Assembly: GCA_963770765.1 (NCBI GenBank) | Contig: CAVYQS010000005.1 | Coordinates: 205,242 to 269,241 of the forward strand | Direction of reading: 5' to 3' | From: an uncultured Actinomycetes bacterium | Lineage (GTDB): Bacteria > Actinomycetota > Coriobacteriia > Anaerosomatales > PHET01 | DNA: 64,000 bases | In this document: piece by piece, positions 1 to 64,000 of the stretch | Layout of the letters: the number at the start of each line of letters is the position of its first letter | Position numbering within the stretch: the first letter of the stretch is position 1 | Notes under the pieces: model-generated | Seen by the model: only the letters and a program-made list of their open reading frames with translations | The model's database searches: none | Told to the model about the DNA's origin: nothing | Translations under genes and position numbers: made by a program

Positions 1-265
1 CGGTTCCACACGCCATGAGTCTCATAGATCACACAGATGGACTCCGGGAGTTCGTTGCTCTCGATCGTCTCGGTCATCCCGGTCAGCCGGTTGCCCGCCC
101 GTGTGGTGAGTTCGGCTTTGGCACCGGTCTGCGCCTGTTCGCCGCTCACGAGCTCGTAGCACTCGAGTCCGGGCTGCCACTCGGCGAAGTGCGCGGGGTC
201 GGTGAACAGCCTGACGACCTTATCGCGCGGGGCGTTGATGATGACCTCGATCTCGAATAGCGCAT
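1..265 (-). pseudogene. SRPBCC (polyketide cyclase/AHSA1-like) family protein. 3' end runs off the window, and the ATG is 1 nt out of frame with the body.
   Basis: The minus-strand frame reads ..ALFEIEVIINAPRDKVVRLFTDPAHFAEWQPGLECYELVSGEQAQTGAKAELTTRAGNRLTGMTETIESNELPESICVIYETHGVWN, which looks like an SRPBCC fold. GGAGGAGCT-ATG sits at 265..263, but that ATG is +1 relative to the coding frame. ATGCG where ATGGCG is expected suggests a lost G. Confidence 0.45.
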
Positions 266-378
266 AGCTCCTCCTGGCGGCTGGCGTACAAGGAGCTACC
301 TACCCACTACTCCGAGCAGTCGCACGCCGCCTCGCGGGCCTGCTCGAGCCGCATGATGAACGCCAGGCCCTGGGGCGA

Positions 379-1365
379 ATGGGGAATCCTCGTGTGCAGA
401 CCCGCATCGTCTTGAGGAACCCACCCGTGACTCGCTGGACAGCAGCTGACATCCCGGACCTGACCGGCCGCACCGCGATCGTCACGGGCGCGAACAGCGG
501 TCTGGGCCTCGAGACCGCGATGGCGCTCGCGAGCCACGGCGCCACGGTCGTGATGGCCTGCCGCGACGGGGAGCGGTGCGCTACCGCCGCCGAGCAGATC
601 ATGGCGGCATCACCCGCTGGGCGAGTGGTGCCGATGCTGCTCGACCTCTCGGATCTCGAGGGAGTGCGCGCCTTCGCCCAGGAGTTCGGCCCCAAGTTCG
701 GATCGCTCGACATCCTCGTGAACAACGCAGGGGTCATGGCGCCGCCGCACCGGTTCGAGACGGAGCAAGGCTTCGAGCTGCAGCTGGGCGTCAACCATCT
801 GGGCCATTTCGCCCTCACCGGGTTGTTGCTCCCCAGGCTCCTGTCGACGCCGGGCTCCCGCGTCGTGACGGTGAGCAGCTTCGCGCACGAGGCCGGCCGC
901 ATCGACTTCGACGACCTGCAGCGTGAGCACGGTTACACTCCGTACGGCGCGTATAGCCAGTCGAAACTCGCGAACCTGCTGTTCACGCTCGAGCTCGACC
1001 GGCGCCTGCGTGCGATCGCTGCCGAGACGATCAGCGTCGCAGCCCACCCCGGCTTCGCGAGCACGAACCTCCAGGCGGCCGGGCCGTTCCTCGGCTCGAA
1101 ACCGATGCTGTCGTGGCTGGTGTTGGGCGGGGTGCGGGTCTTCGGCAAGAGCCCGGTCCACGGCGCCGCGCCGCAGCTCTACGCGGCGACCGCGCCCGGG
1201 GTGCGGGGCGGCGACTACTACGGGCCCAAGAACAGCCTGGCGGGAGCGACGGCTCAGGTGGGGATGTCCAAGCGAGCGCGCGACGAGGCGACGGCTACTC
1301 GGCTGTGGGACATCTCGAAGCAGCTCACGGGCGTGGACATCGACGCCGCGATCGCCCGGCGATAG
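379..1365 (+). CDS. Short-chain dehydrogenase/reductase (SDR) family oxidoreductase
   Basis: TGRTAIVTGANSGLGLE Rossmann motif, NNAG, and YSQSK catalytic Tyr/Lys. The exact start is uncertain. Confidence 0.85.
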   Translation: MGNPRVQTRIVLRNPPVTRWTAADIPDLTGRTAIVTGANSGLGLETAMALASHGATVVMACRDGERCATAAEQIMAASPAGRVVPMLLDLSDLEGVRAFAQEFGPKFGSLDILVNNAGVMAPPHRFETEQGFELQLGVNHLGHFALTGLLLPRLLSTPGSRVVTVSSFAHEAGRIDFDDLQREHGYTPYGAYSQSKLANLLFTLELDRRLRAIAAETISVAAHPGFASTNLQAAGPFLGSKPMLSWLVLGGVRVFGKSPVHGAAPQLYAATAPGVRGGDYYGPKNSLAGATAQVGMSKRARDEATATRLWDISKQLTGVDIDAAIARR

Positions 1366-1368
1366 GCG

Positions 1369-1704
1369 CTAGAGAAGCCCGACCGCCCACTGCGCGAGCC
1401 ACAACGCCGCCATCCCCACGACCAGCGTCACGAAGATGTTCTTGGTGCGCAAGGCGACCACCAGCGCGACGACCGCCGCCACCATGCGTGCGGGCGCGAA
1501 GCTGTACTGATCGCCTTGGTGCAGGTAGAGCGCGCCGGGCACGACGAGCGCGGTGAGCGCGGCCACGGGAACGTGTTTGAGCAGCCGCTCGAGCCACGGT
1601 GGATGCGCCACGTGCCCGTGCAACATGATGGGCAGTGCTCGCATGAGCCACGTGCCCAGCGCGAGCACGACGGTCATGAGCCAGAACTGCGCGGTGGGGC
1701 TCAT
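1369..1704 (-). CDS. azlD: AzlD-family branched-chain amino acid transport protein
   Basis: 111-aa hydrophobic protein starting MSPTAQFWLMTVVLALGTWLMRALP. It sits just downstream of azlC with an ATGA overlap. It is the C-terminal part of the 274-aa track ORF. Confidence 0.75.
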   Translation of the reverse strand: MSPTAQFWLMTVVLALGTWLMRALPIMLHGHVAHPPWLERLLKHVPVAALTALVVPGALYLHQGDQYSFAPARMVAAVVALVVALRTKNIFVTLVVGMAALWLAQWAVGLL

Positions 1705-2399
1705 GTCGCCTCGCCCGCCTTGGGCCGGTCGAGCCACGCGCCGTATCCCATGCCACACACGATCGCGGCGATGAGCCCGGTCTGCATGGGCAGCAGCGGC
1801 ACGAAGACGGCCGAGGCGACAGCGGTCACGAGCGCCACTTTCACGGCGGTGCTGTCCTTGAGCGAGGGCGCCAGCATCGCGAGGAACACGAGCGGCACCG
1901 CGAACTCGAGTCCCCACGATGCGGGGATGAACGGGCCCAGCACCGCACCGGCGAGCGTCGACAGCTGCCACACGCCTGCGAGACCGAACCACGCGCCCAT
2001 GTAGTAGGGGATGACGTCGATGTCGTCTCGGTGGCGACCTTTGGTCATGGTCGAGACGTAGTTCTGGTCGACGAGCATGTGGCCCAGGATGGGCCGCAGC
2101 CACCCGGGTGCTTCCGAGAGGACCGGCGCGATCGACGTCGAGTAGATGAACATGCGCGCGTTGACCACGAGTGCGGTCGCGAGCGCGAGCCACAGCGGCG
2201 CGCCTTGCCCGAACAGCGTCGTGGCGACGATCTGCGAGGCGCCCGCATTGACGAGCAGCGACTGGCCCACCGCCTCGGCGATACCGAAGCCCGCCTGGAT
2301 CACCGCGGCACCTGCGACGAGTCCGAAGGGCACGATGCCGATGAGGATCGGAGCGATGTCGGCGAAGCCGGCCTTCATGCTGTGAGTGCGTCGGGACAC
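1701..2399 (-). CDS. azlC: AzlC-family branched-chain amino acid permease component
   Basis: 232-aa polytopic membrane protein with an AzlC-like sequence (GIVPFGLVAGAAVIQAGF..), paired with azlD. Confidence 0.8.
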   Translation of the reverse strand: MSRRTHSMKAGFADIAPILIGIVPFGLVAGAAVIQAGFGIAEAVGQSLLVNAGASQIVATTLFGQGAPLWLALATALVVNARMFIYSTSIAPVLSEAPGWLRPILGHMLVDQNYVSTMTKGRHRDDIDVIPYYMGAWFGLAGVWQLSTLAGAVLGPFIPASWGLEFAVPLVFLAMLAPSLKDSTAVKVALVTAVASAVFVPLLPMQTGLIAAIVCGMGYGAWLDRPKAGEAT

Positions 2400-2457
2400 A
2401 AGGCTCCTGTCGTGGCGGAGGGTCGATGTTCGCGCAGGGCGGGACGGTTCGCCGAGA

Positions 2458-3450
2458 CTACCGCAGCAGGCTCGTCAGGTAGCTTGCGGCCTTCTGCCCG
2501 CTGTCTGGCGCGATGGTCACGGCGATGCCTTCTCGGCCAGGCTCGCTCAAGTACTTCAGCGCGCCGGCGGCGATCGCCGCGGCCGACTGGCCCACCATCA
2601 GCGACTCTTCGCAGTAGAGCCGCCGAGCGGCCGAGTCGGTCATCTCGTCGTCGACCCACACGAGCTCGTCGATCACCGACATGTCGAGGTTGGCCGGCAC
2701 TGCGGTCTCCTCCATGTTCTTGAGGCCGGAGATGTGGTGCCCGCGAACCGGCTCGATGCCGATGATCTTGATCTCGGGGTTCTGTTCCTTGAGGTAGCGC
2801 CCTGTGCCCACGATCGTGCCGCAGGTCCCGAGTCCCGCGAAGAAGTGCGTGATGCGGCCCTCGGTCTGGCGCCAGATCTCGGGGCCGGTGGACTCGTAGT
2901 GCGCGCGGGCGTTGTCCGCGTTGTCGTATTGGTTGGGCATCACGTACTCGTCGGGATGCGTGGCCATGAGCTGCTCGGCGAGCTTGAATGCGACGTCCAT
3001 GGGGTGAAGGCCGGAGGTGTCGTCCGGCGAGGTGAGCCGAAGGTCGGCACCGAAGACGCGCAACAGCGCGGTCTTCTCGGGGGAAAGCACGTGAGGGGCG
3101 GTCGCCACCATGTGGATGCCCAGGAGCTGGGAGATCGCCGCCATCGCGATGCCGGTGTTGCCCGAGGTGGCCTCGATGACGGTCTTGCCATCGAGCTCGC
3201 CGCGCTCGATGAGTCCGTTGAGCAGCCACTTGGCGGTGCGGTCCTTGATGGAGCCGAACGGGTTGACCCATTCGCACTTCACGTAGAGCGCGACGTCGGG
3301 ATTGTCGAGGACACGGTTGACCCGCACGATCGGCGTGGGGTGGTCCACGTCGCCGCACATGTCGAGCAGGTTGTCGTAGCGCGCGAGGCGCGAGTCGTCA
3401 CCCAAGCCCTCGCGCGGGAGGCTGGTGGGGGAGTCGGGGGTCTGCGGCAT
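2458..3450 (-). CDS. Cysteine synthase family (PLP-dependent, fold type II) enzyme
   Basis: NPFGSIKDR PLP-lysine motif and ATSGNTGIAMA loop. Start taken at MPQTPDS, preceded by GAGGA, rather than the upstream ATG of the track ORF. Confidence 0.8.
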   Translation of the reverse strand: MPQTPDSPTSLPREGLGDDSRLARYDNLLDMCGDVDHPTPIVRVNRVLDNPDVALYVKCEWVNPFGSIKDRTAKWLLNGLIERGELDGKTVIEATSGNTGIAMAAISQLLGIHMVATAPHVLSPEKTALLRVFGADLRLTSPDDTSGLHPMDVAFKLAEQLMATHPDEYVMPNQYDNADNARAHYESTGPEIWRQTEGRITHFFAGLGTCGTIVGTGRYLKEQNPEIKIIGIEPVRGHHISGLKNMEETAVPANLDMSVIDELVWVDDEMTDSAARRLYCEESLMVGQSAAAIAAGALKYLSEPGREGIAVTIAPDSGQKAASYLTSLLR

Positions 3451-3588
3451 GCTGGGTCCTCGCAGCTCGGTGATGGTCGCGCGCTTGTGCACAGCGTGCT
3501 ACCAGCATACGCGCATGCGCGAGAGCGCAGCCCGGTGGAGTTCGGGTACCAAGTAGATGCAACGTGGCCCCGTGGAAGGAACGCTCCC

Positions 3589-4056
3589 ATGCCGATCTCA
3601 AGTGAAAGGCCGACCTCGCTCGCCGGCTACCTTGCGGCGATGTCGCGCGCGGTGTTCTCATCCGGCATCAACTGGAAGGTGATCGACGCGAAGTGGGACG
3701 GCATCCTCGCCGCCTTCGACTATTTCGACCCGCAGACGATCGCTGCCTACACGCCCGATGATGTCGAACGGCTCATGGGCGATGCGCGCATCGTACGCAA
3801 CCGCAAGAAGGTCGAGGCGATCATCGCCAACGCCGGCGAGCTGCTGGTTGTGGAGCGCGAGTTCGGCGACGTCGAGACGTACCTGGGGTCGTTTGCCGAC
3901 AACGACGCGCTTGCGAAGGACCTGCACAAGCGGTTCAAGTTCCTGGGCGAGTCGGTCGCGCGCATGTTTCTGTATGGGGTCGCGTGGGATGTCGACGCGC
4001 AGGCCGCCTGGGCGAGGGAGCACTTTGGCGAGCGGGCGCACGGACACGAGGGATAG
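3589..4056 (+). CDS. tag: DNA-3-methyladenine glycosylase I
   Basis: Tag-like sequence: FSSGINWKVIDAKWDGILAAFDYFDPQTIA..IVRNRKKVEAIIANA. Only the last 155 codons of the 556-aa track ORF look coding. Confidence 0.8.
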   Translation: MPISSERPTSLAGYLAAMSRAVFSSGINWKVIDAKWDGILAAFDYFDPQTIAAYTPDDVERLMGDARIVRNRKKVEAIIANAGELLVVEREFGDVETYLGSFADNDALAKDLHKRFKFLGESVARMFLYGVAWDVDAQAAWAREHFGERAHGHEG

Positions 4057-4083
4057 GACGACGCCGCTGGTGCCGGTCGCGGG

Positions 4084-4866
4084 CTACTGCGCGGTGTCGG
4101 CGAAGCGCAGCTGCAGGACCGTGCCCACGACGCCCACGACGAACGTGAGCGCGACCACCACATAGCTGCCCGACGGCAACGACTCCACCGGCGCACCCAC
4201 CGAACCCACCAGCAGCGGAACGATCGACCACGGGAACCACACGGCCCAGCCGGTGGCGCCGAACACGTTGCCCAGCAGAAGCATCCCCAGGGCGAAGCCG
4301 ATCGGCGCGATGTTGCCGCGCCCCCAGACGGTGACCCACGCGATCATCGGCACGAGCAGGTACGAGATCCCGGCAGCCAGCAGCACGTTGCCCACCATCT
4401 GGGGAATGACACCCGCCGAGTAGCCCTCGATTCCCAGCGCGAACCCGATCGCTATCGCCTCGGCGAGCATCACCAGAACGATCGCGAACCACCACAATGC
4501 GGCGACTATGAGTTTCGCAACAGCGAACCAGTGGCGCCCCACCGGGAGAGCCAGCATGTTCTTGGCAGTCGCGTCGTCGTATTCGCGACCGAAGACGTAG
4601 GCGACGATGAAGGCGAGCAGCAGCATGCCGCCGGTGCCCACGATCTGCACGATGAACAACGAGTACGACGGCCCACGTCGCCTCGATGCCGGCGATGTCG
4701 GTTTTCGCGCCGAGCAGCCCGAGCTGAGCAGCTCGCCCCGGCTCCATGGCGATCCACATGAACAGCGCCAAGCCCAGCGGTCCCATCATCAGCGCGCCCA
4801 AGGTAACCCACGGCACCTTCGCGTGGCGAAGCTTCAGAAGCTCGGTCAAGAGCACGGTCCCGAACA

Positions 4867-4867
<1 letters not shown>
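4084..4867 (-). pseudogene. ABC-2 type transporter permease, split by a +1 frameshift near 4672-4674
   Basis: The N-terminus (MFGTVLLTELLKLRHAKVPWVTLGALMMGPLG..GIEATW) is in one frame and the C-terminus (PSYSLFIVQIVGTGGMLLLAFIV..) in another. Removing one G from the TGGGCC run restores ..EATWPSYSLFIV.. Confidence 0.7.
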
Positions 4868-5655
<788 letters not shown>

Positions 5656-5876
5656 CGCGTTTCCATTTCGGTCGACGATAGCGTGGCCGCGGACAGATTG
5701 CGGTTCGCACGGTGGGCGAGTGAGCCCGTTGGTCAGAGGTACTCGGGAGAGGGTTCCCCAGCGCACTCCTTGGGGAAGCCGCCGGGCCGCGGCTGGTTGT
5801 TGGTCGTCGGGTGGGTAGCCCGACGGGGGCGGTCAGTGAGGTCAACACCAGACTCCCGCGACGTGAACTGTGCCCC

Positions 5877-5938
5877 AATTTGTCGTTGTTGTCTTATCTA
5901 GCGCCTGCGACGACAATTTGCTAGATTGTCATTGTTGC
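5877..5938. repeat. AT-rich repeat/palindrome cluster upstream of fic
   Basis: Inverted repeat AATTTGTCGT (5877-5886) / ACGACAATTT (5910-5919). Direct repeat TTGTCGTTGTTGTC (5880-5893) / TTGTCATTGTTGC (5926-5938). This is one of the lowest-GC stretches of the window. Confidence 0.4.
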
Positions 5939-5955
5939 TTTTCTGAGGGGATACG

Positions 5956-6996
5956 ATGACAAATTCTTCTGCGGGCCGCGCGCCTAGAGGGCGGCCCTCG
6001 CGCGCCGCGGTATACCAGCGGTTCGCCACCGCCATCGATGAGCTTGGACGATACGGCGGCCTTCCTACCCCGGTCGAGGCCAAGCAGCTCTGGGATGACG
6101 TGTGGCACCTTGAGGCCCACCACTCCACGGCGCTCGAGGGCAACACACTCGTGCTGCGCGAAGTCGAGCAACTCCTCGAACAGGGCAGGGCGGTGGGATC
6201 GAAGGAGCTCAAGGACTACATGGAGGTCCTCGGCTACTCGGAGGCCGCGCGTTGGGTCTACGAGCAGGGAGTGGCGCCAGTTGAGTTCCGGCACGATGGC
6301 CTGATCAGCGTCACGGAGGTCCGCCACATCCATGAGCTGGCGATGGCCAAGGTGTGGGAGGTCGCGCCGCACCCGGACGCCTACCCAGACGAGGCCCCGG
6401 GAAGCTTCCGCCAACACGACATCCACCCGTTCCCGGGCGGGATGACCCCGCCGACCCACCCGCTCGTTTCGGCAGGTGTCGCTTCGTGGGTCGAAGAGGT
6501 GAATCGGTTCGGCGGGGCGCTCGCCGACGGAACGCTCGGTCTGTCCGATGTTCCGGAAGCGCTCGCGCGCATCCACGCCGACTTCGAGCGACTACACCCG
6601 TTCATCGATGGCAACGGGCGCACGGGTCGACTCCTGCTCAACCTCATCTTGACTCGTCTGGGTTGGCCCCCAATCGTCATCTTCAAGGAGCAGCGAGGGC
6701 GCTATCTCAAGGCGCTCGACCGTGCCGACCACGACGATCTCGGCCCACTTGCGGAGATCATTGTCCGCGCGGTCGTCGACAACCTCCACCGCCTCATCCC
6801 CAACATCGCCGGGCCCGCGAAGTACGTGCCGCTCGAGGCGCTTGCCGACGAGGAATTCAGCCTCGCGGCGCTCAAGCAAGCTGCTGGCCGTGGGCGGCTC
6901 GAAGCAATCATCGGCACCGACGGACGGTATCGGTCGAGTCGCGCTGCGGTGGAGGCATACAAGGCATCGAAGTACGCGCGAGGCGACAAGGCCTGA
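5956..6996 (+). CDS. Fic family protein (class II, with N-terminal inhibitory helix)
   Basis: Fic motif HPFIDGNGRTGR. Upstream STALEGN matches the (S/T)xxxE(G/N) auto-inhibitory motif. Confidence 0.9.
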   Translation: MTNSSAGRAPRGRPSRAAVYQRFATAIDELGRYGGLPTPVEAKQLWDDVWHLEAHHSTALEGNTLVLREVEQLLEQGRAVGSKELKDYMEVLGYSEAARWVYEQGVAPVEFRHDGLISVTEVRHIHELAMAKVWEVAPHPDAYPDEAPGSFRQHDIHPFPGGMTPPTHPLVSAGVASWVEEVNRFGGALADGTLGLSDVPEALARIHADFERLHPFIDGNGRTGRLLLNLILTRLGWPPIVIFKEQRGRYLKALDRADHDDLGPLAEIIVRAVVDNLHRLIPNIAGPAKYVPLEALADEEFSLAALKQAAGRGRLEAIIGTDGRYRSSRAAVEAYKASKYARGDKA

Positions 6997-7030
6997 GGGT
7001 GTCGGCGACCGACCGTAAGACGACCACGCC

Positions 7031-7059
7031 TTGACCACCATCGCCGCAGGGCTTACTCT
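7031..7059 (+). promoter_or_regulatory. Candidate sigma70-type promoter of the ArsR operon
   Basis: TTGACC (7031-7036), 17-nt spacer, TACTCT (7054-7059). Confidence 0.35.
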
Positions 7060-7068
7060 TGCTAGATA

Positions 7069-7086
7069 GTTCGAAAAGCATCGAAC
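7069..7086. promoter_or_regulatory. Candidate ArsR/SmtB operator (copy 1)
   Basis: GTTCGA-AAAGCA-TCGAAC, a perfect 6-6-6 inverted repeat just downstream of the -10. The left context GATAGTTCGAAA is repeated at 7459-7470. Confidence 0.4.
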
Positions 7087-7099
7087 AAGGAGTCCCACG

Positions 7100-7417
7100 G
7101 TGACAACTGCCACGCAGGCAACCTCGACGAATCTGGATGCCGTCTTCAAGGCACTGGCTTCCTCACATCGCCGCGAGATCCTCGCGATGCTGAGCGCGGC
7201 CGACAGCGAGGGGAACAAGACGTGCTGTGCCGCCGAGGAGGTCTGCGCCTGCAAGATCTCCGAACGCCTGGGGTTGTCGCCGTCCACCACGTCCCATCAC
7301 ATGTCGGTCCTGCGCGACGCGGGCTTGGTCACGGGTCGCAATGAGGGCACGTGGACGTATTACACGCTACGCCGCGAGGTGCTTGCTGCGGTGGCTGAAG
7401 CGTTGACCAACTTCTAG
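7100..7417 (+). CDS. ArsR/SmtB family metalloregulator
   Basis: wHTH SERLGLSPSTTSHHMSVLRDAGLV. Cys-rich sensing region KTCCAAEEVCACKI resembles the ELCVCDL As(III) site. Confidence 0.9.
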   Translation: MTTATQATSTNLDAVFKALASSHRREILAMLSAADSEGNKTCCAAEEVCACKISERLGLSPSTTSHHMSVLRDAGLVTGRNEGTWTYYTLRREVLAAVAEALTNF

Positions 7418-7425
7418 AACCTCAA

Positions 7426-7448
7426 GGAGGCCGGGATACCCGGCCTCC
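7426..7448 (+). terminator. Stem-loop between arsR and the downstream genes (attenuator or terminator candidate)
   Basis: GGAGGCCGGG-ATA-CCCGGCCTCC, a perfect 10-bp stem. There is no clear U-tract. Confidence 0.4.
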
Positions 7449-7462
7449 CTCTCGGCCTGATA

Positions 7463-7480
7463 GTTCGAAAGACTTCGACG
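7463..7480. promoter_or_regulatory. Candidate ArsR/SmtB operator (copy 2)
   Basis: GTTCGA-AAGACT-TCGACG, 5 of 6 bp inverted repeat. Same GATAGTTCGAAA left arm as copy 1. Lies 17 nt upstream of the Trx_3 gene start. Confidence 0.35.
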
Positions 7481-7496
7481 TAGGAGGAATGACGGC

Positions 7497-7733
7497 ATGG
7501 AGATCAAGGTGCTCGGACCAGGATGCGCGAACTGCAACAAGCTTGAGGAGGCGACCCGCAAGGCGGTCGAGAAGGCCGGCCTCGACGCGACCATCGAGAA
7601 GGTGAGCGACCTGCAGGAGATCATGAGCTACGGCGTCATGTCGACGCCCGCGCTCGTCGTCGACGGCGAGCTCCGCCTTGCCGGTCGTGTGCCTTCCGTC
7701 GACGATCTCGTCGCACTGCTTCAGAGGGGCTAG
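7497..7733 (+). CDS. Thioredoxin_3 / MTH895-type redox-active disulfide protein
   Basis: 78 aa: MEIKVLGPGCANCNKLEE (CxxC), ..YGVMSTPALVVDGEL..GRVPSVDDL. Confidence 0.85.
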   Translation: MEIKVLGPGCANCNKLEEATRKAVEKAGLDATIEKVSDLQEIMSYGVMSTPALVVDGELRLAGRVPSVDDLVALLQRG

Positions 7734-7739
7734 CGAGTC

Positions 7740-8759
7740 GTGTTCGAGGCCATCGGCAATGTCCTTGGGTGGATGAACGAGAACTTCCTCAAGATGACGT
7801 GGCTCAACGAACTCGTTGGCCGCTTCATCGAGGACGTCTTGGGGTTGTCGCTCACCAGCAAGCTCGGCGCGAGCCTGCAGTTCTTCGTCTACGACACGGT
7901 CAAGATCTTCGTGCTGCTCTCGGCGTTGATCTTCGCTATCTCGTACGTGCAGAGCTACTTTCCGCCCGAGCGCACCAAGGCGATCCTCGGCAGGTTCAAC
8001 GGAATCACCGGCATGGTCCTTGGCGCTCTGCTTGGCACGATCACGCCGTTTTGCTCGTGCTCGTCGATCCCGCTGTTCATCGGCTTCACGTCTGCGGGCT
8101 TGCCCCTGGGCGTGACGTTCGCGTTCCTGATCTCGTCGCCGCTCGTCGACCTCGCGTCGGTGATGCTTCTTGCGAGCATCTTCAACTGGACCACGGCGAT
8201 CGCCTACGTGATCGTGGGCCTCGTGCTCGCGGTCATCGGCGGCTTCATCATCAGCCGCCTCAAGCTCGAGCGCTACGTCGAGCCTTTCGTCTATGGGAGT
8301 CACCTCGCCGATGCGGACCTGCCGGCACTGACGCGAGCCGACCGCTTGGCCTACGCTCGCGAGCAGGTCGTCGATGTCGTCAAGAAGGTGTGGCTCTACG
8401 TCCTCATCGGCGTGGGTATCGGGGCGATCATCCACGGATGGATACCGGGCACGTTCATCTCGGCGGTGCTTGGCTACGAGAACCCGTTCGCCGTCATCAT
8501 CGCCACGGCGATCGGCGTCCCCATGTATGCGGACATCTTCGGCACCCTTCCGATAGCTGAGGCGCTCGTGGGCAAGGGCGTCGGCTTGGGAACGGTGCTC
8601 TCATTCATGATGGCGGTCACGGCGCTGTCCCTGCCGTCGATGATCATGCTCAAGAAGGTGGTCAAGACCCCGCTGCTCGCCACCTTCTTCGGCATCGTCG
8701 TGACCGGGATCATCATCATCGGCTACACCTTCAACGCCTTCGGGCGGCTGTTCGTCTAG
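7740..8759 (+). CDS. ArsP_1/DUF318 family permease
   Basis: Polytopic membrane protein with the family-typical TPFCSCSSIPLF cysteine motif, in the usual ArsR-Trx_3-permease arrangement. Confidence 0.85.
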   Translation: MFEAIGNVLGWMNENFLKMTWLNELVGRFIEDVLGLSLTSKLGASLQFFVYDTVKIFVLLSALIFAISYVQSYFPPERTKAILGRFNGITGMVLGALLGTITPFCSCSSIPLFIGFTSAGLPLGVTFAFLISSPLVDLASVMLLASIFNWTTAIAYVIVGLVLAVIGGFIISRLKLERYVEPFVYGSHLADADLPALTRADRLAYAREQVVDVVKKVWLYVLIGVGIGAIIHGWIPGTFISAVLGYENPFAVIIATAIGVPMYADIFGTLPIAEALVGKGVGLGTVLSFMMAVTALSLPSMIMLKKVVKTPLLATFFGIVVTGIIIIGYTFNAFGRLFV

Positions 8760-8791
8760 ACGAGTGATCGGCTTCGGATCAGAAGAGGTGC

Positions 8792-9232
8792 GTGCTCATG
8801 GCAGTGAAACGGATCGTGCTTCCGGTGGATGGCTCGGCGACCGCAGAGGCCGCCGCTCGCTTCGCCGAGGACATCGCTCGCTCCGAGGGTGAGATGGTGA
8901 TCGTGTTGGGCGTGGTCGTGCCGCTTGCACCAGCGACCGATGAGGCCGTGTCGGTGACAGCCGCGATCCACCGGTTCATGACCGAGCAGGTTGCCGCCGA
9001 GGCGGCGCGAATCCGGGCAGTCGGCATACCCGCCGAGGAGCTCGTGGTGGAGGCGGGCTCTCCCCACGAAGGCATCCTGAAGGTGGCGGTGGAGCGCGAC
9101 GCCGACGTGATCGTCATGGGCACCCACGGCCGGACCGGACTCGTGCGTGCTGTCATCGGCTCGGTCGCCGACAAGGTCGTACGGCATTCGCAGGTGCCGG
9201 TGGTGCTCGTCCCCCTGAAGAGTGAGGACTGA
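8792..9232 (+). CDS. Universal stress protein (UspA family)
   Basis: VKRIVLPVDGS..., VMGTHGRTGLVRAVIGSVADKVVRHSQVPVVLVP. Confidence 0.85.
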   Translation: MLMAVKRIVLPVDGSATAEAAARFAEDIARSEGEMVIVLGVVVPLAPATDEAVSVTAAIHRFMTEQVAAEAARIRAVGIPAEELVVEAGSPHEGILKVAVERDADVIVMGTHGRTGLVRAVIGSVADKVVRHSQVPVVLVPLKSED

Positions 9233-9233
9233 C

Positions 9234-9749
9234 ATGCGCGAGCAAGAAGGCCCGCACGAACCTGTGCAGCCGGAGCCCACAGCGGAATCGGGCGTATCGA
9301 CCCGCATGGTCATCGTGTTTGTCGTGATCGCACTCTTCGCCGGGATCCTCGCTGCGAAGTACCTGTCGCCGTCCCAGCCGGGCGGAAGCGACGGTCTGGC
9401 CGCCCGGGAGTCGCTGACATCGGTGCGCAACGATGCGGCTGCCGACTACGAGGCGGCTGTGAAGTCGGGCAAACCCATCTACGTCCTGTTCCACTCGCTG
9501 AGTTGACAGTCGTGCCTTGAGATCTCGGCGGTCGCCGACACAGTCATCCCCGACTACCAGGACAAAGTCGCATTCGTGAACGCCATCACCGACGACCCCT
9601 CGGCGCAGCAGCTGTCGTCGAAGTTCTCGTTCCAGTACATCCCCTCGTCGTTCTTCGTCATGCCCGACGGGACGGTCTCGGACTCGTATACCGGACCGCT
9701 GTCTGAGAGCGAGATGCGCGCCCGGCTCGACGCGTTGGTCGCCCAGTGA
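9234..9749 (+). CDS. Membrane-anchored thioredoxin-like protein with an in-frame TGA (9504-9506) at the first CxxC position. Candidate selenoprotein (U-Q-S-C).
   Basis: TM anchor MVIVFVVIALFAGILAAKYL. Trx fold reads KPIYVLFHSLS-[TGA]-QSCLEISAVADTVIPDYQDKVAFVNAITDD..FQYIPSSFFVMPDGTV. The frame and coding character continue for 80 codons after the TGA. The final stop overlaps the ccdA GTG (GTGA). Confidence 0.6.
9507..9555 (+). promoter_or_regulatory. Candidate bacterial SECIS element
   Basis: Upper hairpin UCGGC-GGUC-GCCGA (9525-9538). The GGUC loop starts 23 nt after the UGA. A possible lower stem pairs AGUCG (9508-9512) with CGACU (9551-9555). Confidence 0.45.
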
Positions 9750-10450
9750 ACGTTGAGTCGCTCGCGCAGAATCTCACCGCCGGTGCGGCATGGGGTCCGG
9801 TCGCATTCGGGATAGCGTTCCTCGGCGGACTCGTCGCCGGGCTCGGGCCGTGTGTCTTGCCCATGATCCCGGCGGTGTTCGGCTACGTGACCGGCCAGGT
9901 GGGCGAGTCGAAGGGGACGTCACCTCTGCTTCGGGGGCTGGCGCTCTCGGCCGTGTTCGTCTTGGGGATGAGCCTCGTCTTCGCGGCGATCGGTGCGGTG
10001 GCAGGCCTGCTCGGACGCGCACTGATCGTCGACACGTGGGCGTACTACGCCGTGGCGGCCATCTGCGTGGTGATCGGCCTGCAGATGCTCGGGGTCATCA
10101 ACCTGCCCGTGGACCGGCTGAACCGGTGGCTTCCGGTGAAACGGCCCGAGCGTCGTGGTGTCGTGGGGGCGTTGCTGTTCGGCATGCTCTTCGGCCTGGT
10201 GGCGACGCCGTGCTCGACGCCCATCCTCGCTGCGATCGCTGCCATCGCTGCGACGACCGGCAACGCCGCGAAGGGCGCTGCACTGCTGTTCGTCTACGGC
10301 ATCGGCAAAGGTACGCCGCTGCTGCTTCTGGGCATCGCATCCGGCTCGCTCGTCTTCATGCGCTCGGTTTCGAGGATCACGCCGGCGCTCACGAAGATCG
10401 GCGGCGTTGGGATCATCGCTGCGGGTGCGTATCTCGTGTGGATCGCCTGA
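9746..10450 (+). CDS. ccdA: Cytochrome c biogenesis protein CcdA (DsbD-family thiol-disulfide transporter)
   Basis: Conserved GLGPCVLPMIP and VATPCSTPILAA cysteine motifs. Six-TM pattern. Confidence 0.9.
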   Translation: MNVESLAQNLTAGAAWGPVAFGIAFLGGLVAGLGPCVLPMIPAVFGYVTGQVGESKGTSPLLRGLALSAVFVLGMSLVFAAIGAVAGLLGRALIVDTWAYYAVAAICVVIGLQMLGVINLPVDRLNRWLPVKRPERRGVVGALLFGMLFGLVATPCSTPILAAIAAIAATTGNAAKGAALLFVYGIGKGTPLLLLGIASGSLVFMRSVSRITPALTKIGGVGIIAAGAYLVWIA

Positions 10451-10466
10451 CAGAAAGGTGGCACAG

Positions 10467-10847
10467 GTGGACGAAGTCATCATCAAGGTCATCGACCAAA
10501 GCTGCGCTTGAGGCGGCGGAACCGACTGCTGCGACAGCCTCGAGTCCGACCTCGCCGGATATCCGGCGGGTGCGACTTGAACGCTTCCGCTGCAATGGCG
10601 CCTGCAGGTCGTGCAGGCACGGGTTCAAGAATCGACCGGCGTGTCGGTCACAGTGGAGGAGGCAGACCTGTTCGCGCTGACGGGAGCAGACAGGGAAGCA
10701 GCCCTCTCGGGCCTGACCTCCGGTCTCGAGCTCCCGTTCGTGATCGTTGAGGGCGTCCTCGCGTGCTCCGGCGACTTCGATCTGGAGCGCATCGAGCAGG
10801 CCGTGGGGGCGCGTGGTGCCGGCTCAGACACGGCGCCGCTTGGGTAG
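10467..10847 (+). CDS. ArsD/Trx_3-like thioredoxin-fold protein with two in-frame TGA codons (10509-10511 and 10578-10580). Either a candidate selenoprotein or a decayed gene.
   Basis: GTG start with AAAGGTGG as RBS. Reads MDEVIIKVIDQSCA-[TGA]-GGGTDCCDSLESDLAGYPAGAT-[TGA]-TLPLQWRLQ..GVSVTVEE..LELPFVIVEGVLACSGDFDLERIEQAVG. The layout resembles ArsD: beta1, a Cys cluster, then ..LPxxxxDG..G. There is no alternative start codon between the two TGAs. Confidence 0.4.
10598..10620 (+). promoter_or_regulatory. Candidate SECIS hairpin after the second TGA
   Basis: GCGCCUGCA-GGUCG-UGCAGGCAC, a 7-bp stem. The loop starts 26 nt after the UGA. Its apex closely resembles the fdhF SECIS apex UUGCA-GGUC-UGCAC. 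Confidence 0.4.
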
Positions 10848-10874
10848 AAGCTCCACGAGACCAAGGGAGGCGTC

Positions 10875-11060
10875 ATGAGCAAGGGCGACACCGGTGCTGC
10901 GGCAGGGGCGGGAGCCGTGTACGGACTCGGCATCTTCGGAGCGATCATCTACTACATCCAGACGGCTTCGAGCTTCTGGGACGGGCTGATCGGCTTCATC
11001 AAGGCGTTCTTCTGGCCGGGATTCATGGTCTACGAGCTGATGCAGTTCCTCAGGATGTAG
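10875..11060 (+). CDS. Small (61 aa) two-TM membrane protein
   Basis: AGGGAGG RBS. Sequence GAVYGLGIFGAIIYYIQTASSFWDGLIGFIKAFFWPGFMVYELMQF. Confidence 0.55.
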   Translation: MSKGDTGAAAGAGAVYGLGIFGAIIYYIQTASSFWDGLIGFIKAFFWPGFMVYELMQFLRM

Positions 11061-11142
11061 GGGAGGAGCACCGGCGCTGCTATCCTTCTGGCCGACCATC
11101 TCGAGTCGATCCCCGCTCTGAGGGATTCCAGAGGGAGGACGC

Positions 11143-12059
11143 ATGACCGCACGCATCGCGCTCGTCACCACCGACGACCCCGTGCTCCTCGAGCACGAGT
11201 TCGACCTCGAGCCGCTGCTCGCCGAGTTCGCCCGCAGAGGCATCCCCGCCGAGGCGCCCGTCTGGCACGACCCGAGCGTCGACTGGAGCGCCTACGACCT
11301 CGTCGTGATGCGCAGCCCGTGGGACTACTCGGCGCGGACCGTCGAGTTCCTCGCGTGGCTCGACTCGCTTCCCGCGGGCGGCGTGCTCAACCCGCCCGCG
11401 CTCATCCGCTGGAACTTCGACAAGCGCTACCTGCTCGACCTCGCAGGCGCACGGCGTCACCATCGTCCCCACGATCGTCGCCTCCACGCTCGCGGAGGTG
11501 CGTGCCGCCGCCGAGAAGATCGGCGGGCGCATCGTCATCAAACCGAACATCGGCGCTGGTTCGTGGGGTGCGCACATAACGTCAGCAGGCGACCCCAAGC
11601 TCGACCGAGTACGCGGCCGAGGTGCTCGACTCGGCAAGCTCGTGCTCGTCGAGCCGGAGATCCCGGAGATCACGGCCGGAGGCGAGCACGGCCTGCTGTT
11701 CTTCGACGGCGAGTACTCCCACGCGATCACGAAGGGTCCCATCCTCGCCGATGACGGCGGATACCTGGGCGGCGAGTACAGCGAGGACATCACGCCCGTG
11801 ATCGCCGAGTGAAGCCGAGATCGAGCTTGCGTGGCGCTGCAGCCGGGCTATCGCCCAGATCGCCGAGGAGCGCGGGTTCGCCAGCGACGCCGCGACCACG
11901 CCGCTCTACGCGCGCTACGACATCGTGACCGGTGCGAACGGCCCGATGGTGATCGAGGCCGAGCTGTTCGAGCCGAGCTACTTCGTCGAGACCGCGCCAG
12001 GGAGTGTGCGGCGGGTGGTGGATGCGATGGTGGGGCGACTGGAGCTAGAACAGGTCTGA
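11143..12059 (+). pseudogene. ATP-grasp domain protein with at least 4 frameshifts
   Basis: The coding sense jumps frame near 11447-11451 (..LDLAG|HGVTIVPTIVASTLAEV..), ~11604, ~11633 (..KLD|EYAAEVLDS|GKLVLVEPEIPEI..) and 11810 (..PVIAE|EAEIELAWRCSRAIAQIAEERGF..ELEQV*). Confidence 0.65.
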
Positions 12060-12148
12060 GACGGTTCGCCGCCGGCGATTGCCGCGCCCGAGGCCGACCA
12101 GATCAGGGAGTCGGACGGCACCTGGAGGCGGGTAGCGTCGTGCCGTCG

Positions 12149-12177
12149 TTGACCATGTCAGACCACGGTACTACTAT
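12149..12177 (+). promoter_or_regulatory. Candidate promoter with overlapping operator for RHH/PIN module 1
   Basis: TTGACC (12149-12154), N17, TACTAT (12172-12177). GTACT..AGTAC inverted repeat (12168-12183) overlaps the -10. Confidence 0.4.
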
Positions 12178-12212
12178 GAGTACGACCAAGAATCCTACCA
12201 CTTGGAGCACCG

Positions 12213-12502
12213 ATGTCAGTGGAGAAACTGAGCGTATCGCTCCCGGACGTCCTCGCGGGCCGCATTGACGAGCTGGCTGAACTCGACGGCGTCTCGAGAA
12301 GCGCCGTGATCCAGGAGGCCGCAGCGCAGTATGTCGCGTCGCGCGACGCGGTCGTGCGCGAGGTCCGGCGACGTGCCGGGGTGGACGATGCGCTCGCTGG
12401 TTTCGACGAGATCGCGGCGTGCTGGGGAGCCGACGACCGCTCGGGGATTGAGTACCTGGCCGACGTGCGTGGCGAGTCGACGGCAGAGTGGCCCGCGGGT
12501 GA
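12213..12502 (+). pseudogene. vapB: CopG/RHH antitoxin (VapB-like). The 3' end appears frameshifted, so it reads through into the toxin ORF.
   Basis: KLSVSLPDVLAGRIDELAELDGVSRSAVIQEAAAQYV ribbon-helix-helix. The expected stop (GGGTGA at 12500-12502, then GTG at 12504) lies in another frame. Confidence 0.55.
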
Positions 12503-12503
12503 G

Positions 12504-12914
12504 GTGGGCGCGTGCGTCGCTGAGCCGGCGACCCTCGTGCTCGACTCCTCGTGGCGTGAAATGGATCATGCCCGAATCAGGTCATGCCGAGGCGCTCGAT
12601 CTGCTCCGTTCCCACCGCGACGGTTCGGCTCGGATCGTGGTCGCTGCGCACTTCATGCACGAGGTCGTTGCGGTCTCGGTTCGGCACGGCGGCCCCGGGC
12701 TCGGCCGGTCAACTGGCACGCTCTCTCATCGGCGGGGCTGACGGTGATTCAGCTTGACGACCGACTCGCGCGAGCGGCGTTCGATCAGTGCGAGTTACTC
12801 AGTTGCACGTTCTATGATGCGCTGGCTCCGGCGATCGCGACGGAACTCGGCGGGACGTTGTGTTCGTCGGACTCACGGGCGCATTCGCGAGTGGAGGGCG
12901 TGCGGCTCGTGTGA
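12504..12914 (+). pseudogene. vapC: PIN-domain toxin (VapC-like) with two internal frameshifts
   Basis: ATLVLDSS | (G)VKWIMPESGHAEALDLLRS..AAHFMHEVVAVSVRH | LTVIQLDDRLARAAFD..CTFYDALAPAIATELGGTLCSSDSRAH. The pieces lie in two frames. It is a paralog of the gene at 49518. Confidence 0.6.
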
Positions 12915-12999
12915 GGCGGGCAGGGCCAGCGGGATTGCGTCATGATGGATTGGCACCACAGCGGACGACCGATGTGATGAAACTGAAAGGAGCGCCACC

Positions 13000-14362
13000 A
13001 TGATCCCTCGCTACTCCCGTCCCGAGATGGCCCGCATCTGGGACCTCGAGAACAAGTTCGCGATCTGGCAGGAGATCGAGGTGCTCGCGTGCGAAGCGCA
13101 GGCCGAGCTGGGGCAGGCCGGCATCACCTCCGAGGAGGCTGCCCACATCCGCGCGCACGCCGCGTTCGAAGTCGAGCGCATCGACGAGCTCGAAGCCGTC
13201 ACCAACCACGACGTCATCGCGTTCCTCACCAACATGGCCGAGCACATCGACGCCAATCTCGGCGAGGACGACCCCAAGCCCAGCCGCTGGGTCCACTACG
13301 GCATGACCAGCTCGGACCTAGGCGACACGGCGCTGTGCTACCAGATGATGCAAGCGACCGACATCCTCATCGCCGACGTCCGCCGGCTCGGCGAGATCTG
13401 CAAGCGCCGAGCGCTCGAGGAGCGCGACACCCTGTGCGTGGGCCGCACGCACGGCATCCACGCCGAGCCCATGACCATGGGCATGAAGTTCGGCCGCTGG
13501 GCGTTCGCGTGGAAGCGCGCGCTCGACCGGCTCGAGCGCACCCGCGAGAACGTCGCGGTGGGCGCGATCTCCGGCGCCGTGGGCAGCTACTCCAACATCG
13601 ACCCGTTCGTCGAGCAGTACGTGTGCGAGAAGCTCGGTCTGCCAGCCGGAGCCGATGTCGACCCAGGTCATCCCGCGCGACCGTCACGCGCAGTTCCTCG
13701 CCGTGCTCGCGACCGTCGCCGCCACCGCCGAGGAGATCGCGACCGAGGTCCGCGCGCTCCAGAAGTCCGACACCCTCGAAGCCGAGGAGCCGTTCGCCAA
13801 GGGCCAGAAGGGCTCATCGGCGATGCCGCACAAGCGCAACCCCATCACGGCCGAGCGCGTCTGCGGCCTCGCGCGCGTGATCAAGGCCAACGCTCAGGTG
13901 GGCTTCGACAACGTGGCGCTGTGGCACGAGCGCGACATCAGCCACTCGTCGGCCGAGCGCGTCGTGCTCGCCGACTCGACGATCGGGCTCGACTACATCC
14001 TGGGCAAGCTCGAGTGGATCCTCGACGGGATGGTGCTCTATCCCCAGCGCATGATGGCGAACCTCGAATCCACGCGCGGACTCATCTACTCGAGCCGCGT
14101 GCTGCTCGCGCTCGTCGACTCGGGCATGACGCGCGAGGACGCGTACGCCGTGGTGCAGGGTGCGGCGATGAAGGTCTGGGCCGACATCCAGGATGCGGTG
14201 CCGGGTCCGGGATTCCGAGACTACCTCGAGTCGAGCGCAGCGGTGCACGGGGAGTTCCCGCTCGACTTCGGGCAGCTCGAAGAGTGCTTCGACCCGCGCA
14301 GCTTCCTCACGCGTACCGGCGTGCTGTTCGATCGGGTCGCAGGCGCTGGAGTTCTAGGTTGA
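13000..14362 (+). pseudogene. purB: Adenylosuccinate lyase, interrupted by a 1-nt frameshift near 13640-13646
   Basis: N-terminal part MIPRYSRPEMARIWDLENKF..GRTHGIHAEPMTMG..EKLGLPA in frame 1. C-terminal part (E)PMSTQVIPRDRHAQF..GSSAMPHKRNPI.. in frame 2. An extra G in GCCGGAG explains the shift. Confidence 0.8.
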
Positions 14363-14742
14363 GCCCCGTCCTCACCGGCGCCGTCGTCGGCATCCTGCTC
14401 GCGGCATCGCTCTACTCACTCGCCGTCTTCGCCGAGCGGCGCGCGGGCGTGCTGAGGCCGTGGCACCTTGTCGTGTTCTGGGTGGGCTTCGCGGTCGACA
14501 CCACCGCGACCACACTCATGAGCATGATCACCGGCGGTATCGCGATGGACATCCACGGGATTCTCGGAGTAAGCGCGATTCTCATCATGTTCGTGCACTC
14601 GGTGTGGGCGACGGTCGTGCTGGTGCGCAAGGACGATGCGGCAGCTCGGAAGTTCCACACGTTCAGCCTGGCGGTGTGGGCGCTGTGGATGGTCACGCTC
14701 GTCACCGGTTTCGCGCTGTCGCTGCCCAAGGTGATGGGGTAG
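14359..14742 (+). CDS. Small integral membrane protein (about 4 TM)
   Basis: Tail of the 580-aa track ORF: LSPVLTGAVVGILLAASLY..MDIHGILGVSAILIMFVHSVWATVV.. Proposed TTG start overlaps the purB stop. Confidence 0.55.
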   Translation: MSPVLTGAVVGILLAASLYSLAVFAERRAGVLRPWHLVVFWVGFAVDTTATTLMSMITGGIAMDIHGILGVSAILIMFVHSVWATVVLVRKDDAAARKFHTFSLAVWALWMVTLVTGFALSLPKVMG

Positions 14743-14752
14743 GGCTAGTCGG

Positions 14753-15733
14753 TCAGCTTGCCTCCTCCGCCAGCCGACCCTCGCTCCACTTCCAGAAGAC
14801 GGATGCGACGAGCGCCAGCGCCGCTGCGCCAAGCAAGCCGACCGGTAGCGAGACGAGCGGATTTCGCCCCACGAGCAGCAGAAGGTAGAAGCCCCCAAAG
14901 GCGTTGAACGCGCCGTGCAGCATCGCCGGGATCAGCAGAGAGTCCGTGAACTGCCGCGCACGCCACAGCAGGAACGAGAACGGCGTGCACAGCACGACCA
15001 TCGCCAAGATGCCCAAGAACCGGTACGGCGCGAAGTTGAAGCCCAGCAAGATGATCGGTGCGTGGAACAGGCCCCACATCACACCGGTCAGAAGGTTCGC
15101 ACGCACGGCGCCCAGCGGTCTGAGCTCGTCCATCAGGAACCCGCGCCAGCCATACTCCTCGCCAAAGGCGAACAGCCCGTTGACGGTGACGCCGGCCACG
15201 AGCCCGCTCACGAGTGCGATGACGTACAGCAGGCCGAGCGGCGGCATGTTGAGCTCGGAGGCGGTGGGCGGCGTGAGACCTTGGCCCTTCGCGATGTCTG
15301 AGAAGAGCGTTGTGATGCTGTTGACGAGTCCGTCTTGGGTCGTTACCAGCTCGCCCGCGCCGGACAGATGCACGACGTTACCAAAGAAGAGCGCGAACAA
15401 CAGGTAGGCGAAGTAGAGCGCCACAGTCAGGGCCAGGTAGGTCAGCAGCAGTCGGGGCAGCTTGCGCCCGAAGCCGGCGAACGTCGTGAGTATCAGCGGA
15501 CGACGTTCGCCCACACGCTCGGCGACGAGCGCCGAGATGAGCGGCGCCGGCATGTAGATGAACGCGACCGCGAGCTGGAAGATGAGTTGCGCGCTCGTCG
15601 GACCCATGTTCGCGCCGGCCAGGTGCAGGGCAAGTGCCACGAGCGACACCAGCGAGAAGCAGATGCCGTAGAAGATGCCGATGAGCCGCCAGTCGGGCCT
15701 CCGGGGCGCGACCTCGGACACCACACTGTCCAT
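14753..15733 (-). CDS. CPBP family intramembrane glutamic endopeptidase (CAAX protease-like)
   Basis: EEYGWRGFL, FHAPIILL and HGAFNAF motifs. Confidence 0.85.
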   Translation of the reverse strand: MDSVVSEVAPRRPDWRLIGIFYGICFSLVSLVALALHLAGANMGPTSAQLIFQLAVAFIYMPAPLISALVAERVGERRPLILTTFAGFGRKLPRLLLTYLALTVALYFAYLLFALFFGNVVHLSGAGELVTTQDGLVNSITTLFSDIAKGQGLTPPTASELNMPPLGLLYVIALVSGLVAGVTVNGLFAFGEEYGWRGFLMDELRPLGAVRANLLTGVMWGLFHAPIILLGFNFAPYRFLGILAMVVLCTPFSFLLWRARQFTDSLLIPAMLHGAFNAFGGFYLLLLVGRNPLVSLPVGLLGAAALALVASVFWKWSEGRLAEEAS

Positions 15734-15801
15734 GGGAACCTCCTCAGGTCCGCGTTGGCTGCGAGACTACGGGGCGAACCCGTCGCACGCACCAGGCTCC
15801 G

Positions 15802-16752
15802 CTAGTGCCCAGCATGCCCCTCATCCCACGGGCTCCCGTGCCCCGCATGCCCGAAGGCCAACCGTGCGATGGGCGCCCAGCCGTAGAAGTCGCTGACCAT
15901 CGTTGGCTCCATCGGCGCCGCAGCCTGCGGCTCACCGGACTTGAGCGTGCCGTCGAAGAACCCCACCATCTGCGCCCACGCGGCTCCTTGGACGGGATCC
16001 GAGGCGATTCCCTCGGCGTTCTTCACGAAGGCGTGGGGCTGCTCGGGGTAGATCGTCACGGTCGACTCGATGCCGGCCTGCTCCAGCCCGCGCTCGAAGG
16101 CGCGCACGTTCTCGAGCGGGATCGATGTGTCGGCGCCGCCGAAGATGCCCAGGACGGGGCCGTTCAGCGTCCCGAGCCGCTCCGGGTCGGTGACGGGGTC
16201 GCCGTAGAAGACCGAGGTCGCCTGGAGCGACGGGTTGTGCAGGCTGTAGAGCAGCGATGTGCGCCCGCCGAAGCAGAATCCGGTGATGCCGATGCGGGTC
16301 GCGTCCGAGCCGGGCTGCTTCCGGACCCACGCCACCACCGCGTCGAGGTCCTCGTTGACCTCCTCGGCGGGTGTGGTGATCGTCTGGTAGATGGCCCGGG
16401 GGAGGTAGCCGGTGGTGCCGGTGCGGAATACGCTGGGCGCCACGACGACGTAGCCCTCCTGCGCGAGCAGCTCCGCCTTGCTCACGATGTCGGGGTTCAG
16501 GCCCCAGAACTCGTGCACCATGATGACGACCGGGCGAGGCCCGGCGCCGCTGGGAGTTGCCACGAACGCGGGCACATCGGGGCCGCCGGCGCCGGGGATC
16601 GTGACGTTCGTGACCTCGGCCAACCGCTCGGCCGACCCGCGCCCGTCGAGCGCGATGCTGATGGCGAGGAATGCGGCGAGCACGAGCACGAGCGCGACCA
16701 ACCCGCCGAGCACCCACAGGGCGATACGCAGCGCCTTGCGCCACCCGCTCAT
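15802..16752 (-). CDS. Dienelactone hydrolase family protein, N-terminally membrane anchored
   Basis: Start at MSGWRKALRIALWVLGG.. DLH-like VIMVHEFWGLN, GITGFCFGG and HAF motifs. C-terminal HAGHGSPWDEGHAGH tail. The track ORF is over-extended 5'. Confidence 0.8.
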   Translation of the reverse strand: MSGWRKALRIALWVLGGLVALVLVLAAFLAISIALDGRGSAERLAEVTNVTIPGAGGPDVPAFVATPSGAGPRPVVIMVHEFWGLNPDIVSKAELLAQEGYVVVAPSVFRTGTTGYLPRAIYQTITTPAEEVNEDLDAVVAWVRKQPGSDATRIGITGFCFGGRTSLLYSLHNPSLQATSVFYGDPVTDPERLGTLNGPVLGIFGGADTSIPLENVRAFERGLEQAGIESTVTIYPEQPHAFVKNAEGIASDPVQGAAWAQMVGFFDGTLKSGEPQAAAPMEPTMVSDFYGWAPIARLAFGHAGHGSPWDEGHAGH

Positions 16753-17165
16753 GATGCGACCGCCCCCTTCGCCCGTCCGCGCGCCTTCCCGACACCACCG
16801 GACTGAGCGGAGAGCACCACCGTCCCCACGGCGAGCCCGACGATCAGCGCCACCCTCAGCCACGGCGCGAGCGAGGTCTGCGACAGCCACAGCCCGATCA
16901 GGTACGGCAGCAACAGCAGCCACATCGCGACTTGCGCGATGGTGGACTGCGCGCGCACCCACTCCCACGCGGCGTCGAGCCCGCCGGGACCGGCGACGGC
17001 CGTGTACGCGAACGCGAGCCACCCTGCGACCACGACCGCGAGCCAGACCGCCACGACGACCCGCCGCGCGGGGTTCGGGCCGCCGTTCTCGGCGGGTTTG
17101 CCGGTCACTGCGAGCGCGACGAAGCACGCGACCACAACCACCATGCCCACAACCAGCCAGCGCAA
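16749..17165 (-). CDS. Hypothetical membrane protein
   Basis: 138-aa hydrophobic ORF with an ATGA overlap onto the downstream hydrolase gene. Confidence 0.55.
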   Translation of the reverse strand: MRWLVVGMVVVVACFVALAVTGKPAENGGPNPARRVVVAVWLAVVVAGWLAFAYTAVAGPGGLDAAWEWVRAQSTIAQVAMWLLLLPYLIGLWLSQTSLAPWLRVALIVGLAVGTVVLSAQSGGVGKARGRAKGAVAS

Positions 17166-17224
17166 GAGGACCTCCTCGGCGGATCAAGCGCGGCGGAGGC
17201 CCCTCGAGCCTGCCGCGAACGGCC

Positions 17225-17629
17225 CTACAGGTCGCCGAGCAGCCCGACCACGTCGATCTCGCACGCGGCGGTGAGCACGACCGACACGGTGTCCGCGCCC
17301 TCGACCGAGGTGGCGAAGACCTGTCCCACATTGATGCCATGATCGGCGAGCTTGCGGGCGATCGCCGCGAGTTCGCCCGGCGTGTCGGGGACCTCGGCCA
17401 CGACGACCGACTGCATGTCGAGCTCGCCACCCAGCGGGGTCAGCGCCTCGAACGCCAGCTTGTTGTTGCTGGTGATCATGAGGAACTCGCCGTTGTCGCC
17501 CTTGTCGTAGGCGCCGATCGCGATCAGATTCACGCCCGCGTCGTGGAGCGCTTCGGTGACATCTGCGAGCAGGCCCACGCGTGTGGGCGCCTTGAAGATG
17601 ATCTCGTTGCGGATCTGGACCTTGGCCAT
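17225..17629 (-). CDS. ACT domain-containing protein (tandem ACT)
   Basis: MAKVQIRNEIIFKAPTRVGLLADVTEALHDAGVNLIAI.. and VVAEVPDTPGELAAIARKLADHGINV. Confidence 0.8.
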   Translation of the reverse strand: MAKVQIRNEIIFKAPTRVGLLADVTEALHDAGVNLIAIGAYDKGDNGEFLMITSNNKLAFEALTPLGGELDMQSVVVAEVPDTPGELAAIARKLADHGINVGQVFATSVEGADTVSVVLTAACEIDVVGLLGDL

Positions 17630-17876
17630 GGTGCGCCTCCCGGTGCGTCGATGTGTCACAAGTTCATACCGCCAGGCGCGCAGCGCGAATCGCCGCAGAG
17701 GAAAGGTCAGGTGAGCACCCGGTCGGCTTCGTCGGGCCGGTCGCATACTGCGGCTCCGCCGACGTATACTCTGCAGCTGAGGGCGTTGCGGGGGCGGCGT
17801 GGGGTGCGGGTGGATCGTGCGCAGCCGGGCCCGTACCACCGCGAACCGTAGACCCGCGGTCAGCCGGGGAGGGCGA

Positions 17877-19133
17877 TTGAGCACACGTTCGACCGAGCGC
17901 CGCGACCTGCTCCCGTTCCTCGCGCTTGAAGCCGCCACGTTGATCTCCGGAACCGGCAATGGTGTCGCGTCGATCGCGCTGCCGTGGCTCACGTTGCAGC
18001 TCACCGGCGATCCGGCCGCCGCGGGACTGGTGGCCGCGGCCGGTGCGATTCCGACGTTGATCGCGTCACTGGTGAGCGGCGTCCTGATCGACCGGCTGGG
18101 GCGACAGCGGACGAGCGTCGGATCCGACGTCTTCTCGGCGATCTCCGCGGCGATGATCCCGATCATGGGTCTGCTGGGCATCCTCACCTACCCGCTGCTG
18201 CTGGTCGCTGCCGTCGTTGGCGCCGTGTTCGACCCGGTGGGGGTCACCGCGCGAGAGGCGATGCTGCCAGATGTCGCGAAACGAGCACGGCTCGAGCTCG
18301 AGCGCGTCAACGGCGTGCACGAGGCGGTCTGGGGACTCGCGTGGCTCATCGGTCCGGGTATGGCCGGCCTGCTGATCGCATCGGTGGGCGCCACGTCGTC
18401 GTTCTGGGCGATGTTCGCCGGTTTCGTGGTCTCGGCGGTTCTCGTGGGCAGCGCGTGCATGCCTACGCCGCCGGTCCACGACAGCGACCAGCACTGGTTC
18501 ACCGACGCCCTCGACGGTGCCCGGCTGGTGATACGCGAGCCCGCCATCCGCTCGACCACGGTGCTCTCCACGATCTCGTTCGCGCTCTCGTACTCGGTCA
18601 TCGCCGTGGTGCTCCCCGTCGTCTACCAGGGCCTCGACAAGCCCAAAGAGCTGGGGCTGCTGTTCATGATCTTCTCGGCGGGCGGGGTGCTGGGGGCGCT
18701 CGTCTACAGCGCGGTGGGCACGCGGCTTCCCCGTCGACCGGTGTTCGTTGCCGGTCTGTTCGCTGCGGCCGCGGTCGCCGGTGTCTTCGCCTACGAACCC
18801 GACTACTGGATCCAGCTTCTCGCAATGGCGGCGGGAGGTTTCATGACCGGGCCGGTGAACCCGATCGTCAACGTCGTGCTCCAGGAACGCACCGCCGAGG
18901 AGATACGGGGGCGTGCGCTGTCGATGGTCTTCGCCTTCGCGTACGCGCTCTTCCCGCTGGGCTACGTAGCCGCCGGCTTCATGGTCAAAGGGCTGGGAGC
19001 GAATCAGACGTTCTCCATCATGGCGGCGGGCTCGGTCGTGGTGGCCGTCTGGGCGATGCTCACTCCGGCTCTGCGGGGGATGAACGCGCCGCCCATGCAG
19101 CCACCAACCGACATCACTCCTCAGGAAGGCTGA
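17877..19133 (+). CDS. MFS transporter
   Basis: 12-TM pattern with DRLGRQR loop motif. TTG start after GGGGAGGG. Confidence 0.85.
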   Translation: MSTRSTERRDLLPFLALEAATLISGTGNGVASIALPWLTLQLTGDPAAAGLVAAAGAIPTLIASLVSGVLIDRLGRQRTSVGSDVFSAISAAMIPIMGLLGILTYPLLLVAAVVGAVFDPVGVTAREAMLPDVAKRARLELERVNGVHEAVWGLAWLIGPGMAGLLIASVGATSSFWAMFAGFVVSAVLVGSACMPTPPVHDSDQHWFTDALDGARLVIREPAIRSTTVLSTISFALSYSVIAVVLPVVYQGLDKPKELGLLFMIFSAGGVLGALVYSAVGTRLPRRPVFVAGLFAAAAVAGVFAYEPDYWIQLLAMAAGGFMTGPVNPIVNVVLQERTAEEIRGRALSMVFAFAYALFPLGYVAAGFMVKGLGANQTFSIMAAGSVVVAVWAMLTPALRGMNAPPMQPPTDITPQEG

Positions 19134-19710
19134 GATCAGCCTGTCCTGACTCCTCTCCTGTGAGCGCTTCGACGACCTCGTCGACCCGGTGCCCCTCGAC
19201 GCTCTCATCGATCGCTGTGAAGCGCACGCCGAGCGGCTCGAGCAACTCTTGGAGTATCTCGATGTGTACGCCGGGTTGGGGCGACGTGCGTACGTCGCTC
19301 ACAGCGGCGGCCCACTCCTCGGGCGAGTACTCACCGCCCCACTCTCCCACGGCGGAGGTGGTGACACCGCAGGTGGGCGAGCCGTCGACGCCCACGACCC
19401 CGAGGATGTCGTAGCCGCAGCGCTGGTACTCCCTGACCTGCTCGGCGGTCTGCTCGGAGAGCTCGCGGCAGTGCTCGGTGAAGGCGACAGACTCGTACTG
19501 CTCGCGTGTCTGGCCCCAGCGGCGCATGCCCAGAGCGGTCATCTCGGCGCACGGCATCTGTATCACGCCGATGCCCAGTCCGGCCAAGCGGCCCACCAGC
19601 GGGTGAATGCCGGCGTACTGAGAGAGCCCTTCGACCTTGGAGTTCGCGTTCACGATGCAGTGGCACACCACCACGACCTTGCGACCACGCGCGTCGACGG
19701 GGAGCATCAT
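19114..19710 (-). CDS. DUF523/TudS-related putative desulfidase
   Basis: VVVVCHCIVNANSKV.., QMPCAEM.., GSPTCGV cysteine pattern. Confidence 0.55.
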   Translation of the reverse strand: MMLPVDARGRKVVVVCHCIVNANSKVEGLSQYAGIHPLVGRLAGLGIGVIQMPCAEMTALGMRRWGQTREQYESVAFTEHCRELSEQTAEQVREYQRCGYDILGVVGVDGSPTCGVTTSAVGEWGGEYSPEEWAAAVSDVRTSPQPGVHIEILQELLEPLGVRFTAIDESVEGHRVDEVVEALTGEESGQADLSLPEE

Positions 19711-20117
19711 CAGGCCACCGCCGCGTCCACTATCGCGGTCACGCCCGACTCCGAGCCTGCCGGGGCATCGCCGAAGTCGGTGTCGGGGAACAGCCCGGCG
19801 ACGTAGCTGGCGCGCAGCACAGCCACCTCGACGCCGTCGCCGTCCTCGCGCACGACGACCGGGCAGGGGAGATGAAGCGCGAGATGCGGATTTGCGGCGA
19901 CCATAGAGGTTGCGAACTTCGAGTGGCAGATCTCGACGATCGTGAGCCCGCGGTCCCAGTCGAAGCCCTTGCTCACGAAGCGTGCCTTCATGTCGTGGAC
20001 CGCGAGCACGACCCAGCCTGCCTCGGCCGCACCATTCCGAAGTGCCTCGACGGTCTCGGCGAGCGACGCGCTCGACCGTCTGACGTACGCCATCTCAGAC
20101 ATAGTGACTCCTCCCAA
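19710..20117 (-). CDS. DUF302 domain protein
   Basis: 135 aa with a DUF302-like core (VLAVHDMKARFVSKGFDWDRGLTIVEICHSKFA). Confidence 0.65.
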   Translation of the reverse strand: MGGVTMSEMAYVRRSSASLAETVEALRNGAAEAGWVVLAVHDMKARFVSKGFDWDRGLTIVEICHSKFATSMVAANPHLALHLPCPVVVREDGDGVEVAVLRASYVAGLFPDTDFGDAPAGSESGVTAIVDAAVA

Positions 20118-20243
20118 GGGGTGCAGTTTCGTAATGACGGGGATTCGTAGAAGACCTTATACAAACGATGCGTCTATGTTATACCCTACTCGCATACTGA
20201 TGGGCGGCGGCACCGTGCCGGGCCTCCTAGGGAAGGGCACTAC

Positions 20244-20825
20244 ATGAACAAGCGCATCGCTCTCGTCTTCGTACCGGTGGGCATCGGGATCAACATCGTG
20301 GGCGGTCTGCTCGCCAGCTCGCTGAAGTTGCCGGTCTTCCTCGACACGATCGGCACCATCCTCGCGGCCGCGATACTGGGTCCGTGGTGGGGCGCGCTCA
20401 CCGGCGGGCTCACAAACGTCATCATGTCGCTGCAGAACCCCATGGACATGTGGTTCGCGATCGTCAACATCGCGGTGGGTCTCATCGTCGGCTTCATCTC
20501 GATGAAGTTCGGCTTCCAGAAGTGGCTGGTCGTGCTCGTCACTGGTCTCATCATCGCTGTGGTCGCGCCGATCATCGGCACGACGATCGCGACGTACGTC
20601 TACGGTGGACTCACCGGTGGTGGCATCGACATCTTCACCGCGGGTCTGCTCAAGGCCGGCACCGACGTCTTCACCGCCGCGTTCATCCCTCGCGTCGGAT
20701 CGAACCTGGTGGACAAGGTACTTTCGGTGTTCGTCGTCTGGGGCATCATCATGGCTCTGCCCTCGAACCTGAAGGGCTACGCAGCCGGCCCGCAGGCCGA
20801 GCTCGCTGCACCGCCCGCCGAGTAG
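20244..20825 (+). CDS. ECF transporter S component
   Basis: LPVFLDTIGTILAAAILGPWWGALTGGLTNV. Followed by T and A-A' components. Confidence 0.8.
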   Translation: MNKRIALVFVPVGIGINIVGGLLASSLKLPVFLDTIGTILAAAILGPWWGALTGGLTNVIMSLQNPMDMWFAIVNIAVGLIVGFISMKFGFQKWLVVLVTGLIIAVVAPIIGTTIATYVYGGLTGGGIDIFTAGLLKAGTDVFTAAFIPRVGSNLVDKVLSVFVVWGIIMALPSNLKGYAAGPQAELAAPPAE

Positions 20826-20832
20826 CACTCGC

Positions 20833-21603
20833 GTGACCGACCATGTCGCAGATGGGCTCCCGGCCTTCGAGTCGGGAGCCCTGCCTGCTCCGGTGGGCCT
20901 ATCGACTGTGCCCGTGGGGCCACGGATGTTCCTCGCCCTGTGCGGACTCGTTGCGGTCGCGCTCACCGGCAGCATTCCGGGCCTCGCGATCCAGATCGGG
21001 GCGTTGCTCCTGGTCGCTGCCGTCGTCGGTCGGCTCGCGCCGATTCTCGCGAGCTGGAAGAGCGTGCTGTGGGTCTCGGTGTCGCTCGTCGTCGTCTACG
21101 CGTGGGCGTTTCCCGGATCCACCGACTACGTATGGATCTTCGGCGTTCAGAGCTTCTTCGCCGGGCTTCTCATCGCCGTCAGGCTCCTTGGCTTCGTCAC
21201 CGTGATGTACGGGCTGGTCATCCTCACAGGCCCCCTCGCCATCGTCGAGTGGGCGGGCGACGTGAACGAGGACCTGGGCATCATGGTGTCGCTCACGCTC
21301 AGCGTCGTACCGGTCATGAAGTTGCAGATGGACGCCACGCTCGCCGCGCAGACAGCTCGCGGTCTCAACACCAGCGGCAGCGTCGTGGCGAAGCTGCGAG
21401 CCTACATCGCCGTCATCATCCCGGTCGTCGTGAAGTCCCTGGTGCGGGCGTACGGCATGGCCGCGCTGCTGCATGTGCGTGGTTACGGTTCGGGCCGGCG
21501 GATCAAGCGACTTCGGGCGGTCACCGCGCCCATCGTGGCGACGTACGTCGTCGGTGTCGTGTGGGTAGTGGGGACGGCCGCGCTCAAGCTGGTGACGTCG
21601 TGA
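20833..21603 (+). CDS. Energy-coupling factor transporter transmembrane (EcfT/CbiQ) protein
   Basis: Polytopic, with the ARG..(TARGLN) coupling-helix motif. Position is between the S and A components. Confidence 0.8.
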   Translation: MTDHVADGLPAFESGALPAPVGLSTVPVGPRMFLALCGLVAVALTGSIPGLAIQIGALLLVAAVVGRLAPILASWKSVLWVSVSLVVVYAWAFPGSTDYVWIFGVQSFFAGLLIAVRLLGFVTVMYGLVILTGPLAIVEWAGDVNEDLGIMVSLTLSVVPVMKLQMDATLAAQTARGLNTSGSVVAKLRAYIAVIIPVVVKSLVRAYGMAALLHVRGYGSGRRIKRLRAVTAPIVATYVVGVVWVVGTAALKLVTS

Positions 21604-23021
21604 GCGGTTCGGGCGCGCGCATCGTTCTCGAGGGGCTGGGGCTCGCCTACAGCGGCTCCGGGGTGTGGGCGCTCGCGAACGTCTCGGGGACCGTCGAGCC
21701 CGGCGAGGAGTTGTGGGTCACGGGGGCCAACGCCGCAGGCAAGAGTTCGCTGATGCTCATGCTCGCGGGGGTCATCCCCGAAGTCATCGAGGCGACGATA
21801 GCCGGCCACGTCGAGGTGTCTGCAACCAACGGACGTTCGCCGGTCGTCTCGGCGGTACTCCAGGATTCCGGCGTCTATCTCTTCCGCACCGTCTACGACG
21901 AGATCGCATTCGTACTGCAGAATGCGGGCATCGAACCCCGACTCGTGCCCGAGGAGGTCGCCCAGGCGCTCCGTGTTGTGGGCATCGAGCAGCTCGAAGG
22001 CCGGCTCATGCACACGCTGTCCGGAGGCGAGCGGCAGAAGGTGGCGGTCTCGGCGGCGCTCGCCGTGGCCCCGGATGTCCTGCTGCTCGACGAACCGTTC
22101 GAGCAGCTCGACCCAGCATCGGCCGCCGAGGTGTTCGCGATCGCGCGCGGCCGCGCCGGAGATGGGCTCACCCTGGTGGTGGCCACCCGGCAAGGTGGCC
22201 GCGTGCCCGAGGAAGCGCGCGAGCTGCATCTCGTCGAAGGACGACTCGCCGCACGCGATGTCGGACCCGTTCGCGCCTCCGCTCGTGTGCCGGTCGCGGA
22301 GCCCGGTGGACCTCTTCTCGAGCTCGAAGGCGTCACGCACCGCTACTCGGCGACGTGTGGCATCGAGGGCATCAGCATCGCGGTTCGAGCCGGCGAGTCC
22401 GTCGCGCTACTCGGTCCCAACGGGGCGGGGAAGACCACGCTGATGAAGCACGCCGACGGCCTGCTCCGGCCGCAGTCCGGGGTCGTGAGCGTGGCCGGAT
22501 CGGATATCGCCGAGCGTCCCGTGTGGGACGTGGCGCGCGACGTGGGGATGCTGTTCCAGAGTCCGGAAGACCAGATATTCAACCGAACCGTAGGCCGGGA
22601 GGTCGCGTGGGGTCTTCGAGCCCGAGGGGTCGACGAGCAGTCGGCCGACGCGGCGACCCTCGAGGTGCTTGAAGAGCTGGGGATCGCGAGCCTGGCGGGA
22701 GAGAATCCCCACGAGCTCACGGCGTCCCAGCGTCAGCTCGTCGCGTTCGCGTCGATACTCGTGGCCGCCCCCCGGCTCTACGTGCTCGACGAGCCCACGA
22801 AGGCGCTCGATGCCCGCGCGGCCGAGATCGTGGCGGGCGCGGTCGACCGGAGGCTGGCGGCCGGAGCGGGAGTGCTGCTGGTGACTCACGACCTCGACTT
22901 CGCACGGCGTCTCGCCGATCGTGTCGTGGTCCTGGTCGACGGCGAGGTCGTCTGGCAGGGCGCCACCGAGCAGCTGCTGGCCGACCGCGATCTGCTCGAG
23001 ACGGCACGGTTGCTCGACTAG
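21600..23021 (+). CDS. ECF transporter ATPase, fused duplicated ABC domains
   Basis: Two Walker A motifs (GANAAGKSS, GPNGAGKTT), two signatures (LSGGERQK, LTASQRQL), two Walker B motifs. The GTG start overlaps the ecfT stop. Confidence 0.9.
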   Translation: MSGSGARIVLEGLGLAYSGSGVWALANVSGTVEPGEELWVTGANAAGKSSLMLMLAGVIPEVIEATIAGHVEVSATNGRSPVVSAVLQDSGVYLFRTVYDEIAFVLQNAGIEPRLVPEEVAQALRVVGIEQLEGRLMHTLSGGERQKVAVSAALAVAPDVLLLDEPFEQLDPASAAEVFAIARGRAGDGLTLVVATRQGGRVPEEARELHLVEGRLAARDVGPVRASARVPVAEPGGPLLELEGVTHRYSATCGIEGISIAVRAGESVALLGPNGAGKTTLMKHADGLLRPQSGVVSVAGSDIAERPVWDVARDVGMLFQSPEDQIFNRTVGREVAWGLRARGVDEQSADAATLEVLEELGIASLAGENPHELTASQRQLVAFASILVAAPRLYVLDEPTKALDARAAEIVAGAVDRRLAAGAGVLLVTHDLDFARRLADRVVVLVDGEVVWQGATEQLLADRDLLETARLLD

Positions 23022-23117
23022 CACGGCCGCTGAGGTCGTCGGGCGGGCACTCGAAGCCCCGGTTTCGCTTCGCTCTCAGGTACCATCGGAGCCGAGGTCG
23101 CTTCCGAGGGGAACCCG

Positions 23118-25088
23118 ATGCCATCCGTCCTGCTCGACATCACGGTCATCTTCGCGCTCGCCGTTCTGGCATCCGTGATCTGCCACCGGCTGGGTCTGCC
23201 CTCGTCGATCGGCCTGCTGCTCGCGGGCGTGCTCGCGGGCCCCGATGCACTGGGACTGGTGCGAAACGCCCACCAGATCGAGCTGCTCTCCGAGATCGGT
23301 GTCGTGCTGCTCTTGTTCGTCATCGGGCTCGAGTTCTCGCTCGCCGACCTCTCGCATCTCAAGCGGCAGTTCCTCGTGGGCGGATCGATCCAGTTCTTCG
23401 GCACCGCGCTCGTGGTGGGTGTCGGCACCGTGATGATGGGTTCGACGGTCCAGCAGGGTCTCTACATCGGCTTCATCGTCGCGCTTTCGAGCACCGCGAT
23501 CGTGCTGAAGATGCTCCAGGAGCGTGCCGAACTCGACGCGCCGCACGGGCGGATGGTACTCGCCACCCTGATCTACCAGGACATCGCTGTGGTTCCGGTC
23601 ATGCTCATGGCCCCGCTGCTCGCCGGATCGAACGGGGGCGAGTCCGGTACCGGTGCCGTTCTCGGCCTGGTGGTCCGCGTCGTCGCGGTGGCTCTGTTCG
23701 CCTTCGTCGCCTATCGCTGGGCGGTGCCGTGGCTGCTCGAGCGCATCACGCGCACCCGCAGCTCGGAGGCGTTCCTGCTGGGCGTCATCGCGCTCTGCGC
23801 GGGCATCGCCCTTCTCACGCAGTCGATGGGCCTCTCGCTCGCGCTGGGAGCCTTCCTCGCCGGCCTGATCATCTCGGAGTCCGACTACTCGCATCAGGCC
23901 GTGACGGTGGTCATGCCGTTCCGCGACGTCTTCATCAGCCTGTTCTTCGTTTCGATCGGCATGCTGCTCGACATCGACTACTTCCTCGCGAACCCCGCTC
24001 GGATCGCGTTGCTCACCGCCGGCATCCTGATCATCAAGCCGGTCGTGGCGACCGCCGGCGGCCTCGCGCTGGGGCTGCCTTTGCGCGCGGCAGTGCTCGC
24101 GGGTCTGGCGCTCGCGCAGGTAGGGGAGTTCTCGCTGGTTGCGGCGCAGGCCGGAGTCACCGCGGGGCTGTTTGGCAGTGAGGTCTTCCAGACGGTCCTC
24201 GACACCGCCGTGCTGAGCATGTTGCTCACCCCGGCGATGGTGGCGATCGGTCCCTCCTGCGCCGACGCCCTGTGCAAGACCCCGCTTGTCCGGCTCGAGC
24301 GCGGCGGGTTCTCCTCGGCCAGAGTGGGAGCTGCCCACGAGTACGCCGGGCACGTGCTGATCGTGGGCTTCGGGGTCACCGGCCGAAATGTAGCGCGCAC
24401 CGCCCGGCTCGCCGGCGTCTCCTACGCGATCCTCGAACTCAACGCCGGCACGGTGAAGGAGGCCTTGCTCGCGGGGGAGCCCATCCACTACGGCGATGCG
24501 ACGCACGAGGAGATCCTGCACCACGTCGATGCCGAGAAGGCCCGCGCGATCGTGGTCGTCATCGATGATCCTCCCGCGGCGAGGCGCGTCGTCGAACTGG
24601 CCCGGCGGATCGCTCCCGACGCCTTCGTCCTCGTGCGCAGCCGCTACCTGCGCGAGGTCGAACCCCTACTTGCGCTGGGAGCCGATGAGGTCATCGCCGA
24701 TGAGCTCGAGGTCTCGATCGAGGTGTTCTCGCGGGTGCTCGCCCGCATGCTCGTGCCGCGCGAGGACATCAAGCGGCTCATCGGAGACGTGCGCGGCGAC
24801 TGGCGGCGCATGGCCCGCTCCTTTGCGACCGATGCGACATCGGTGCCCGACCTGCGCGTCAACCTGCCTGACCTCACGACTCACACGCTGAGGCTATCCG
24901 GCTCGTCGAAGCTCGTGGGCCGTTCAGTCGCGGAAAGCGGGCTGCGGACCGATCACGGCGTCACGGTGCTCGCGGTCACGCGCGGCGACGAGACGATCGG
25001 CAACCCGCGTGGCGCGCTGGTCTTCGAGCCCGGAGACGTGCTGTTCGTTGTGGGTCCGATGGAGTGGGAGCCCGGGTCGGTCGCCTGA
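23118..25088 (+). CDS. CPA2 family monovalent cation:proton antiporter with RCK (TrkA-N/TrkA-C) domains
   Basis: Kef-like membrane domain, followed by HVLIVGFGVTGRNVA Rossmann motif and a TrkA-C-like C-terminus. Confidence 0.9.
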   Translation: MPSVLLDITVIFALAVLASVICHRLGLPSSIGLLLAGVLAGPDALGLVRNAHQIELLSEIGVVLLLFVIGLEFSLADLSHLKRQFLVGGSIQFFGTALVVGVGTVMMGSTVQQGLYIGFIVALSSTAIVLKMLQERAELDAPHGRMVLATLIYQDIAVVPVMLMAPLLAGSNGGESGTGAVLGLVVRVVAVALFAFVAYRWAVPWLLERITRTRSSEAFLLGVIALCAGIALLTQSMGLSLALGAFLAGLIISESDYSHQAVTVVMPFRDVFISLFFVSIGMLLDIDYFLANPARIALLTAGILIIKPVVATAGGLALGLPLRAAVLAGLALAQVGEFSLVAAQAGVTAGLFGSEVFQTVLDTAVLSMLLTPAMVAIGPSCADALCKTPLVRLERGGFSSARVGAAHEYAGHVLIVGFGVTGRNVARTARLAGVSYAILELNAGTVKEALLAGEPIHYGDATHEEILHHVDAEKARAIVVVIDDPPAARRVVELARRIAPDAFVLVRSRYLREVEPLLALGADEVIADELEVSIEVFSRVLARMLVPREDIKRLIGDVRGDWRRMARSFATDATSVPDLRVNLPDLTTHTLRLSGSSKLVGRSVAESGLRTDHGVTVLAVTRGDETIGNPRGALVFEPGDVLFVVGPMEWEPGSVA

Positions 25089-25160
25089 GGATGCGGTCGT
25101 GCGCGCTTCTCGGCTCGCGGCTATCATTCAGAAACACAGCAAGCGGATAAGGAGCTGATC

Positions 25161-25439
25161 ATGGTCAAAGCACAGGCGCGGCACATCCTCGTCTCCACCG
25201 AGGACGAAGCGGTCGACCTCAAGAACCAGATCGCCGAGGGCGCCGACTTCGGGCAGATGGCGCGCGAGCACTCGCAGTGCCCCTCGGGCAAGAGCGGCGG
25301 CGATCTGGGCGTCTTCTCGCCGGGGCAGATGGTCAAGGAGTTCAACGACGTGTGCTTCACCGATGAGGTCGGCGTGGTGCACGGTCCGGTGAAGACGCAG
25401 TTCGGCTACCACTTGATCGAGGTCACCAAGCGCGGCTAG
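25161..25439 (+). CDS. Parvulin-type peptidyl-prolyl isomerase (PpiC)
   Basis: ARHILV..CPSGKSGGDLGVFSPGQMVKEF..FGYHLIEV. Confidence 0.9.
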   Translation: MVKAQARHILVSTEDEAVDLKNQIAEGADFGQMAREHSQCPSGKSGGDLGVFSPGQMVKEFNDVCFTDEVGVVHGPVKTQFGYHLIEVTKRG

Positions 25440-25471
25440 CACGGGTGACCACAGCATTCTCGCGTAGAACA

Positions 25472-25497
25472 GAAGACCCCGCCGAGGCGGGGTCTTC
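25472..25497. terminator. Bidirectional intrinsic terminator between convergent genes
   Basis: GAAGACCCCGC-CGAG-GCGGGGTCTTC, an 11-bp perfect stem. Confidence 0.7.
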
Positions 25498-25527
25498 GCG
25501 CGTTCGTTGCAGGTGAGGCAGAGGTGC

Positions 25528-25914
25528 CTACGAGGCTTTGCCCTGATACTGAGCACTGCCGAAGGCGAGCATCGGGTAGAAGATGAAGCCGAGGAACAGC
25601 AGGCCCAGGAAGTACCCCATGCCCTTGCCGAACACCTTCGCGAGGTCATAGGTCACGATCAGCGCGATCACGAAGTTCACGAGGGGGATGAACAACAAGA
25701 TGAGCCACCAACCCGGACGGCCCACCACCTTGAGCAGCACGTAGTAGTTGTAGAGGGGGACGATCGCCGCCCAGCCGGGTTGGCCCGCCTTGCTGAAGAT
25801 CATCCACATGGCTGCGATGACGATGACGATATAGATCATCGCCACGAGCCCGTAGGTACCGGCGAACAGGCCGATCAAACCCTGGTTCGCTTGGTCGAGT
25901 GCGTCCGTCGACAT
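25528..25914 (-). CDS. DUF5684-like small membrane protein
   Basis: Start MSTDALDQ after GAAGGGGG. Sequence MWMIFSKAGQPGWAAIVPLYNYYVLLKVVGRPGWW. Confidence 0.65.
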   Translation of the reverse strand: MSTDALDQANQGLIGLFAGTYGLVAMIYIVIVIAAMWMIFSKAGQPGWAAIVPLYNYYVLLKVVGRPGWWLILLFIPLVNFVIALIVTYDLAKVFGKGMGYFLGLLFLGFIFYPMLAFGSAQYQGKAS

Positions 25915-26268
25915 CTGATTGCCCCCTTCAAGTCCCGGCTGAGGATACGATCCCGAGCCTACCGCCCCTGCGGAACCAGTGGACTCCCTTTTCCCGGGGC
26001 TGGCAACCCCTTCCTCCGGCGCCCGGAGTACGCCTGTCGGGGGCTGAATGTCTACGACTTCCATTACAAGCCTATAATAAAGAGACAACCTGTCTCCGGG
26101 TGAGAGGCCTCGGGACGGTTGAGATCCTCACTCGGAGGGGGTCCTGGAGCGGGCATCGCGTGAGGCAAAGCCTAATGCGCGCAGGCAAATCGTCCGAACT
26201 ATAGAGGGAGCCGCACGACGCGGCTCATCCAAAGACGCAAACGTGACGGACGGTTCGGCGCAAAGGGG

Positions 26269-27480
26269 GTGCGGGGGATGTCGGCAGTGACCAGGAGGGA
26301 CCGAGAGACCGATCTGGCCATGGGATTCGGCTCTCCCGAGTGCCCGGTCGACGTCACCGTCATCTTGCCGGCGCTCAACGAGAACGGCACCATCGAGGGC
26401 ATCTACAACCAGATGGTCAACGTGCTCGAGCCCATGGAACTGTCGTACGAGATCCTCTTCGTCGACGATGGGTCCACCGACGACACCTGGGAGCATATCG
26501 CCGCGGTTGTCGCGAAGGATAGCCGGGTGAGGGCGCTTCGCCATCGCCGCAACTACGGCAAGGCCAGTGCTCTGGCCAATGGATTCAGCTACGCACGTGG
26601 CGACATCATGGTCACATCCGACGCCGACATGCAGTACGACCCCGTCGACGTCGTCCGGCTGATCAACAAGGTGCGCGAGGGCTGGGACGTCGTGTCGGCC
26701 TACAAGGTGATCAGGCGCGACCCCCTGAACAAGCGGCTGCCCTCGAAGTTCTTCAACTTCTGGGTTCGCAGCACCACGGGTGTGGAGCTACACGACTTCA
26801 ACGCCGGCCTCAAAGCGTACCGTCAGGATGCGGCACGGGATCTGGTGCAGTACGGCTACGGTGAGCTCCACCGCTTCTTCATCCTGCTCGCGGCGCAGAT
26901 GGGCTACTCGGTGACCGAGGTTCCCGTTGAAAGCCTGCCGCGAACCGACGGAACGTCCAAGTACGGCGCGGAGCGCTATCTGCGCGGCGCGTTCGACTAC
27001 ATGACCGTCTACTTCCTGTCGGGTTACAAAGAGCGGCCGATGCACTTCTTGGGGACGGCAGGTCTCGTGCTGGGCGGAATAGGCACGGCCGTTCTGATCT
27101 ACCTGGGCTATCTGGCGCTCTTCGCCCAGCAGAGCCTCACGGGGCGGCCCTCACTCACCGTTGCGGTGCTGTTCATCCTGGCGGGCATCCAGTTCTTCGT
27201 CTTCGGACTGATGGCCGAGATGATCAACAACCTCGAGCGCGGCAGTGCGAGCCGCGCGAAGATATCGCAGGTGTTGGGCGTCGACCGCCGTACGAGCCCG
27301 CTGATCGCACCGCAGGTCCAGGTGGACCGCCGCCGGGCAGACCGCACGCTCGAGCCCGAGATGCAGCCGGAGCACATCCGCGACACGGTGGTGGCCGCTG
27401 CCCCGGTCGAGCCCGTGGTGCCGTTGGTCGCCCAACCCGTCGATCGCATCGAGGCGGACACGGAGCACAGCGGTATCTAG
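26269..27480 (+). CDS. GT2 polyprenol-phosphate glycosyltransferase (GtrB/DPM1-like) with C-terminal TM segments
   Basis: VTVILPALNE, LFVDDGSTDDT, SDADMQYDP. TM helices after residue ~270. Confidence 0.85.
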   Translation: MRGMSAVTRRDRETDLAMGFGSPECPVDVTVILPALNENGTIEGIYNQMVNVLEPMELSYEILFVDDGSTDDTWEHIAAVVAKDSRVRALRHRRNYGKASALANGFSYARGDIMVTSDADMQYDPVDVVRLINKVREGWDVVSAYKVIRRDPLNKRLPSKFFNFWVRSTTGVELHDFNAGLKAYRQDAARDLVQYGYGELHRFFILLAAQMGYSVTEVPVESLPRTDGTSKYGAERYLRGAFDYMTVYFLSGYKERPMHFLGTAGLVLGGIGTAVLIYLGYLALFAQQSLTGRPSLTVAVLFILAGIQFFVFGLMAEMINNLERGSASRAKISQVLGVDRRTSPLIAPQVQVDRRRADRTLEPEMQPEHIRDTVVAAAPVEPVVPLVAQPVDRIEADTEHSGI

Positions 27481-28586
27481 CGCGCCCGCAGCCTCGTGAA
27501 CGTCAGTCGGGGGTCTGCTGAGGGCGAACCCGCGGTCTCGCGCCTTCGACGAGGCCCACTGCGAAGCGGCCAGAACGCGAGGCCCGCAGGCCCCTTACCC
27601 ACAAAGGTCGTGAGCGGCCATTCGGTTGGGCGCCAGTGGTGTTTGTAGGAGTCCCCACCCCATCCGAGGTCGAAGGTCCGAGGCACTCCGGAGCACAACC
27701 AGTCGCGCATGACATGCGTGTCGAGCACCAATCCGGGGGAGTAGGCTGCGTAGTCCGGATCGTACGCGAGGAGGATCCCGTAGCGCGCGGCCCCGCGGAT
27801 GACGTCGTACGTCCCCGCAATCACCTTCTCATCGAACACCAGAGTCGACAGGACACCCTCGGTACCGAGCTCAGTCTGCCTGCGTATGAAGGCGACGTAC
27901 TCCCCGCCGATGAGATCGACGCTCAGCCCAGCGAGTTCGCGCTGCCTCACCTTGAGGTCGCAGAGGTGTCGCAGCAGATCGAAGCTCCGCTCGTCACCCA
28001 GCGTCTCTTCCTCAAACCGGAACCCGCCATCGCGTGTGAGGCGGTGGGTCTGCCTGTGCACGGCCTTCTGGCGACCCTTGCTCAGCGTCTGCTCATAGAA
28101 TTCGGGGTCCCCGCCCCCCGTGACCACGGGGACGACGCCGTGGCGATAAGAGTTCAGCGTCGCCGAGAGGGCCGGATACGCGACCGCGTCTGCCCGGATG
28201 TTGGATAAGAGCAGCGGCCGCGCCCGATTGGCTCGCTGCAGCCGTGAGACGGCTTCGCACACGAACTCGTCGGCCGAGACGTGCGTTTGCTGCGTGTCGA
28301 AGAGCACGTCTGCCGAGTCGAGGACATCGGGCAGGCCCATCCACGTGAGCACCCGGACCCCGTGTACGCGGGTCACGCACCCGGGAAAGAGCCCGACCGG
28401 GGCGTCGCCGTCGTGAAGAACCACGATCTGCGGATGCGCACCGACTCGACCGCCGAGCGTCTCGTACCAGGCGCGTGCCAGCGCGTAGGTCTGGAAGTAG
28501 GAGACGCCGTCTCGGCGCTCCAGCTCTGTCCAGCTCTCACGCGCCTGCTCGAGGCCGTCCGGGCCGCTCAGAATCGTGTAGGACAA
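27477..28586 (-). CDS. CelD/BioF2-like GNAT (FemAB-like) acyltransferase
   Basis: 369 aa. The organisation and sequence resemble Acetyltransf_6 proteins found in EPS loci. Its stop shares the CTAG with the convergent GT2 gene. Confidence 0.65.
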   Translation of the reverse strand: MSYTILSGPDGLEQARESWTELERRDGVSYFQTYALARAWYETLGGRVGAHPQIVVLHDGDAPVGLFPGCVTRVHGVRVLTWMGLPDVLDSADVLFDTQQTHVSADEFVCEAVSRLQRANRARPLLLSNIRADAVAYPALSATLNSYRHGVVPVVTGGGDPEFYEQTLSKGRQKAVHRQTHRLTRDGGFRFEEETLGDERSFDLLRHLCDLKVRQRELAGLSVDLIGGEYVAFIRRQTELGTEGVLSTLVFDEKVIAGTYDVIRGAARYGILLAYDPDYAAYSPGLVLDTHVMRDWLCSGVPRTFDLGWGGDSYKHHWRPTEWPLTTFVGKGPAGLAFWPLRSGPRRRRETAGSPSADPRLTFTRLRAR

Positions 28587-28604
28587 CGCTCCTCCTCGCG
28601 GATG

Positions 28605-29507
28605 CTACCGGGACCGGTCGCGAACCGCGGTGGTCGCGGGCGCCACCGTCTCGGCTGCGAAGCCTGCCAGCTGCAAGACCAGGTTCAAGCCGAGCAGCGG
28701 GGCGACCAAGACGATCTTCGGGCTCGTCGCGTTCATCTTGAGTATCCGGCCGTAGCTCGCGAACCGGTTGCCCACGTAGCCGCCCACCGGGACCTTGCGT
28801 GAGAACTGCCTCTTTGCGCGCCCGCGCCGATACGACCAGCTGCAGAACTCGACGACGCTCGTTCGGGCAGGGTGAACGACCGTGGCGTCGGGGCAGTACA
28901 GCACGCGGTGCCCCGCCTGTCGGAGCCGGTACGAGAACTCGGTGTCCTCGCCGCCCAGCGTCATCGACTCGTCGAAGCCGCCCAGTTCGCGAACGACGTC
29001 CGCGCGGATCGCACAGTTGCCGCTGGGGAGGTTGTCGGTGGTTCCGTCTTCGTGCACCGGGAACATCGTCGCGTAGCCGGCGCTGCCCCCGGCCGGAAAG
29101 CCCAGAGCCGAGATCGAGTCGCCCACGTACCCGGCGGGCGGGATGAGGATCGTCCCGGCGGCGGCGGAGATCGAAGGCGTGTCGAGCGCCGAGAGCAGCG
29201 AATCGAGCCACCCCGGTTGCGGCATGCAGTCGTCGTCGGTCCAGACGAGCACGTCGCCGCGTGCCGCCTCGATCACACGGTTGCGGTTGTACGCGAGGCC
29301 CCGTCGGGCGGGCACTTCGATCCAGCGCACCCCGGCGTCGTCGGTCGACTCGCGCGGCGTGTCGGTGTCCGCTGACTCGACGGCGACGATCAGCTCGGCA
29401 ACGCGGTCCTTGGGAAGCGCGAGAACGTGCGCTATCAGCCGGTCGAGCTCGGGGATGCGCTGCTTGGCGATCACACAGAAACTCACGCCGGGGTGCTCGG
29501 CACTCAC
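28605..29507 (-). CDS. Glycosyltransferase family 2
   Basis: VSFCVIAK.., WTDDDCMPQPGWL. The GTG start overlaps the upstream stop (GTGA). Confidence 0.8.
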   Translation of the reverse strand: MSAEHPGVSFCVIAKQRIPELDRLIAHVLALPKDRVAELIVAVESADTDTPRESTDDAGVRWIEVPARRGLAYNRNRVIEAARGDVLVWTDDDCMPQPGWLDSLLSALDTPSISAAAGTILIPPAGYVGDSISALGFPAGGSAGYATMFPVHEDGTTDNLPSGNCAIRADVVRELGGFDESMTLGGEDTEFSYRLRQAGHRVLYCPDATVVHPARTSVVEFCSWSYRRGRAKRQFSRKVPVGGYVGNRFASYGRILKMNATSPKIVLVAPLLGLNLVLQLAGFAAETVAPATTAVRDRSR

Positions 29508-30287
29508 CGCGCGCCGCCCTTCCCGGCAGCACGCCGCGCGGCGTCGTAGGCGGCGAAGAAGCGCCCTGATGTCTTGAGTCGGTCGAACGGAAGCCAATCG
29601 GTCCCATACACCGGGACGCGCCTGATCTCGAAGGCGTCGCCGCCGCCATGGGTCACGCTGAACCCGGCTTCGAACCCGGCGTCACGTACGGCCGCTTTAC
29701 TGTCAGGGTCGAGCCAACCGAAGGGGAAGGCGAAGTAGCGACCTTCCAATCCGTGTTCGAGGAGCGCGCTGCGCGAGCGCTGCGCTTCGGCTTTGGCGTC
29801 GGCGTAGCCGAGCGACTGCATCGCCAGGTGCCCGTCGCCGTGCGACCCGATGGTGACCCCCGCCGCGCTCGCGGCCCGCAGGTCGTCCCAGCTCATGAGC
29901 GATTCGCTGAGGTCCGTCCGGCGCCGCAGGCGGTCCAGGGGTGTCGGCTCGGAGCGCCACTCGTTGGTGCCGCCCACGTAGCGCGTGGGGACGAACAGCG
30001 CTGTTGCCGCGGTGAGGCCCAGCCGTTCGAGTACGGGCAGCGCGCGGGCCTGGAAGCTCGCAAGTCCGTCGTCGAAGGTGAGGCTGAAGCAGGGCTTCTC
30101 GGCGGGGTTCGGGGCTCAGGGGGCCGCATGCGATGGCTGCCTCGAGGGAGAGCGGCGTGTAGCCGGCGTCGAGCAGCCGCGTGAGCTGCCGCTCGAAGGC
30201 TCGCACGGTCATGACGTAGCGGCTGGTCCGCCTGTCTGACAGGTGGTGGTAGGCCAAGATCACCGGCCACTCGAGTCGCTGCGCCAT
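29504..30287 (-). pseudogene. Polysaccharide deacetylase (NodB family) with a +1 frameshift near 30097-30100
   Basis: N-terminal part MAQRLEWPVILAYHHL..GPLSPEP. C-terminal part AEKPCFSLTFDDGLASF..GSHGDGH... An extra C in a CCCC run (minus strand) separates them. Confidence 0.7.
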
Positions 30288-30289
30288 CG

Positions 30290-31180
30290 TCACCACCAGG
30301 TTCGGCCCGACAGCGCGGACAGCCGCCGCGTGTCGGCCAGGGACAGCCGCCTGCTCGCGTCGGCGCGGTTCGCACCCCAGTCGCCCACGCTGCGCACGAC
30401 CGTCTGCCACGTCTCACGCAGGTGCCCCTTGCGCGCGGCCGCGAGCAGCCCGTAGCCGATCCAGATCGCCGCGTGTACCTGCGCGTAGGGTGCCGGCAGG
30501 TAGCGCGCCGCAAGCCGCATTCGGATCTCGACATAGCCGGACTCGCGGTCGCCCGTGTTCTGCGGGCTGGGAATCGCCAGGTGCACGAACCGGATATCGG
30601 GTGCGAACAGGATACGTTTGTGCGCCTTGATGAAGCGCACCGAGACATCCTGCTCCCACGCGTAGTACTCGACGTCCGGATAGCCGCCCACATCGCGAAG
30701 GCTCTGCGCCCGAAAGGCGACCGCGCCTCCCAAGAACAGCCCGATGTCGGTGGGCTCGGTGGGCATCCGTTTGCTGCGCAACGGGATCTCCCGATGCCTG
30801 ATGGAGCCGTCGGGCGCCTCGACGCGAAAGCAGATCGCGGCCAGGTCGGGCTGAGCATCGAAGTACGCGACGATCCGGTCGGCCGCATCGGACTGCGCCA
30901 GATAGCCGTCGTCGTCGAGGTTGACCCAGATGTCGCCGCTCGAAGCGGCTGCGCCCTGCTCGAGTGCCGGACCGATGCCCACGCGCCCGGGGTTCTTGAT
31001 GTAGATGGTCTCGGGGAACTCGGCGAGCACCGCCTCGCGGCTGCCGTCGGTCGAGTTGTCATCGACCACGATCATCTCTTTGTGCGGGTAGGTCTGGGTG
31101 TCGATGCGCCGCAAGCACTCCAGCAATGAGTCCTTACGGTCGATGGTCGGGACGATGAAGGAGACCTTTGGGCTGCTCAT
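30290..31180 (-). CDS. Glycosyltransferase family 2
   Basis: MSSPKVSFIVPTIDR.., VVDDNSTDGS, LDDDGY. The track ORF is over-extended 5'. Confidence 0.85.
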   Translation of the reverse strand: MSSPKVSFIVPTIDRKDSLLECLRRIDTQTYPHKEMIVVDDNSTDGSREAVLAEFPETIYIKNPGRVGIGPALEQGAAASSGDIWVNLDDDGYLAQSDAADRIVAYFDAQPDLAAICFRVEAPDGSIRHREIPLRSKRMPTEPTDIGLFLGGAVAFRAQSLRDVGGYPDVEYYAWEQDVSVRFIKAHKRILFAPDIRFVHLAIPSPQNTGDRESGYVEIRMRLAARYLPAPYAQVHAAIWIGYGLLAAARKGHLRETWQTVVRSVGDWGANRADASRRLSLADTRRLSALSGRTWW

Positions 31181-31220
31181 GTCGACTATCATAGGGCAAC
31201 AGTCGGCAGGGGAGGTGGCA

Positions 31221-32651
31221 GTGCGAACAAGCGTGGCGCGGGGAGCGCTTCTCGGCTTTGCCGGGCAAGCGTGGCATCTTGCGGCCACGTTCTTCCTGTA
31301 CGCATTCCTCGCGCGCCAGCTGGGCCCCGAGCTGTTCGGGCAGTGGCGCGTCGTCCTCTCGGTGCTCGGGTGGTTCGAGATCGTGCTGTACTCGGGCATC
31401 ACCAGCGTCGCGACCAAGGCGATAGCCGAGAAGCCCGAGGACACGCCCTCGCTCGCACGCGCGACCTACTGGGGACAGGGCATCGTCGTCGCGGCGGTCG
31501 TCGTGCTGATGGTCGTGCTCGCCGGTCCGGTCGCCGGTTCGCTGTCCGACCCGGCTCTCGCCACCTACATCCGCATCTCGGCGCTGGACGTGCCCTTCTA
31601 CGCGCTGTTCATGTCCGCGATCGCGCTCCTGCTCGGCAAGCAGCGGTTCGAGCGCCAGGTCGTCGCGATGGCAGCCTACTCGACGGCCAAGGTCGTCTCC
31701 ATTGGCGTGCTGGTCGCGCTGGGGTTCTCGGTGACCGGCGCGCTCGTGGGAAACGCGCTCGCGTCCGTGGTCGGCTTCGCCGTCGCGTTCGTCCCGCTTC
31801 CCGGAAGACGTGTATCGCTGAAGTCACTCACACCGGTGGTGCGCTGGCTGTACGTGGCATCGGTGCCGTTCATCACGTTGAGCCTCGTGAGCGGCTTGGG
31901 TCGCAGCGCGGACCTGTGGCTCGTCTCGGCAACGGTCGCGAGTGCCGTCGCAGTGGGATGGTACGCATCGGCGACCGTTCTGGCCGAGGTGCCCTTGTTC
32001 ATCTTCGACGGCCTGTCCAGGGTGCTGTTCCCGTCGATCGCGCGCTCCCTGTCCGAGGACGACAAGGCTCTGTCGTCGCGCTATGCCGTTCAGGCGGTAA
32101 GGCTCGGGCTCATGGTCACGGTGCTCGTCGTTGGCCTGGTGGTGGGGAGTGGCCGGCAGATACTGGAGTTCCTCTACTCGGCGGAGTTCCTGGGCGCCTA
32201 CATCCCGTTCGCGATACTCACGGTCGCCTCAGTGGGTCGCGTGACCCAGTCGAGCTGTACCCACATCCTGATGGCGCAGGACCGCCGCATACTTGCGAAT
32301 ACCATCCTCGTGGTCACACTCGGGATCCAGCTTGCGCTGTTGGTGATCGCTGCGTCGCGCTACGGCGCGGTCGGTGCCGCTGCCGCGGCGAGCACGGCGG
32401 CGGTTTTCGCGGGCGTGTGGTCGGCCGTGGCGGTCCGGGACCTTCTGGGCTTCAGGCCGCTGGCCACCTTGGCGCGGTGCAGTGCCGCCGCCGCAGTCGT
32501 GGCGCTGGCGCTGTACAGCGTGTCGTTCCCGCCCGCGTACGTCCTGCTCGTGCTTCCCGCCGGGTCGGTCGTCTACCTTGTGCTGCTGTCCCTGTTCGGG
32601 GAGATCGGTCGCGACGACTACGCTGCGGTTCGCGCCGCGATTGGTCGATAA
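31221..32651 (+). CDS. Wzx-like oligosaccharide flippase (MOP superfamily)
   Basis: About 14 TM segments and a polysaccharide-biosynthesis-protein-like sequence. GTG start after GGGGAGGTGG. Confidence 0.8.
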   Translation: MRTSVARGALLGFAGQAWHLAATFFLYAFLARQLGPELFGQWRVVLSVLGWFEIVLYSGITSVATKAIAEKPEDTPSLARATYWGQGIVVAAVVVLMVVLAGPVAGSLSDPALATYIRISALDVPFYALFMSAIALLLGKQRFERQVVAMAAYSTAKVVSIGVLVALGFSVTGALVGNALASVVGFAVAFVPLPGRRVSLKSLTPVVRWLYVASVPFITLSLVSGLGRSADLWLVSATVASAVAVGWYASATVLAEVPLFIFDGLSRVLFPSIARSLSEDDKALSSRYAVQAVRLGLMVTVLVVGLVVGSGRQILEFLYSAEFLGAYIPFAILTVASVGRVTQSSCTHILMAQDRRILANTILVVTLGIQLALLVIAASRYGAVGAAAAASTAAVFAGVWSAVAVRDLLGFRPLATLARCSAAAAVVALALYSVSFPPAYVLLVLPAGSVVYLVLLSLFGEIGRDDYAAVRAAIGR

Positions 32652-32658
32652 GACATTC

Positions 32659-34320
32659 GTGAGGATTACCGCTGCGACATCCACCGGTGCTCCCGGCATA
32701 AGGCGGCTGCTCGACGATCCCGTCGAACGGCTGACGCTGCTGTCCTTGATCGGGCTCACGATACTCGGCGCGGCGCTGAGGTGGATCTCGATCGACAGCA
32801 GGGGGCTGTGGCTCGACGAGGCCGTCACCGTGGTGCAGGCCCGGCGAACCATCCCGCTCATCATCGAGACCGTCGCCCAGGGCGTCCATCCGCCGCTGTT
32901 CCACATCCTGATGCACTTCTGGGTCACGGTCTTCGGCGTATCCGAGGCTGCGGTTCGGAGCTACGCATCGGTGTGGGGCACCCTGTCGATCCCCGCGGCG
33001 TACTGGGCTGCGCGCTCCTTCTACGACCGCCGCAGCGGCCTCATCGCGGCCCTCATCGTCTCGGTCTCCCCGTACCTGATCTGGTTCTCGCAAGAGGCGC
33101 GCATGTACTCGATGCAGCTGTTCTTCGCGTTCCTGAGCTTGGGCTTCCTCAAGCTCGCCTGCCGCCACAACCGGCCCCGGTACTGGGTCGGCTACGCCCT
33201 CGCGACCGCACTCGGCATGTTCACGCACTACTTCTTCGCGTTCCTCGTGTTGGGGCAGGGACTCTACTTCGTGATCGTGGAGGTCCTCGTCGTCCACACG
33301 CGCCTGAGGCGCGAGGGGCGGGCGATCTCCTCGTGGCGGCGCCCCTGGAGGCTGTTCGAAGAGATCCCCAAGCTCGGGCCGTGGCTGATGTGCGTCGCGT
33401 TCATCGGCGTGCTCTACGGAGTGTGGCTGAGCCGCTCGGTGTTCTTGGGCGACGGTAATCCGCTGCTCGTCTCGGCGGGCGGCGGTGGCCTGGGGTACGG
33501 CCAAGTCGCGCCCGAGTGGAGGCTGCGTTTCGCTGAGGTCGGCACCATCGTGATCGAGATGATGTTCGGCTTCCACCCGCTGTGGCTCACGACCGCGGTG
33601 GTCGCGATGTGGCCCGTCGTCATCTACGCGGTGCTCGCGCTCCTCGACTACATGGAGTTCCTCGCACGACGGTCCACGATCGCGCTGTGGGCCACGATCG
33701 GCCTCGTGGTCCTGGCTGTCCTGGGCCAGTGGCAGGGTCAGGCCCTCGCGTCCCGCTACTACATATCGCTCGCTGCGCCCATGGTGATCCTCGTCGGCGG
33801 GGTCCTGGGGGCCATGGCGACGGGCCGGCGCCGCGGGTTCCTCATCGTGGGGGTGCTGATCAGTATCGCCGCATGGGGAAGCCAGTCCTACAACCCGCAG
33901 ACCACCGTGCGGTTCGAGTACCGAGAAGCGCTCAACACGATCGTCGACCAGTCCCAGCCCGGCGACGTCGTCATCTACGAACCGCTCTACCTCGACCCCG
34001 TGATGCTGTACTACGTGCCCCCCGAGATCCCGGCGTATCCCTTCCCGCAATACACCGCGGAGGGCGACGAGCGTCGGGCTCCCGCCGAGATCCGTGCCGA
34101 CTTGGAGCGTACGGTGGGACCCGCGCAGCGTGTGTGGGTGGCTCTGGGCTTCCGCGAGATCCCGGTGGTCAACGAGGATGCCATCAATACGCTCGCGTGG
34201 TTCGAGGACGAGGGCTTCGCGCTGAGCGCGACCTACGAGTTCAATCGGATGCAGGTCTATCTGTTCGAGCGCATGTACGATACGAGAGCGCCCGTCGACT
34301 TGCTGGAGGTGACGCCATGA
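32659..34320 (+). CDS. GT-C fold glycosyltransferase (GT39/ArnT/PMT_2-like)
   Basis: GLWLDEAVTVVQA.., HPPLFHILMHFW, polytopic N-terminal half and a soluble C-terminal domain. Confidence 0.8.
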   Translation: MRITAATSTGAPGIRRLLDDPVERLTLLSLIGLTILGAALRWISIDSRGLWLDEAVTVVQARRTIPLIIETVAQGVHPPLFHILMHFWVTVFGVSEAAVRSYASVWGTLSIPAAYWAARSFYDRRSGLIAALIVSVSPYLIWFSQEARMYSMQLFFAFLSLGFLKLACRHNRPRYWVGYALATALGMFTHYFFAFLVLGQGLYFVIVEVLVVHTRLRREGRAISSWRRPWRLFEEIPKLGPWLMCVAFIGVLYGVWLSRSVFLGDGNPLLVSAGGGGLGYGQVAPEWRLRFAEVGTIVIEMMFGFHPLWLTTAVVAMWPVVIYAVLALLDYMEFLARRSTIALWATIGLVVLAVLGQWQGQALASRYYISLAAPMVILVGGVLGAMATGRRRGFLIVGVLISIAAWGSQSYNPQTTVRFEYREALNTIVDQSQPGDVVIYEPLYLDPVMLYYVPPEIPAYPFPQYTAEGDERRAPAEIRADLERTVGPAQRVWVALGFREIPVVNEDAINTLAWFEDEGFALSATYEFNRMQVYLFERMYDTRAPVDLLEVTP

Positions 34321-35864
34321 TCGAGATCGCGCGATCGCGGCGCCCCTCGTATCTCGTGATCTGTCGGGCCCTTTCGGTCCTGTCGGGAATCGCGGCCATC
34401 GTCTACCTCAAGTGGTTGCTGTTCGACGCCCGGCCCGACAACTACATCCTCTACGGCATGCTGGTCGCCGCCGAGCTGTTCAACGTCGCACAGGCGTCAG
34501 GCTACTGGCACACGATCATCACGCAACAGTGGGTCGAACCCCCGACGCCGAACTTCTCGAAGACCATGGAGAGCGTCGACATCTACGTGACCGTCTTCGG
34601 CGAGCCGGCCGATATCGTGGAGCGCACCGTCGCGGCCGCGGCCGCGATACGCCACCCACGCAAGACCGTGTACGTGCTCGACGATGGCAGCTCGCCGGCG
34701 ATCCTCAAGATCGCGCGGCGTCACCGGGCGAAGTACCTGACCCGCCCCACGAACCGCGGGGCGAAAGCGGGCAACATCAACGACGCCATGAAGCGCACCG
34801 ACGGGGACTACATCCTGGTCTTCGACGCCGACCACGTCGCGGCACCGGAGTTCCTCGAAAGGACTCTGGGAGTCTTCTCGGACATCACGGTGGCGTTCGT
34901 TCAGACGCCACAGGTCTACTGGAACAAGCCGATCAACCGTGTCGCTGCGGGCTCCAACGATCAGCAGGGCGTCTTCTACGGCGCGATCATGCGCGGGAAG
35001 AACACCACCGGCTCGGCCTTCGCCTGCGGCACGAACGTGGTCTATCAGCGTGCCGCCCTTGAGGAGATCGGCGGAATGCCCGAGGACTCCATCACCGAGG
35101 ATCAAAGGGCGTCCCTGCTCTTCCTCGAAAGAGGCTACCGGTCTGTCTACGTGCCCACGGTCCTTGCCCGCGGCATGGGCCCGGTCGACGTCGGCAGCTA
35201 CTTCAACCAGCAGTTCCGATGGGCCCGCGGGTCGTTCGACATCATGTACCACCACAAGCCGTTCTTCCGCGGGATGCCGTTCGTCACGCGCTTCCAGTAC
35301 TTCCTGTGCTTCCTGTACTGGTTCAGCGGCTGGGCGTACGTCGCGTACATGGTCCTGCCCGTGGCGTACCTGTTCTTCGGGTTGCGGCCGATCCAGGTGC
35401 CTAACGACTACCCGGTGTACTTCCTGCCCTACATCGTCATCTCGCTGGTCACCATCGGCTACTCCACCGACTTCAAGATGAGCTTCGCCGGTCTGTGGTT
35501 CACGCTGGCGTCGTTCCCCGTGTTCATCAAGGCATCCATCGTGGCGCTCAGCCGACGACCGGCCAAGTTCGTCGTCACGTCGAAGGAGGCCGGCACGCGG
35601 ACCTTCAGGCCGGTGCGGATCCAGATCGCGGTGGTCGCCTTGCTGCTCGCCGCGATCGTGCACGGCATCTACCGGTTCGGGTTCGTTCCTGCGACGATGA
35701 ACAACGTCGCGATCGCCCTCGGGCACATATTCATAATCCAGGGGTTCATTCGCTACTCGTACCGCCCGGAGGCATCCCGAATGAACACGGTCGACATCTT
35801 CGACGTGGAACCCCGGCGCAACCCGCCCGGTATCGCAGAACTGATCGAAGGTGAGAGCGCATGA
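34317..35864 (+). CDS. Processive GT2 synthase, cellulose-synthase (BcsA/CesA)-like, with no PilZ domain
   Basis: VLDDGS, FDADH, AFACGTNVVY, ITEDQRASL (TED), QQFRWARG (QxxRW). ATGA overlap with the GT-C gene. Confidence 0.85.
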   Translation: MIEIARSRRPSYLVICRALSVLSGIAAIVYLKWLLFDARPDNYILYGMLVAAELFNVAQASGYWHTIITQQWVEPPTPNFSKTMESVDIYVTVFGEPADIVERTVAAAAAIRHPRKTVYVLDDGSSPAILKIARRHRAKYLTRPTNRGAKAGNINDAMKRTDGDYILVFDADHVAAPEFLERTLGVFSDITVAFVQTPQVYWNKPINRVAAGSNDQQGVFYGAIMRGKNTTGSAFACGTNVVYQRAALEEIGGMPEDSITEDQRASLLFLERGYRSVYVPTVLARGMGPVDVGSYFNQQFRWARGSFDIMYHHKPFFRGMPFVTRFQYFLCFLYWFSGWAYVAYMVLPVAYLFFGLRPIQVPNDYPVYFLPYIVISLVTIGYSTDFKMSFAGLWFTLASFPVFIKASIVALSRRPAKFVVTSKEAGTRTFRPVRIQIAVVALLLAAIVHGIYRFGFVPATMNNVAIALGHIFIIQGFIRYSYRPEASRMNTVDIFDVEPRRNPPGIAELIEGESA

Positions 35865-35915
35865 TGCTCGGCACTCACGAGAACACGTCGCGAACGGACT
35901 CTCGGCCGCCGGCGG

Positions 35916-37100
35916 GTGTCCCCGGCCATCGGCCTGTGCGTGGTCATCGCAACCGCAGCGGCCCTGCTCTCGGGCTGTGCTGAGCAACCGAGGGGGGCCC
36001 TGTCCGACCCGGACTTCGTGCCCGACGAGTACGCTGTCGTGACCACGCCCACGGTGCCGCTCGCGGGGGTGGTCGCACCGCCGGAGACCGGCGCGTTCGC
36101 GGGCGTCTTCAGGCCGCCGGCACCGCTCGATATGGCGCGCTTCGACGCCTACGTCGACATGACCGACAGGGACCCGGCGATCTTGATGTGGTTCCAGCCG
36201 TGGGCGCAGACGGAGACCGCTCCCTACCGGTTCGATGCGGCTGCAGTCGTCGCCACGATGCGCCGGGGGGCCATCCCCATGATCTCGTGGGAGCCGTGGG
36301 ACCCGGGTACGGATCCCGGGTTGCTCGACCGGCCCGACGATCAGTCGGACTTCCGGCTGCAACGCATCGTCGACGGCGAATTCGACGCCTACATCCGCGA
36401 ATGGGCCAAGGGCTGCGCGACGGTGGGCGGACCGATCATGCTGCGACCCATGCACGAGATGAACGGCAACTGGTACCCGTGGAACGGGTTCGTGAACGGC
36501 AACTCGCCGAAGCTCTACATCGCCGCATGGCGCCACGTCCACGACATCTTCGTCGAGGAGGGGGCGACCAACGTCACGTGGGTCTGGAGCGTCAACCACA
36601 CGAGTGGCCCCGACGTCGCGAAGAACTACCCCGAGGTCTACTACCCCGGCGACGCGTACGTGGACTGGATCGGCATAAGCGGCTTCAACTGGGGGAACTC
36701 GAGACCCGGCCTGAGCTGGAGCAGCTTCAGGAAGACCTACGATGCGTCGATCGAGTATCTCAGGCGCTACGGCAAGCCGATGGCGATCTGCGAGTTCGCC
36801 AGCGTCGAGGCACCGGGCGACAAGGCCGAGTGGATCGCCGACGCCTATGAGCGGATCCGAACGGAGTATCCCGAGATCAAGGCGGTCATCTACTACGACA
36901 ACCTCGAGCAGGGCGTGAAGGGCAAGCAGGACTGGAACGTGGACAGTTCGCCCGAGAGCCTGGCCGCCTACAAGGAGGCGATCGGCGATCCGTACTTCGT
37001 GGGGGCGGTCGCACCGACTCTTGAAGAATGGTCCGCTCAGCTGGACCCGAAACACTGGGCCTACCTGCTGAGCATCCGAAGGATCTACTACGCCGATTAG
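35916..37100 (+). CDS. GH26-like glycoside hydrolase, lipoprotein
   Basis: Lipobox AALLSGC, MHEMNGNWYPWNG, CEFASVE. The true start may be ATG 35861 in another frame (see finding). Confidence 0.75.
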   Translation: MSPAIGLCVVIATAAALLSGCAEQPRGALSDPDFVPDEYAVVTTPTVPLAGVVAPPETGAFAGVFRPPAPLDMARFDAYVDMTDRDPAILMWFQPWAQTETAPYRFDAAAVVATMRRGAIPMISWEPWDPGTDPGLLDRPDDQSDFRLQRIVDGEFDAYIREWAKGCATVGGPIMLRPMHEMNGNWYPWNGFVNGNSPKLYIAAWRHVHDIFVEEGATNVTWVWSVNHTSGPDVAKNYPEVYYPGDAYVDWIGISGFNWGNSRPGLSWSSFRKTYDASIEYLRRYGKPMAICEFASVEAPGDKAEWIADAYERIRTEYPEIKAVIYYDNLEQGVKGKQDWNVDSSPESLAAYKEAIGDPYFVGAVAPTLEEWSAQLDPKHWAYLLSIRRIYYAD

Positions 37101-37261
37101 GGCCGCCGGAGGTACGGAGGGCGCACGACCGTCTGCCGTGCGCACCTTCGCGAGTGACGAAAGTCACAGTCGCAGGTCAAGCCGGCTACGCGAGCGGCCG
37201 ATAACAAGGAGCGTGGAGAACGAAGGCCCGAGGGCCTTCCCGACCACTCACTGACAACCCG

Positions 37262-37340
37262 ACAAAGGCAAACCCGTCGCGAGGCGGGGGCGCAAAACCA
37301 AGGGTCTCTCGCGAGAGACAGCCTAGTTGCCGAAGGTGAT
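37262..37340 (+). promoter_or_regulatory. Candidate c-di-GMP-I (GEMM-I) riboswitch
   Basis: ACAAAGGCAAACC-CGUC-GCGA-GGCG-GGGGCGCAAAACC-AAGG-GUCUCUC-GCGA-GAGAGAC-AGCCUAGUUGCCGAAGG. Compare the Vc2 core GGCAAACC..GAAA..GGGACGCAAAGCC...AGC.GGGUUACCGA. The GAAGGUGA SD follows immediately. Confidence 0.6.
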
Positions 37341-37344
37341 CGTC

Positions 37345-38694
37345 TTGAAGAAGCTCCCCGCTGTCTTGTGCGCGGCCGTGCTCGTCTCGGCCGTCCTCGC
37401 CTCTCCGGCCCCCGCGTTCGCCGCCTCCAAGCTGCGGGTCAGCACCACGGTCAAGCCCGTGGTGAAGTCGGGCGCCACCGGAAGAGTAGTGGTCAAGTCG
37501 AAGTCGACGCGTCCGGCGAAGTTCAAGGTCACCGTCTACAAGAACGGCAAGCGCATTCGGACGATCAAGCCCAAGGGCACGTGGTATCGCAAGAGCACTA
37601 CGTGGAACCTTCGCGACTCGAATGGCAGGAAGGCTGCGGCGGGTGTCTACACGGTCAAGGTCACCGCGACGCGGAACGGCCGGTCCGTGAGCAAGGTCAG
37701 GCGGATCCGCGTGGTGAAGCCCGCCCCGAAGCCGGTTCCCGCGACCCCGCCCACGGTCTCTCCCGAGCCGGAGCCTACCTACCCCAGCCCTGACCCCTCC
37801 GCACCCGGAGCCCCGGTGACACCGGTGGTCAATCCGGCCGCAAGCTCCCCGCGCTGGGTCGGATTCTACGTCCCCGGCGTTCCCGGCAGCATGAGCCCCC
37901 TCGATGCCGTGGAGAACGCGACCGGAGCCGATTCGGCCGTCGTCAACTTCTTCATCAGCGACAGCGAGAGGTTCCCGGCATCCCGTTGCGAGAACGTGGC
38001 CGAAGCGGGTGCGGTGCCGCTCGTCACCCTTGAGTTCTGGTCGATCCAGAACTCAGGCGGCCTCGCCGCGATCAACAACGGCAGCAAGGACGCCTACCTG
38101 CGCACGTTCGCGGATGCAGCGAAGGCGTATGGGGGCGAGGTCTGGCTTCGCCCGTTCCATGAGATGAACGGCAACTGGTACCCGTGGTGCGGGACCGTGG
38201 GCAACAATACCCCCGCACAGCTCGTCACGGCATGGCGTCACGTGTACGACGTCTTCCAGTCCCGCGGTGCCACCAACGTCAAGTTCGTCTGGTGTGCGAA
38301 CGTCGACAGCGTCCCCAACACGACCGCGAACCAGATCGCGAAGTTCTGGCCGGGCGACGCCTACGTGGACTCGGTCGCCCTCGACGGCTACAACTGGGGC
38401 GTCACGTCGGCGTCGTGGTCCTCGTGGCGCAGCTTCGGCAGTATCTACGGACCCGCGTACAACACGGTCACGGCCCTGACCTCGAAGCCGCTGTTCATCG
38501 CCGAGATAGGGTGCTCGGAAGTGGGCGGCAGCAAGGCGGCATGGATCACCGACATGTTCAAGTCGATCACGAGCACCTACACGCGCGTGCGAGGCGTGGT
38601 CTGGTTCGAAGTCGACAAGGAGCAGGACTGGCGTGTGACCGCCTCGAGTGCGAGTACCGCCGCATACCGAAACGCAGTGACGGCCGGCTACTGA
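37345..38694 (+). CDS. Secreted GH26-like glycoside hydrolase with N-terminal Ig-like (FlgD-Ig-like) domain and Pro-rich linker
   Basis: Preferred TTG start gives MKKLPAVLCAAVLVSAVLASPAPAFA. Also VYTVKVTATRNG and FHEMNGNWYPWCG. The track start at 37327 lies inside the riboswitch. Confidence 0.75.
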   Translation: MKKLPAVLCAAVLVSAVLASPAPAFAASKLRVSTTVKPVVKSGATGRVVVKSKSTRPAKFKVTVYKNGKRIRTIKPKGTWYRKSTTWNLRDSNGRKAAAGVYTVKVTATRNGRSVSKVRRIRVVKPAPKPVPATPPTVSPEPEPTYPSPDPSAPGAPVTPVVNPAASSPRWVGFYVPGVPGSMSPLDAVENATGADSAVVNFFISDSERFPASRCENVAEAGAVPLVTLEFWSIQNSGGLAAINNGSKDAYLRTFADAAKAYGGEVWLRPFHEMNGNWYPWCGTVGNNTPAQLVTAWRHVYDVFQSRGATNVKFVWCANVDSVPNTTANQIAKFWPGDAYVDSVALDGYNWGVTSASWSSWRSFGSIYGPAYNTVTALTSKPLFIAEIGCSEVGGSKAAWITDMFKSITSTYTRVRGVVWFEVDKEQDWRVTASSASTAAYRNAVTAGY

Positions 38695-38715
38695 TAGAGC
38701 GCAGACGGCCCGAGC

Positions 38716-38752
38716 CCGACCGCCTTCCCCCTGCCGGGGGGGAGGGCGGTCG
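38716..38752 (+). terminator. Intrinsic terminator candidate
   Basis: About 16-bp stem CGACCGCCTTCCCCC..GGGGGGAGGGCGGTCG, followed by a T-enriched tract. Confidence 0.6.
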
Positions 38753-38808
38753 CTTCGTGTGTTCGGTTTGGGGCATCTACTCGGCATGGTCCACGAGAGG
38801 AGAGCCCG

Positions 38809-39321
38809 ATGGTGCAAGACGACAACGAAACCACCACCGCCGATTCGACCGCTTCCGAGGAGCCGAAGGTCGCTGCAGACGGCCCGTCGGCCGGTGCGGG
38901 TGACGCATGGCACGAGGTCGTCGTGCAGATCGATGCACTCGGCTCGGCCGTGAGCGCGTGGACCCGCTCGGCGATCGACGACCCGGAGAACCGCCGGCAC
39001 GCTGCGGAGATTCGGTCCCGGCTCGAGTCGATGACGCGCCGCGTGGCAACCACCATCGATGAGGCGTCGAAGAGCGAAGTCGGCAGTGCCGTGGTCGACG
39101 GCGCCGAGAAGACCGGGCAGGCTGTCGTCGAAGCGGGCGGCAAGGTCGCCGAGGCCGCTGCGCCGCATGTCGCGTCGGCACTCACCGGGCTTGCAGGGTT
39201 CCTTGGCAGCGCCGCCGAGCGGGTGGGACGGGCCACCGAGAAGCCCACGCAGCCGCCTGCCGACGAAGCCGCCGATGGGGAGGTCGCCGACGAGTCGACC
39301 CCCGACCCGGGCCAGCACTGA
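38809..39321 (+). CDS. Hypothetical Ala/Glu-rich protein
   Basis: 170-aa ORF with plausible composition. No recognisable motif. Confidence 0.4.
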   Translation: MVQDDNETTTADSTASEEPKVAADGPSAGAGDAWHEVVVQIDALGSAVSAWTRSAIDDPENRRHAAEIRSRLESMTRRVATTIDEASKSEVGSAVVDGAEKTGQAVVEAGGKVAEAAAPHVASALTGLAGFLGSAAERVGRATEKPTQPPADEAADGEVADESTPDPGQH

Positions 39322-39360
39322 TCCGGCACCCCCGCGCGTCGACATCGCCGCCGATCACCC

Positions 39361-39945
39361 TCAGCGGTCGAGCCAGTGCACCTCGCCGCTCGCAAGCTTG
39401 TACGCTGCGCCCACGACCTGCGTCTCGGCGCCGGTGGGGCCGATCTCGCCGAGGAAGCTCCTGAGTTCGGCGACGGTGTCGACCACGTGCGCATCGACTG
39501 CGGCCGCCAGCAGTGCGTCGTCGGCATCGGCGGGCGCCGCGCTCGGGTCGACTCCGTCGATTCGGATGTGCCGCGTGATGGGTGCGAGCCACTCCGGTGC
39601 GTCGCCGGCCAGCGCTGCTGCGACCGCGCCACAGTCCTCGTGGCCGAGCACGACCACCGTGCGTGCGCCGAGCCGCGCGACCGCGAACCGTATCGACGCC
39701 AGGCTCGCCTGGGCCAAGACGTGTCCCGCGGTTCGCACCACGAACAGCTCGCCCGGGCCCGCGTCGAACACCGCCTCGACAGGGACGCGGGAGTCCGAGC
39801 ACCCCACCACGACCGCCCACGGCCGCTGTCCCGCAAGAGAGAGCGCACGTTGCTCGGCCGAGAAGTGCCCCGAAGTGCGCCCCTCGACGAACCGCCGGTT
39901 ACCCTCTTTGAGCATTCTCAGTGCAGCGACGGTGTCGTGCGTCAT
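39361..39945 (-). CDS. Beta-class carbonic anhydrase
   Basis: VVGCSDSRVP and LGHEDCGAV zinc ligands. Start MTHDT after AGGGGG. Confidence 0.85.
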   Translation of the reverse strand: MTHDTVAALRMLKEGNRRFVEGRTSGHFSAEQRALSLAGQRPWAVVVGCSDSRVPVEAVFDAGPGELFVVRTAGHVLAQASLASIRFAVARLGARTVVVLGHEDCGAVAAALAGDAPEWLAPITRHIRIDGVDPSAAPADADDALLAAAVDAHVVDTVAELRSFLGEIGPTGAETQVVGAAYKLASGEVHWLDR

Positions 39946-40016
39946 GCCTGCCCCCTGGTGGTGATCGAGTCGCCAGAGTATACCGCGGCGTGGCGCCCCG
40001 GGCGCGGTGATGCGCG

Positions 40017-41093
40017 CTATCGGCGAGGCGGGCGAATGCCCACCAGCCACGCGGTGGGACGTGTCCGCGCGAGCAGATCGCTCACCCCGAAGCTCGCAGC
40101 GCTCACCGCGAGCCACACGCCCACCGTGAACCACCAGTGCGTCCACGGCCACCCGCCGTTCGCGTCCACGGCCGCGTCGACCAGCAAGAGCAGCACAGGA
40201 TGTACGAAGTACACCCCGAACGCGAGCGATCCCATCCGCGTGAGCAGCGCGGCCCGGTTGGCATAGCGTGGCTCGAGGGCGATGGCCCCCAGTGCCATTC
40301 CCACGACGGTCGCGGCCATCGCACCGGGGAAGACGAGGCGCTGCAGTTCGAGCGGCCAGTCGGGGAGCCCGCGGGCGCTCACTGCCGCGAGGCTGATCAC
40401 CCCGCCCGCGAGCATCAGAGGCCACGCCGACGTGAACCGTCGAGGCAGTATGGGCAGGCGGAGTGCGAACCAGGCGCCCAGCGCCATGTGGGGGAGGTGC
40501 GAAAGCACGTGTGTCGCGTACTGCCCGAACAGGGGATGCAGGCCGCTTGCCGCGTGGGTGAGCACCGGTCCTGCGACGATGCGCAGCACATAGGCCGCGG
40601 CGAGCAGGGTCTCCGGGCTCCACCGGGCAGCTCGGGACGCGACCGGCGTGAGCAGGTAGAACGTGAGAAGCATCGGGATGAAGTACAGGTGGTACCAGAT
40701 GTGCCCGGAGGCCACGAGGCCGGGTACCCGTAACAGGGCCGCGGCGCCATCAGCCGATCTCTCGACGTACAGAACCGCGTAGAGCGCGGCCCATGCGAGG
40801 TACGGCAGCCCGATCACTCCGAGGCGCTTGGCGACGAACTCGCGGTAGGCGCCCTTTCCGCCTCTCCACGGACGAGCCCACACGAGCGCGCCCGAGATGA
40901 AGACGAACAGCGGCACCGCATAGTGCAGCACGTCGTCGAGAATCCGGATCGGTGCGGTGTCGGGCAGCACCGACCGGTACGGCATCAGCGTATGGATCGC
41001 CACGACGGTGAGGATCGCCAAGACACGCAACGCATCGTAGGCGACGATACGACCGGCGGGCGGTGCGGGGTTCTCGGATGGCTTTCGCGTCAT
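40017..41093 (-). CDS. Acyltransferase family 3 (OafA/YrhL-like O-acyltransferase)
   Basis: YDALRVLAILTVVAIH.. and a 10-TM pattern. Confidence 0.8.
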   Translation of the reverse strand: MTRKPSENPAPPAGRIVAYDALRVLAILTVVAIHTLMPYRSVLPDTAPIRILDDVLHYAVPLFVFISGALVWARPWRGGKGAYREFVAKRLGVIGLPYLAWAALYAVLYVERSADGAAALLRVPGLVASGHIWYHLYFIPMLLTFYLLTPVASRAARWSPETLLAAAYVLRIVAGPVLTHAASGLHPLFGQYATHVLSHLPHMALGAWFALRLPILPRRFTSAWPLMLAGGVISLAAVSARGLPDWPLELQRLVFPGAMAATVVGMALGAIALEPRYANRAALLTRMGSLAFGVYFVHPVLLLLVDAAVDANGGWPWTHWWFTVGVWLAVSAASFGVSDLLARTRPTAWLVGIRPPRR

Positions 41094-41136
41094 CGTCGGA
41101 GTGTAGCCGCGAGAGGGCGAGCCGCGACAGCCCGTG

Positions 41137-41679
41137 TCAGGCGGCGGCGCCGCGCGCGGGGTCGAGCCGAGGCTCATGGCGAACCAGCGCCTCGCAGACC
41201 CGCTGTGCCTCGGTCTCGTTGAGTCCGGTTCCCATCCTCACGGTCTTGCCCGCGTAGTCGAAGGCGAGCAGGTCCTTCGCCGAGCCGCTGTCTCCGGCCA
41301 AGGGGCGCAGGTTCGTCGCGTGTGCGAGGTCGTAGCGGCGGGTCATCCCCCAGCCGAACGCCTCGGCGCGCTGCGACAGCTTCTCGCCGTCGAGCGACAC
41401 GATCTCGCGGCCGTCGAGCATGAACGCGACCGCGATGCCCGCGAACACCTCTCCCGCGACCCAGCCCGCGAGCCACACGAGCAAGAACAGACTCAGCGGA
41501 TTGAGCAGGCTCCCCACCGAGAGAAGCGACTTGAACGCGCCCAGGCCGCCGAAGGTCCAGCCCACCAACCAGACGCCGAGAAAGGCGACGAGGCACCCCG
41601 AGCGGGGCGCCCGCATCGTCACGCTCAGCGCGTGCGCTTCCTCCTCGATCTCAGGTATGTGGCGTGCGCGGCTGTTCAT
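41137..41679 (-). CDS. Hypothetical membrane protein
   Basis: 180 aa with two or three TM segments followed by a soluble C-terminal domain. Confidence 0.5.
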   Translation of the reverse strand: MNSRARHIPEIEEEAHALSVTMRAPRSGCLVAFLGVWLVGWTFGGLGAFKSLLSVGSLLNPLSLFLLVWLAGWVAGEVFAGIAVAFMLDGREIVSLDGEKLSQRAEAFGWGMTRRYDLAHATNLRPLAGDSGSAKDLLAFDYAGKTVRMGTGLNETEAQRVCEALVRHEPRLDPARGAAA

Positions 41680-41752
41680 GTCAGGAGTATCGGCTCGGAG
41701 GCTCGACCGCTACACTTTCTGCGATCGCACTCACCACGCGGAAGGCAGTGCC

Positions 41753-42196
41753 GTGGCCCGATGTTCCTATCACCCCGATGTCGAGACCGAGCTGAGCTGC
41801 ACCGAGTGTGGCAAGCCCATCTGTCCCAAAGAGATGGTGCTCACACCGGTGGGCTACAAGTGCCCCGAACATGCCCGCGCCGCCAGAGGCCAGTATCAGT
41901 TCGTGAAGCCGAAGCAGCTGGCCCTCGCGATCGCCACCGGCGCCGTCGTCGGCGTGGGCGGCGCCTTCCTGGTGGGCTCCATCGGTTTCGGCGGCTTCTT
42001 CATCGGAATCATCTGGGGGTCGCTCGTGTCGGAGGCCATCCGTCGCGCATCGGGCGGTCACCGTGGCGGCACCGTGGGGGTCGTCGCCGTGGCGAGCATC
42101 GCCCTGGGGTCGCTGCTTGCGGGCGTGAGCATCATCACGGCGATCATCGCCATCGTGGTGGCGCTCATACAGCTCGCCGTGATCGAGATGCGCTGA
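41753..42196 (+). CDS. B-box/zinc-ribbon membrane protein
   Basis: CSYHP..CTECGKPICPKEM..YKCPEH, followed by Gly-rich TM helices. GTG start after GGAAGG. Confidence 0.55.
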   Translation: MARCSYHPDVETELSCTECGKPICPKEMVLTPVGYKCPEHARAARGQYQFVKPKQLALAIATGAVVGVGGAFLVGSIGFGGFFIGIIWGSLVSEAIRRASGGHRGGTVGVVAVASIALGSLLAGVSIITAIIAIVVALIQLAVIEMR

Positions 42197-42328
42197 CCGA
42201 TTCCTGTCTCGAGCCCTCCGTCCGAGACGCGGGGCGGCGATTCGGCACGACTGCGGATTTCGGGCATGTACACCTCGGCAGCAGACCCACCGATCGAACC
42301 ATCCGGACCCCACGGGGAGGAGTTCGCC

Positions 42329-42715
42329 ATGTTCAAGGAGTTCAAGGAGTTCGCGCTCAAGGGCAACGCCATCACGCTGGCTGTAGGCGTGGTCATGGGC
42401 GCGGCGTTCAATTCGATCATCGCCGCGATGGTCGACGGGATCTTCACTCCGTTGATCGGTGTGTTGCTGGGCGGCGTCGACTTGAGCGCCGCCGTCGTGA
42501 CCATCGCCGGCGTACCGTTCGCCTGGGGACTCGTGATCGACGCCATGATCCAGTTCGTCGTCATAGCGATCGCCCTGTTCATGGTGGTCAAGGCGGTCTC
42601 GAGTCTCTCCAAGGAACCCGATCCGAGCACGCATCCGTGCCCCTTCTGTTTCACGGACATCGAGAACGCCGCGACGCGCTGCCCTGCGTGCACGTCGGAG
42701 GTCACCCCGGCGTAG
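42329..42715 (+). CDS. mscL: Large-conductance mechanosensitive channel with C-terminal zinc-ribbon
   Basis: MFKEFKEFALKGNAITLAVGVVMGAAF.. C-terminus reads CPFC-x12-CPAC. Confidence 0.85.
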   Translation: MFKEFKEFALKGNAITLAVGVVMGAAFNSIIAAMVDGIFTPLIGVLLGGVDLSAAVVTIAGVPFAWGLVIDAMIQFVVIAIALFMVVKAVSSLSKEPDPSTHPCPFCFTDIENAATRCPACTSEVTPA

Positions 42716-42847
42716 CCGTGCTCCTCAGCGGTCGCCCCGAGCTGCCTCAGGGTGGAGATTCGGTGGAGAGAGGCGGCCACAGAGGAGCGGGGCGTACACT
42801 TCGCTTCGGTATCAACGCCTGTTGAGTGCTGTTCATGAGGAGGGTCC

Positions 42848-43555
42848 ATGGCAAGCGATACCCGGCGCATCCTGCTGGTTGAAGACGAGAAGACCATCCG
42901 CGACACCGTCGCCGCCTATCTGGAGCGCGAGGGCTACTGGGTCACGCCCGCTGAAGACGGCCAAGAGGCGCTCGAGAACTTCTCCAAGCACCGCTTCGAC
43001 CTGGTCGTACTCGACCTCATGCTCCCCAAGATCTCGGGTGAGCAGGTGTGCCGAACGATCCGTGACGCCTCCGATGTCCCCATCATCATGCTCACCGCCA
43101 AGGGTGAGCTTGAAGACCGCGTCGCCGGTCTTGAGCTGGGTGCCGACGACTACCTGGTCAAGCCGTTCTCCCCGCGCGAGCTCGTCGCGCGCGTGAGAGC
43201 TCTTCTGCGCCGTGCCCGGGTGGGCGCAGAGCCTCAGCGCGACCGGCTCGTCTACGGGTCGCTCGAGATCGACGTCGCGGGGCACAAGGCGTTCCTCGAC
43301 GGCGAAGAGCTCGATCTGACGGCAAGCGAGTTCAAGCTCCTGACAACGCTGTCCCGCTACCCCGGTCGCGTCTACTCGCGCATGGAGCTCGTCGAGAAGG
43401 TCCTGGGATACGACTTCGAGGGCTACGAGCGGACGATCGACAGCCACGTCAAGAACCTGCGCGCCAAGCTCGACGACGACCCGCGCGAGCCCACCTTCAT
43501 CTACACCGTTCACGGCGTGGGGTACCGCTTCGAGTCACCCAAGACGGATGCCTGA
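42848..43555 (+). CDS. OmpR-family response regulator
   Basis: ILLVEDE..DLVVLDLMLP receiver domain and a winged-helix C-terminus (YTVHGVGYRF). Confidence 0.9.
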   Translation: MASDTRRILLVEDEKTIRDTVAAYLEREGYWVTPAEDGQEALENFSKHRFDLVVLDLMLPKISGEQVCRTIRDASDVPIIMLTAKGELEDRVAGLELGADDYLVKPFSPRELVARVRALLRRARVGAEPQRDRLVYGSLEIDVAGHKAFLDGEELDLTASEFKLLTTLSRYPGRVYSRMELVEKVLGYDFEGYERTIDSHVKNLRAKLDDDPREPTFIYTVHGVGYRFESPKTDA

Positions 43556-44978
43556 GGCGGTCGTCCCGCATTCTCTTCCGGAAGTCGAGGAGCATGCGCG
43601 TCCTCGGGCTACGTTCGGCCGCCGGCTCGCCATAGCGTTCGCCACCGTCGCCGCCCTCACGGTCGTGCTCGTCGCCGTGCTCATCTCGGCGGTGTGGAAC
43701 TACCAGTTCGACCAGTACCTCAAGGGCAATCTCCAGCGCACCGCCGACGGCATCGCCCAGATCGCGTCTGAGGTGTACCCCCTCTACGGCGGGTGGAACC
43801 TGCAGTCGCTCTCTGCGATACCGCGATTCGGCCCGATGCGGGGAATAGCGGTGCAGATCGTCGACAGCACCGGCGAGCTCATCTACGACGACGCCACGAA
43901 CTTCCGGTCAGACCAAGGGGCGAGCGGGGACACCGGCGGAGAGCAGGTCCTGCTCATGCCGGAGGGTCCCGTGGTGGTGTCACCGGTGGTCGTCAACAAC
44001 ACGCAGGTGGGCACCGTGCATGTCTGGGCCTATGGTGCCGGCGCCGTGCTCACCGACCGCGACGCGCAGTTCCGGTCGGGGTCGCTCACGGCGCTCACGA
44101 TCGCGGCCCTCGTGGCCATCGCGATCGCATCGATCAGCGGGCTGTGGTACTCGACCAGGCTCGTGCGCCCGATCGCCGAGATCACCGAGACAGCCCAAGC
44201 GCTCAGGGGGGGCGACCGGACCGCGCGCACCGGGTTCGAGGGTGAAGACGAGATATCGGTACTCGGCAGGACCTTCGACGAGATGGCCGACGCGATCGAG
44301 GCCGACCGACAGCTCGAGCGACGGTTGACCGCCGATGTCGCCCACGAGCTGCGCACGCCGCTGCAGGCCATCCAGGCGACGGTCGAAGCCATGCAAGACG
44401 GCGTGTTGCCCGCAGACGAGGAGCGGCTCGGCATCGTACGCGACGAGACCGTCCGCCTCGCGCGGCTCGCCGACGCCATCTTGGAGCTCACGCGTCTCGA
44501 ACGCGGATCGCTGCCCTTCGACATGCAACGGATCGATCTCGGTGGCCCGGTGCGCACGGCCGTCGATTCTCTCCAAGCCCTCATCGAATCCAAGGAACTC
44601 TCGCTCCAGACCGACATCGCGCAGGGCGTCGCTGTCATCGGAGACCCCGACCGGCTCCAGCAAGCGGTGGGCAATCTCCTTGGCAACGCCGCACGCTACA
44701 CGCCCTCGGGAGGGTGCGTGGTCGTCTCGGTCCGCTCCGAGAACGGCTGCGCGATGATCGAGGTGGCCGACACGGGCGTGGGGATCGCCGAGGAGGATCT
44801 GCCGCACGTGTTCAACAGGTTCTGGCGCGCGGACGACGCCCGTGCGACCGCCACCGGAGGTCTGGGAATCGGTCTGGCCGTGACGAAGGAGATCGTCGAG
44901 CGGCACCGCGGTGCCATCGACGTCGAACGTCGCGATGCCGGCGGCACGTTGTTCCGGATCCGGCTGCCGCTCGCTTAG
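43548..44978 (+). CDS. Sensor histidine kinase (HAMP-HisKA-HATPase_c)
   Basis: H-box VAHELRTPL, N box LGNAARYT, G boxes DTGVGI and GGLGIGLA. Confidence 0.9.
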   Translation: MPEAVVPHSLPEVEEHARPRATFGRRLAIAFATVAALTVVLVAVLISAVWNYQFDQYLKGNLQRTADGIAQIASEVYPLYGGWNLQSLSAIPRFGPMRGIAVQIVDSTGELIYDDATNFRSDQGASGDTGGEQVLLMPEGPVVVSPVVVNNTQVGTVHVWAYGAGAVLTDRDAQFRSGSLTALTIAALVAIAIASISGLWYSTRLVRPIAEITETAQALRGGDRTARTGFEGEDEISVLGRTFDEMADAIEADRQLERRLTADVAHELRTPLQAIQATVEAMQDGVLPADEERLGIVRDETVRLARLADAILELTRLERGSLPFDMQRIDLGGPVRTAVDSLQALIESKELSLQTDIAQGVAVIGDPDRLQQAVGNLLGNAARYTPSGGCVVVSVRSENGCAMIEVADTGVGIAEEDLPHVFNRFWRADDARATATGGLGIGLAVTKEIVERHRGAIDVERRDAGGTLFRIRLPLA

Positions 44979-45090
44979 GCACCGCGCAGGTCAGACGTGC
45001 CCGGCTGCGCCCCGCCGGTCGGGTATCCTAGGAGCCTGCGGGACCGCCACCATCTGCGGCGGCCACATCCTACGAAGGGCCCTCGCCTCC

Positions 45091-46038
45091 ATGATGTACG
45101 TCATGACCATCGCCGGATTCCTGCTGCTCTTCGGCGGCGGCGAGTTCCTCGTTCGCGGTGCGGTGGCCATCTCGCGCCGCATGGGCATATCGCCGCTTCT
45201 GGTGGGGATGACCGTGGTCGCGTTCTGCACATCCGCGCCCGAGCTGCTCGTCTCCGTGCGTTCGGCACTCGCGGGAAATCCCGATATCGCCGTAGGCAAC
45301 GTCGTGGGCTCGAACATCTGCAACATCGTGCTCATCCTCGGCGTCGCGGCGCTCATCAAGCCTGTCGCGGTCCACAAGGGTGACGTCCGGCCCGACACGA
45401 TCATGATGCTCGTGGGCGCATTCATCGTGCTTGCCCTCGGCTTCTCGGGCGCGGTCGCGCGCTGGCAGGGCCTGCTGCTGGTGGGCGCGCTGGTGGTATA
45501 CATCGCGATACAGTACCGACGCGAGATGACCAAGGGTCTGCCGACCCATGACTGGCATGCCGAGGAGACCGCGGAGTTCGAGTCCTCGATGAAGCTGCCT
45601 GCGGCGATCGGTGCTGTGGCGGCGGGTCTGGCGGCACTCGTGGTGGGGGCGGAGCTGCTGATCAACGGCGCGACGCAGATCGCGGCGCTGTTCGGCGTGC
45701 CCGACGCCGTGGTGGGGCTCACGATCGTCGCTTTGGGCACCTCACTCCCCGAACTGGCCACGAGCGTCATCGCGGCGGCCAAGGGGCATTCGGACGTCGC
45801 GGTGGGCAACGTCGTCGGGTCGAACACGTTCAACGTCTTCGCGATCCTGGGGACGACGGCCGCCGTCTCGCCCGTCACGATCTCGGAGACGTTCGCGCGC
45901 GTCGACATACCGATCATGGTGGGCATCAGCGTGTTCGCCGCAGCGGTCCTGCTCACACGCGGTCGGTTCGGCCGCGTGCTGGGCGCCTTCATGACGAGCG
46001 GCTACGTCGCCTACATCGCGTTCCTGTACGCTGGCTGA
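45091..46038 (+). CDS. CaCA family (YrbG-like) sodium/calcium antiporter
   Basis: Two alpha-repeats: GTSAPELLVS..GNVVGSNI and GTSLPELATS..GNVVGSNTFN. Confidence 0.85.
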   Translation: MMYVMTIAGFLLLFGGGEFLVRGAVAISRRMGISPLLVGMTVVAFCTSAPELLVSVRSALAGNPDIAVGNVVGSNICNIVLILGVAALIKPVAVHKGDVRPDTIMMLVGAFIVLALGFSGAVARWQGLLLVGALVVYIAIQYRREMTKGLPTHDWHAEETAEFESSMKLPAAIGAVAAGLAALVVGAELLINGATQIAALFGVPDAVVGLTIVALGTSLPELATSVIAAAKGHSDVAVGNVVGSNTFNVFAILGTTAAVSPVTISETFARVDIPIMVGISVFAAAVLLTRGRFGRVLGAFMTSGYVAYIAFLYAG

Positions 46039-46076
46039 GGGTGGCTCCATAGGTCGCGCGATCCCGGAGGGGACAC

Positions 46077-46286
46077 ATGACACTCAACCTGCTCTCGCCT
46101 GTGGTGATCGCGTCGATCGGCGTGGTCGGCTTCGCGCTGATCGTCTTTCAGATACTCCTGGGCTACCGCAAGATCAAGATCCCGGGTCGAAGGCACATGA
46201 AGGTCCACAAGGGCGTCGCGTGGGCGATCGTGGGCATCACACTCGATCGCACGGCGGGCTGGGCCTGTACTGGGTGCTCAGGGTGA
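46077..46286 (+). CDS. Small membrane protein. The 3' end may be frameshifted.
   Basis: MTLNLLSPVVIASIGVVGFALIVFQILLGYRKIK.. The last ~15 codons look non-native. Confidence 0.3.
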   Translation: MTLNLLSPVVIASIGVVGFALIVFQILLGYRKIKIPGRRHMKVHKGVAWAIVGITLDRTAGWACTGCSG

Positions 46287-46349
46287 CGTTGGGCTGACGC
46301 GAAGGCGTTCGCCCTTACCCGCTGCGCGCGCTTAACCTACAATGTCGGC

Positions 46350-47318
46350 GTGCGCCGCGCCCCTCTGCGGTCGATCGCGAGGGTGGGTATGGCGCCGATG
46401 ACCAGCAAGCGACCCCGGGAGGTGTCCGTGTCCGAGCCTTCGGCTCTTCGTCCAGATGCGCAAGGCAAGGTCCGCGACCTCTACGATCTCGGCGACCGCC
46501 TGTTGCTGGTCGCATCGGACAGGATCAGCGCCTTCGATCTCGTGCTCCCGGATCCGATCCCGTTCAAAGGCGAGGTGCTCACCAAGCTCTCGATGTTCTG
46601 GTTCGAGCTTCTCGGTGACGTGTCCCCCAATCATCTCATCTCCGCCGATGTCGCTGATCTCCCGGCTGAGTTCGCGCCGCACGCCGAGTGGCTCCGCGGC
46701 CGTTTCATGCTCGTGAAGAAGGCCACCGTGTTCCCGGTCGAGTGCATCGTGCGCGGTTACCTCGCGGGGAGCGGCCTGAAGGAGTACCAGCGCTCGGGCA
46801 CGGTATGCGGGATCGAGCTGCCCGGTGGCCTGGTGGAGTCGAGCCGGCTCGAGGACCCCCTCTTCACTCCCAGCACGAAGGCCGAGATCGGCGACCACGA
46901 CGAGAACATCAGCTACGAGCGCATGGTCGAGATCGTGGGGGCCGATACCGCCGCACAGCTGCGTGACACGTCCATCGCCGTCTATGCGGCGGCCAGGGAA
47001 CACGCCGCCGGTCGCGGCATCATCATCGCCGACACCAAGTTCGAGTTCGGCCTGATCGGGGGGCGGATCACGCTCGTCGACGAGGTGCTCACGCCCGACT
47101 CCAGCCGCTTCTGGCCGGCCGCGACGTACGAGCCCGGCGCCTCGCAGCCCAGCTTCGACAAGCAGTTCGTCCGCGACTGGCTCGAGAACAGCGGCTGGGA
47201 CAAGGCCCCGCCCGCCCCGTCGCTGCCGCGCGATGTGATCGAGGCGACATCGGCCAAGTACATCCAGGCGTACGAGCTGATCACCGGCCGCACGTTCGAA
47301 CCGGAAGGGCGTGCCTAG
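46350..47318 (+). CDS. purC: Phosphoribosylaminoimidazole-succinocarboxamide (SAICAR) synthase
   Basis: GKVRDLYD..LLLVASDRISAFD..ADTKFEFG..DEVLTPDSSRFW. The start is uncertain (46350, 46389 or 46398). Confidence 0.9.
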   Translation: MRRAPLRSIARVGMAPMTSKRPREVSVSEPSALRPDAQGKVRDLYDLGDRLLLVASDRISAFDLVLPDPIPFKGEVLTKLSMFWFELLGDVSPNHLISADVADLPAEFAPHAEWLRGRFMLVKKATVFPVECIVRGYLAGSGLKEYQRSGTVCGIELPGGLVESSRLEDPLFTPSTKAEIGDHDENISYERMVEIVGADTAAQLRDTSIAVYAAAREHAAGRGIIIADTKFEFGLIGGRITLVDEVLTPDSSRFWPAATYEPGASQPSFDKQFVRDWLENSGWDKAPPAPSLPRDVIEATSAKYIQAYELITGRTFEPEGRA

Positions 47319-47840
47319 TTGGCTCGACGCAGTGCCACCAACGAACGGTACGGACGGCACACCGCGCCTTCCGGCAAGACACGCAAGTCGGCCGCGGCCG
47401 CCAAGCCCAAGCGCGCCAACGCAGGAGCCGGTTCTTCCTCGAAGTCGAGCACGTCGTCCAAGACAGCCGCCAAGAAGCGCGAGCCGCTCGTCTACCATCC
47501 CGATACGCCCGAATACAAGAAGTGGCGGCGCATCTGGTGGGGATGCCTGGGTGCCGCGATCGTCCTGACCACCGTGTCGTGGTTCATCATGCGAGGCGGT
47601 CCGCAGTACCAGACGATCGGGAGCGTCTTGCTCGGGCTGGGCTACGCATCGATCGCCGCCGCCCTCTACCTGGACTGGACCAAACTGCGCAAACTGAGGA
47701 CCCAGTGGATCGCGTCGGGACAAGCAGCTGAAGCAGGCAAGGCCGCCGAGAAGGCGCGCGAGGAGAAGGCCGCCCGGAAAGCGGCGGGGTCCGCTGCGGA
47801 TGCCGATTCCGGCGAGTCGCCGCCCGCCGACAAGTCCTGA
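47319..47840 (+). CDS. Hypothetical Lys/Ala-rich two-TM membrane protein
   Basis: TTG start directly after the purC stop. TM pair flanked by charged tails. Confidence 0.5.
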   Translation: MARRSATNERYGRHTAPSGKTRKSAAAAKPKRANAGAGSSSKSSTSSKTAAKKREPLVYHPDTPEYKKWRRIWWGCLGAAIVLTTVSWFIMRGGPQYQTIGSVLLGLGYASIAAALYLDWTKLRKLRTQWIASGQAAEAGKAAEKAREEKAARKAAGSAADADSGESPPADKS

Positions 47841-47866
47841 CCGCGCACGAGAAGGGGAAGCGACCC

Positions 47867-48100
47867 ATGGCGCGCTACGAGATCTTCGTCACCTACAAGA
47901 CCGGCATCTTCGACCCTCCGGGCGCGACCGCGGAGCGTGCGCTCGCGAACCTCGGCTACGACGGTGTCGAGAGCGTTCAGATCGGCAAGTTCATCCGGCT
48001 GGCGGGCGACGTCGACCTCGCGACCGTCACCGAGATGTGCGAGAAGCTGCTCGCCAACCCCGTGATCGAGGACTTCCGCATCGAGACGGTGGAGGAGTAG
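47867..48100 (+). CDS. purS: FGAM synthase subunit PurS
   Basis: 77 aa: MARYEIFVTYKTGIFDPPGATAERAL. Confidence 0.9.
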   Translation: MARYEIFVTYKTGIFDPPGATAERALANLGYDGVESVQIGKFIRLAGDVDLATVTEMCEKLLANPVIEDFRIETVEE

Positions 48101-48104
48101 CCAC

Positions 48105-48800
48105 ATGCGCTTTGGCGTCGTCATCTTCCCCGGCTCCAACTGCGAGCAAGACATCATCGGCGCATGCCGCTACCTGGGCCTCGAGTCCGAATTCATCTGG
48201 CATGGCGATACCGATCTGTCCCGCTACGACGCGGTGGTGCTGCCGGGCGGATTCAGCTACGGCGACTACATCCGCACCGGAGCGGTCGCGCGCTTCAGCC
48301 CGGTCATGAGCGAGGTCGTGCGTTTCGCCGAGAAGGGCGGACCCGTCCTCGGAGTCTGCAACGGTTTCCAGATCCTGACCGAGGCACACCTGCTGCCCGG
48401 CGCGCTGCTGCGCAACCGCGGCCTCAAGTTCATCTGCAAGACCGTCAACCTGCGTGTCGATGGCGCGTGTGACTGGCTCGACCTGCCGAGCGGGACCGTC
48501 CTCGAGGTGCCGATCAACCACAACGAGGGCAACTTCACCTGCGATGCCGAGACACTCGAGCGGCTCAACGCCGGCGGCCAGGTCGTGGTGCGCTACTGCG
48601 AGCCGGACGGTTCGAACGCGCCCGGTGGCTCCGCTCCCAACGGGGCACTCGACGACATCGCCGGCATCTGCAACGAGCGCGGCAACGTCTTCGGGCTCAT
48701 GCCCCACCCCGAGCGCGTCGTCGATCCGGTGGGCGGCGGGACCGACGGCCAGCCGTTCTTCACCACAATCGTGCGCAGGCTCGCCGAAGTGGCCGGCTAG
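48105..48800 (+). CDS. purQ: FGAM synthase glutaminase subunit PurQ
   Basis: GVCNGFQIL nucleophile elbow and MPHPER. Confidence 0.9.
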   Translation: MRFGVVIFPGSNCEQDIIGACRYLGLESEFIWHGDTDLSRYDAVVLPGGFSYGDYIRTGAVARFSPVMSEVVRFAEKGGPVLGVCNGFQILTEAHLLPGALLRNRGLKFICKTVNLRVDGACDWLDLPSGTVLEVPINHNEGNFTCDAETLERLNAGGQVVVRYCEPDGSNAPGGSAPNGALDDIAGICNERGNVFGLMPHPERVVDPVGGGTDGQPFFTTIVRRLAEVAG

Positions 48801-49123
48801 TGAACGAGAACATCCTGCTCAACGGCCCGGTGTGGCTGTTCGCGCAGTTCGTGATCCTCGGTGCGATCGTCCTGAGCGTCTACGTGTTGGCGGATTCGCT
48901 GCGGCCCGCTCGGCGCGCCAAGGTCGCGGGCCGGCTCCGCGAGCCGCTGTGGGTGTACTCGGCGCTCACCGGCACCTACCTCGGCCTGCTCGTTGTGGTG
49001 CAGATCATCCCCGGGCTGCAACTCGCGTCGGCGGTCGTGTCGATGGCGACCCCGTTCGCGCTGGTGTTGGGCGTGACCTACCTGCTGCGGGCGGTGTTCC
49101 CTCGGGTCGAGAAGACCGATTGA
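48800..49123 (+). CDS. Hypothetical membrane protein
   Basis: 107 aa with 3 TM segments. The GTG start overlaps the purQ stop. Confidence 0.5.
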   Translation: MNENILLNGPVWLFAQFVILGAIVLSVYVLADSLRPARRAKVAGRLREPLWVYSALTGTYLGLLVVVQIIPGLQLASAVVSMATPFALVLGVTYLLRAVFPRVEKTD

Positions 49124-49140
49124 CGCACCATGGCGTGGGG

Positions 49141-49171
49141 TTCATACTGATAGTATGATTGACAGTATGAA
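49141..49171. promoter_or_regulatory. Nested palindromic operator candidate for RHH/PIN module 2
   Basis: TTCATACTG (49141-49149) / CAGTATGAA (49163-49171), a perfect 9-bp inverted repeat. Inner repeat CATACT-GAT-AGTATG. Confidence 0.45.
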
Positions 49172-49182
49172 TGGAGTGCATC

Positions 49183-49521
49183 ATGACCGCTCGGGTGACC
49201 ATCTCACTGCCTGACGACCTCCTGGCCAAACTGGATGCAGACGCCGAAGCCCTCGGAGTGGCGCGAAGCGAGCTCGTGCAAGAATCCATCGCGTCGTACC
49301 TGGGCAAGAGCGCCGATGAGCGCGCGCAAGAGGCCCGCAGACAGCGCATGCTTGAGGCGCTCGAGGGCATGCGGACGTTCCATGAGCGCTACCCTGTGCG
49401 CGACGACAGGCCATCACTCGAGATCCTACGTGAGGTGCGCGAGACCGACGACTCCGCCCCCATGCGCGACATCCGGAAAGGTCCAGACGGCGCGCCGCGT
49501 CGTGGGGGGAATCTCGGATGA
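49183..49521 (+). CDS. vapB: CopG/RHH antitoxin (VapB-like)
   Basis: MTARVTISLPDDLLAKLDADAEALGVARSELVQESIASYL. ATGA overlap with the PIN gene. Confidence 0.75.
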   Translation: MTARVTISLPDDLLAKLDADAEALGVARSELVQESIASYLGKSADERAQEARRQRMLEALEGMRTFHERYPVRDDRPSLEILREVRETDDSAPMRDIRKGPDGAPRRGGNLG

Positions 49522-49923
49522 GCCATGGGGAGGCGGTCGTCTTGGATGCCTCAGTGGGTGTGAAGTGGTTCAAACGTGAGGCTGGGCATGAAGCCGCCCG
49601 CGGTCTCTATCTTCGCGCGGCATCAGGCGAGATCGACTTGACTGCTCCGACTCACTTCGCGCATGAGGTGCTCTCAGTCGTTCAGCGCGAGATGACCGCG
49701 CGTGCCGTTCCCGAAGCGTGGAGCCGTCTCAATCAATCGGGCATCACGCTCGTGCCGCTGAGCAACGAGGTCGTCACCGAGGCGGCCGCTCAGGCCGATG
49801 CGCTTCGCTGCTCGTTCTACGATGCACTCGCTCCCGCGTGTGCTGCGCTGCTGGGCGCGACTCTGTACAGCGCGGACGCGCGCGCCCACGGCGACTATCC
49901 CGGACGTCGTCATCATCGGCTGA
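49518..49923 (+). pseudogene. vapC: PIN-domain toxin (VapC-like). A 1-nt insertion near 49898-49903 removes its stop and fuses it in silico to the ATPase ORF.
   Basis: AVVLDASVGVKWF..FYDALAPACAALLGATLYSADARAHGDYP. Dropping one G from CCCGGAC gives ..PDVVIIG* ending at 49923, parallel to the module 1 tail ..VEGVRLV*. Confidence 0.65.
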
Positions 49924-50003
49924 TTCGGGGGAATACCTGTTGGGGGGCGCCCGCACATCCGCGGATGGCGCTGCCAGGCACCGGATTCGGGGCGCGGCCA
50001 CTC

Positions 50004-52865
50004 ATGGCGGACCGCAGTGAGTCACCCAGCATCGAGCAGTACTCGGCACTCTCCACGGCCGAGGTGCTGTCGGCTCTGGGCGCCTCGGCGAGCGGCCTGA
50101 CGAGCGCCGCAGCGGCAGAGCGGCTTGGGGAGCACGGTCCCAACGAGATCCGCGAGGTGGTGGGACGCCCGCTGATCCTGAAGTTCCTGGGCAACTTCTA
50201 CCACCTGTTCGCGATCATGCTGTGGGTGGCGGGGGCGCTCGCCTTTGTCGGCGGTCTGCCGGAGCTCGGGTGGGCGATCTTCGCCGTCATCGTGATCAAC
50301 GCGGTCTTCTCGTTCTGGCAGGAGTACCGCGCCGAGAAGGCCACGGAGGCGCTCAAGCGGCTGATCCCCCGGCAAAGCAAGGTGATCCGCGACGGGGCGA
50401 CCGTGCTGGTCGACGCTTCCACCCTGGTACCCGGCGACCTCATGGTGCTCGCTGAAGGCGACGCGATCTCGGCCGATGCGCGTCTCGTCGAGGAGTTCGA
50501 GCTGCGTACCGACAACTCCACCCTCACCGGCGAGTCTGCGCCTGTGCGAAAGACCGCCGGTCCCAACGCCGACTCGTCACTCACCGCCGTCGAGATGCCC
50601 AACATCGTGTTCGCGGGTACGTCGGTGGCGTACGGGAGCGGCAAGGCGGCGGTCATCGCCACCGGCATGAACACGCAGTTCGGCAAGATCGCTGAGTTGA
50701 CGCAGGGAGTCGCCGACGAGCTGAGCCCGCTACAGAAGGAGATGACCAAGGTCACCGAGCTCGTGGCCATCCTCGCGACCGCGCTCGGCGTGGTCTTCTT
50801 CCTGCTTGGCTACTACGTCGCCGGGCTCACGCTCGTGGAGGGTTTCATCTTCGCCGTGGGTATCATCGTCGCCAACGTCCCCGAGGGGCTGCTGCCCACG
50901 GTCAGCCTGTCGCTCGCGATGGCGGTCCAGCGGATGGCCGGCCGCAACGCCTTGATCAAGAAGCTGTCTTCGGTCGAGACGCTGGGATGCACGACGGTCA
51001 TCTGCACCGACAAGACCGGCACGCTCACGAGGAACGAGATGACCGTGCGCGAACTGTTCGCCGGGGGACGTTCCGTCGAGGTGACCGGGGCGGGCTACGC
51101 GCCGGCGGGGGAGCTCCTCGGCGAAGGCCGGGTACCGCTCGGTGCAGCGTCGGAGGAGCTCGGCCCCCTGCTGCGAGCAGCGTCGCTGTGCAACAACTCC
51201 CGACTCATCCCGCCGAGTGAGGAGACGCCGTCGTGGACCGTCCTGGGTGATCCCACCGAGGCGGCGCTGCTCGTCGCCGCACGCAAGGCCGGCTTCGACT
51301 ACGAACGCGAACTCCAGCACCGCCGCAGGGTCATGGAGCTGCCGTTCGACTCGGTCCGCAAACGCATGGCCACCGTGCATGTCGAGGGGTCGACCCGCAC
51401 CGCGTACGTCAAGGGCGCTCCCACCGAGGTCCTCGCGCTCAGCACGGCGTTCGACACCGGCGCGCAGGTGGTGCCGATGACCGATGAGCTCCGTCGCCGG
51501 ATCCTCGAGCGCAACGACGCGTTCGCCCGCGACGGCCTGCGGGTGTTGGCGATGGCGTATCGGCAACTCGACCCGGCCGAGGACGAGATCACCGCCGAGA
51601 CGGTCGAGCGCGACCTCGTGTTCGCCGGCCTGATGGCCATGATGGATCCGCCGCGCGAGGAGGTCGCGAGAGCGGTGGAGCAGTGTGCGACCGCCGGTAT
51701 CCGCGTCATCATGATCACCGGAGACTACGGGCTGACCGCCGAGTCGATCGCGCGCCGTATCGGGATCGTGAAGGGCGACTCGGCACGCATCGTCTCGGGC
51801 CCCGAGCTCGCCGAGATGACCGATGGCGAGCTCTCCGACGCGTTGGCGGGTCCGGAGGTCCTGTTCGCGCGGGTTTCGCCCGAGCACAAGATGCGGATCG
51901 CTCAGGCGCTCAAGGCGCAGGACCACATCGTTGCGATGACCGGCGACGGCGTGAACGACGCGCCGGCGCTCAAGGCGGCCGACATCGGCGTCGCGATGGG
52001 CATCACCGGCACCGACGTGGCCAAGGAAGCCGCCGACATGATCCTGACCGACGACAACTTCGCGAGCATCGTCAGCGCGATCGAGGAGGGTCGCGCGGTC
52101 TACGACAACATCCGTCGGTTCGTGACGTACATCTTCACGAGCAACATTCCCGAGGTCGTCCCGTTCCTGCTGCTGGTGATCTTCCGTATCCCGCTCGCGC
52201 TCACGGTGATGCAGATACTCTTGATCGACCTGGGCACCGACATGCTGCCGGCGCTCGCCTTGGGCACCGAGAAGCCCGAGCCGGGCATCATGAGTCGGTC
52301 GCCGCGGCCGCGCTCGGAACGCCTGCTCAACCGCACGGTGCTGACGCGCGCCTACCTGTTCCTGGGGCCGCTTCAAGCTGCGGCGTGCATGTCCGCGTAC
52401 TTCTTCCTGTACTACACACGCGGGTGGCGGCCGGGGATGGCGCTCGCTGCCTCCGGCACCATCTATCTGCTCGCGACGACGATGACGAACGCCGCCGTGG
52501 TGACCACGCAGATCGGCAACGGACTCGCGCAGCGCACCACGCGGCAGTCGATCCTCCGTGTCGGCTTGTTCAGCAACCGCTTCCTGATGTGGGGCATCGC
52601 CGCCGAGATGGCGCTGATCACGTTCCTGATCTACGTGCGACCGTTCGACAACGTGTTCCACCACGCACCCCTCAACGCGACCGACTGGCTCTACGTGCTG
52701 GCGCTGGCGCCCACGCTGCTGGTCGCCGATGAGATCCGCAAGTACTTCGTGCGGCGCAGGCATCCGCTCGGCGATGCGGTGCGGGGCGCGGCAGCAGGCT
52801 CGGCGACGGACATCCTCGGTGGGGCGGGCTCCGCCCCGGCCGCGACAGAGAGGACGGGACGATGA
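50004..52865 (+). CDS. P-type (E1-E2, P2-like) cation-transporting ATPase
   Basis: DKTGTLT, TGES, MITGD, VAMTGDGVNDAPALKAADIGVAMG, VPEGLLPT. Start taken at MADRSESPS. Confidence 0.9.
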   Translation: MADRSESPSIEQYSALSTAEVLSALGASASGLTSAAAAERLGEHGPNEIREVVGRPLILKFLGNFYHLFAIMLWVAGALAFVGGLPELGWAIFAVIVINAVFSFWQEYRAEKATEALKRLIPRQSKVIRDGATVLVDASTLVPGDLMVLAEGDAISADARLVEEFELRTDNSTLTGESAPVRKTAGPNADSSLTAVEMPNIVFAGTSVAYGSGKAAVIATGMNTQFGKIAELTQGVADELSPLQKEMTKVTELVAILATALGVVFFLLGYYVAGLTLVEGFIFAVGIIVANVPEGLLPTVSLSLAMAVQRMAGRNALIKKLSSVETLGCTTVICTDKTGTLTRNEMTVRELFAGGRSVEVTGAGYAPAGELLGEGRVPLGAASEELGPLLRAASLCNNSRLIPPSEETPSWTVLGDPTEAALLVAARKAGFDYERELQHRRRVMELPFDSVRKRMATVHVEGSTRTAYVKGAPTEVLALSTAFDTGAQVVPMTDELRRRILERNDAFARDGLRVLAMAYRQLDPAEDEITAETVERDLVFAGLMAMMDPPREEVARAVEQCATAGIRVIMITGDYGLTAESIARRIGIVKGDSARIVSGPELAEMTDGELSDALAGPEVLFARVSPEHKMRIAQALKAQDHIVAMTGDGVNDAPALKAADIGVAMGITGTDVAKEAADMILTDDNFASIVSAIEEGRAVYDNIRRFVTYIFTSNIPEVVPFLLLVIFRIPLALTVMQILLIDLGTDMLPALALGTEKPEPGIMSRSPRPRSERLLNRTVLTRAYLFLGPLQAAACMSAYFFLYYTRGWRPGMALAASGTIYLLATTMTNAAVVTTQIGNGLAQRTTRQSILRVGLFSNRFLMWGIAAEMALITFLIYVRPFDNVFHHAPLNATDWLYVLALAPTLLVADEIRKYFVRRRHPLGDAVRGAAAGSATDILGGAGSAPAATERTGR

Positions 52866-53509
52866 AGGTCATCATCGGTGGGTGCGGGCGTGTGGGCGCC
52901 CATCTCGCTCGGCGGTTCGTGCTCGAGCGGCATGAGGTCGTGGTCATCGACAAGGAGCCCACGGCGTTCGCCCGTCTGGGAGCGACGTTCACGGGAGAGA
53001 CGATCCGTGGCCTCGTGTTCGACAAGACGATCCTCGAGAAGTCCGGCGCGGACAAAGCGGACGCCTTCATCGCGGTCACCAGCGGCGACAACTCGAACGT
53101 GGTGGCCGCGACGGTGGCGCGGGACATCTACCGGATCCCCAAGGTCGTGGCTCGCATCTTCGACCCCCGCCGAGCGGAGATCTACCGCAGGCTGGGTATC
53201 CAGACGGTCTCGTCGGTGGCCTGGGCGACCAATGAGATCACCGCCCTGGTGCTCTTTCCGCACGTGGTGCGTGACCTTGCGCTCGGCGACGGTGAGGTCC
53301 AGCTGGTGAAGGTCGCCGTGCCCCATCGGATCGTAGGGCGGCCGATCGCTGAGCTCGCGATGCCGGGCGAGGTGATGCCGTTCGCGATCGTGCGCGCAGG
53401 CAAGTCGTTCATTCCGGCGACTCACGAACCGCTGCAACAGGGCGACATCGTCGAGGTGGCCGTGCTGGCCACGGCGATGGACAAGTTCCAGCGGCTCACC
53501 ACCCCATAG
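52862..53509 (+). CDS. TrkA-like RCK protein (TrkA-N plus TrkA-C)
   Basis: MKVIIGGCGRVGAHLA Rossmann motif. ATGA overlap with the ATPase stop. Confidence 0.85.
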   Translation: MKVIIGGCGRVGAHLARRFVLERHEVVVIDKEPTAFARLGATFTGETIRGLVFDKTILEKSGADKADAFIAVTSGDNSNVVAATVARDIYRIPKVVARIFDPRRAEIYRRLGIQTVSSVAWATNEITALVLFPHVVRDLALGDGEVQLVKVAVPHRIVGRPIAELAMPGEVMPFAIVRAGKSFIPATHEPLQQGDIVEVAVLATAMDKFQRLTTP

Positions 53510-53518
53510 GAGGCAGCC

Positions 53519-54184
53519 ATGCATGTCGCAATAGTCGGTGGCGGGAACGTAGGCGCTTACCTGGCACAGGAGGTCGTGGCGGACGGACACAGCTGCACGG
53601 TCGTCGAGATGGACCCGGCCCGCTGCGAGCGCCTCGCTGAGAGACTCCGGGGGGTTCGGATCGTGTGCGGCGACGGTTGCGAGCCGAGCGTGCTCGACGA
53701 AGCCGCCGTGCGAACCGCAGAGGCGCTGGTGGCGGCGACCGGCGACGACGAGGACAACCTGGTGGTGTGTCTTCTCGGCAAGATGGAGTACGAGGCGCCG
53801 TTCACCGTGGGGCGGATCAACAACCCGGAGAACACGTGGCTGTTCACGAGCCGCTTCGGGGTCGACGTGCCCGTTTCGAGCACAGCTGTCATGGCCGAGG
53901 TCCTCAAGAAGGTCAGCCTGGGCGATATCGTCACCCTGCTGCGCCTGCGGGCCGAGAACACCGCGATCGACGAACTCGTGCTGCCGCACGACGCCCACTC
54001 GGTGGGCAAGCGGCTCTCCGAACTCGAGTTGCCGGACTGCGGCCGGGTCATGGCGATCGTCAGTGAGGGGCGCGTCGTCATCCCCGGTGGGGACACGGTG
54101 CTCAAGGCGGGCGATGAGATCCTCATCCTCGCGCAGTGCGAAGATGAGTCGCTGCTCAGGCGGGCGTTCGGGATAGACGAGTGA
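53519..54184 (+). CDS. TrkA-like RCK protein (second copy)
   Basis: MHVAIVGGGNVGAYLA Rossmann motif and a TrkA-C-like C-terminus. Confidence 0.85.
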   Translation: MHVAIVGGGNVGAYLAQEVVADGHSCTVVEMDPARCERLAERLRGVRIVCGDGCEPSVLDEAAVRTAEALVAATGDDEDNLVVCLLGKMEYEAPFTVGRINNPENTWLFTSRFGVDVPVSSTAVMAEVLKKVSLGDIVTLLRLRAENTAIDELVLPHDAHSVGKRLSELELPDCGRVMAIVSEGRVVIPGGDTVLKAGDEILILAQCEDESLLRRAFGIDE

Positions 54185-54260
54185 GCCTCGTCGGCCACGG
54201 CCCGTCCTGCTCGGCTACAATGACCCCGACGCCGTCGCACCCATCATCAGGAGCCGCCTC

Positions 54261-56546
54261 GTGACCGTGAACGACCTCGCCCCGGAACTCGCCCCGCAGC
54301 TTGCCGAGGAGCTCGGACTCAAGCGCGCCGAGTACCACAAGATCGTCGAGATCCTGGAGCGTGTCCCCACCGTCACCGAGCTCTACATGTACTCGCTGAT
54401 GTGGAGCGAGCACTGCAGCTACAAGCACTCGCGCAAGCAGCTGCGCAACTTCCCCACCGAGGGTCCGGCAGTCCTCCAGGGGCCCGGCGAGAACGCCGGC
54501 GTGATCAGCGTGGGCGACGGCTGGGCGGTCGCCTTCAAGATGGAGTCCCACAACCACCCGAGCGCGATCGAGCCCTACCAGGGGGCGGCGACCGGCGTGG
54601 GTGGCATCATCCGTGACATCTTCACGATGGGCGCACGTCCCATCGGTTCGCTCGACTCGCTGCGCTTCGGGACGCTCGACAAAGCGCGCCAGCGCTACCT
54701 GTTCGAGGGCGCGGTCGCCGGAATCGGCGGCTACGGCAACTGCCTGGGCGTGCCCACGGTGGGTGGCGAGGTGTACTTCGAGGAGGCCTACGAGGGCAAC
54801 TGCCTCATCAACGCCATGTCGATCGGCCTCATGCGCGAGGAGAACCTGACGCGCGCGACGGCCACCGGCCCCGGCAACGTGGTGCTGCTCATCGGCTCGA
54901 CCACCGGCCGCGACGGCATCGGCGGAGCGAGCGTGCTCGCCAGCCAGGAGTTCGACGAGCGCGCCGAGGACAAGCGCCCCGCCGTGCAGGTGGGCGACCC
55001 GTTCGAAGAGAAGCTGCTGATCGAGGCGTGCCTCGAGCTGCTCGACAAGAAGCTGCTCGTCGGTCTCGGCGACCTGGGTGCCGCCGGCCTCACCTCGAGC
55101 GCGAGCGAGATGGCGTCGCGCGGCGGTGTGGGGCTCGATATCGACGTCACGCTCATTCCCGCCCGCGAACTCGAGATGCAGCCCTTCGAGTTCATGGTCT
55201 CCGAGTCGCAAGAGCGCATGCTCGCCGTCGTGACTCCCGAGAAGCTCGACGAGGCCCAGGCCATCTGCGAGAAGTGGGGCCTGCGCTCCACCCAGATCGG
55301 CCAGGTCACCGACACGGGCCGGTTCGTGGTCCGCGCCGGAGAGGCCATCCACGCCGACATCCCGGCCTCCACGCTTGCACACGACGCGCCCATCTACGAC
55401 CCCGCCGCCGAGCGTCCCGCGTATCTCGACGAGCTCCAGGCATTCGACGCCTTCGCCGAGCTCGACCTGCCCGAGGCCCCCGAGCGACTTGGCGAAGTCC
55501 TTCTCGGCCTGCTGGCCAGCCCCAACATCTGCTCGCGCCACTGGATCTGGGAGCAGTACGACCACCAGGTCATGCTCAACACCGTGGTGCTCCCGGGCTC
55601 GGACGCCGCGGTCATCCGCATCGGCGACACCGGCCGGGGCGAGATCACGAACCGCGCGATCGCCGCGTCGAGCGACTGCAACGGCCGCTACTGCTACCTC
55701 GACCCGTACGTGGGCGCGCAGATCGCGTTCGCCGAGGCCGCACGCAACGTGGCGTGCTCGGGGGGCGTGCCGGCCGCGATCACCGACTGCCTCAACTTCG
55801 GATCTCCCGAGAAGCCCGAGGTGTTCTGGACGTTCAAGGAGGCGGTTCGCGGTCTCGCCGACGCCTGCCGGGCCTTTGGTGTGCCGGTCATCTCCGGCAA
55901 CGTGAGCTTCTACAACGAGAGCTTCGGCTCTCCGATCTATCCCACGCCCACGGTCGGCCTGGTCGGTCTGCTCGACGATGTCAGCCAGCACTGCACCTCG
56001 TCGTTCAAGGACGCCGGTGACGTGGTCGTGCTCGTGGGCGAGTCGGCCAACGAGCTAGGTGGCTCCGAGTACCTCAAGGTCGAGCATGAGACCGTCGCCG
56101 GGCGCCCGCCCGCGATCGACCTCGAGCTCGAGCGCGACGTGCAGCAGGCCGTCATCGCGGGCATCCGCAGCGGGCTGATCAAGAGCGCGCACGACTGCTC
56201 CGAGGGCGGCATCGCGGTCGCGCTGGCGGAGAGCTGCATCGCAGGCAACATCGGCGCCGACGTCCACCTGCACGACGACCTGCACCCGGTCGCGTCGCTC
56301 TTCGGTGAGACGCAGAGCCGGATCGTGGTCACGGTCGCCGAGAACGACGCCGACGCCTTCGTGGAGCAGCTCGTGGCAGCGCAGGTGCCGTACAGCGTTC
56401 TGGGCACGGTGGGTGGCGAGCGCCTCACGATCTGCGAGCGGCTCGATGTCTCGCTTGACGAGCTGCGCGACGCCTACATCCCCGCGCTCGAGGCCGCAGT
56501 GCACGCCGCCGAGACGATCTCGACCGAGGAGCTCTTCGAGGGGTAG
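54261..56546 (+). CDS. purL: Phosphoribosylformylglycinamidine synthase subunit PurL
   Basis: WSEHCSYKHS, ESHNHPSAIEPYQGAATGVGG, duplicated AIRS domains. Confidence 0.95.
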   Translation: MTVNDLAPELAPQLAEELGLKRAEYHKIVEILERVPTVTELYMYSLMWSEHCSYKHSRKQLRNFPTEGPAVLQGPGENAGVISVGDGWAVAFKMESHNHPSAIEPYQGAATGVGGIIRDIFTMGARPIGSLDSLRFGTLDKARQRYLFEGAVAGIGGYGNCLGVPTVGGEVYFEEAYEGNCLINAMSIGLMREENLTRATATGPGNVVLLIGSTTGRDGIGGASVLASQEFDERAEDKRPAVQVGDPFEEKLLIEACLELLDKKLLVGLGDLGAAGLTSSASEMASRGGVGLDIDVTLIPARELEMQPFEFMVSESQERMLAVVTPEKLDEAQAICEKWGLRSTQIGQVTDTGRFVVRAGEAIHADIPASTLAHDAPIYDPAAERPAYLDELQAFDAFAELDLPEAPERLGEVLLGLLASPNICSRHWIWEQYDHQVMLNTVVLPGSDAAVIRIGDTGRGEITNRAIAASSDCNGRYCYLDPYVGAQIAFAEAARNVACSGGVPAAITDCLNFGSPEKPEVFWTFKEAVRGLADACRAFGVPVISGNVSFYNESFGSPIYPTPTVGLVGLLDDVSQHCTSSFKDAGDVVVLVGESANELGGSEYLKVEHETVAGRPPAIDLELERDVQQAVIAGIRSGLIKSAHDCSEGGIAVALAESCIAGNIGADVHLHDDLHPVASLFGETQSRIVVTVAENDADAFVEQLVAAQVPYSVLGTVGGERLTICERLDVSLDELRDAYIPALEAAVHAAETISTEELFEG

Positions 56547-56600
56547 GTACTCCCTAGAAGGACTCGGGGGAGGTCCTTCCCAGGCGACGCAGGGTCATCC

Positions 56601-58031
56601 GTGTGTGCTTGGGCACAGATGGTGCGTGCGATCGTCGCGCTCGCGTTGGTGTTCGGGGCCGGTCCATGGTGGGCGGGCGCCGGGGCGCATCTCGCGTGGG
56701 CGACCGACGAGGCTGAAACTCAGCCTGCGTCGGCGACAGTCCCCGCAGCGCGCGCGGTAGAACAGACGGAGTCCTCGCACGCGTCTCAGTACGCCACACC
56801 TGTTGCCACTGTGCTGTCACTGAGCGGTCCCTCGACCATCGAACCCAAGAAGTCCGCGCGAGTCGTTGCGAGCCTCGCCACGACCAGCGGCGTGCCGATT
56901 CCGGGCAAGACGGTGGTCATAGAGCGTATGTCCGGTACCACGGCGGTGCCGATCGCGTCCGGCGCGACCGACGCGGCGGGGCGGTTCTCAGTAGGCGTCG
57001 CGCCCACGTCGAGAATCTGGGTGCGGGCGCGGTTCGCGGCAGATCCGCCGTACCTTGCCGTCACCAGCGCGGTGCTCACCATCGCCCCGAAGGTGCTGCT
57101 GAGCACCCCGTGGACTCACGACAAGATCGCCTACCCCGGCCAGCGGTTGCCCGCTCGCGGCACCCTGTGGCCCAAGCACGCGACTTCGGGCACGGGAACC
57201 CGCATCGTGTGCGAGCGCTACGAGAACGGCAAATGGGTCTACCGCGCGAGCTTCTCGGCGAAGATCGTCAACACGAAGTCGGGGAGTCGATTCAGCGGTG
57301 TCGTCAAGCTGCCGTCGGCCGGGACGTGGCGGCTGCGCGCCAAGCACGCGGACACGGGTCATGCCACGACGTACGGTCCGGCCACCAAGATCAAGGTCAC
57401 GAACTGGCGCAAGCGCTACACCGGCAAGGTCATGCGCGGATTCAAGACCAAGCAGAAGATGGTCGCCATCACCATCGACGACGGACCCAACAGGCGCACC
57501 TTGGAGGTCTGTACGATCCTCGAGCGCTACGGAGGTAGGGGGACCTTCTTCTTCACGCGCCAGCTGCTCAACCGGGGGTACGGTCCTCAGGCCAAGAAGG
57601 CCTACGACCGCGGTCATGAGATCGCGAACCACACCGCGAATCACAAGATGCTCACCGGCTCGTACCTGATGTCGTACCGTCAGGCCTCTCTGCCCATGAC
57701 CACCATCCGGAAGGCCACCGGGTTCTCGCCCACGTGGATCCGAGCCATGGGCGGGGGGATCGACCGCACCGGGATGAGAGCCGTCGTCAAGACCGGTCAG
57801 CTGTACATCAACTGGTCGATCGACTCGTACGACTCACATCGCCGCTACACGCCGCCGAGCACTCTGTATCGCAACGTGATGCGCGGCGTACGCCCGGGCG
57901 CCGTGATCCTCATCCACCAGACGCATCCCGAGACGATCAAGGCGCTCCCTCACATCTGCAAGGAGCTCAAGCGACGCGGCTACAAGATGGTCACGCTCTC
58001 GGAGTTGGCCGCCACGGGCAAGGCGCCGTGA
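56601..58031 (+). CDS. Secreted polysaccharide/peptidoglycan deacetylase (NodB domain) with N-terminal Ig-like region
   Basis: Signal peptide, VAITIDDGPN, HEIANHTANH, LIHQTHP. Confidence 0.8.
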   Translation: MCAWAQMVRAIVALALVFGAGPWWAGAGAHLAWATDEAETQPASATVPAARAVEQTESSHASQYATPVATVLSLSGPSTIEPKKSARVVASLATTSGVPIPGKTVVIERMSGTTAVPIASGATDAAGRFSVGVAPTSRIWVRARFAADPPYLAVTSAVLTIAPKVLLSTPWTHDKIAYPGQRLPARGTLWPKHATSGTGTRIVCERYENGKWVYRASFSAKIVNTKSGSRFSGVVKLPSAGTWRLRAKHADTGHATTYGPATKIKVTNWRKRYTGKVMRGFKTKQKMVAITIDDGPNRRTLEVCTILERYGGRGTFFFTRQLLNRGYGPQAKKAYDRGHEIANHTANHKMLTGSYLMSYRQASLPMTTIRKATGFSPTWIRAMGGGIDRTGMRAVVKTGQLYINWSIDSYDSHRRYTPPSTLYRNVMRGVRPGAVILIHQTHPETIKALPHICKELKRRGYKMVTLSELAATGKAP

Positions 58032-58033
58032 GC

Positions 58034-58870
58034 TCAGATCTGCGGCAGCACCTCGGCCCGTATCTGGCGGTCGAGATCCAGGATCGCGTCACAGATCTCG
58101 ATGATGTTCGCGTTGTGTGACCGCTTCTTGCCCAGCAAGGCGAGCTTGTCGGCAAGGTCGCAGATGTCCGCGATCTCCGCGGAGTTGTCGCACAAGACGA
58201 GTTCGCACGCGACCGTCGAATCACGCTGCCACATCGTGAGAGTGCGGCGCTGAACCCCGCGGATGGCGTCGTAGATGGAGTCGATGCGGCTGTCGTCGAC
58301 CTTGCCGAACAGCGCGTCGTTGCTCGACTCGTAGTGCATCAGGTCCCAGACATCAGACACGAGCTGGCGATAGAGCGAGAAGAACGTCGCCCCCGGTGAG
58401 TCGCGGCGGAACGTGGTGGTCAGCTCCGGGTCGATCTCGCGGTTGATGAGCAGCTGGGACGTGATGCGGTAGAGGTTGCGGTGCTCCTCGAGTTCGCGCA
58501 CGTACGTCGCCAGTTTCGCGTCGACCGACTCGGTGTAGATGCGGCGCAGGATGTAGTCTTGCTTGACCGAGGAGATCTTCGCGACCAGCAGGCCCAGGAA
58601 GGCCAGGCCCACCGTCACCTCGAGACCCACGAGTGCGCGGGCCCAGCCGATGGGCCGGATGTCGCCGTATCCCAGCGAGCTGATCGTCACGATCGAGAAA
58701 TAGAGCGCATCGCCGAAGCCGGGGCTTGCGGTGGTGTCATACGTGAAGACGAGCGAGCCGTGCTCGGCGAGCTGCCAGTATCCCACCGCGAAGGCCAGGA
58801 CCGCAGCGGTGAGCGCGAGCAGCATCTTGCCCAGCCCGATCTCGTTGATGACGTGGAGTAGTCGGTTCAC
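58034..58870 (-). CDS. Two-TM potassium channel family protein with an uncharacterised C-terminal domain
   Basis: Selectivity filter TISSLGYGD. The ~170-aa C-terminal region has no RCK Rossmann motif. Confidence 0.75.
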   Translation of the reverse strand: MNRLLHVINEIGLGKMLLALTAAVLAFAVGYWQLAEHGSLVFTYDTTASPGFGDALYFSIVTISSLGYGDIRPIGWARALVGLEVTVGLAFLGLLVAKISSVKQDYILRRIYTESVDAKLATYVRELEEHRNLYRITSQLLINREIDPELTTTFRRDSPGATFFSLYRQLVSDVWDLMHYESSNDALFGKVDDSRIDSIYDAIRGVQRRTLTMWQRDSTVACELVLCDNSAEIADICDLADKLALLGKKRSHNANIIEICDAILDLDRQIRAEVLPQI

Positions 58871-59041
58871 CCGGGTTGCGCTCCTTCACGCGGTGTCACC
58901 AGCAGTATGCACCGTCCGAGGTCCACCGTGACAGGTGCGGGCACGCGCCGAGCCGCCCCTCGCGACGCGCTCAGTTGGCCCCATCCGTGCTATCCTACGC
59001 GCGTTCCCGCTCCATCGTGGCCACTTGCGAGGACTTCACGC

Positions 59042-60502
59042 ATGAGCTTCGACCCCACCGAGGAACCACTCCTCGCCGATCGACCCGAACACCCGGAAGA
59101 GGCATGTGGCGTCTTTGGCGTCTTCGCCCCCGGGGAGGACGTCGCGCGCCTCACCTACTTCGGCCTTCACGCGCTTCAGCACCGCGGTCAGGAGAGCGCG
59201 GGCATCGCCGTGGGCGACTACGAGACGGTGACCGTCACCAAGAACCTCGGCCTGGTCTCGCGCGTGTTCAAGGAGAGCGACCTGGACTCGCTGACCGGCG
59301 ACGTCGCCATCGGTCATACGCGTTACTCCACGACCGGCTCCTCCACGAGCTGGGAGAACGCTCAGCCCCACCTGTCCACGATCGGCCACCAGGTCATCGC
59401 TCTCGCCCATAACGGCAACCTCGTGAACACGCACGAGCTCCGAGAAGAGCTCAAAGGCCGCGGCCTGCGGTTCCGCTCCACGACCGACTCCGAGGTCATC
59501 GCGACCCTTATCGGCGCGTTCACCCAGGAAAGCAATCACATCCGAACCGGTATCGCCGAGGCCATGAGGCTCATCAGCGGCGCTTACGGTGTCGTGCTCA
59601 TCACCGAGGAAGCCCTGTACGCGTTTCGCGACCCGCACGGGGTGCGCCCCCTCGTCATCGGCGCGCTGGCTGACGACCGGGGTTGGGTCGTGTCGAGCGA
59701 GACATGCGGCCTCGACATCGTGGGCGCCACCTTCATCCGTGACATCGCACCCGGCGAGTCGGTCAAGATCTCTGCCGACGGCGTGGAGTTCCAGCAGGCG
59801 GTGCCGGCCCAGAAGCCTTCCTTGTGCATCTTCGAGTTCGTCTACTTCGCGCGTCCCGACTCCGAGATGTACGACTGCACGCTCTACGAGGCGCGCCGGC
59901 GCATGGGCGAGGCACTTGCTCGGGAAGCCCCTGCCGACGCCGACTTCGTCATGGGAGTCCCCGACTCGGGCATCCCGGCGGCCACGGGCTTCGCGCACCA
60001 GAGCGGACTGCCCTACGGCGAGGGCCTCGCGAAGAACCGCTACGTGGGCCGGACGTTCATCTCGCCCTCGCAGACGCTGCGCCAGCAAGGCATCCGCCTG
60101 AAACTGAACCCGCTGAAGCACGCCATCAAGGGCAAGCGCCTGGTGGTCGTGGACGATTCAATCGTGCGGGGCAACACCACCAAGAAGCTCATCGCGCTGC
60201 TCCGTGAGTCTGGCGCGTCGGAGGTCCATATGCGGATCACGTCGCCCCCGGTCGTGTGGCCGTGCTTCTACGGCATCGACACCGACACCCAGGAGCAGCT
60301 CATCGGTTCGCAGAAGTCGGTCGAGGAGATCCGTGAGTTCGTCGACGCCGACTCGCTTGCCTACCTGTCGCTCGACGCCATGGTCGAGGCGACCGGAGCC
60401 GATAAGGACTCATTCTGTCTGGCCTGTTTCGACGGCAGCTATCCCATCGATATTCCCGAGAGTGTTCGTGACGGGAAGATGGCTCTCGAAAGCTGCAGCT
60501 GA
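59042..60502 (+). CDS. purF: Amidophosphoribosyltransferase
   Basis: EEACGVFGV (Ntn Cys), LQHRGQESAGI, VVVDDSIVRGNT, C-terminal Fe-S cysteines. Confidence 0.95.
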   Translation: MSFDPTEEPLLADRPEHPEEACGVFGVFAPGEDVARLTYFGLHALQHRGQESAGIAVGDYETVTVTKNLGLVSRVFKESDLDSLTGDVAIGHTRYSTTGSSTSWENAQPHLSTIGHQVIALAHNGNLVNTHELREELKGRGLRFRSTTDSEVIATLIGAFTQESNHIRTGIAEAMRLISGAYGVVLITEEALYAFRDPHGVRPLVIGALADDRGWVVSSETCGLDIVGATFIRDIAPGESVKISADGVEFQQAVPAQKPSLCIFEFVYFARPDSEMYDCTLYEARRRMGEALAREAPADADFVMGVPDSGIPAATGFAHQSGLPYGEGLAKNRYVGRTFISPSQTLRQQGIRLKLNPLKHAIKGKRLVVVDDSIVRGNTTKKLIALLRESGASEVHMRITSPPVVWPCFYGIDTDTQEQLIGSQKSVEEIREFVDADSLAYLSLDAMVEATGADKDSFCLACFDGSYPIDIPESVRDGKMALESCS

Positions 60503-62451
60503 TGAGACTCAAGCACAGCGACTACTTCGTTCTCACCGTGATGGTACTCGCCGTCGCGAAAGCGGTCTTGACCCGCTATCTCGCGCTGGGCTCGACGAAC
60601 ATCCCCGTCGGCGTGGTGCTCGAGATGTCGGCGATCGTGCTGTTCATCTGCGTGGTCGATGTTCTGCCGAGTCGCCGGAGACCGCTGATCACCGTCGCCG
60701 CGTACACAGGGCTCGTGCTTCTGATGTGGGCGAACCTGATCTACATCCGCGCATTCGACCAGATCGTCGACCCCGGTATGCTGCAGGCCGCAGGTCAGGT
60801 GGGAACGGTGGCCGACATCGTCCTCGATCTCATGATGCCCGTGCACCTGTTCTACATCCTCGACATCCCGCTGCTCGTGCTCTGGGCGAGCGATCTGGTC
60901 ACGTTCGAGTCGCCGCGGCCCCGGCGAAGCAAGCTGTTCGCCGCGATGGGCGCGGTGGCTCTGGTGCTCACGGTGATCCAGGTGGGCATCGTCACACGCA
61001 TCCCCTCGGCGATGGACAGCATCGCGGTCGCTCGACGCCGCGGCCTGAGCGCCTACCAGATAGCCTCGTTCGCGCGGGGCGAGGATCCGGCCTACGCGTC
61101 GGTGGCGCCACCACCACCTGCGGGGAGCGTGCAACTGTCGCCGGGTGCGGCCATGCAGCAGCGCATCGACGCCTTCCGCTCTGTCGAGCCCACCGGAAGG
61201 GTCGGCGGCGTGGCCTCCGGTGCCTACGCCGACGCCAACGTGATCATGATCCAGGTCGAAGCGCTCCAGGAGATGGCGTACGGCTCCTACTACCGGGGCC
61301 AGGAGATCACACCCAACCTGAACAAGATGGCCGACGATTCCTGGGTGTGCACCAACGCCTTCTCGCAGAGCGGGGTGGGCAACACGTCAGACTCCGAGTT
61401 CACCGCCAACACCTCTTTGCTTCAGCCGGTGGGCAAGGCCGCGGTGCTCGAGTACGTGGATCGCGAGATCCCGTCGATTCCGCGGCTGCTCAACGACAAG
61501 GGCTACCGCACTGTGACGATGCACGGCAACGATGTCGCCTTCTGGAACCGCAAGGAGCTCTACGCATCGCTCGGGTTCCAGCAGTACTACGACCGTGCGG
61601 ACATCGGCACCGTCGACCAGATGTACCGAGGCGCCTCCGATGAGGCCTTCTTCGCCGCTGCGGAGCGCATCATCCTCAACGACCTCGGACGACAGAAGCC
61701 GCTCTACGCGAACCTCATCACGATGTCATCCCACGCACCCTACACTCATGTGCCGTACGACCGCCGCCCGGTCCAGGTTCCCGAATCGCTGCGCGAGAGC
61801 AAGGCCGCCAACTGGGTGGGGGCGATCAGCTACGCCGACATGGCGCTGGGGGACTTCCTCGGGTGGCTCAAGGAGACCGGGCTCTACGACACGTCGATCG
61901 TGATCGTCTACGGCGACCACCAGGCCATCAAGGAACTCGACATCACGGGTGCAGACAAGCAGATCGTCGAGAAGCTTCTGGGGCACCGCTACACCCAGGT
62001 GGATCGGCAGAAGGTACCGCTTCTCATCCACCTGCCGGGACAGACCGACGGCGGCGTGATCAACTCGACCGTGGGCATCACCGACATCGCACCCACGGTG
62101 GCCGACCTGCTCGGAGTCGACATGAGCGAGACTCCGCATCTGGGCCGGAGCATCTTCGCCACCCCGGCCGATCCCCTCGTCATCACCCGCGGGCACTTCC
62201 CGGCGGGGTCGTTCCTCAACGATCGCGTGGCGTTCATGCCCGAGCTCACCTTCGAGGACGGGACCGCCCTGCGGCTCGCCGACGGTGGCAAGGTCACGCC
62301 CTCGGCTACCGAGAAGGCCGACTTCGAGCGAGCGCTCGAGCTCTCCCAGCTGTCCGAGCAGTGGGTGCGCAGCTTGCCCATACGCCCGGACGCCGGGGAC
62401 ATCAAGGACGCGGTCATCCCCAAGGGCGTCAAGAGAGTCCCTGGCGAGTGA
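60502..62451 (+). CDS. LTA synthase (LtaS) family sulfatase-domain membrane protein
   Basis: Five N-terminal TM segments followed by an extracytoplasmic sulfatase-like domain (IMIQVEALQ.., NTSDSEFT, TMHGN). The start overlaps the purF stop. Confidence 0.8.
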   Translation: MRLKHSDYFVLTVMVLAVAKAVLTRYLALGSTNIPVGVVLEMSAIVLFICVVDVLPSRRRPLITVAAYTGLVLLMWANLIYIRAFDQIVDPGMLQAAGQVGTVADIVLDLMMPVHLFYILDIPLLVLWASDLVTFESPRPRRSKLFAAMGAVALVLTVIQVGIVTRIPSAMDSIAVARRRGLSAYQIASFARGEDPAYASVAPPPPAGSVQLSPGAAMQQRIDAFRSVEPTGRVGGVASGAYADANVIMIQVEALQEMAYGSYYRGQEITPNLNKMADDSWVCTNAFSQSGVGNTSDSEFTANTSLLQPVGKAAVLEYVDREIPSIPRLLNDKGYRTVTMHGNDVAFWNRKELYASLGFQQYYDRADIGTVDQMYRGASDEAFFAAAERIILNDLGRQKPLYANLITMSSHAPYTHVPYDRRPVQVPESLRESKAANWVGAISYADMALGDFLGWLKETGLYDTSIVIVYGDHQAIKELDITGADKQIVEKLLGHRYTQVDRQKVPLLIHLPGQTDGGVINSTVGITDIAPTVADLLGVDMSETPHLGRSIFATPADPLVITRGHFPAGSFLNDRVAFMPELTFEDGTALRLADGGKVTPSATEKADFERALELSQLSEQWVRSLPIRPDAGDIKDAVIPKGVKRVPGE

Positions 62452-62456
62452 GCGAG

Positions 62457-62879
62457 ATGCTCGGCGCGCTTGAGGCCGGCGCTGTGCTCGCGGCCGCCTA
62501 CAACCCTGTCTTCGCCGGCGTCTTCTCGGCGGTGTGCGCGGTGTTGTGCGCACGGCGCGGCAGGCCGGGACGCACCGCCTTGGGAGTCGGGATCCTGGTG
62601 GCGGGCTGGCTGCTGGGAGACGGCATGCGGACGATCGCCTCGGCGCGTGATCTGGCAGACGGTGCGGGCGCGCTTCTGCCCTCGGCGGCGGTCGGTCTGA
62701 ACGGAGCCGCCATCGGGCTGTGGGCGGTGCTGGGTTTCTGCGTGGGCTACGTCTTCCCCGCGTGGGCGGGCGCGTTCGTGGGGCGGCGCGTCACCTTCGG
62801 TACCGGCTGGCTCGCGGCCGGCGTGGTGAGCGTGACATGCTCGGGTCTGGTGGCGATGCTGGTGTCCCGGTGGGGGTGA
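62457..62879 (+). CDS. Hypothetical membrane protein
   Basis: 140-aa hydrophobic ORF inside a longer out-of-context track ORF. Confidence 0.45.
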   Translation: MLGALEAGAVLAAAYNPVFAGVFSAVCAVLCARRGRPGRTALGVGILVAGWLLGDGMRTIASARDLADGAGALLPSAAVGLNGAAIGLWAVLGFCVGYVFPAWAGAFVGRRVTFGTGWLAAGVVSVTCSGLVAMLVSRWG

Positions 62880-63012
62880 TGCGCGATCGACTCCCGAGCC
62901 TGCGGGCCATTCGGGCCGCACCGCGACACCGCCCTGCGCTAGAATCCAACTCGCGGGCGCCCGTGTGCGAGCGTACCGCTGTCGACCCGTCACCACAGCA
63001 TCCGGAGCGATC

Positions 63013-64000
63013 ATGACCGAGGACCCGCGCAAACCCGTCACGTACCGCGATGCCGGCGTGGACACCGCCGAGGGAGCGCGCGCGGTCGAGGCGATCCGCG
63101 ACGCGGTCCGCTCCACGTACCGCCCCGAGGTCATCGGCGATATCGGCGGCTTCGGTGGGCTCTTCTCGGCGGCGGCGTTCAAGGAGATGGCCGACCCGGT
63201 CATGGTGAGCGGCACCGACGGGGTGGGCACCAAGCTCAAGCTCGCGCAGTTGCTCGACAGACACGACACGGTGGGCATCGACCTGGTGGCCATGTGCGCG
63301 AACGACATCCTGGTCTCAGGCGCCGAACCGCTGTTCTTCCTCGACTACGTCGCCGTGGGCAGACTCGACTCCGAGCGCATGGCCGCGATCGTGAGCGGCA
63401 TCGCCGAGGGCTGCAAGCAGGCGGGCTGCGCGCTGGTCGGCGGCGAGATGGCCGAGCACCCCGGCACGATGGAACCGGACGACTACGACCTCTCCGGCTT
63501 CTGCGTGGGCGTGGTCGACCGTCCCGCGATGATCACCGGTGAGGCGGTCAAGCCCGGCGACGTGGTGCTGGGACTCGCGTCGAGCGGCCTGCACTCCAAC
63601 GGCTTCTCGCTCGTGCGACGCGCAGTGGTCGAGGATCGCGAGGCCGAACTCGCGCTGCCCCGGGTCGACCTGGGTGGCAAGACGCTGGGAGAGGCGCTGC
63701 TGACGCCCACACGGCTCTATGTGAAGCCGGTGCTGGGGCTGCTGAGAAGCGGTGTACCGGTCAGTGCGATGGCGCACATCACCGGGGGCGGCATCACCGA
63801 GAACCTCGACCGCGTTCTCCCTCACGATTGCGATGCGGTCGTCTACCGCGCGTCGTGGCCGGTACCGCGCGTCATTCAGACCGTTGTCGATTCGGCGTCG
63901 CTTCCCCAAGATGAGGCGTACAAGACGTTCAACATGGGTGTCGGCTTCGCCATCGTGCTGGACAAGAAGAGCGCACCCGAGGCAGCGGCGAAGCTGCGGG
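63013..64000 (+). CDS. purM: Phosphoribosylformylglycinamidine cyclo-ligase (AIR synthetase), 3'-truncated by the window edge
   Basis: YRDAGVDT.., GGFGGLF, SGTDGVGTKLKLA, GGEMAEHPG. Absent from the ORF track because it runs off the end. Confidence 0.9.
   Translation, partial: MTEDPRKPVTYRDAGVDTAEGARAVEAIRDAVRSTYRPEVIGDIGGFGGLFSAAAFKEMADPVMVSGTDGVGTKLKLAQLLDRHDTVGIDLVAMCANDILVSGAEPLFFLDYVAVGRLDSERMAAIVSGIAEGCKQAGCALVGGEMAEHPGTMEPDDYDLSGFCVGVVDRPAMITGEAVKPGDVVLGLASSGLHSNGFSLVRRAVVEDREAELALPRVDLGGKTLGEALLTPTRLYVKPVLGLLRSGVPVSAMAHITGGGITENLDRVLPHDCDAVVYRASWPVPRVIQTVVDSASLPQDEAYKTFNMGVGFAIVLDKKSAPEAAAKLR

Follow-up and report, generated by a model that had tools for sequence, protein, structure and literature searches.

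The operon described here, a conserved gene cluster of metalloid-resistance type from an uncultured Coriobacteriia-like bacterium, probably encodes a metalloid-responsive detoxification system, most likely for arsenic or organoarsenicals, that is conserved in uncultured Coriobacteriia/Actinomycetota and contains two selenoproteins in this genome. In our judgement it is a selenium-using variant of a known, uncharacterised ars-associated redox module. We infer both its substrate and its chemistry. Its three in-frame UGA codons are best read, from sequence comparison, as selenocysteine (Sec).

Organization and regulation of the operon

All eight ORFs of the original prediction were found on the + strand between positions 7100 and 11060 of the window, the 64-kb stretch of DNA that was analysed. 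One operator copy precedes arsR and a second precedes the remaining genes. The spacing is tight, as had been claimed: neighbouring genes overlap by 4 nt at the closest and stand 79 nt apart at the widest (Table 1). None of arsC, arsA, arsM and acr3 is present in the operon. The notion that ArsR, Trx_3 and the permease form a common core is borne out by family-model matches, which for the Trx_3 protein reach 110.8 bits with TIGR00412 (cutoff 62) and 105.9 bits with PF13192 (Thioredoxin_3), and by conserved synteny. The sensor of ArsR is a four-Cys motif, K-T-C-C-x4-E-V-C-A-C (TCC...CAC), which is kept in most orthologues; in several of them a single Cys is left of the CC pair. Of 34 matches to the ArsP motif across the loci, 33 have CSC and none has UGA. 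CcdA holds both P-C motifs (GLGPCVLPM and ATPCSTPIL), and the start of its gene overlaps the stop codon of the anchored thioredoxin gene. The USP gene occurs in only part of the related loci. The 61-aa membrane gene had been counted as an operon member, but is not conserved in the module, since tblastn (E <= 1e-4) returned no match in the 45 related loci compared.

The two predicted operator copies are both present. Their core, TTCGA-N6-TCGAA, had no matches among 100 shuffles; the palindrome 5' of arsR is conserved across most related loci, and many relatives have a second one 5' of trx3. The two copies are putative binding sites of ArsR.

Table 1. Features of the operon, with positions in the window.
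Feature	Position	Strand	Description
Operator copy 1 (putative)	7065..7092	.	GATAGTTCGAAAAGCATCGAACAAGGAG; inverted repeat GTTCGA-N6-TCGAAC, immediately 5' of arsR
arsR	7100..7417	+	ArsR/SmtB-family repressor, 105 aa; NF033788 82.5 bits (cutoff 55)
Perfect 10-bp hairpin	7426..7448	+	GGAGGCCGGG-ATA-CCCGGCCTCC; between arsR and operator copy 2, no T tract
Operator copy 2 (putative)	7459..7486	.	GATAGTTCGAAAGACTTCGACGTAGGAG; 5' of Trx_3 gene
Trx_3 gene	7497..7733	+	Cytoplasmic, small (78 aa), thioredoxin-like; MTH895/ArsE family, motif CANC
arsP	7740..8759	+	ArsP_1-family permease, 339 aa; PF03773 214 bits; vicinal Cys pair TPFCSCS
USP gene	8792..9232	+	Universal stress protein, 146 aa; PF00582 108 bits
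Anchored Trx gene	9234..9749	+	Membrane-anchored thioredoxin, 171 aa; PF00085 30.6 bits (cutoff 23.5)
UGA of anchored Trx	9504..9506	+	Predicted Sec in place of first (N-terminal) Cys of CxxC
SECIS-like hairpin	9525..9538	+	UCGGC-GGUC-GCCGA; 22-35 nt from U of UGA 9504
ccdA	9746..10450	+	DsbD transmembrane core, 234 aa; PF02683 109.7 bits
P7 gene	10467..10847	+	126 aa, two UGAs
UGA #1 of P7	10509..10511	+	C-x-U; UGA in 25/26 distinct relatives
Hairpin after UGA #1	10513..10532	+	GCGGCGG-AACCGA-CUGCUGC; geometry unlike canonical bacterial SECIS
Strong hairpin between P7 UGAs	10553..10568	+	CGCCGG-AUAU-CCGGCG
UGA #2 of P7	10578..10580	+	[ST]-U-x-[ML]-P; UGA in 20/26, Cys in 6/26 distinct relatives
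SECIS-like hairpin after UGA #2	10600..10618	+	GCCUGCA-GGUCG-UGCAGGC; 23-41 nt from UGA #2
61-aa ORF	10875..11060	+	Hydrophobic, same transcription direction; no family assigned by Pfam/NCBIfam models

Synteny across relatives and the likely substrate

The order ArsR-Trx_3(ArsE-like)-ArsP-(USP)-Trx-CcdA-(P7) was found again in ~40 Coriobacteriia/Actinomycetota MAGs, with Cys replacing Sec in relatives; only the 61-aa gene of the predicted order does not recur. The extension of the core by CcdA and a thioredoxin, presented earlier as a feature of this operon, is present here but is the rule in the ~40 related MAGs, where the thioredoxin is mostly a Cys form. P7 adjoins ccdA downstream in 20 other loci. 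Acr3 lies directly downstream of CcdA in four loci (L009, L017, L024 and L042; TIGR00832 391-417 bits for the two proteins scored), and in L025 the order is ArsR-Trx-CcdA-ArsD-ArsA-ArsR-Acr3, with ArsD (NF033727, 120.7 bits) in the slot of P7. The presence of Acr3 or of true ArsD-ArsA after CcdA thus points to the handling of arsenic or organoarsenicals.

In several relatives the place of ars genes is taken by a gene for CDF cation efflux, a CMD protein and split ArsP halves. A CDF Cation_efflux gene (PF01545, 141 bits) stands between ArsP and Trx in five loci (L009, L010, L012, L026 and L039), and one adjoins the module in L002. Among curated NCBIfam models, the permease comes closest to the SO_0444 Cu/Zn efflux family, at 96 bits, and to SaoE, at 88 bits. 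The operon may thus handle something other than arsenic, and the same architecture, Sec included, might serve divalent metals of thiophilic character (Cd, Zn, Hg, Cu, Pb). The metal would then be detected by ArsR at its four-Cys site, which suits tetrahedral metals, and be exported through the ArsP_1 permease, with P7 serving as a Se/S metallochaperone. We consider this reading unlikely, since both permease scores are far below the cutoffs (300 and 325), the genes joined to the Trx-CcdA pair of five relatives are bona fide Acr3, ArsD and ArsA, and published ArsR-ArsP-ArsE operons respond to arsenic.

CcdA-Trx pairs classically act in cytochrome c maturation and envelope repair. Were the operon to serve envelope thiol redox or persulfide stress in general, with no relation to metal(loid)s, CcdA and the anchored thioredoxin would take part in maturing cytochrome c or in repair after oxidative stress, and the regulator would be a BigR/SqrR-type thiol-redox sensor. 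Besides these classical roles, the weak similarity of the regulator to the BigR model (28.7 bits), a gene set weakly resembling the TsoR/TsoB/TsoX neighbourhood, the USP found here and the CMD/AhpD-like and ferredoxin genes in relatives' loci favour such a system. It nevertheless appears very improbable, as ResB/ResC or cytochrome genes stand beside the Trx-CcdA pair in none of the sampled loci, the C-x-C of the regulator is placed at what we take to be the expected metalloid site of ArsR, the BigR and TsoR scores are far under their cutoffs (155 and 115), and the module is linked to ArsP, Acr3, ArsD and ArsA.

Reading of the in-frame UGA codons

GC3 is high in a single frame across UGA 9504 and likewise, but less sharply, across 10509 and 10578. 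When the 64-kb window was scanned for cases in which TGA links high-GC3 ORFs in frame, the only junctions besides those of the operon were at 25086 and 46284. Both were rejected as Sec candidates, being ordinary adjacent genes, and the three UGAs of the operon are therefore unique within 64 kb. The window contains none of selA, selB, selD and tRNA-Sec, so that Sec decoding rests on comparative evidence.

The anchored thioredoxin has a single N-terminal hydrophobic helix and the active site S-U-Q-S-C. In >100 full-length homologues, the residue aligned exactly with its UGA is the first Cys of the motif FHSL[TS]-C-x-P-C, and TGA is found at the same codon in 9 other species-level genomes. Sec forms carry Ser where Cys forms carry Pro (U-x-S-C versus C-x-P-C). 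The GGUC-loop hairpin that follows is invariant in Sec forms, and its synonymous sites are fixed in these forms only: the 12 nt TCGGCGGTCGCC are identical in 9/9 Sec forms encoding S-A-V-A, compared with 0/8 among the Cys forms that also encode these residues (Fisher p = 4e-5, uncorrected for phylogeny).

In P7, the UGAs have conserved residues on both sides in relatives, and the stretch between them differs from that of L004 by synonymous changes only. Cys at position 1 occurs in one of the 26 distinct relatives (P0150/L046). The hairpin after UGA #1 is kept within the P7 subfamily of the window, other subfamilies having different hairpins; compensatory changes or covariation were looked for among relatives, and none were found. 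Segment 10509-10577 folds with z = -2.8, and sequence conservation of the strong hairpin within it was not found among relatives. Across 16 sequences, the hairpin that follows UGA #2 has 90% of its cells paired and compensatory changes at two pairs; its covariation score is higher than those of every slid control and of 500 out of 500 shuffles. This hairpin is also found in Cys forms, and part of it may thus be a by-product of the sequence coding for L-Q-V-L-E.

That the UGAs are instead true stops of dead or split genes, sequencing errors, sites of near-cognate read-through or reassigned Trp codons might be argued from the absence of Sec genes from the window, the lack of a canonical SECIS after UGA #1, the splitting of both genes by public gene callers and the UGA-to-Trp recoding known in some Coriobacteriia and recently reported in Eggerthellaceae (PMC13462651). 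We give this hardly any chance, because UGAs recur at identical codons in independent assemblies (9 for Trx, 20-25 for P7), the protein being conserved on either side, the aligned residue of homologues is always Cys and never Trp, UGA is the ordinary stop of many well-supported window genes (those for USP, Trx and CcdA among them, which end where their homologues do), the synonymous sites of the Trx hairpin are frozen only in UGA forms, and the UGA #2 hairpin shows compensatory changes. The reading of the UGAs as Sec in a metalloid-type, ArsR-controlled operon, put forward in the original prediction, is thus upheld by Sec/Cys alignment, recurrence, hairpins, synteny and the ars genes of relatives.

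A thioredoxin-like protein with two predicted selenocysteines

In P7, strand 1 is followed by a C-A-U motif and helix 1 is preceded by A-T-U. The protein also has a DCCD loop and an A-C-x-G that is conserved, and a loop of 21-22 residues separates C-x-U from the second Sec. No family match was obtained with Pfam and NCBIfam models, ArsD included, and the earlier label "ArsD-like" gives way to an unannotated thioredoxin-fold family. In the databases searched, this family appears almost only as ~80-aa fragments named "hypothetical proteins", and is apparently a small, unrecognised double-Sec family. The AF2 model of the all-Cys homologue P0150 (pLDDT 81) has the topology beta-alpha-beta-alpha-beta-beta-alpha, with Foldseek matches to DUF1462, thioredoxins and glutaredoxins; the loop with both Sec positions is of low confidence. 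This homologue thus models as a thioredoxin-like fold, and we read the position of an invariant Pro of the family as that of the cis-Pro. No signal peptide or membrane segment was found in P7, which is therefore probably cytoplasmic and outside any extracytoplasmic relay. From the relay proposed earlier P7 would accordingly drop out; the anchored thioredoxin presumably faces outward.

Proposed function

In the detoxification system that we favour, a thiophilic metalloid would bind at the four-Cys site of ArsR and derepress the operon, and the trivalent species would be exported by ArsP. Reducing equivalents would pass from the cytoplasm through CcdA to the outward-facing U-x-x-C thioredoxin, which could maintain thiols of the envelope or of the permease in the reduced state, or clear of metalloid adducts. 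In the cytoplasm, the C-x-U plus U centre of P7 might bind a metalloid through soft ligands, as ArsD does, or act as a selenenylsulfide/diselenide redox centre partnering CcdA. Se instead of S would provide lower-pKa, more nucleophilic groups at both relay ends.

Comparison with known systems

Determinants consisting of CcdA, a thioredoxin as well as redox-active disulfide protein 2 have been reported in ars operons; the authors proposed electron supply and doubted a transmembrane role (PMC2963123). The same three redox genes are accompanied there by an ArsR regulator and ars-type transporters, and their role is equally uncharacterised. They lie mostly beside arsC, whereas the window operon lacks arsC, has ArsP as transporter and a U-x-x-C selenoprotein as thioredoxin, and carries the two-Sec P7 after CcdA. 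ArsP is described as a methylarsenite efflux permease and ArsE as a PF13192 thioredoxin-like protein, and the ArsR-ArsP-ArsE operon of P. mercurii ND132 is up-regulated in arsenic-amended cultures (bioRxiv 10.1101/2022.10.17.512643). This trio corresponds to the first three window genes, with a vicinal Cys pair in ArsP_1 and the MTH895/ArsE model passed; the window's operon adds USP, the anchored Sec-thioredoxin, CcdA and P7.

ArsD (PF06953/NF033727) resembles P7 in being a small thioredoxin-fold protein with soft ligands clustered just after strand 1, the true ArsD of L025 takes P7's position immediately downstream of ccdA, and the CGCASGGCC or GGCC tail of some P7 members recalls the ArsD C terminus. 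The sequences show no relationship (Pfam E = 0.67 in 1/19 members; hhalign probability 0.5%), and in the Foldseek search ArsD structures rank only 37th and 49th, with E > 1. P7 also differs in its Sec ligands, in the loop between C-x-U and the second Sec, and in having no ArsA partner in the locus. The Brachyspira "redox-active disulfide protein 2" selenoproteins Sec.1 (CxU) and Sec.2 (UxC) (Santesmasses et al. 2017, PMC5330540) are likewise proteins of small size and thioredoxin fold that carry a motif of the C-x-U type and were overlooked or cut short by annotation. They are PF13192 members with one Sec, whereas P7 has two and did not match PF13192 (hhalign probability 1.6%).

Haft's Sao (SaoT/SaoE) and Tso (TsoR/TsoB/TsoX) neighbourhoods, compared by NCBIfam names and the selenoproteome review, also combine an ArsR-type regulator and ArsP_1-like efflux with (seleno)proteins of thioredoxin type and a membrane protein similar to DsbD. 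The window proteins all score far under the curated cutoffs (score/cutoff: SaoE 88/325, SaoT 14/65, TsoR 26/115, TsoB 70/805, TsoX 13.5/52), and P7 matched none of the Sao and Tso models. The 2026 review of prokaryotic selenoproteomes lists Sec thioredoxin and thiol:disulfide interchange/TlpA-like selenoproteins with UxxC (PMC13188914). The anchored thioredoxin shares with these a Sec at the N-terminal position of CxxC in PF00085, abundant Cys homologues and a downstream hairpin, and differs in its U-x-S-C motif and its translational coupling to CcdA within an ArsR operon.

Organization of the operon

The window has a G+C content of 64–70% throughout. The operon comprises eight ORFs, all on the plus strand and joined by short or overlapping junctions, and scans against Pfam and NCBIfam confirmed the family membership of six of the eight (see table). 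The regulator scores above its model cutoff, and the motif of its putative effector site, E-V-C-A-C, is kept, together with T-C-C in most orthologues. The extended form, K-T-C-C-x4-E-V-C-[AG]-C, is likewise found in most orthologues, some of which hold just one Cys of the CC pair. The C-x-C of the window ArsR precedes the predicted DNA-binding helices, which we take to be where the ArsR α3 site is placed. The MTH895/ArsE-family protein (Trx_3) exceeds the TIGR00412 cutoff and has its CxxC after strand 1. The permease exceeds the PF03773 threshold and possesses a vicinal Cys pair, with CSC present in 33 of the 34 motif matches across related loci. It does not reach the cutoff for the ArsG aromatic-arsenical efflux permease (NF040495, 45.5 bits versus 200). 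The membrane-anchored thioredoxin scores above the PF00085 gathering threshold, with U-Q-S-C aligned to C-x-P-C. CcdA matches PF02683 and contains the motifs GLGPCVLPM and ATPCSTPIL, the first Cys of which is kept in 42 of 42 loci scanned.

Features of the operon and of other parts of the window
Feature	Position	Strand	Evidence
ABC-transporter ATPase	4867-5766	-	
Fic/DOC-domain gene	5956-6996	+	
28-nt element, first copy	7065-7092		GTTCGA-N6-TCGAAC
ArsR/SmtB regulator	7100-7417	+	NF033788 82.5 bits, cutoff 55
10-bp hairpin	7426-7448	+	perfect, G+C-rich, no T tract
28-nt element, second copy	7459-7486		GTTCGA-N6-TCGAAC
MTH895/ArsE-family thioredoxin-like protein (Trx_3), 78 aa	7497-7733	+	TIGR00412 110.8 bits, cutoff 62; PF13192 family; G-C-A-N-C
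ArsP_1 permease	7740-8759	+	PF03773 214 bits, cutoff 32.3; TPFCSCS
Universal stress protein (USP)	8792-9232	+	family scan
Anchored thioredoxin, one N-terminal hydrophobic helix	9234-9749	+	PF00085 30.6 bits, cutoff 23.5
Thioredoxin UGA	9504-9506	+	
Thioredoxin hairpin	9525-9538	+	UCGGC-GGUC-GCCGA
CcdA / DsbD transmembrane core	9746-10450	+	PF02683 109.7 bits, cutoff 27.1
P7, 126 aa	10467-10847	+	no Pfam or NCBIfam model
P7 UGA #1	10509-10511	+	
Hairpin after UGA #1	10513-10532	+	GCGGCGG-AACCGA-CUGCUGC
P7 UGA #2	10578-10580	+	
Hairpin after UGA #2	10600-10618	+	7 bp, GGUCG loop
61-aa ORF	10875-11060	+	no Pfam or NCBIfam model
ORFs overlapping in two frames	11143-11812		
ORF of mixed composition	13000-14742	+	
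c-di-GMP-I-GGC riboswitch aptamer	37258-37335	+	RF03167 74.3 bits, gathering 59
ORF at the aptamer	37327-38694		

The two copies of the 28-nt element lie just before arsR and just before the Trx_3 gene, and the element has no match in shuffled sequence. A TTCGA-N6-TCGAA palindrome is found upstream of arsR in most related loci, usually again upstream of the Trx_3 gene. Scans for sigma-70 promoters and for terminators returned nothing above chance. Between the end of arsR and the second operator, the perfect hairpin could serve in attenuation or in RNA stability.

A UGA at the active site of the anchored thioredoxin

Read through its UGA, the anchored thioredoxin continues as ...LFHSLS-U-QSC..., the selenocysteine (Sec)-containing stretch being ...FHSLS-U-QSCLEISAVADTVIPDYQDK..., and third-position G+C remains high in that frame on both sides of the codon. 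Searched with Sec replaced by Cys, the protein yielded 133 homologues, and all but one of the best 120 have a similar full length (152–195 aa), with identities of 47–74%. In an alignment of 23 homologues, the UGA coincides exactly with the leading Cys of the invariant FHSL[TS]-C-x-P-C. We surveyed this codon in 42 loci from species-representative genomes; it is TGA in nine other loci (L004–L009, L019, L023 and L030), and TGC or TGT in the remaining loci in which the motif was found. The Sec forms all read U-x-S-C and the Cys forms C-x-P-C, with a single exception (CQSC in L032), and loss of the active-site proline therefore goes with selenium use. The protein adds a member to an established class, the UxxC thioredoxin and thiol:disulfide-interchange selenoproteins (reviewed in PMC13188914).

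The thioredoxin UGA is followed 22–35 nt downstream by a hairpin whose GGUC loop lies at +26. By the bSECISearch criteria, a bacterial SECIS is a stem-loop shortly past the UGA, with an apical loop about 16–37 nt away that contains a G. The thioredoxin hairpin and the one after UGA #2 of the seventh protein fit this description, and the one after UGA #1 does not clearly do so. The residues encoded by the hairpin, S-A-V-A, are common in Cys forms as well. At the nucleotide level, 12 nt (TCGGCGGTCGCC) are identical in nine of nine Sec forms versus none of the eight Cys forms that also encode S-A-V-A (Fisher p = 4e-5, with no correction for relatedness), and synonymous sites flanking the hairpin vary freely among the Sec forms. 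Such freezing is the signature of a putative RNA element needed only when the UGA is present.

Two UGAs in the seventh protein

The seventh protein, P7, reads through both of its stops as MDEVIIKVIDQSCA-U-GGGTDCCDSLESDLAGYPAGAT-U-TLPLQWRL..., and third-position G+C is high in frame across the two codons, less sharply so than across the thioredoxin UGA. With Cys substituted for Sec, a word-indexed search of the protein database gave only two matches, both truncated. An exhaustive search of representative proteins with the 88 residues after UGA #2 showed that public protein sets hold P7 relatives almost only as fragments of about 60–90 aa, many of which begin at a Met two codons past UGA #2. Among the named fragments, one is a ‘predicted thioredoxin/glutaredoxin’ and the rest bear the name ‘hypothetical protein’; no Pfam domain is assigned to any of them. 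A full-length homologue with Cys at both Sec positions, P0150, reads ...NAEACGCVRT...EGSTCGMPVEWRL....

In the DNA of related loci, both UGAs are in frame with conserved flanks in more than 20 genomes or metagenome contigs, the flanks being [VI][VI]..x..C-[GA]-U-G-[GS] for the first and [GE]-[GA]-[ST]-[TA]-U-x-[ML]-P-x-x-W-R-L for the second. Codons were counted in 26 distinct sequences, including one distant paralogue and five metagenome loci found with a pattern that omitted the Sec/Cys codon. Position 1 is UGA in 25 of these and Cys in one; position 2 is UGA in 20 and Cys in six. A first Sec position that is almost never Cys is unusual for bacterial selenoproteins, and searches based on Cys homology would consequently miss the family. 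In the stretch from one UGA to the other, the window differs from its closest relative, L004 (CAVSCC01, MFD02979.bin.2.170), by synonymous changes only.

The hairpin after UGA #2 has its loop at +30. In a set of 16 sequences, pairing holds for 90% of its cells, compensatory double changes occur at two pairs, and its covariation score exceeds 500 of 500 shuffles and all slid controls. It is also present in forms with Cys at position 2, and is thus explained in part by the coding of L-Q-V-L-E. The hairpin after UGA #1 begins 4 nt past the stop in the window subfamily, with its AACCGA loop at +12; it is conserved in this subfamily and displays no covariation. The hairpins of other P7 subfamilies are not the same and lie at +20 to +40 from UGA #1. 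Because the first hairpin lacks covariation and differs between subfamilies, the SECIS for UGA #1 is the weakest point. The thioredoxin hairpin, with its frozen synonymous sites, and the second P7 hairpin, with its compensatory changes, are clean candidate SECIS elements from high-GC Actinomycetota, the first P7 hairpin being a non-canonical case.

P7 is fused in frame, via UGA #1, to a Cys-rich DUF2703 domain in L002 (7249-8025) and L022 (~4500-5326), and in L022 the fused gene lies upstream of arsR and not after ccdA. The distant paralogue (L047 5911-6327, CAZFRE010000001.1, from the same MAG as L008) reads DCS-U ... SAC-GMPV with a longer loop; it adjoins genes for ThiF, ThiS and aldehyde:ferredoxin oxidoreductase, outside any ars-type context.

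Decoding of the UGA codons

Two observations bear on how these codons are read. Sec is paired with Cys in both proteins, the thioredoxin UGA matching the leading Cys of CxPC wherever a Cys form was aligned, and UGA-bearing orthologues with conserved coding on both sides exist in nine other genomes for the thioredoxin and in more than 20 genomes or contigs for P7. When the entire window was scanned for pairs of high-GC3 ORFs that a TGA connects in frame, just two other junctions emerged, at 25086 and 46284, both of which were rejected as Sec codons as they separate ordinary neighbouring genes. The three in-frame UGAs of the original prediction were thereby confirmed, with no others in the 64 kb. 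Taken from comparative sequence data, decoding of all three as Sec is very probable. No selA, selB, selD or tRNA-Sec gene lies within the 64-kb window, which contains no tRNA of any kind, and no tRNA-Sec was found in the 45 related loci.

A reassignment of UGA to Trp is reported for Eggerthellaceae (PMC13462651). The residue aligned with the UGA is always Cys and never Trp, which excludes such a reading here. The USP, thioredoxin and CcdA genes all end in TGA, the thioredoxin and CcdA ends agreeing with those of homologues, and TGA closes many of the remaining high-GC3 ORFs in the window too; UGA is hence a normal stop in the window. Pseudogenes or sequencing errors cannot explain the data either, since the same codons recur in more than 20 independent assemblies.

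Fold and relationships of P7

Nineteen full-length P7 members, with Cys for Sec, gave no Pfam or NCBIfam match at a meaningful level; the Pfam scan gave a single ArsD hit (E = 0.67) and two to DUF1462 (E = 0.04 or weaker). An hhalign comparison with an approximate sequence of E. coli ArsD returned a probability of 0.5%, and a search of the P7 profile against PDB sequences produced only noise. Kinship with the Trx_3 protein of the window or with the DUF2703 domain fused to P7 in L002 was rejected (hhalign probability <2% in each case).

An AlphaFold (AF2) model of P0150, computed from 53 sequences, has a mean pLDDT of 81 and a β-α-β-α-β-β-α topology, with the segment that carries both Sec positions poorly defined. 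A Foldseek search with this model returned the DUF1462 protein 1xg8 first (E = 0.012), followed by thioredoxins and glutaredoxins, and placed the ArsD structures 3mwh and 3ktb at ranks 37 and 49 (E = 1.4–1.7). Invariance in the family alignment is confined to the C-x-U Cys, the two Sec positions, a Val and a Pro, the last presumably at the position expected for the cis-Pro of thioredoxin folds. The active-site region is split by a loop of 21–22 residues, which is rich in Cys and acidic residues in the window subfamily. P7 has no N-terminal hydrophobic segment and is therefore presumably cytoplasmic. As judged from the model, P7 is an orphan thioredoxin-fold family.

The label ‘ArsD-like’ that had been attached to P7 holds for shape and operon position, but not for family membership by Pfam, NCBIfam or hhalign. 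Assignment to the ArsD family (PF06953 / NF033727) was rejected, as there was no match for the window protein and none in NCBIfam among the members. In the model, P7 shares with ArsD a thioredoxin-like fold and a cluster of ligands following strand 1, features that are common to many families and not specific for ArsD. No ArsA gene was found beside P7, neither in the operon of the window nor at related loci that carry P7.

P7 is not among the families in the parts of a 2026 review table that were compared (PMC13188914), and no model behind the table families matches it; nor does any of the NCBIfam models of Haft (Haft & Gwadz 2023, Haft & Tolstoy 2025). It also differs from the PF13192 C-x-U selenoproteins of Brachyspira (PMC5330540). 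A literature search yielded nothing relevant linking a selenoprotein with ArsD or with DUF2703. P7 thus appears, from these comparisons, to be an unrecognised double-Sec selenoprotein family. As public databases represent it almost only by fragments of ~80 aa, annotation of the P7 gene is systematically wrong across a whole clade of Coriobacteria-related MAGs.

Gene order in related loci and a probable arsenic link

We compared the eight window proteins by tblastn with the window and 45 related loci. The order ArsR - Trx_3 - ArsP - (USP) - Trx - CcdA occurs in about 40 loci, their MAGs being labelled Coriobacteriia, Actinomycetes or Actinomycetota, and P7 directly follows ccdA in 20 of these. 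The 61-aa ORF is absent from all 45 related loci. In three loci from MFD long-read MAGs, module genes are split by frameshifts (ArsR, Trx_3 and ArsP in L012 and L044, CcdA in L004), which look like assembly errors rather than decay.

Where P7 is missing, a gene for an Acr3 arsenite-efflux protein follows ccdA in L009, L017, L024 and L042 (TIGR00832 391–417 bits for the two proteins scored). L025 (1100-6030 of JAUSBS010000119.1), also without P7, has the order ArsR-Trx(Cys)-CcdA-ArsD-ArsA-ArsR-Acr3; its ArsD (NF033727 120.7 bits, cutoff 90) occupies the P7 slot, and ArsD-ArsA was found only in this locus. The literature agrees with an arsenic context: when cultures of Pseudodesulfovibrio mercurii are amended with arsenic, an operon of ArsR-ArsP-ArsE type is up-regulated (bioRxiv 10.1101/2022.10.17.512643). 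We consider an arsenic-type substrate somewhat favoured. A divalent metal stays an alternative in view of the accessory genes inserted between ArsP and Trx in nine relatives (L009, L010, L012, L014, L020, L026, L028, L029 and L039). These genes encode a CMD/AhpD-like protein that bears an SPSC motif, a CDF cation-efflux protein whose C terminus reads ECASGGCAGGLCA, a pair of ArsP_1-like membrane proteins of half the usual size, and a 2x[4Fe-4S] ferredoxin.

A possible selenium-based relay

The operon is a selenium-using variant of a known, uncharacterised ars-associated redox module, with an apparently unrecognised double-Sec family. In a mechanism built on an arsenic-type substrate, a thiophilic metalloid would bind the four-Cys site of ArsR, which would then leave both operators. 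ArsP would export the trivalent species, with the ArsE-like protein assisting in the cytoplasm. CcdA may hand reducing equivalents to the outward-facing U-x-x-C thioredoxin, which could keep envelope or permease thiols reduced or adduct-free; the start of ccdA overlaps the thioredoxin stop, so that the two genes are presumably translationally coupled. For P7, the C-x-U and the second Sec might form an ArsD-like soft-ligand site passing the metalloid to a transporter, or else a selenenylsulfide/diselenide centre swapping electrons with CcdA, and either specific role is proposed only tentatively.

A broader proposal, which we regard as speculative, is that P7 represents an almost obligately selenium-dependent double-Sec thioredoxin-fold family. 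Its ‘split’ site, in which strand 1 would end with C-x-U and helix 1 begin with the second U, the 21–22-residue loop lying between them, might be a diselenide/selenenylsulfide or an Se2S metalloid centre. P7 would replace ArsD and, with CcdA and the U-x-x-C thioredoxin, form a selenium-based transmembrane relay for arsenic or organoarsenical detoxification in anaerobic Actinomycetota.

The NCBI-curated Sao/Tso neighbourhoods resemble the window operon in combining an ArsR-type regulator, ArsP_1-like efflux, thioredoxin-like (seleno)proteins and a DsbD-like protein. The window proteins all score far below the Sao/Tso cutoffs (bits/cutoff: SaoE 88/325, SaoT 14.4/65, TsoR 25.8/115, TsoB 70/805, TsoX 13.5/52). 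Our analysis connects the use of selenium with the redox module of CcdA, thioredoxin and ArsE-like protein in ars operons, whose role is still unexplained, and the natural Sec/Cys and P7/ArsD swaps among relatives are ready-made comparisons for working out the function of this module.

Other features of the window

The Fic/DOC-domain gene directly upstream of the operon and the ABC-transporter ATPase gene are not part of the conserved module. Downstream, the ORF of mixed composition has an adenylosuccinate lyase-like start, an Arg/Pro-rich middle and a hydrophobic, membrane-protein end, which suggests a frameshift or two fused genes; at 11143-11812, ORFs likewise overlap in two frames. Finally, the c-di-GMP-I-GGC riboswitch aptamer overlaps the start of its adjoining ORF by 9 nt.

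Follow-up and report, generated by a model that had tools for sequence, protein, structure and literature searches.

The gene at positions 9234–9749 of the forward strand very probably encodes a genuine selenocysteine (Sec)-containing thioredoxin that is anchored in the membrane and partnered by CcdA. The window, by which we mean the whole stretch of 64 kb that was analysed, contains this gene as part of a conserved cluster. The in-frame UGA at 9504–9506 appears to be recoded by way of a conserved hairpin, which would yield a full-length thioredoxin-fold protein carrying the recoded residue at the attacking position. A preliminary description had put the gene forward as a candidate UxxC selenoprotein, and this assignment is supported by 15 other homologues with a TGA at the same codon, by the open reading frame that follows it, and by a hairpin that co-varies among these sequences.

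A thioredoxin-fold frame with one internal UGA

The candidate gene comprises 171 codons, extending from an ATG at 9234 to a TGA at 9747–9749, with a sole internal in-frame TGA at codon 91 (9504–9506, + strand). The start codon lies just past the stop codon of a universal stress protein gene and is preceded by a GAGGA sequence a few bases upstream. Around the internal TGA the translation reads ...KPIYVLFHSLS-(TGA)-QSCLEISAVADTVIPDYQDK...FQYIPSSFF..., and over a longer stretch ...GKPIYVLFHSLS-(TGA)-QSCLEISAVADTVIPDYQDKVAFVNAITDD...FQYIPSSFF.... With Cys substituted for the UGA-encoded residue, the protein matches the Pfam Thioredoxin family (PF00085) with 30.6 bits, against a gathering threshold of 23.5, over residues 67–166, a region that spans the TGA. 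The read-through protein also matches Thioredoxin_7; the Redoxin and AhpC-TSA families of Pfam are not matched. A hydrophobic anchor is located at approximately residues 25–44, where the 19-residue window 26–44 has a mean Kyte-Doolittle hydropathy of 2.57.

A profile search of the PDB with the family alignment superimposes FHSLT-C-xPC on the FWAEW-C-GPC segment of thioredoxins, and YIPT on their cis-proline motif GIPT. In the same alignment the redox motif of the window protein, U91-Q-S-C94, falls on C-G-P-C, and its YIPS sequence falls on GIPT. Since the TGA is aligned with the first Cys of WCGPC, it takes the place of the attacking Cys. The preliminary description had proposed that the thioredoxin frame continues past the TGA, that the UGA occupies the first CxxC position to give U-Q-S-C, and that a cis-Pro loop is present. 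All these features are borne out, the first by the 171-codon frame with its PF00085 match across the TGA, the second by both the homologue alignment and the PDB profile, and the third by the alignment of YIPS with GIPT.

In the protein collection that was searched, the public gene calls divide the gene into two unnamed proteins, P0172 (90 residues) and P0173 (57 residues). These are exactly the fragments to be expected if translation truly stopped at the TGA, so that the products were a membrane peptide of 90 residues and a C-terminal fragment with a start of its own, for example at GTG 9576. Such an arrangement is nevertheless most improbable. The stretch from the TGA to 9576 (QSCLEISAVADTVIPDYQDKVAF) is conserved as protein and bears the second Cys as well as helix 1, and a stop at this point would split the thioredoxin fold and leave it without its active site. 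Moreover, the GTG at 9576 is not conserved as a start codon, because the residue it encodes is the V of an FVNA motif in all homologues. Among the homologous loci that were compared, no homologue ends at the TGA with an independent gene downstream.

Conservation of the UGA codon among homologues

The protein collection contains 133 homologues of approximately 150–195 residues, nearly all from metagenome-assembled genomes (MAGs) of uncultured Coriobacteriia/Actinomycetota. An alignment of 34 homologues gives the motif FHSL[TS]-C-x-P-C-[VI]EIS, with the TGA of the window on the first Cys. In a locus scan covering one genome per GTDB species, 37 related loci were obtained. The codon at this column is TGC or TGT in 28 of these and TGA in five (L001–L005), which belong to different species and whose proteins are 58–80% identical to the window protein. 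Metagenomes were searched with a degenerate DNA pattern encoding F-H-S-L-[ST]-TGA-x-x-C-x-[EQ]-I-S, in which the two middle residues and all downstream sequence were left free; in the locus scan, too, the downstream RNA was unconstrained. The pattern matched 11 contigs, comprising one chance match and ten full-length homologues with an in-frame TGA (L038 and L040–L048). In total, 16 TGA forms are thus available (the window, five species-level MAGs and ten metagenome contigs), with protein identities of approximately 40–80%. As to which codon the homologues carry at this column, the answer is therefore a Cys codon in 28 and a TGA at the exact position in 15 others, which is as strong a support for the proposed Sec codon as a comparison can give.

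In all 16 TGA forms the frame is open to the usual C-terminus, with no further stop codon or frameshift in the domain. Over the 74 codons past the TGA, the median pN/pS ratio is 0.33 and the highest value 0.55 (119 pairs with appreciable synonymous divergence). The low pN/pS values and the open frame together indicate that the part behind the TGA is translated in this frame.

The preliminary description had named a Cys-to-stop nonsense mutation as the alternative to a Sec codon. A TGA is one substitution away from TGC or TGT, and frameshifts do occur elsewhere in the assembly, where purB is split near 13650 and the ORFs at 11143–11812 are split as well, and also in related long-read MAGs. Nonetheless, a pseudogene or a gene misread through an assembly or sequencing error is exceedingly improbable: the TGA recurs in 15 other independent assemblies at 40–80% identity, with purifying selection acting on the downstream codons, and the errors elsewhere are indels and not substitutions. 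With the TGA kept in these 15 assemblies, neither a read error nor a nonsense mutation private to the window can account for it, and the nonsense alternative was abandoned in favour of a recoded UGA.

The residue preceding the resolving Cys differs systematically between the two groups. The motif is U-[Q/R/A]-S-C in every one of the 16 TGA forms and C-x-P-C in every one of the 28 Cys forms. A neighbour-joining tree places the TGA forms in one clade, within which three C-Q-P-C sequences are nested. The latter may represent reversions or an artefact of the neighbour-joining method.

A co-varying hairpin downstream of the UGA

The UGA is followed by a SECIS-like hairpin (9523–9540, + strand) with the core UCGGC-GGUC-GCCGA at 9525–9538, in which the strands 9525–9529 and 9534–9538 pair and the loop GGUC occupies 9530–9533. 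Two outer pairs are optional, 9523/9540 and 9524/9539, the latter being a C-C mismatch in the window. The hairpin had been placed 23 nt downstream of the UGA; the structure itself is present, but 23 nt is the distance to the start of the loop, and the stem begins at 18 nt.

Pair counts were made on an alignment (A3) of the 16 TGA-form sequences, 15 of which are distinct. The five core pairs are formed in all 15 distinct sequences. One of them shows a compensatory change from G-C to A-U in three to four sequences (L040, L041, L045 and L047), which arises through the synonymous codon changes TCG to TCA and GCC to GCT and perhaps reflects two events, one in L041 and one in the close trio L040/L045/L047. 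At another core pair, three sequences carry G-U instead of G-C. Four of the distinct sequences have A-U as a sixth pair and four have C-G, while the other seven have a mismatch there. The changes in the stem fall at synonymous or conservative sites. In the loop, the G and U at positions 2 and 3 are invariant, the complete loop being GGUC in 11 and AGUU in five of the 16 sequences. Slid-register controls do not surpass the hairpin in any of the five whole-structure measures. The fraction of paired cells and the covariation also exceed a shuffle control, the statistics of which overstate independence because the sequences are related. The proposal that the apical hairpin is a SECIS candidate is thereby upheld, since it co-varies in the TGA forms and retains its core throughout.

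The hairpin is intact in all 16 Sec forms, as compared to five of the 28 Cys forms and one of the six Cys forms that encode exactly EISAVAD. Cys forms with the peptide EISAVAD or EISAVVD on average make four of the five core pairs. The conserved peptide S-A-V-A-D by itself dictates part of the hairpin; judging from these comparisons, the peptide predisposes the coding sequence to the structure and the TGA forms have fixed it. As a measure of background, a 5-bp hairpin with an NGUN loop occurs at a comparable distance behind 10 of the 1591 TGA trinucleotides in the window (0.6%).

The 57-nt region, taken as a single sequence, folds no better than its shuffles (z = −0.75), and a search of Rfam at gathering and at permissive thresholds gave no match to a SECIS family. 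With Rfam blank and the folding energy unremarkable, the case for a SECIS element rests on the comparative data. Two further structures were considered. A lower stem pairing 9508–9512 with 9551–9555, which the preliminary description had suggested, can indeed form in the window, but among the 15 distinct homologues only 69% of the cells are paired and three of the five pairs are broken in five to eight sequences. A longer hairpin with a GAUC loop, predicted by RNAalifold from six sequences, showed no covariation beyond shuffles when evaluated on 16 sequences and was discarded.

The SECIS of Escherichia coli fdhF has an apical GGUC loop that presents G and U, together with a bulged U in the upper stem. 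The window hairpin resembles this element and that of Moorella fdhA in being short and G+C-rich, in its fixed distance from the UGA and in exposing G-U in the loop. It differs from them in lacking a bulged U and in its stem, which begins 18 nt past the UGA. The likeness of the GGUC loop to fdhF that had been pointed out earlier therefore extends to the loop G-U only, the 5-bp stem having no bulged U and the loop being AGUU in five homologues.

Genomic context and the CcdA partner

Directly 3′ of the thioredoxin gene lies ccdA (9746–10450, + strand), the product of which belongs to the DsbD_TM family (Pfam, E = 1.6e-31). Its GTG start codon at 9746 overlaps the stop codon of the thioredoxin gene as GTGA, just as had been noted for the end of the read-through frame. 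The same neighbour is found directly 3′ of the thioredoxin gene in essentially all complete related loci. Upstream on the same strand, family matches identify genes for an ArsR/SmtB regulator (7100–7417), a small thioredoxin of the MTH895/ArsE type (7497–7733), an ArsP_1 permease (7740–8759) and a universal stress protein (8792–9232). These upstream genes keep their order in most of the 37 related loci. The conserved cluster as a whole consists of ArsR/SmtB, MTH895/ArsE-type thioredoxin, ArsP_1, optionally the universal stress protein, thioredoxin, CcdA and a gene with two in-frame TGAs, and the genes that flank it on the outside are unrelated to it. No cytochrome c maturation genes are seen in the cluster, and a scan of 6900–11400 for promoters and terminators yielded nothing informative. 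One may speculate that the cluster serves the handling of thiophilic metals or metalloids, or the response to thiol stress in the envelope.

An adjacent gene with two in-frame UGA codons

The gene downstream of ccdA, here designated 'UU' (10467–10847, + strand), is a candidate double selenoprotein gene and a member of the conserved cluster. Its frame runs from a GTG at 10467 to a TGA ending at 10847 and contains in-frame TGAs at 10509–10511 and 10578–10580. Homologues of 'UU' are located 3′ of ccdA in 22 loci, including loci with a Cys-type thioredoxin. The first TGA is kept in all 22, within the motif C-[G/A]-U-G, while at the second position 18 loci have TGA and four have Cys. Starting 19 nt past the second UGA there is a SECIS-like hairpin (10600–10618, + strand) with a 7-bp stem and a GGUCG loop, in which 90% of the cells are paired and three pairs show compensatory changes, with a G-U in the loop that never varies. 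It shares its design with the hairpin of the thioredoxin gene.

None of 20 'UU' members matches a family in Pfam or NCBIfam. A profile search of the PDB with 'UU' was negative, as were profile comparisons with ArsD and with the Trx_3 protein of the window. The 51 relatives in the database are without exception C-terminal fragments (66–155 residues), and wherever they are named they are called 'hypothetical'. A structure model of a 90-residue C-terminal fragment (pLDDT 82.5) contains, in succession, a helix, a coil, a helix, two strands and a helix, with an invariant Pro before strand 1. Its fold matches are weak, namely the YuzD-like structure 1xg8 (E 0.42, TM 0.55) and glutaredoxins (TM of about 0.35). 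The model would fit a scaffold of the thioredoxin type that has the second U/C at the start of helix 1, and the conserved residues C13, U15, U/C38 and C100 may together make up a site for metal binding or redox chemistry. Compared with the selenothioredoxin, 'UU' is the more novel item of the locus.

Decoding of UGA in the lineage

Homologues of selA, selB and selD were sought by tblastn with the E. coli SelA, SelB and SelD proteins (E ≤ 1e-3), but neither the 64-kb window nor the related loci with their flanks gave a match. In the window ARAGORN reported no tRNA of any kind, and among 47 loci it reported no tRNA-Sec. One related locus (L004) gave a 98-nt 'tRNA-Ala', which lies inside coding sequence, has no Rfam confirmation and was set aside as a false positive. 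As the window covers only 64 kb of the genome, the absence of selA, selB, selC and selD from it says little. Among ordinary stop codons in the window TGA is the commonest, terminating 21 of the 41 ORFs of at least 150 residues, and it follows that the genetic code is not reassigned. A scan of the window for further read-through candidates, based on G+C content by codon position, brought up no further convincing case.

Judging from the comparative data, the lineage evidently decodes UGA in a hairpin-dependent manner in at least two genes, because the gene neighbouring the thioredoxin-ccdA pair has conserved TGAs of its own and a co-varying hairpin of like design. A rival reading concerns the amino acid that is inserted. 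Transfer RNAs for Cys that resemble tRNA-Sec and have a UCA anticodon exist, as do other suppressor tRNAs, and hairpin-aided read-through by such a tRNA could insert Cys or another standard amino acid at codon 91. The conserved TGA, the frame and the hairpin show recoding and not the identity of the inserted residue, and neither the window nor the flanks of related loci yielded a sel gene or a tRNA-Sec. Against this, the systematic switch from C-x-P-C to U-x-S-C suggests a residue that is chemically unlike Cys, and the Cys column, the spacing of the hairpin and the loop G-U fit an ordinary bacterial Sec system. In addition, the first TGA of 'UU' has no Cys form in any of the 22 loci, a pattern that would be unexpected if TGA merely stood for Cys. 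We therefore consider insertion of a standard amino acid very unlikely, and Sec is taken as the residue at codon 91 in what follows.

Proposed mechanism and implications

In the proposed mechanism, the UGA at 9504–9506 would be decoded by Sec-tRNA(Sec) delivered by SelB, which in turn would be recruited by the hairpin at 9525–9538 through the conserved G-U presented in its loop. The predicted product of 171 residues has a single membrane anchor at its N-terminus and, as its redox unit, a classical thioredoxin domain in which Sec is the attacking residue (U-Q-S-C). By analogy with CcdA/DsbD systems, the thioredoxin domain would be located outside the cytoplasmic membrane. Its selenenyl-sulfide would be re-reduced by the translationally coupled CcdA with electrons from cytoplasmic thioredoxin, as suggested by the gene order and by what is known of the family, and the reduced selenothioredoxin would then reduce an extracytoplasmic substrate. 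Both the outward orientation of the domain and its upkeep by CcdA are thus inferred from related systems.

Recognition of the Sec codon turns two meaningless fragments in the annotation into a complete redox enzyme. If the residue is Sec, these uncultured lineages depend on selenium for a redox or detoxification module of the envelope. For enzymology, the 16 Sec and many Cys orthologues, with U-x-S-C against C-x-P-C, constitute a natural experiment on the residue that precedes the resolving Cys. In evolutionary terms, the presence of a near-hairpin in the Cys forms offers a tractable case of a SECIS element arising inside coding sequence. The adjacent gene with its two TGAs provides a further lead, as it may represent a selenoprotein family that neither Pfam nor NCBIfam covers.

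A more comprehensive proposal, which we advance tentatively and rate at somewhat under an even chance, combines these elements. The selenothioredoxin would be one arm of an undescribed module with three Sec residues, encoded in an ArsR-headed cluster of uncultured Coriobacteriia-like Actinomycetota. 'UU' would be a new selenoprotein family, possibly thioredoxin-like, with an obligatory C-x-U and, where a helix begins, another site that is U or C, and would have been missed since gene callers keep only its C-terminal two-thirds. The Sec of the thioredoxin would have been born from Cys by way of a proto-SECIS hairpin in the coding sequence, with a coupled retuning of Pro to Ser.

Comparison with known systems

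Bacterial UxxC selenoproteins with a thioredoxin fold include thioredoxin (PF00085, with experimental evidence from Treponema denticola), the thiol:disulfide interchange protein (PF13098) and thiol-disulfide isomerase-like proteins (PMC13188914, a 2026 review); a homology-based catalogue of selenoproteins is available in BSepDB (PMC13326102). Since thioredoxin-fold UxxC proteins are among the best-known kinds of bacterial selenoproteins, the gene at 9234–9749 is unsurprising as a kind. It shares with them the thioredoxin fold, the replacement of the first Cys by Sec, the existence of Cys homologues elsewhere and a SECIS hairpin in the coding region just past the UGA. The present family differs from them in its N-terminal membrane anchor and in its fixed position beside ccdA in an ArsR-headed cluster. 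A further difference is that its Sec forms read U-x-S-C, the Pro of C-x-P-C having been lost. None of the selenoprotein-specific thioredoxin-like models of NCBIfam (SaoT NF040730, HUIPC NF047660 and PDO_seleno_TRX TIGR02187) matches the read-through protein at E ≤ 0.01.

The arrangement of an anchored thioredoxin-like protein beside ccdA, with a presumed electron path from thioredoxin through CcdA to an outward-facing domain, is reminiscent of ResA, StoA and other CcdA clients of the CcmG/TlpA type. To our knowledge, all characterised CcdA-dependent proteins of the ResA/StoA/CcmG/TlpA type use Cys. The domain encoded at 9234–9749 also differs from that of ResA and TlpA in being a classical thioredoxin domain (PF00085) and not of the TlpA/redoxin type, and the NCBIfam model for ResA (NF002854) gives the read-through protein 16.7 bits, far under its cut-off of 170.

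The gene content of the cluster is similar to that of the SAO multi-selenoprotein neighbourhood described by Haft (bioRxiv 10.1101/2022.07.06.499078) and of Tso, which is listed in PMC13188914. Common features are an ArsR/SmtB-type regulator or ArsP-like permease, thioredoxin-like proteins, a DsbD/CcdA-type membrane protein, and several small proteins rich in Sec or Cys, a mix that suggests chemistry with thiophilic metals. In contrast to members of these systems, the window proteins score far under the curated cut-offs, with 88 against 325 bits for SaoE, 70 against 805 for TsoB and 25.8 against 115 for TsoR. The cluster of the window thus resembles SAO and Tso in design, not in membership.

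Sequence context of the thioredoxin TGA and its Cys-type relatives

In the alignment of 16 TGA-form thioredoxin sequences, the base preceding the TGA is a T in every sequence (window 9503–9507, corresponding to alignment columns 15–19), provided by a Ser AGT or Thr ACT codon, both of which are unusual choices for a genome of 67% G+C. The base following the TGA is a C in 15 of the 16 sequences, such that a U-UGA-C context is conserved around this codon.

The Cys-type loci L006–L035 form on average four of the five stem pairs at the site equivalent to the SECIS-like hairpin (window 9525–9538), and the G-U of the loop is also present, supplied by a Val codon. The hairpin is fully paired in only 5 of 28 Cys forms. 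This near-hairpin resembles a proto-SECIS, and may have eased a switch from Cys to Sec. In a neighbour-joining tree, the Cys-type thioredoxins of L009, L015 and L034, with motif C-Q-P-C, nest within an otherwise all-TGA clade, which may reflect either a Sec-to-Cys reversion with restoration of the proline, or an artefact of the tree.

A candidate double selenoprotein downstream of ccdA

Directly 3′ of ccdA, on the forward strand, lies a gene (10467–10847) containing two in-frame TGA codons, at 10509–10511 and 10578–10580, with homologues in 22 loci. All of these loci share the first TGA, within the motif C-[G/A]-U-G, and the second is a TGA in 18 loci and a Cys codon in four. A 7-bp hairpin on the same strand (10600–10618) shows covariation among the homologues. 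Searches against Pfam, NCBIfam and the PDB returned no match for this gene, and the related database entries consist of C-terminal fragments only. The gene is a candidate for an undescribed double selenoprotein. Some of the homologous proteins (P0127, P0136, P0159, P0133 and P0165) carry Cys-rich C-terminal tails (for example GGCGCGGGDCC, GGCGCASGGCC or GGCC), which are reminiscent of the N-terminal C-G-U-G-G...DCC segment and recall the tails of metal chaperones.

The next ORF on this strand (10875–11060) encodes a small hydrophobic polypeptide of 61 residues. This ORF could be spurious, since it has no family match and tblastn across the related loci gave no match.

Split and frameshifted genes

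Two forward-strand genes of the window appear disrupted, reflecting either indel errors in the assembly or pseudogenes. An adenylosuccinate-lyase-like gene (13000–14362), which matches Pfam Lyase_1 in its N-terminal part only, shifts to another frame from about position 13655, and the ORFs 11143–11754 and 11498–11812 (region 11143–11812) apparently represent one gene split over two frames. Among the related loci, tblastn revealed frameshifted ccdA, arsR, arsP and small thioredoxin genes in several 'MFD' MAGs (L001, 2859–3561; L009 and L034, throughout). These frameshifts, none of which touches the TGA codon, would fit indel errors arising from long reads in this group of assemblies.

RNA elements elsewhere

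A 98-nt tRNA-Ala(ggc) called by ARAGORN in the related locus L004 (4698–4795) lies inside coding-looking sequence, is not confirmed by Rfam and is probably a false positive. In the window, a c-di-GMP-I-GGC riboswitch aptamer (Rfam RF03167; 37258–37335, forward strand) scores 74.3 bits, where the gathering cut-off is 59. The aptamer lies immediately upstream of ORF 37327–38694 and overlaps its start; this ORF opens with a signal-peptide-like sequence.

Follow-up and report, generated by a model that had tools for sequence, protein, structure and literature searches.

A probable two-selenocysteine protein family, remotely related to ArsD, in arsenic-type operons of uncultured Actinomycetota

ArsD (PF06953; PDB 3MWH, 3KGK, 3KTB) is a protein of about 110-125 amino acids that adopts a minimal thioredoxin fold and is encoded in ArsR-controlled arsenic operons. 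Its As(III)-binding ligands, Cys12, Cys13 and Cys18, are located in the loop connecting β1 to α1. The Thioredoxin_3 or MTH895-like proteins (“redox-active disulfide protein 2,” PF13192) are also small, have a thioredoxin fold and occur in operons of the ArsR-ArsP type. The YuzD-like proteins (DUF1462, PF07315) are represented by S. aureus SA0789 (PDB 1XG8). The thioredoxin fold is also that of several selenoproteins, namely bacterial Sec-containing thioredoxins and glutaredoxins, SelW-like proteins, SaoT, and the eukaryotic SELENOF and SELENOM with their CxU motif. In these proteins, selenocysteine (Sec) is found in the loop following β1. They share the occurrence of Sec/Cys homologue pairs, a coding-region hairpin after the UGA codon, and truncated database entries. 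Finally, Haft's SAO system was described as occurring in a heavy-metal(loid) setting, together with an ArsP-type permease and a thioredoxin of the MJ0307-like kind (bioRxiv 10.1101/2022.07.06.499078). Arsenate reductase, arsenite methyltransferase and several thioredoxin-like proteins are among the selenoproteins listed in the 2026 prokaryotic catalogue (PMC13188914), in Haft's 2022 preprint and in the deep-Sep paper.

Here, we describe a gene found in a stretch of 64,000 nucleotides from an uncultured member of the Coriobacteriia (the window). Very probably, it is a real but mis-annotated gene that specifies a small protein of the thioredoxin fold, which has two selenocysteines and remote kinship to ArsD. 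It very probably belongs to an unannotated gene family whose members are found in operons of the arsenic-resistance type, in uncultured Coriobacteriia as well as in other Actinomycetota. The features discussed below are collected in Table 1.

Table 1. Features of the ars-type operon and of the two-Sec gene (window positions).
Feature	Positions	Strand	Basis or remark
ArsR	7100-7417	+	Pfam; synteny across loci
Thioredoxin_3	7497-7733	+	Pfam; synteny across loci
ArsP-type permease	7740-8759	+	Pfam; synteny across loci
Usp	8792-9232	+	Pfam; synteny across loci
Membrane-anchored thioredoxin with in-frame UGA (9504-9506, S-U-QS-C)	9222-9749	+	Sec/Cys pair across loci
CcdA/DsbD-type membrane electron transporter	9746-10450	+	Pfam PF02683; immediately upstream of the two-Sec gene
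Shine-Dalgarno-like AAAGGTGG	10454-10461	+	5 nt 5' of the GTG start
Coding sequence of the probable two-Sec protein	10467-10847	+	126 codons, GTG start, TAG stop; frame kept in 17 sequences
UGA1, predicted Sec15 in motif C13-A-U15	10509-10511	+	TGA in 17/17 Sec-form sequences; Cys in P0030
Hairpin directly past UGA1	10513-10532	+	GCGGCGG / AACCGA / CUGCUGC, from Gly and Cys codons
4-bp hairpin GCUG-CGA-CAGC, weak SECIS1 candidate	10528-10538	+	Not conserved
Long interrupted hairpin	10540-10580	+	Folding; 16 bp, loop AUAU, 3' arm with ACU-UGA2
UGA2, predicted Sec38 before helix α1 (GAT-U-TLPLQW)	10578-10580	+	TGA in 14 sequences; Cys in others
SECIS-like hairpin for UGA2	10600-10618	+	7-bp stem GCCUGCA/UGCAGGC, loop GGUCG

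A single frame runs from the GTG at 10467-10469 to the TAG at 10845-10847, through in-frame TGA triplets at 10509-10511 and 10578-10580 that are 69 nt, or 23 codons, apart. It reads MDEVIIKVIDQSCA-UGA(10509)-GGGTDCCDSLESDLAGYPAGAT-UGA(10578)-TLPLQWRLQVVQARVQ...APLG-TAG. A preliminary description of the window had given the same frame and coordinates, and had pointed out that no start codon separates the two UGAs. Indeed, no in-frame ATG, GTG or TTG occurs between them, and the earliest start past TGA2 is the GTG at 10611, from which the public annotation begins (P0001, 78 amino acids). The upstream GTG is preceded by a Shine-Dalgarno-like sequence, and GGAGG, AAGGAG or AGGGAG is found at an equal distance from the ATG or GTG of the homologues.

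An exhaustive HMMER search, with the segment of the window ORF that follows UGA2 as the query, recovered 56 relatives. Most have 65-90 residues (around 80) and begin with “MP(L/V)xWRL,” two residues past the UGA2 column, as is characteristic of selenoprotein genes that gene callers have cut short. A word-indexed protein search matched only two C-terminal fragments. Database entries for the family correspond to the C-terminal ~80 amino acids, are labelled “hypothetical” and usually start just past TGA2; the family profile retrieves 79 database proteins and, apart from one with a JGI “YuzD” label, these have either no name or the name “hypothetical.” In longer relatives, Cys takes exactly the place of UGA2 (GATCEMPWEW, STCGMPVEW, SACGMPVE and others). 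In the DNA encoding an 84-residue relative (L001), both TGAs are present upstream, in frame and at the same codon positions. A two-sequence alignment (A1) matched no loci when genomes and metagenomes were scanned. With a six-sequence alignment, 11 genome loci were obtained from long-read and Illumina MAGs of Coriobacteriia and Actinomycetes, with C-terminal halves 41-85% identical to that of the window protein. All of them have an intact frame starting from an ATG or GTG with a Shine-Dalgarno site; TGA1 is present in 11/11 and TGA2 in 10/11, L007 having TGT (Cys). The complete set of homologous DNA comprises 16 independent loci, from Illumina and long-read MAGs and metagenome contigs, hence 17 sequences with the window.

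TGA1 is conserved in the 16 homologous loci and TGA2 in 13 of them, the remaining three (L007, L014, L016) having Cys; with the window included, the counts are 17/17 for UGA1 and 14/17 for UGA2. Among the more distant clades, both TGAs are present in L018 and L019, and L014 and L016 combine TGA1 with a Cys at column 2. An all-Cys orthologue is also known. P0030 (locus L002) is free of stops, 33% identical to the window protein, and reads KVINAEACG-C / EGST-C-GMPVEWRLHVLE where L018 reads KVINAEACG-U / EGST-U-AMPVEWRLHVLE, with identical flanks. The Cys/Sec covariation that the preliminary description had proposed to look for is therefore seen at both columns. At column 1, Cys is found in P0030, within a cluster of three members; at column 2, it is found in P0030, L007, L014, L016 and about 12 further database proteins. 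Across all clades, the conserved residues are C13, U15, U/C38, P41, P90 and G102. Indels among the 17 sequences involve whole codons only, and the substitution pattern by codon position is equal before, between and after the UGAs. An alternative genetic code, with UGA read as Trp or Gly, was rejected because TGA serves as the stop codon of the adjoining CcdA gene (10448-10450) and Cys is the residue that alternates with UGA at both columns.

In models of the bSECISearch type, the apical loop of a bacterial SECIS lies about 16-37 nt downstream of the UGA, and a G is typical in the loop. The hairpin following UGA2 fits this model in both position and loop. Its arms are formed by 10600-10606 and 10612-10618, and the loop (10607-10611) begins 27 nt past the A of UGA2. 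Its resemblance to the GGUC hairpin of fdhF had already been noticed, and comparison of the homologues strengthens the case. It is in register in the 14 Sec forms, where the stem spans +23 to +41 from the U of the UGA and the 5-nt loop is GGUCG, GGUCU, AGUUC or CGUGC. In the stem, 97.8% of the cells are paired, vs. 33-47% when the partner is slid, and two pairs are compensatory, with a covariation score reached by 0/500 shuffles. One compensatory change couples a synonymous replacement of the Leu codon CUC by CUG with an E-to-Q replacement. Two Cys forms, L007 and L014, retain the hairpin too; in part, it is therefore a consequence of the conserved peptide RLQVLE/RLHVLE, or else a relic. An Rfam scan of 9450-10700 matched no SECIS or other family. 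The folding energy of 10578-10650 is not above chance (z-score -0.8), and SECIS-sized windows rank at the 16th (UGA2) and 79th (UGA1) percentiles of the local background; in this GC-rich DNA (65% GC), folding energies are uninformative as SECIS evidence. Register and covariation thus support a SECIS-like behaviour of the hairpin after UGA2. The recurrence of the two TGAs in the same alignment columns of independent assemblies, together with this in-register and compensated hairpin, lifts the observation above chance.

For UGA1, the signals depend on the clade. In the window clade, no supported hairpin is found at the usual distance, and in the window the segment +13 to +50 after UGA1 folds with only -7.1 kcal/mol (79th percentile). 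The preliminary description had acknowledged the weakness of its 4-bp hairpin at this place, rightly so, as that hairpin is not conserved and the clade has no convincing SECIS for UGA1. Two other candidates in the window clade, (GC)GAC/GUC(GC) at +23 to +40 and GACU(G)/(C)AGUC at +15 to +39, were discarded because their pairing (65%) equals that of shuffles and shows no covariation. The pairs of the hairpin located directly past UGA1 are mostly retained, with one compensatory change, in L012; this hairpin lies so close to the A site that it could not serve as a SECIS during UGA1 decoding. Further downstream, most members of the clade form a hairpin of different sequence in the 10540-10580 region, and 10509-10580 as a whole folds unusually well (-38.4 kcal/mol, z -3.8). 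In two of the more distant clades, UGA1 is followed by a canonical GGUC-loop hairpin, CUCGGGC-GGUCC-GCUCGAG, at +21 to +39 in L018 and L019, and by ACUCGG-GCGGUCUGU-CCGAGU at the same distance in L016; in the clades of these three loci, the GGUC-containing loops start at +28/29.

The nucleotide directly 5' of the Sec codon also stands out. It is a U in 17/17 cases for UGA1, 13/14 for UGA2 and 5/5 for the neighbouring thioredoxin (35/36 Sec sites), vs. 0/11 in Cys forms at the same columns. In neighbouring genes, U accounts for 8.7% of third positions and ACU for 2% of Thr codons. We found no account of such a “-1 U” rule for Sec-UGA in the literature.

The thioredoxin gene of the same operon contains an in-frame UGA as well, followed by a hairpin UCGGC-GGUC-GCCGA at 9525-9538 with its loop at +27. 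At the CxxC site of this protein, U is found in the window and in L003-L006, and C in L008-L013. This clean Sec/Cys alternation is the strongest indication obtained that Sec is decoded in the lineage. Neither a motif search, uninformative in itself, nor tRNA scans brought up selA, selB, selD or tRNA-Sec within the 64 kb of the window or in the fetched loci, so that the Sec competence of the source genome is inferred.

The two-Sec gene is the last conserved member of an operon on the + strand. Downstream, a small membrane ORF (10875-11060) is not conserved in other loci. With X standing for the two-Sec gene, the order ArsR-Trx3-ArsP-(Usp)-Trx-CcdA-X is found in 9-10 of the 11 genome loci, and CcdA adjoins X in 10/11. 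CcdA is split in L003 and, elsewhere in the window, purB is split near 13640 by an indel-type frameshift. Homologues of the gene are found in other neighbourhoods, ArsR-Trx3-ArsP-X-NifX-like, MFS-X, ArsR-Trx3-ArsP-Usp-X beside a divergent arsA / Zn-ribbon / arsR / acr3 cluster (L018), and ArsR-ArsD-ArsA-Zn-ribbon-Acr3-X (L019). These neighbourhoods are consistently of a metalloid-resistance kind, and the gene is always placed in ArsR-controlled operons, adjoining ArsP, Acr3, ArsA or an MFS exporter. arsA is absent from the window operon and is found nearby in L018 and L019, where canonical ArsD also occurs. Since canonical ArsD stands alongside X in L019, X is not simply an ArsD replacement.

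When the read-through product (with U replaced by C) and 14 full-length members were scanned with Pfam and NCBIfam, nothing meaningful was obtained. The ArsD profile (PF06953) matched neither the window protein at E<=1 nor the 14 members at E<=10. Thioredoxin_3 (PF13192) gave no HMM match with any of them, and no CxxC motif is present. DUF1462 (PF07315) gave one faint match with 1/14 members (E 0.042), which is below threshold, and a sequence-profile search of the PDB returned noise only. An AlphaFold2 (AF2) model was made for the natural Cys orthologue P0030 from a 43-row alignment (pLDDT 80). Its topology is β1 / long low-confidence loop / α1 / β2 / α2 / β3 / β4 / α3. This predicted structure is a minimal thioredoxin fold, and the invariant Pro90 occupies its cis-Pro position. 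In this model, the β1-α1 loop carrying the reactive residues has a pLDDT <50, and the position of Sec38 is at the N-terminus of α1. Foldseek comparison with the PDB gave weak thioredoxin-fold matches only. The top one was 1xg8 (YuzD-like; E 5e-3, TM 0.52/0.55); the ArsD structures 3mwh, 3ktb and 3kgk were matched with E~0.1 and TM 0.37-0.47, and SelW, glutaredoxins and thioredoxins were also found. With hhalign, the family profile aligned to 26 ArsD sequences with a probability of 72.6% (E 3.2e-5) over 101 colinear columns, to a single ArsD sequence with 16.7%, and to the operon's Thioredoxin_3 family, used as a control, with 2% over 29 columns. In the ArsD alignment, C13 and U15 face Cys12 and Cys13, C21 faces Cys18, W44 faces the conserved Trp, and LPFV faces LPLV. 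Profile-profile comparison thus points to ArsD as the nearest, although remote, relative. The ArsD/MTH895 architecture suggested in the preliminary description is therefore retained as to the thioredoxin fold and the proximity to ArsD, whereas neither PF06953 nor the Thioredoxin_3/MTH895 family is matched at the HMM level. Similarly, only one half of the proposed C13, U15, C21, C22 cluster is general. C13 and U15 are universal, C21 and C22 (the “DCC” cysteines) are clade-specific, and the conserved trio is made up of C13, U15 and U/C38. Many relatives also carry ArsD-like C-terminal tails of the GGCGCGxGCC type.

We consider it likely that the gene encodes a cytoplasmic selenoprotein of 126 residues in which both UGAs are decoded as Sec, and which is a remote relative of ArsD. 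Both codons would be read by the standard bacterial route, using SelB, Sec-tRNASec and mRNA hairpins located inside the coding sequence. The reactive residues would be Cys13-x-Sec15 at the end of β1 and, where α1 begins, Sec38, which is replaced by Cys in some homologues. They would occupy the places of the As(III)-binding Cys12, Cys13 and Cys18 of ArsD, with a flexible loop of ~20 residues in between. The soft metalloid that such a Cys-Sec-Sec trio may bind would be As(III), Sb(III) or an organoarsenical, to be handed to the exporter or buffered for it. Because soft ligands (S, Se, Se) would stand at the As(III) sites of ArsD and the gene lies beside exporters, a metalloid role is the best-supported reading of the function; read only from the gene neighbourhood, it has a slightly better than even chance of being correct. 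A bolder version is rather doubtful. The protein would then be the first selenolate metalloid chaperone, ArsD-like with an S1Se2 site, and UGA1 of the window clade would be recoded without a canonical SECIS at the canonical distance, via lineage-specific signals, namely the U-UGA context, the 10513-10532 hairpin and/or the hairpin in which UGA2 is embedded.

The same two-Sec protein could instead be a thiol/selenol oxidoreductase, a dedicated cytoplasmic electron donor to CcdA, which would itself reduce the extracytoplasmic membrane-anchored (Sec-)thioredoxin; its C-x-U / U centre would cycle between a selenylsulfide or diselenide and the reduced form. In the window clade, the gene starts 16 nt past CcdA and the Trx-CcdA-X order is found in 10/11 loci, and C-x-U after β1 of a thioredoxin fold is a feature of the redox selenoproteins SELENOF and SELENOM (PMC9304195). 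The SelW, glutaredoxin and thioredoxin matches obtained with Foldseek point in the same direction. However, other clades have retained ArsR with ArsP, Acr3, ArsA or an MFS exporter but have no adjoining CcdA or thioredoxin gene. Moreover, C-x-U with a distant third residue and Cys-rich tails is closer to ArsD than to a redox site of the CxxC type, and hhalign favours ArsD. We regard this function as the main alternative, less likely than a role in metalloid binding. Two further explanations question the read-through itself. Translation of the 78-residue ORF from GTG 10611 only, with 10451-10610 as a structured untranslated leader or a regulatory RNA, would agree with gene callers marking the C-terminal part only and with the folding of 10509-10580. 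Yet the frame, the start codon and the Shine-Dalgarno site are conserved, indels are of whole codons in the 17 sequences, substitutions are coding-like, the all-Cys orthologue has no stops, and β1 and the first half of α1 in the predicted fold are encoded 5' of 10611, which makes a leader very improbable. A decayed gene or an assembly artefact, with the TGAs as errors, may be evoked by the split purB and CcdA genes and by the long-read origin of several MAGs. Decay had been named at the outset as one outcome that would overturn the read-through proposal, but the frame is intact in the 16 homologous loci, with no random stops or frameshifts. In addition, both TGAs are of the substitution type, not indels, and the columns they occupy are the same in 13-16 independent assemblies, among them Illumina k127/k141 contigs with C-terminal halves 41-85% identical. 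Decay or artefact is thus scarcely credible. Hence the conserved frame, the UGA/Cys columns and the coding substitution pattern exclude in practice decay, sequencing error and a non-coding leader, despite the purB frameshift.

We rate the family as a new and rare family of putative ArsD-like selenoproteins with two Sec residues and an ordinary bacterial decoding mechanism, because it is absent from the selenoprotein catalogues consulted and its database proteins are unnamed or “hypothetical.” No ArsD-like or YuzD-like selenoprotein family is found in PMC13188914, in Haft's 2022 preprint or in the deep-Sep paper, in agreement with the novelty initially supposed, and the selenoprotein models of NCBIfam and Pfam do not match the protein. 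This adds a selenoprotein family to those of Pfam, NCBIfam r20 and the 2026 catalogue, and supports other reports tying bacterial Sec to heavy-metal(loid) handling. With selenocysteine at the arsenic-binding positions of ArsD, it would become possible to test whether Se ligands take part in metalloid trafficking. With two UGAs 69 nt apart, one good SECIS, one unclear signal and a striking U-UGA context, the gene is also a natural test bed for recoding. It could help to work out the rules that govern Sec recoding in Gram-positive bacteria of high GC content, and to improve gene callers.

Compared with known systems, the protein resembles YuzD-like DUF1462 at the fold level only, even though one homologue bears the JGI label “disulfide oxidoreductase YuzD.” Matches are below thresholds, taxonomy and operon context differ, and C-x-U and U-x-M-P are not features attributable to DUF1462. 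From Thioredoxin_3, with which it shares small size, predicted fold and operon type, it differs by the missing HMM match and CxxC motif and by the negligible hhalign score. With thioredoxin-fold selenoproteins, it has in common the predicted Sec in the loop after β1, the Sec/Cys homologue pairs, the coding-region hairpin and the truncated entries, but it would carry two Sec residues 23 codons apart in place of one UxxC or CxxU. In comparison with ArsD, it has no PF06953 match, two predicted selenocysteines and an insertion of ~20 residues between the ligands; the window gene has no adjacent ArsA, and the family co-occurs with canonical ArsD in L019. The candidate ligands of the β1-α1 loop are Cys13-x-Sec15 and Sec/Cys38, plus Cys21/22 in the window clade, where ArsD has its three cysteines. 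Nevertheless, the protein is predicted to share with ArsD a minimal thioredoxin fold of similar size, and both have a conserved Trp early in α1, an LP(F/L)V cis-Pro segment and optional Cys-rich C-terminal tails; the genes of both are located in ArsR-controlled arsenic operons.

The codon immediately 5' of a putative selenocysteine (Sec) UGA ends in U at 35 of the 36 Sec sites in the window and in L001-L019, the DNA loci carrying homologues of the ArsD-like thioredoxin-fold ORF (10467-10847, +), which is predicted to encode a protein with two Sec residues. None of the 11 Cys-form sites in the same columns is preceded by a codon ending in U, the background frequency of third-position U is 8.7%, and ACU accounts for 2% of Thr codons. 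The nucleotide 3' of the UGA is G at the family sites and C in the Sec-thioredoxin of the same operon.

The second in-frame UGA of the ORF (UGA2) is embedded, together with the preceding ACU, in the 3' arm of a stable, interrupted 16-bp hairpin (10540-10580). Since most members of the clade fold a hairpin at this site from differing sequences encoding differing peptides, comparison of the sequences suggests that it is under selection at the RNA level. It could serve as a distant SECIS for the first UGA, pace the ribosome, or occlude UGA2.

Features in the window and in related loci and proteins
Feature	Position	Strand	Remarks
Membrane-anchored thioredoxin	9222-9749	+	UGA 9504-9506; hairpin 9525-9538
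U-UGA codon pairs	9501-9506, 10506-10511, 10575-10580		Same columns in L001-L019
Hydrophobic 61-aa ORF	10875-11060	+	Directly downstream of ORF 10467-10847
c-di-GMP-I-GGC riboswitch aptamer	37258-37335	+	Rfam RF03167, 74.3 bits, E 9e-16
FmdB-type zinc-ribbon proteins	P0081, P0100; L002 576-728; L018 3165-3347; L019 6452-6640
Nitro_FeMo-Co (PF02579) genes	L014 6372-6749; L019 2840-3316

FmdB-type zinc-ribbon proteins with GGCGCG..CC tails adjoin family members in gene order or are fused to them, and many family members carry a Cys-rich C-terminal tail of the same kind. On two unrelated contigs, Nitro_FeMo-Co (NifX/NifB-like) genes accompany a cluster of ArsR, Thioredoxin_3, ArsP and the family gene. 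The 61-aa ORF matches no family in Pfam or NCBIfam and has no conserved counterpart in the syntenic loci. Elsewhere in the window, the riboswitch aptamer lies upstream of an ORF starting at 37327, and purB (adenylosuccinate lyase, 13000-14362) is interrupted around 13640, close to 'ctgccagcc', by what appears to be a 1-nt frameshift. CcdA of L003 has a break of the same kind, and both breaks probably stem from indels in long-read assembly, not from pseudogenization.

In the membrane-anchored thioredoxin, the UGA occupies the first position of the CxxC motif (S-U-QS-C), and the hairpin reads UCGGC-GGUC-GCCGA. Orthologues in L008-L013 have Cys at this position (T-C-xP-C), so that the site has the appearance of a genuine Sec/Cys pair.
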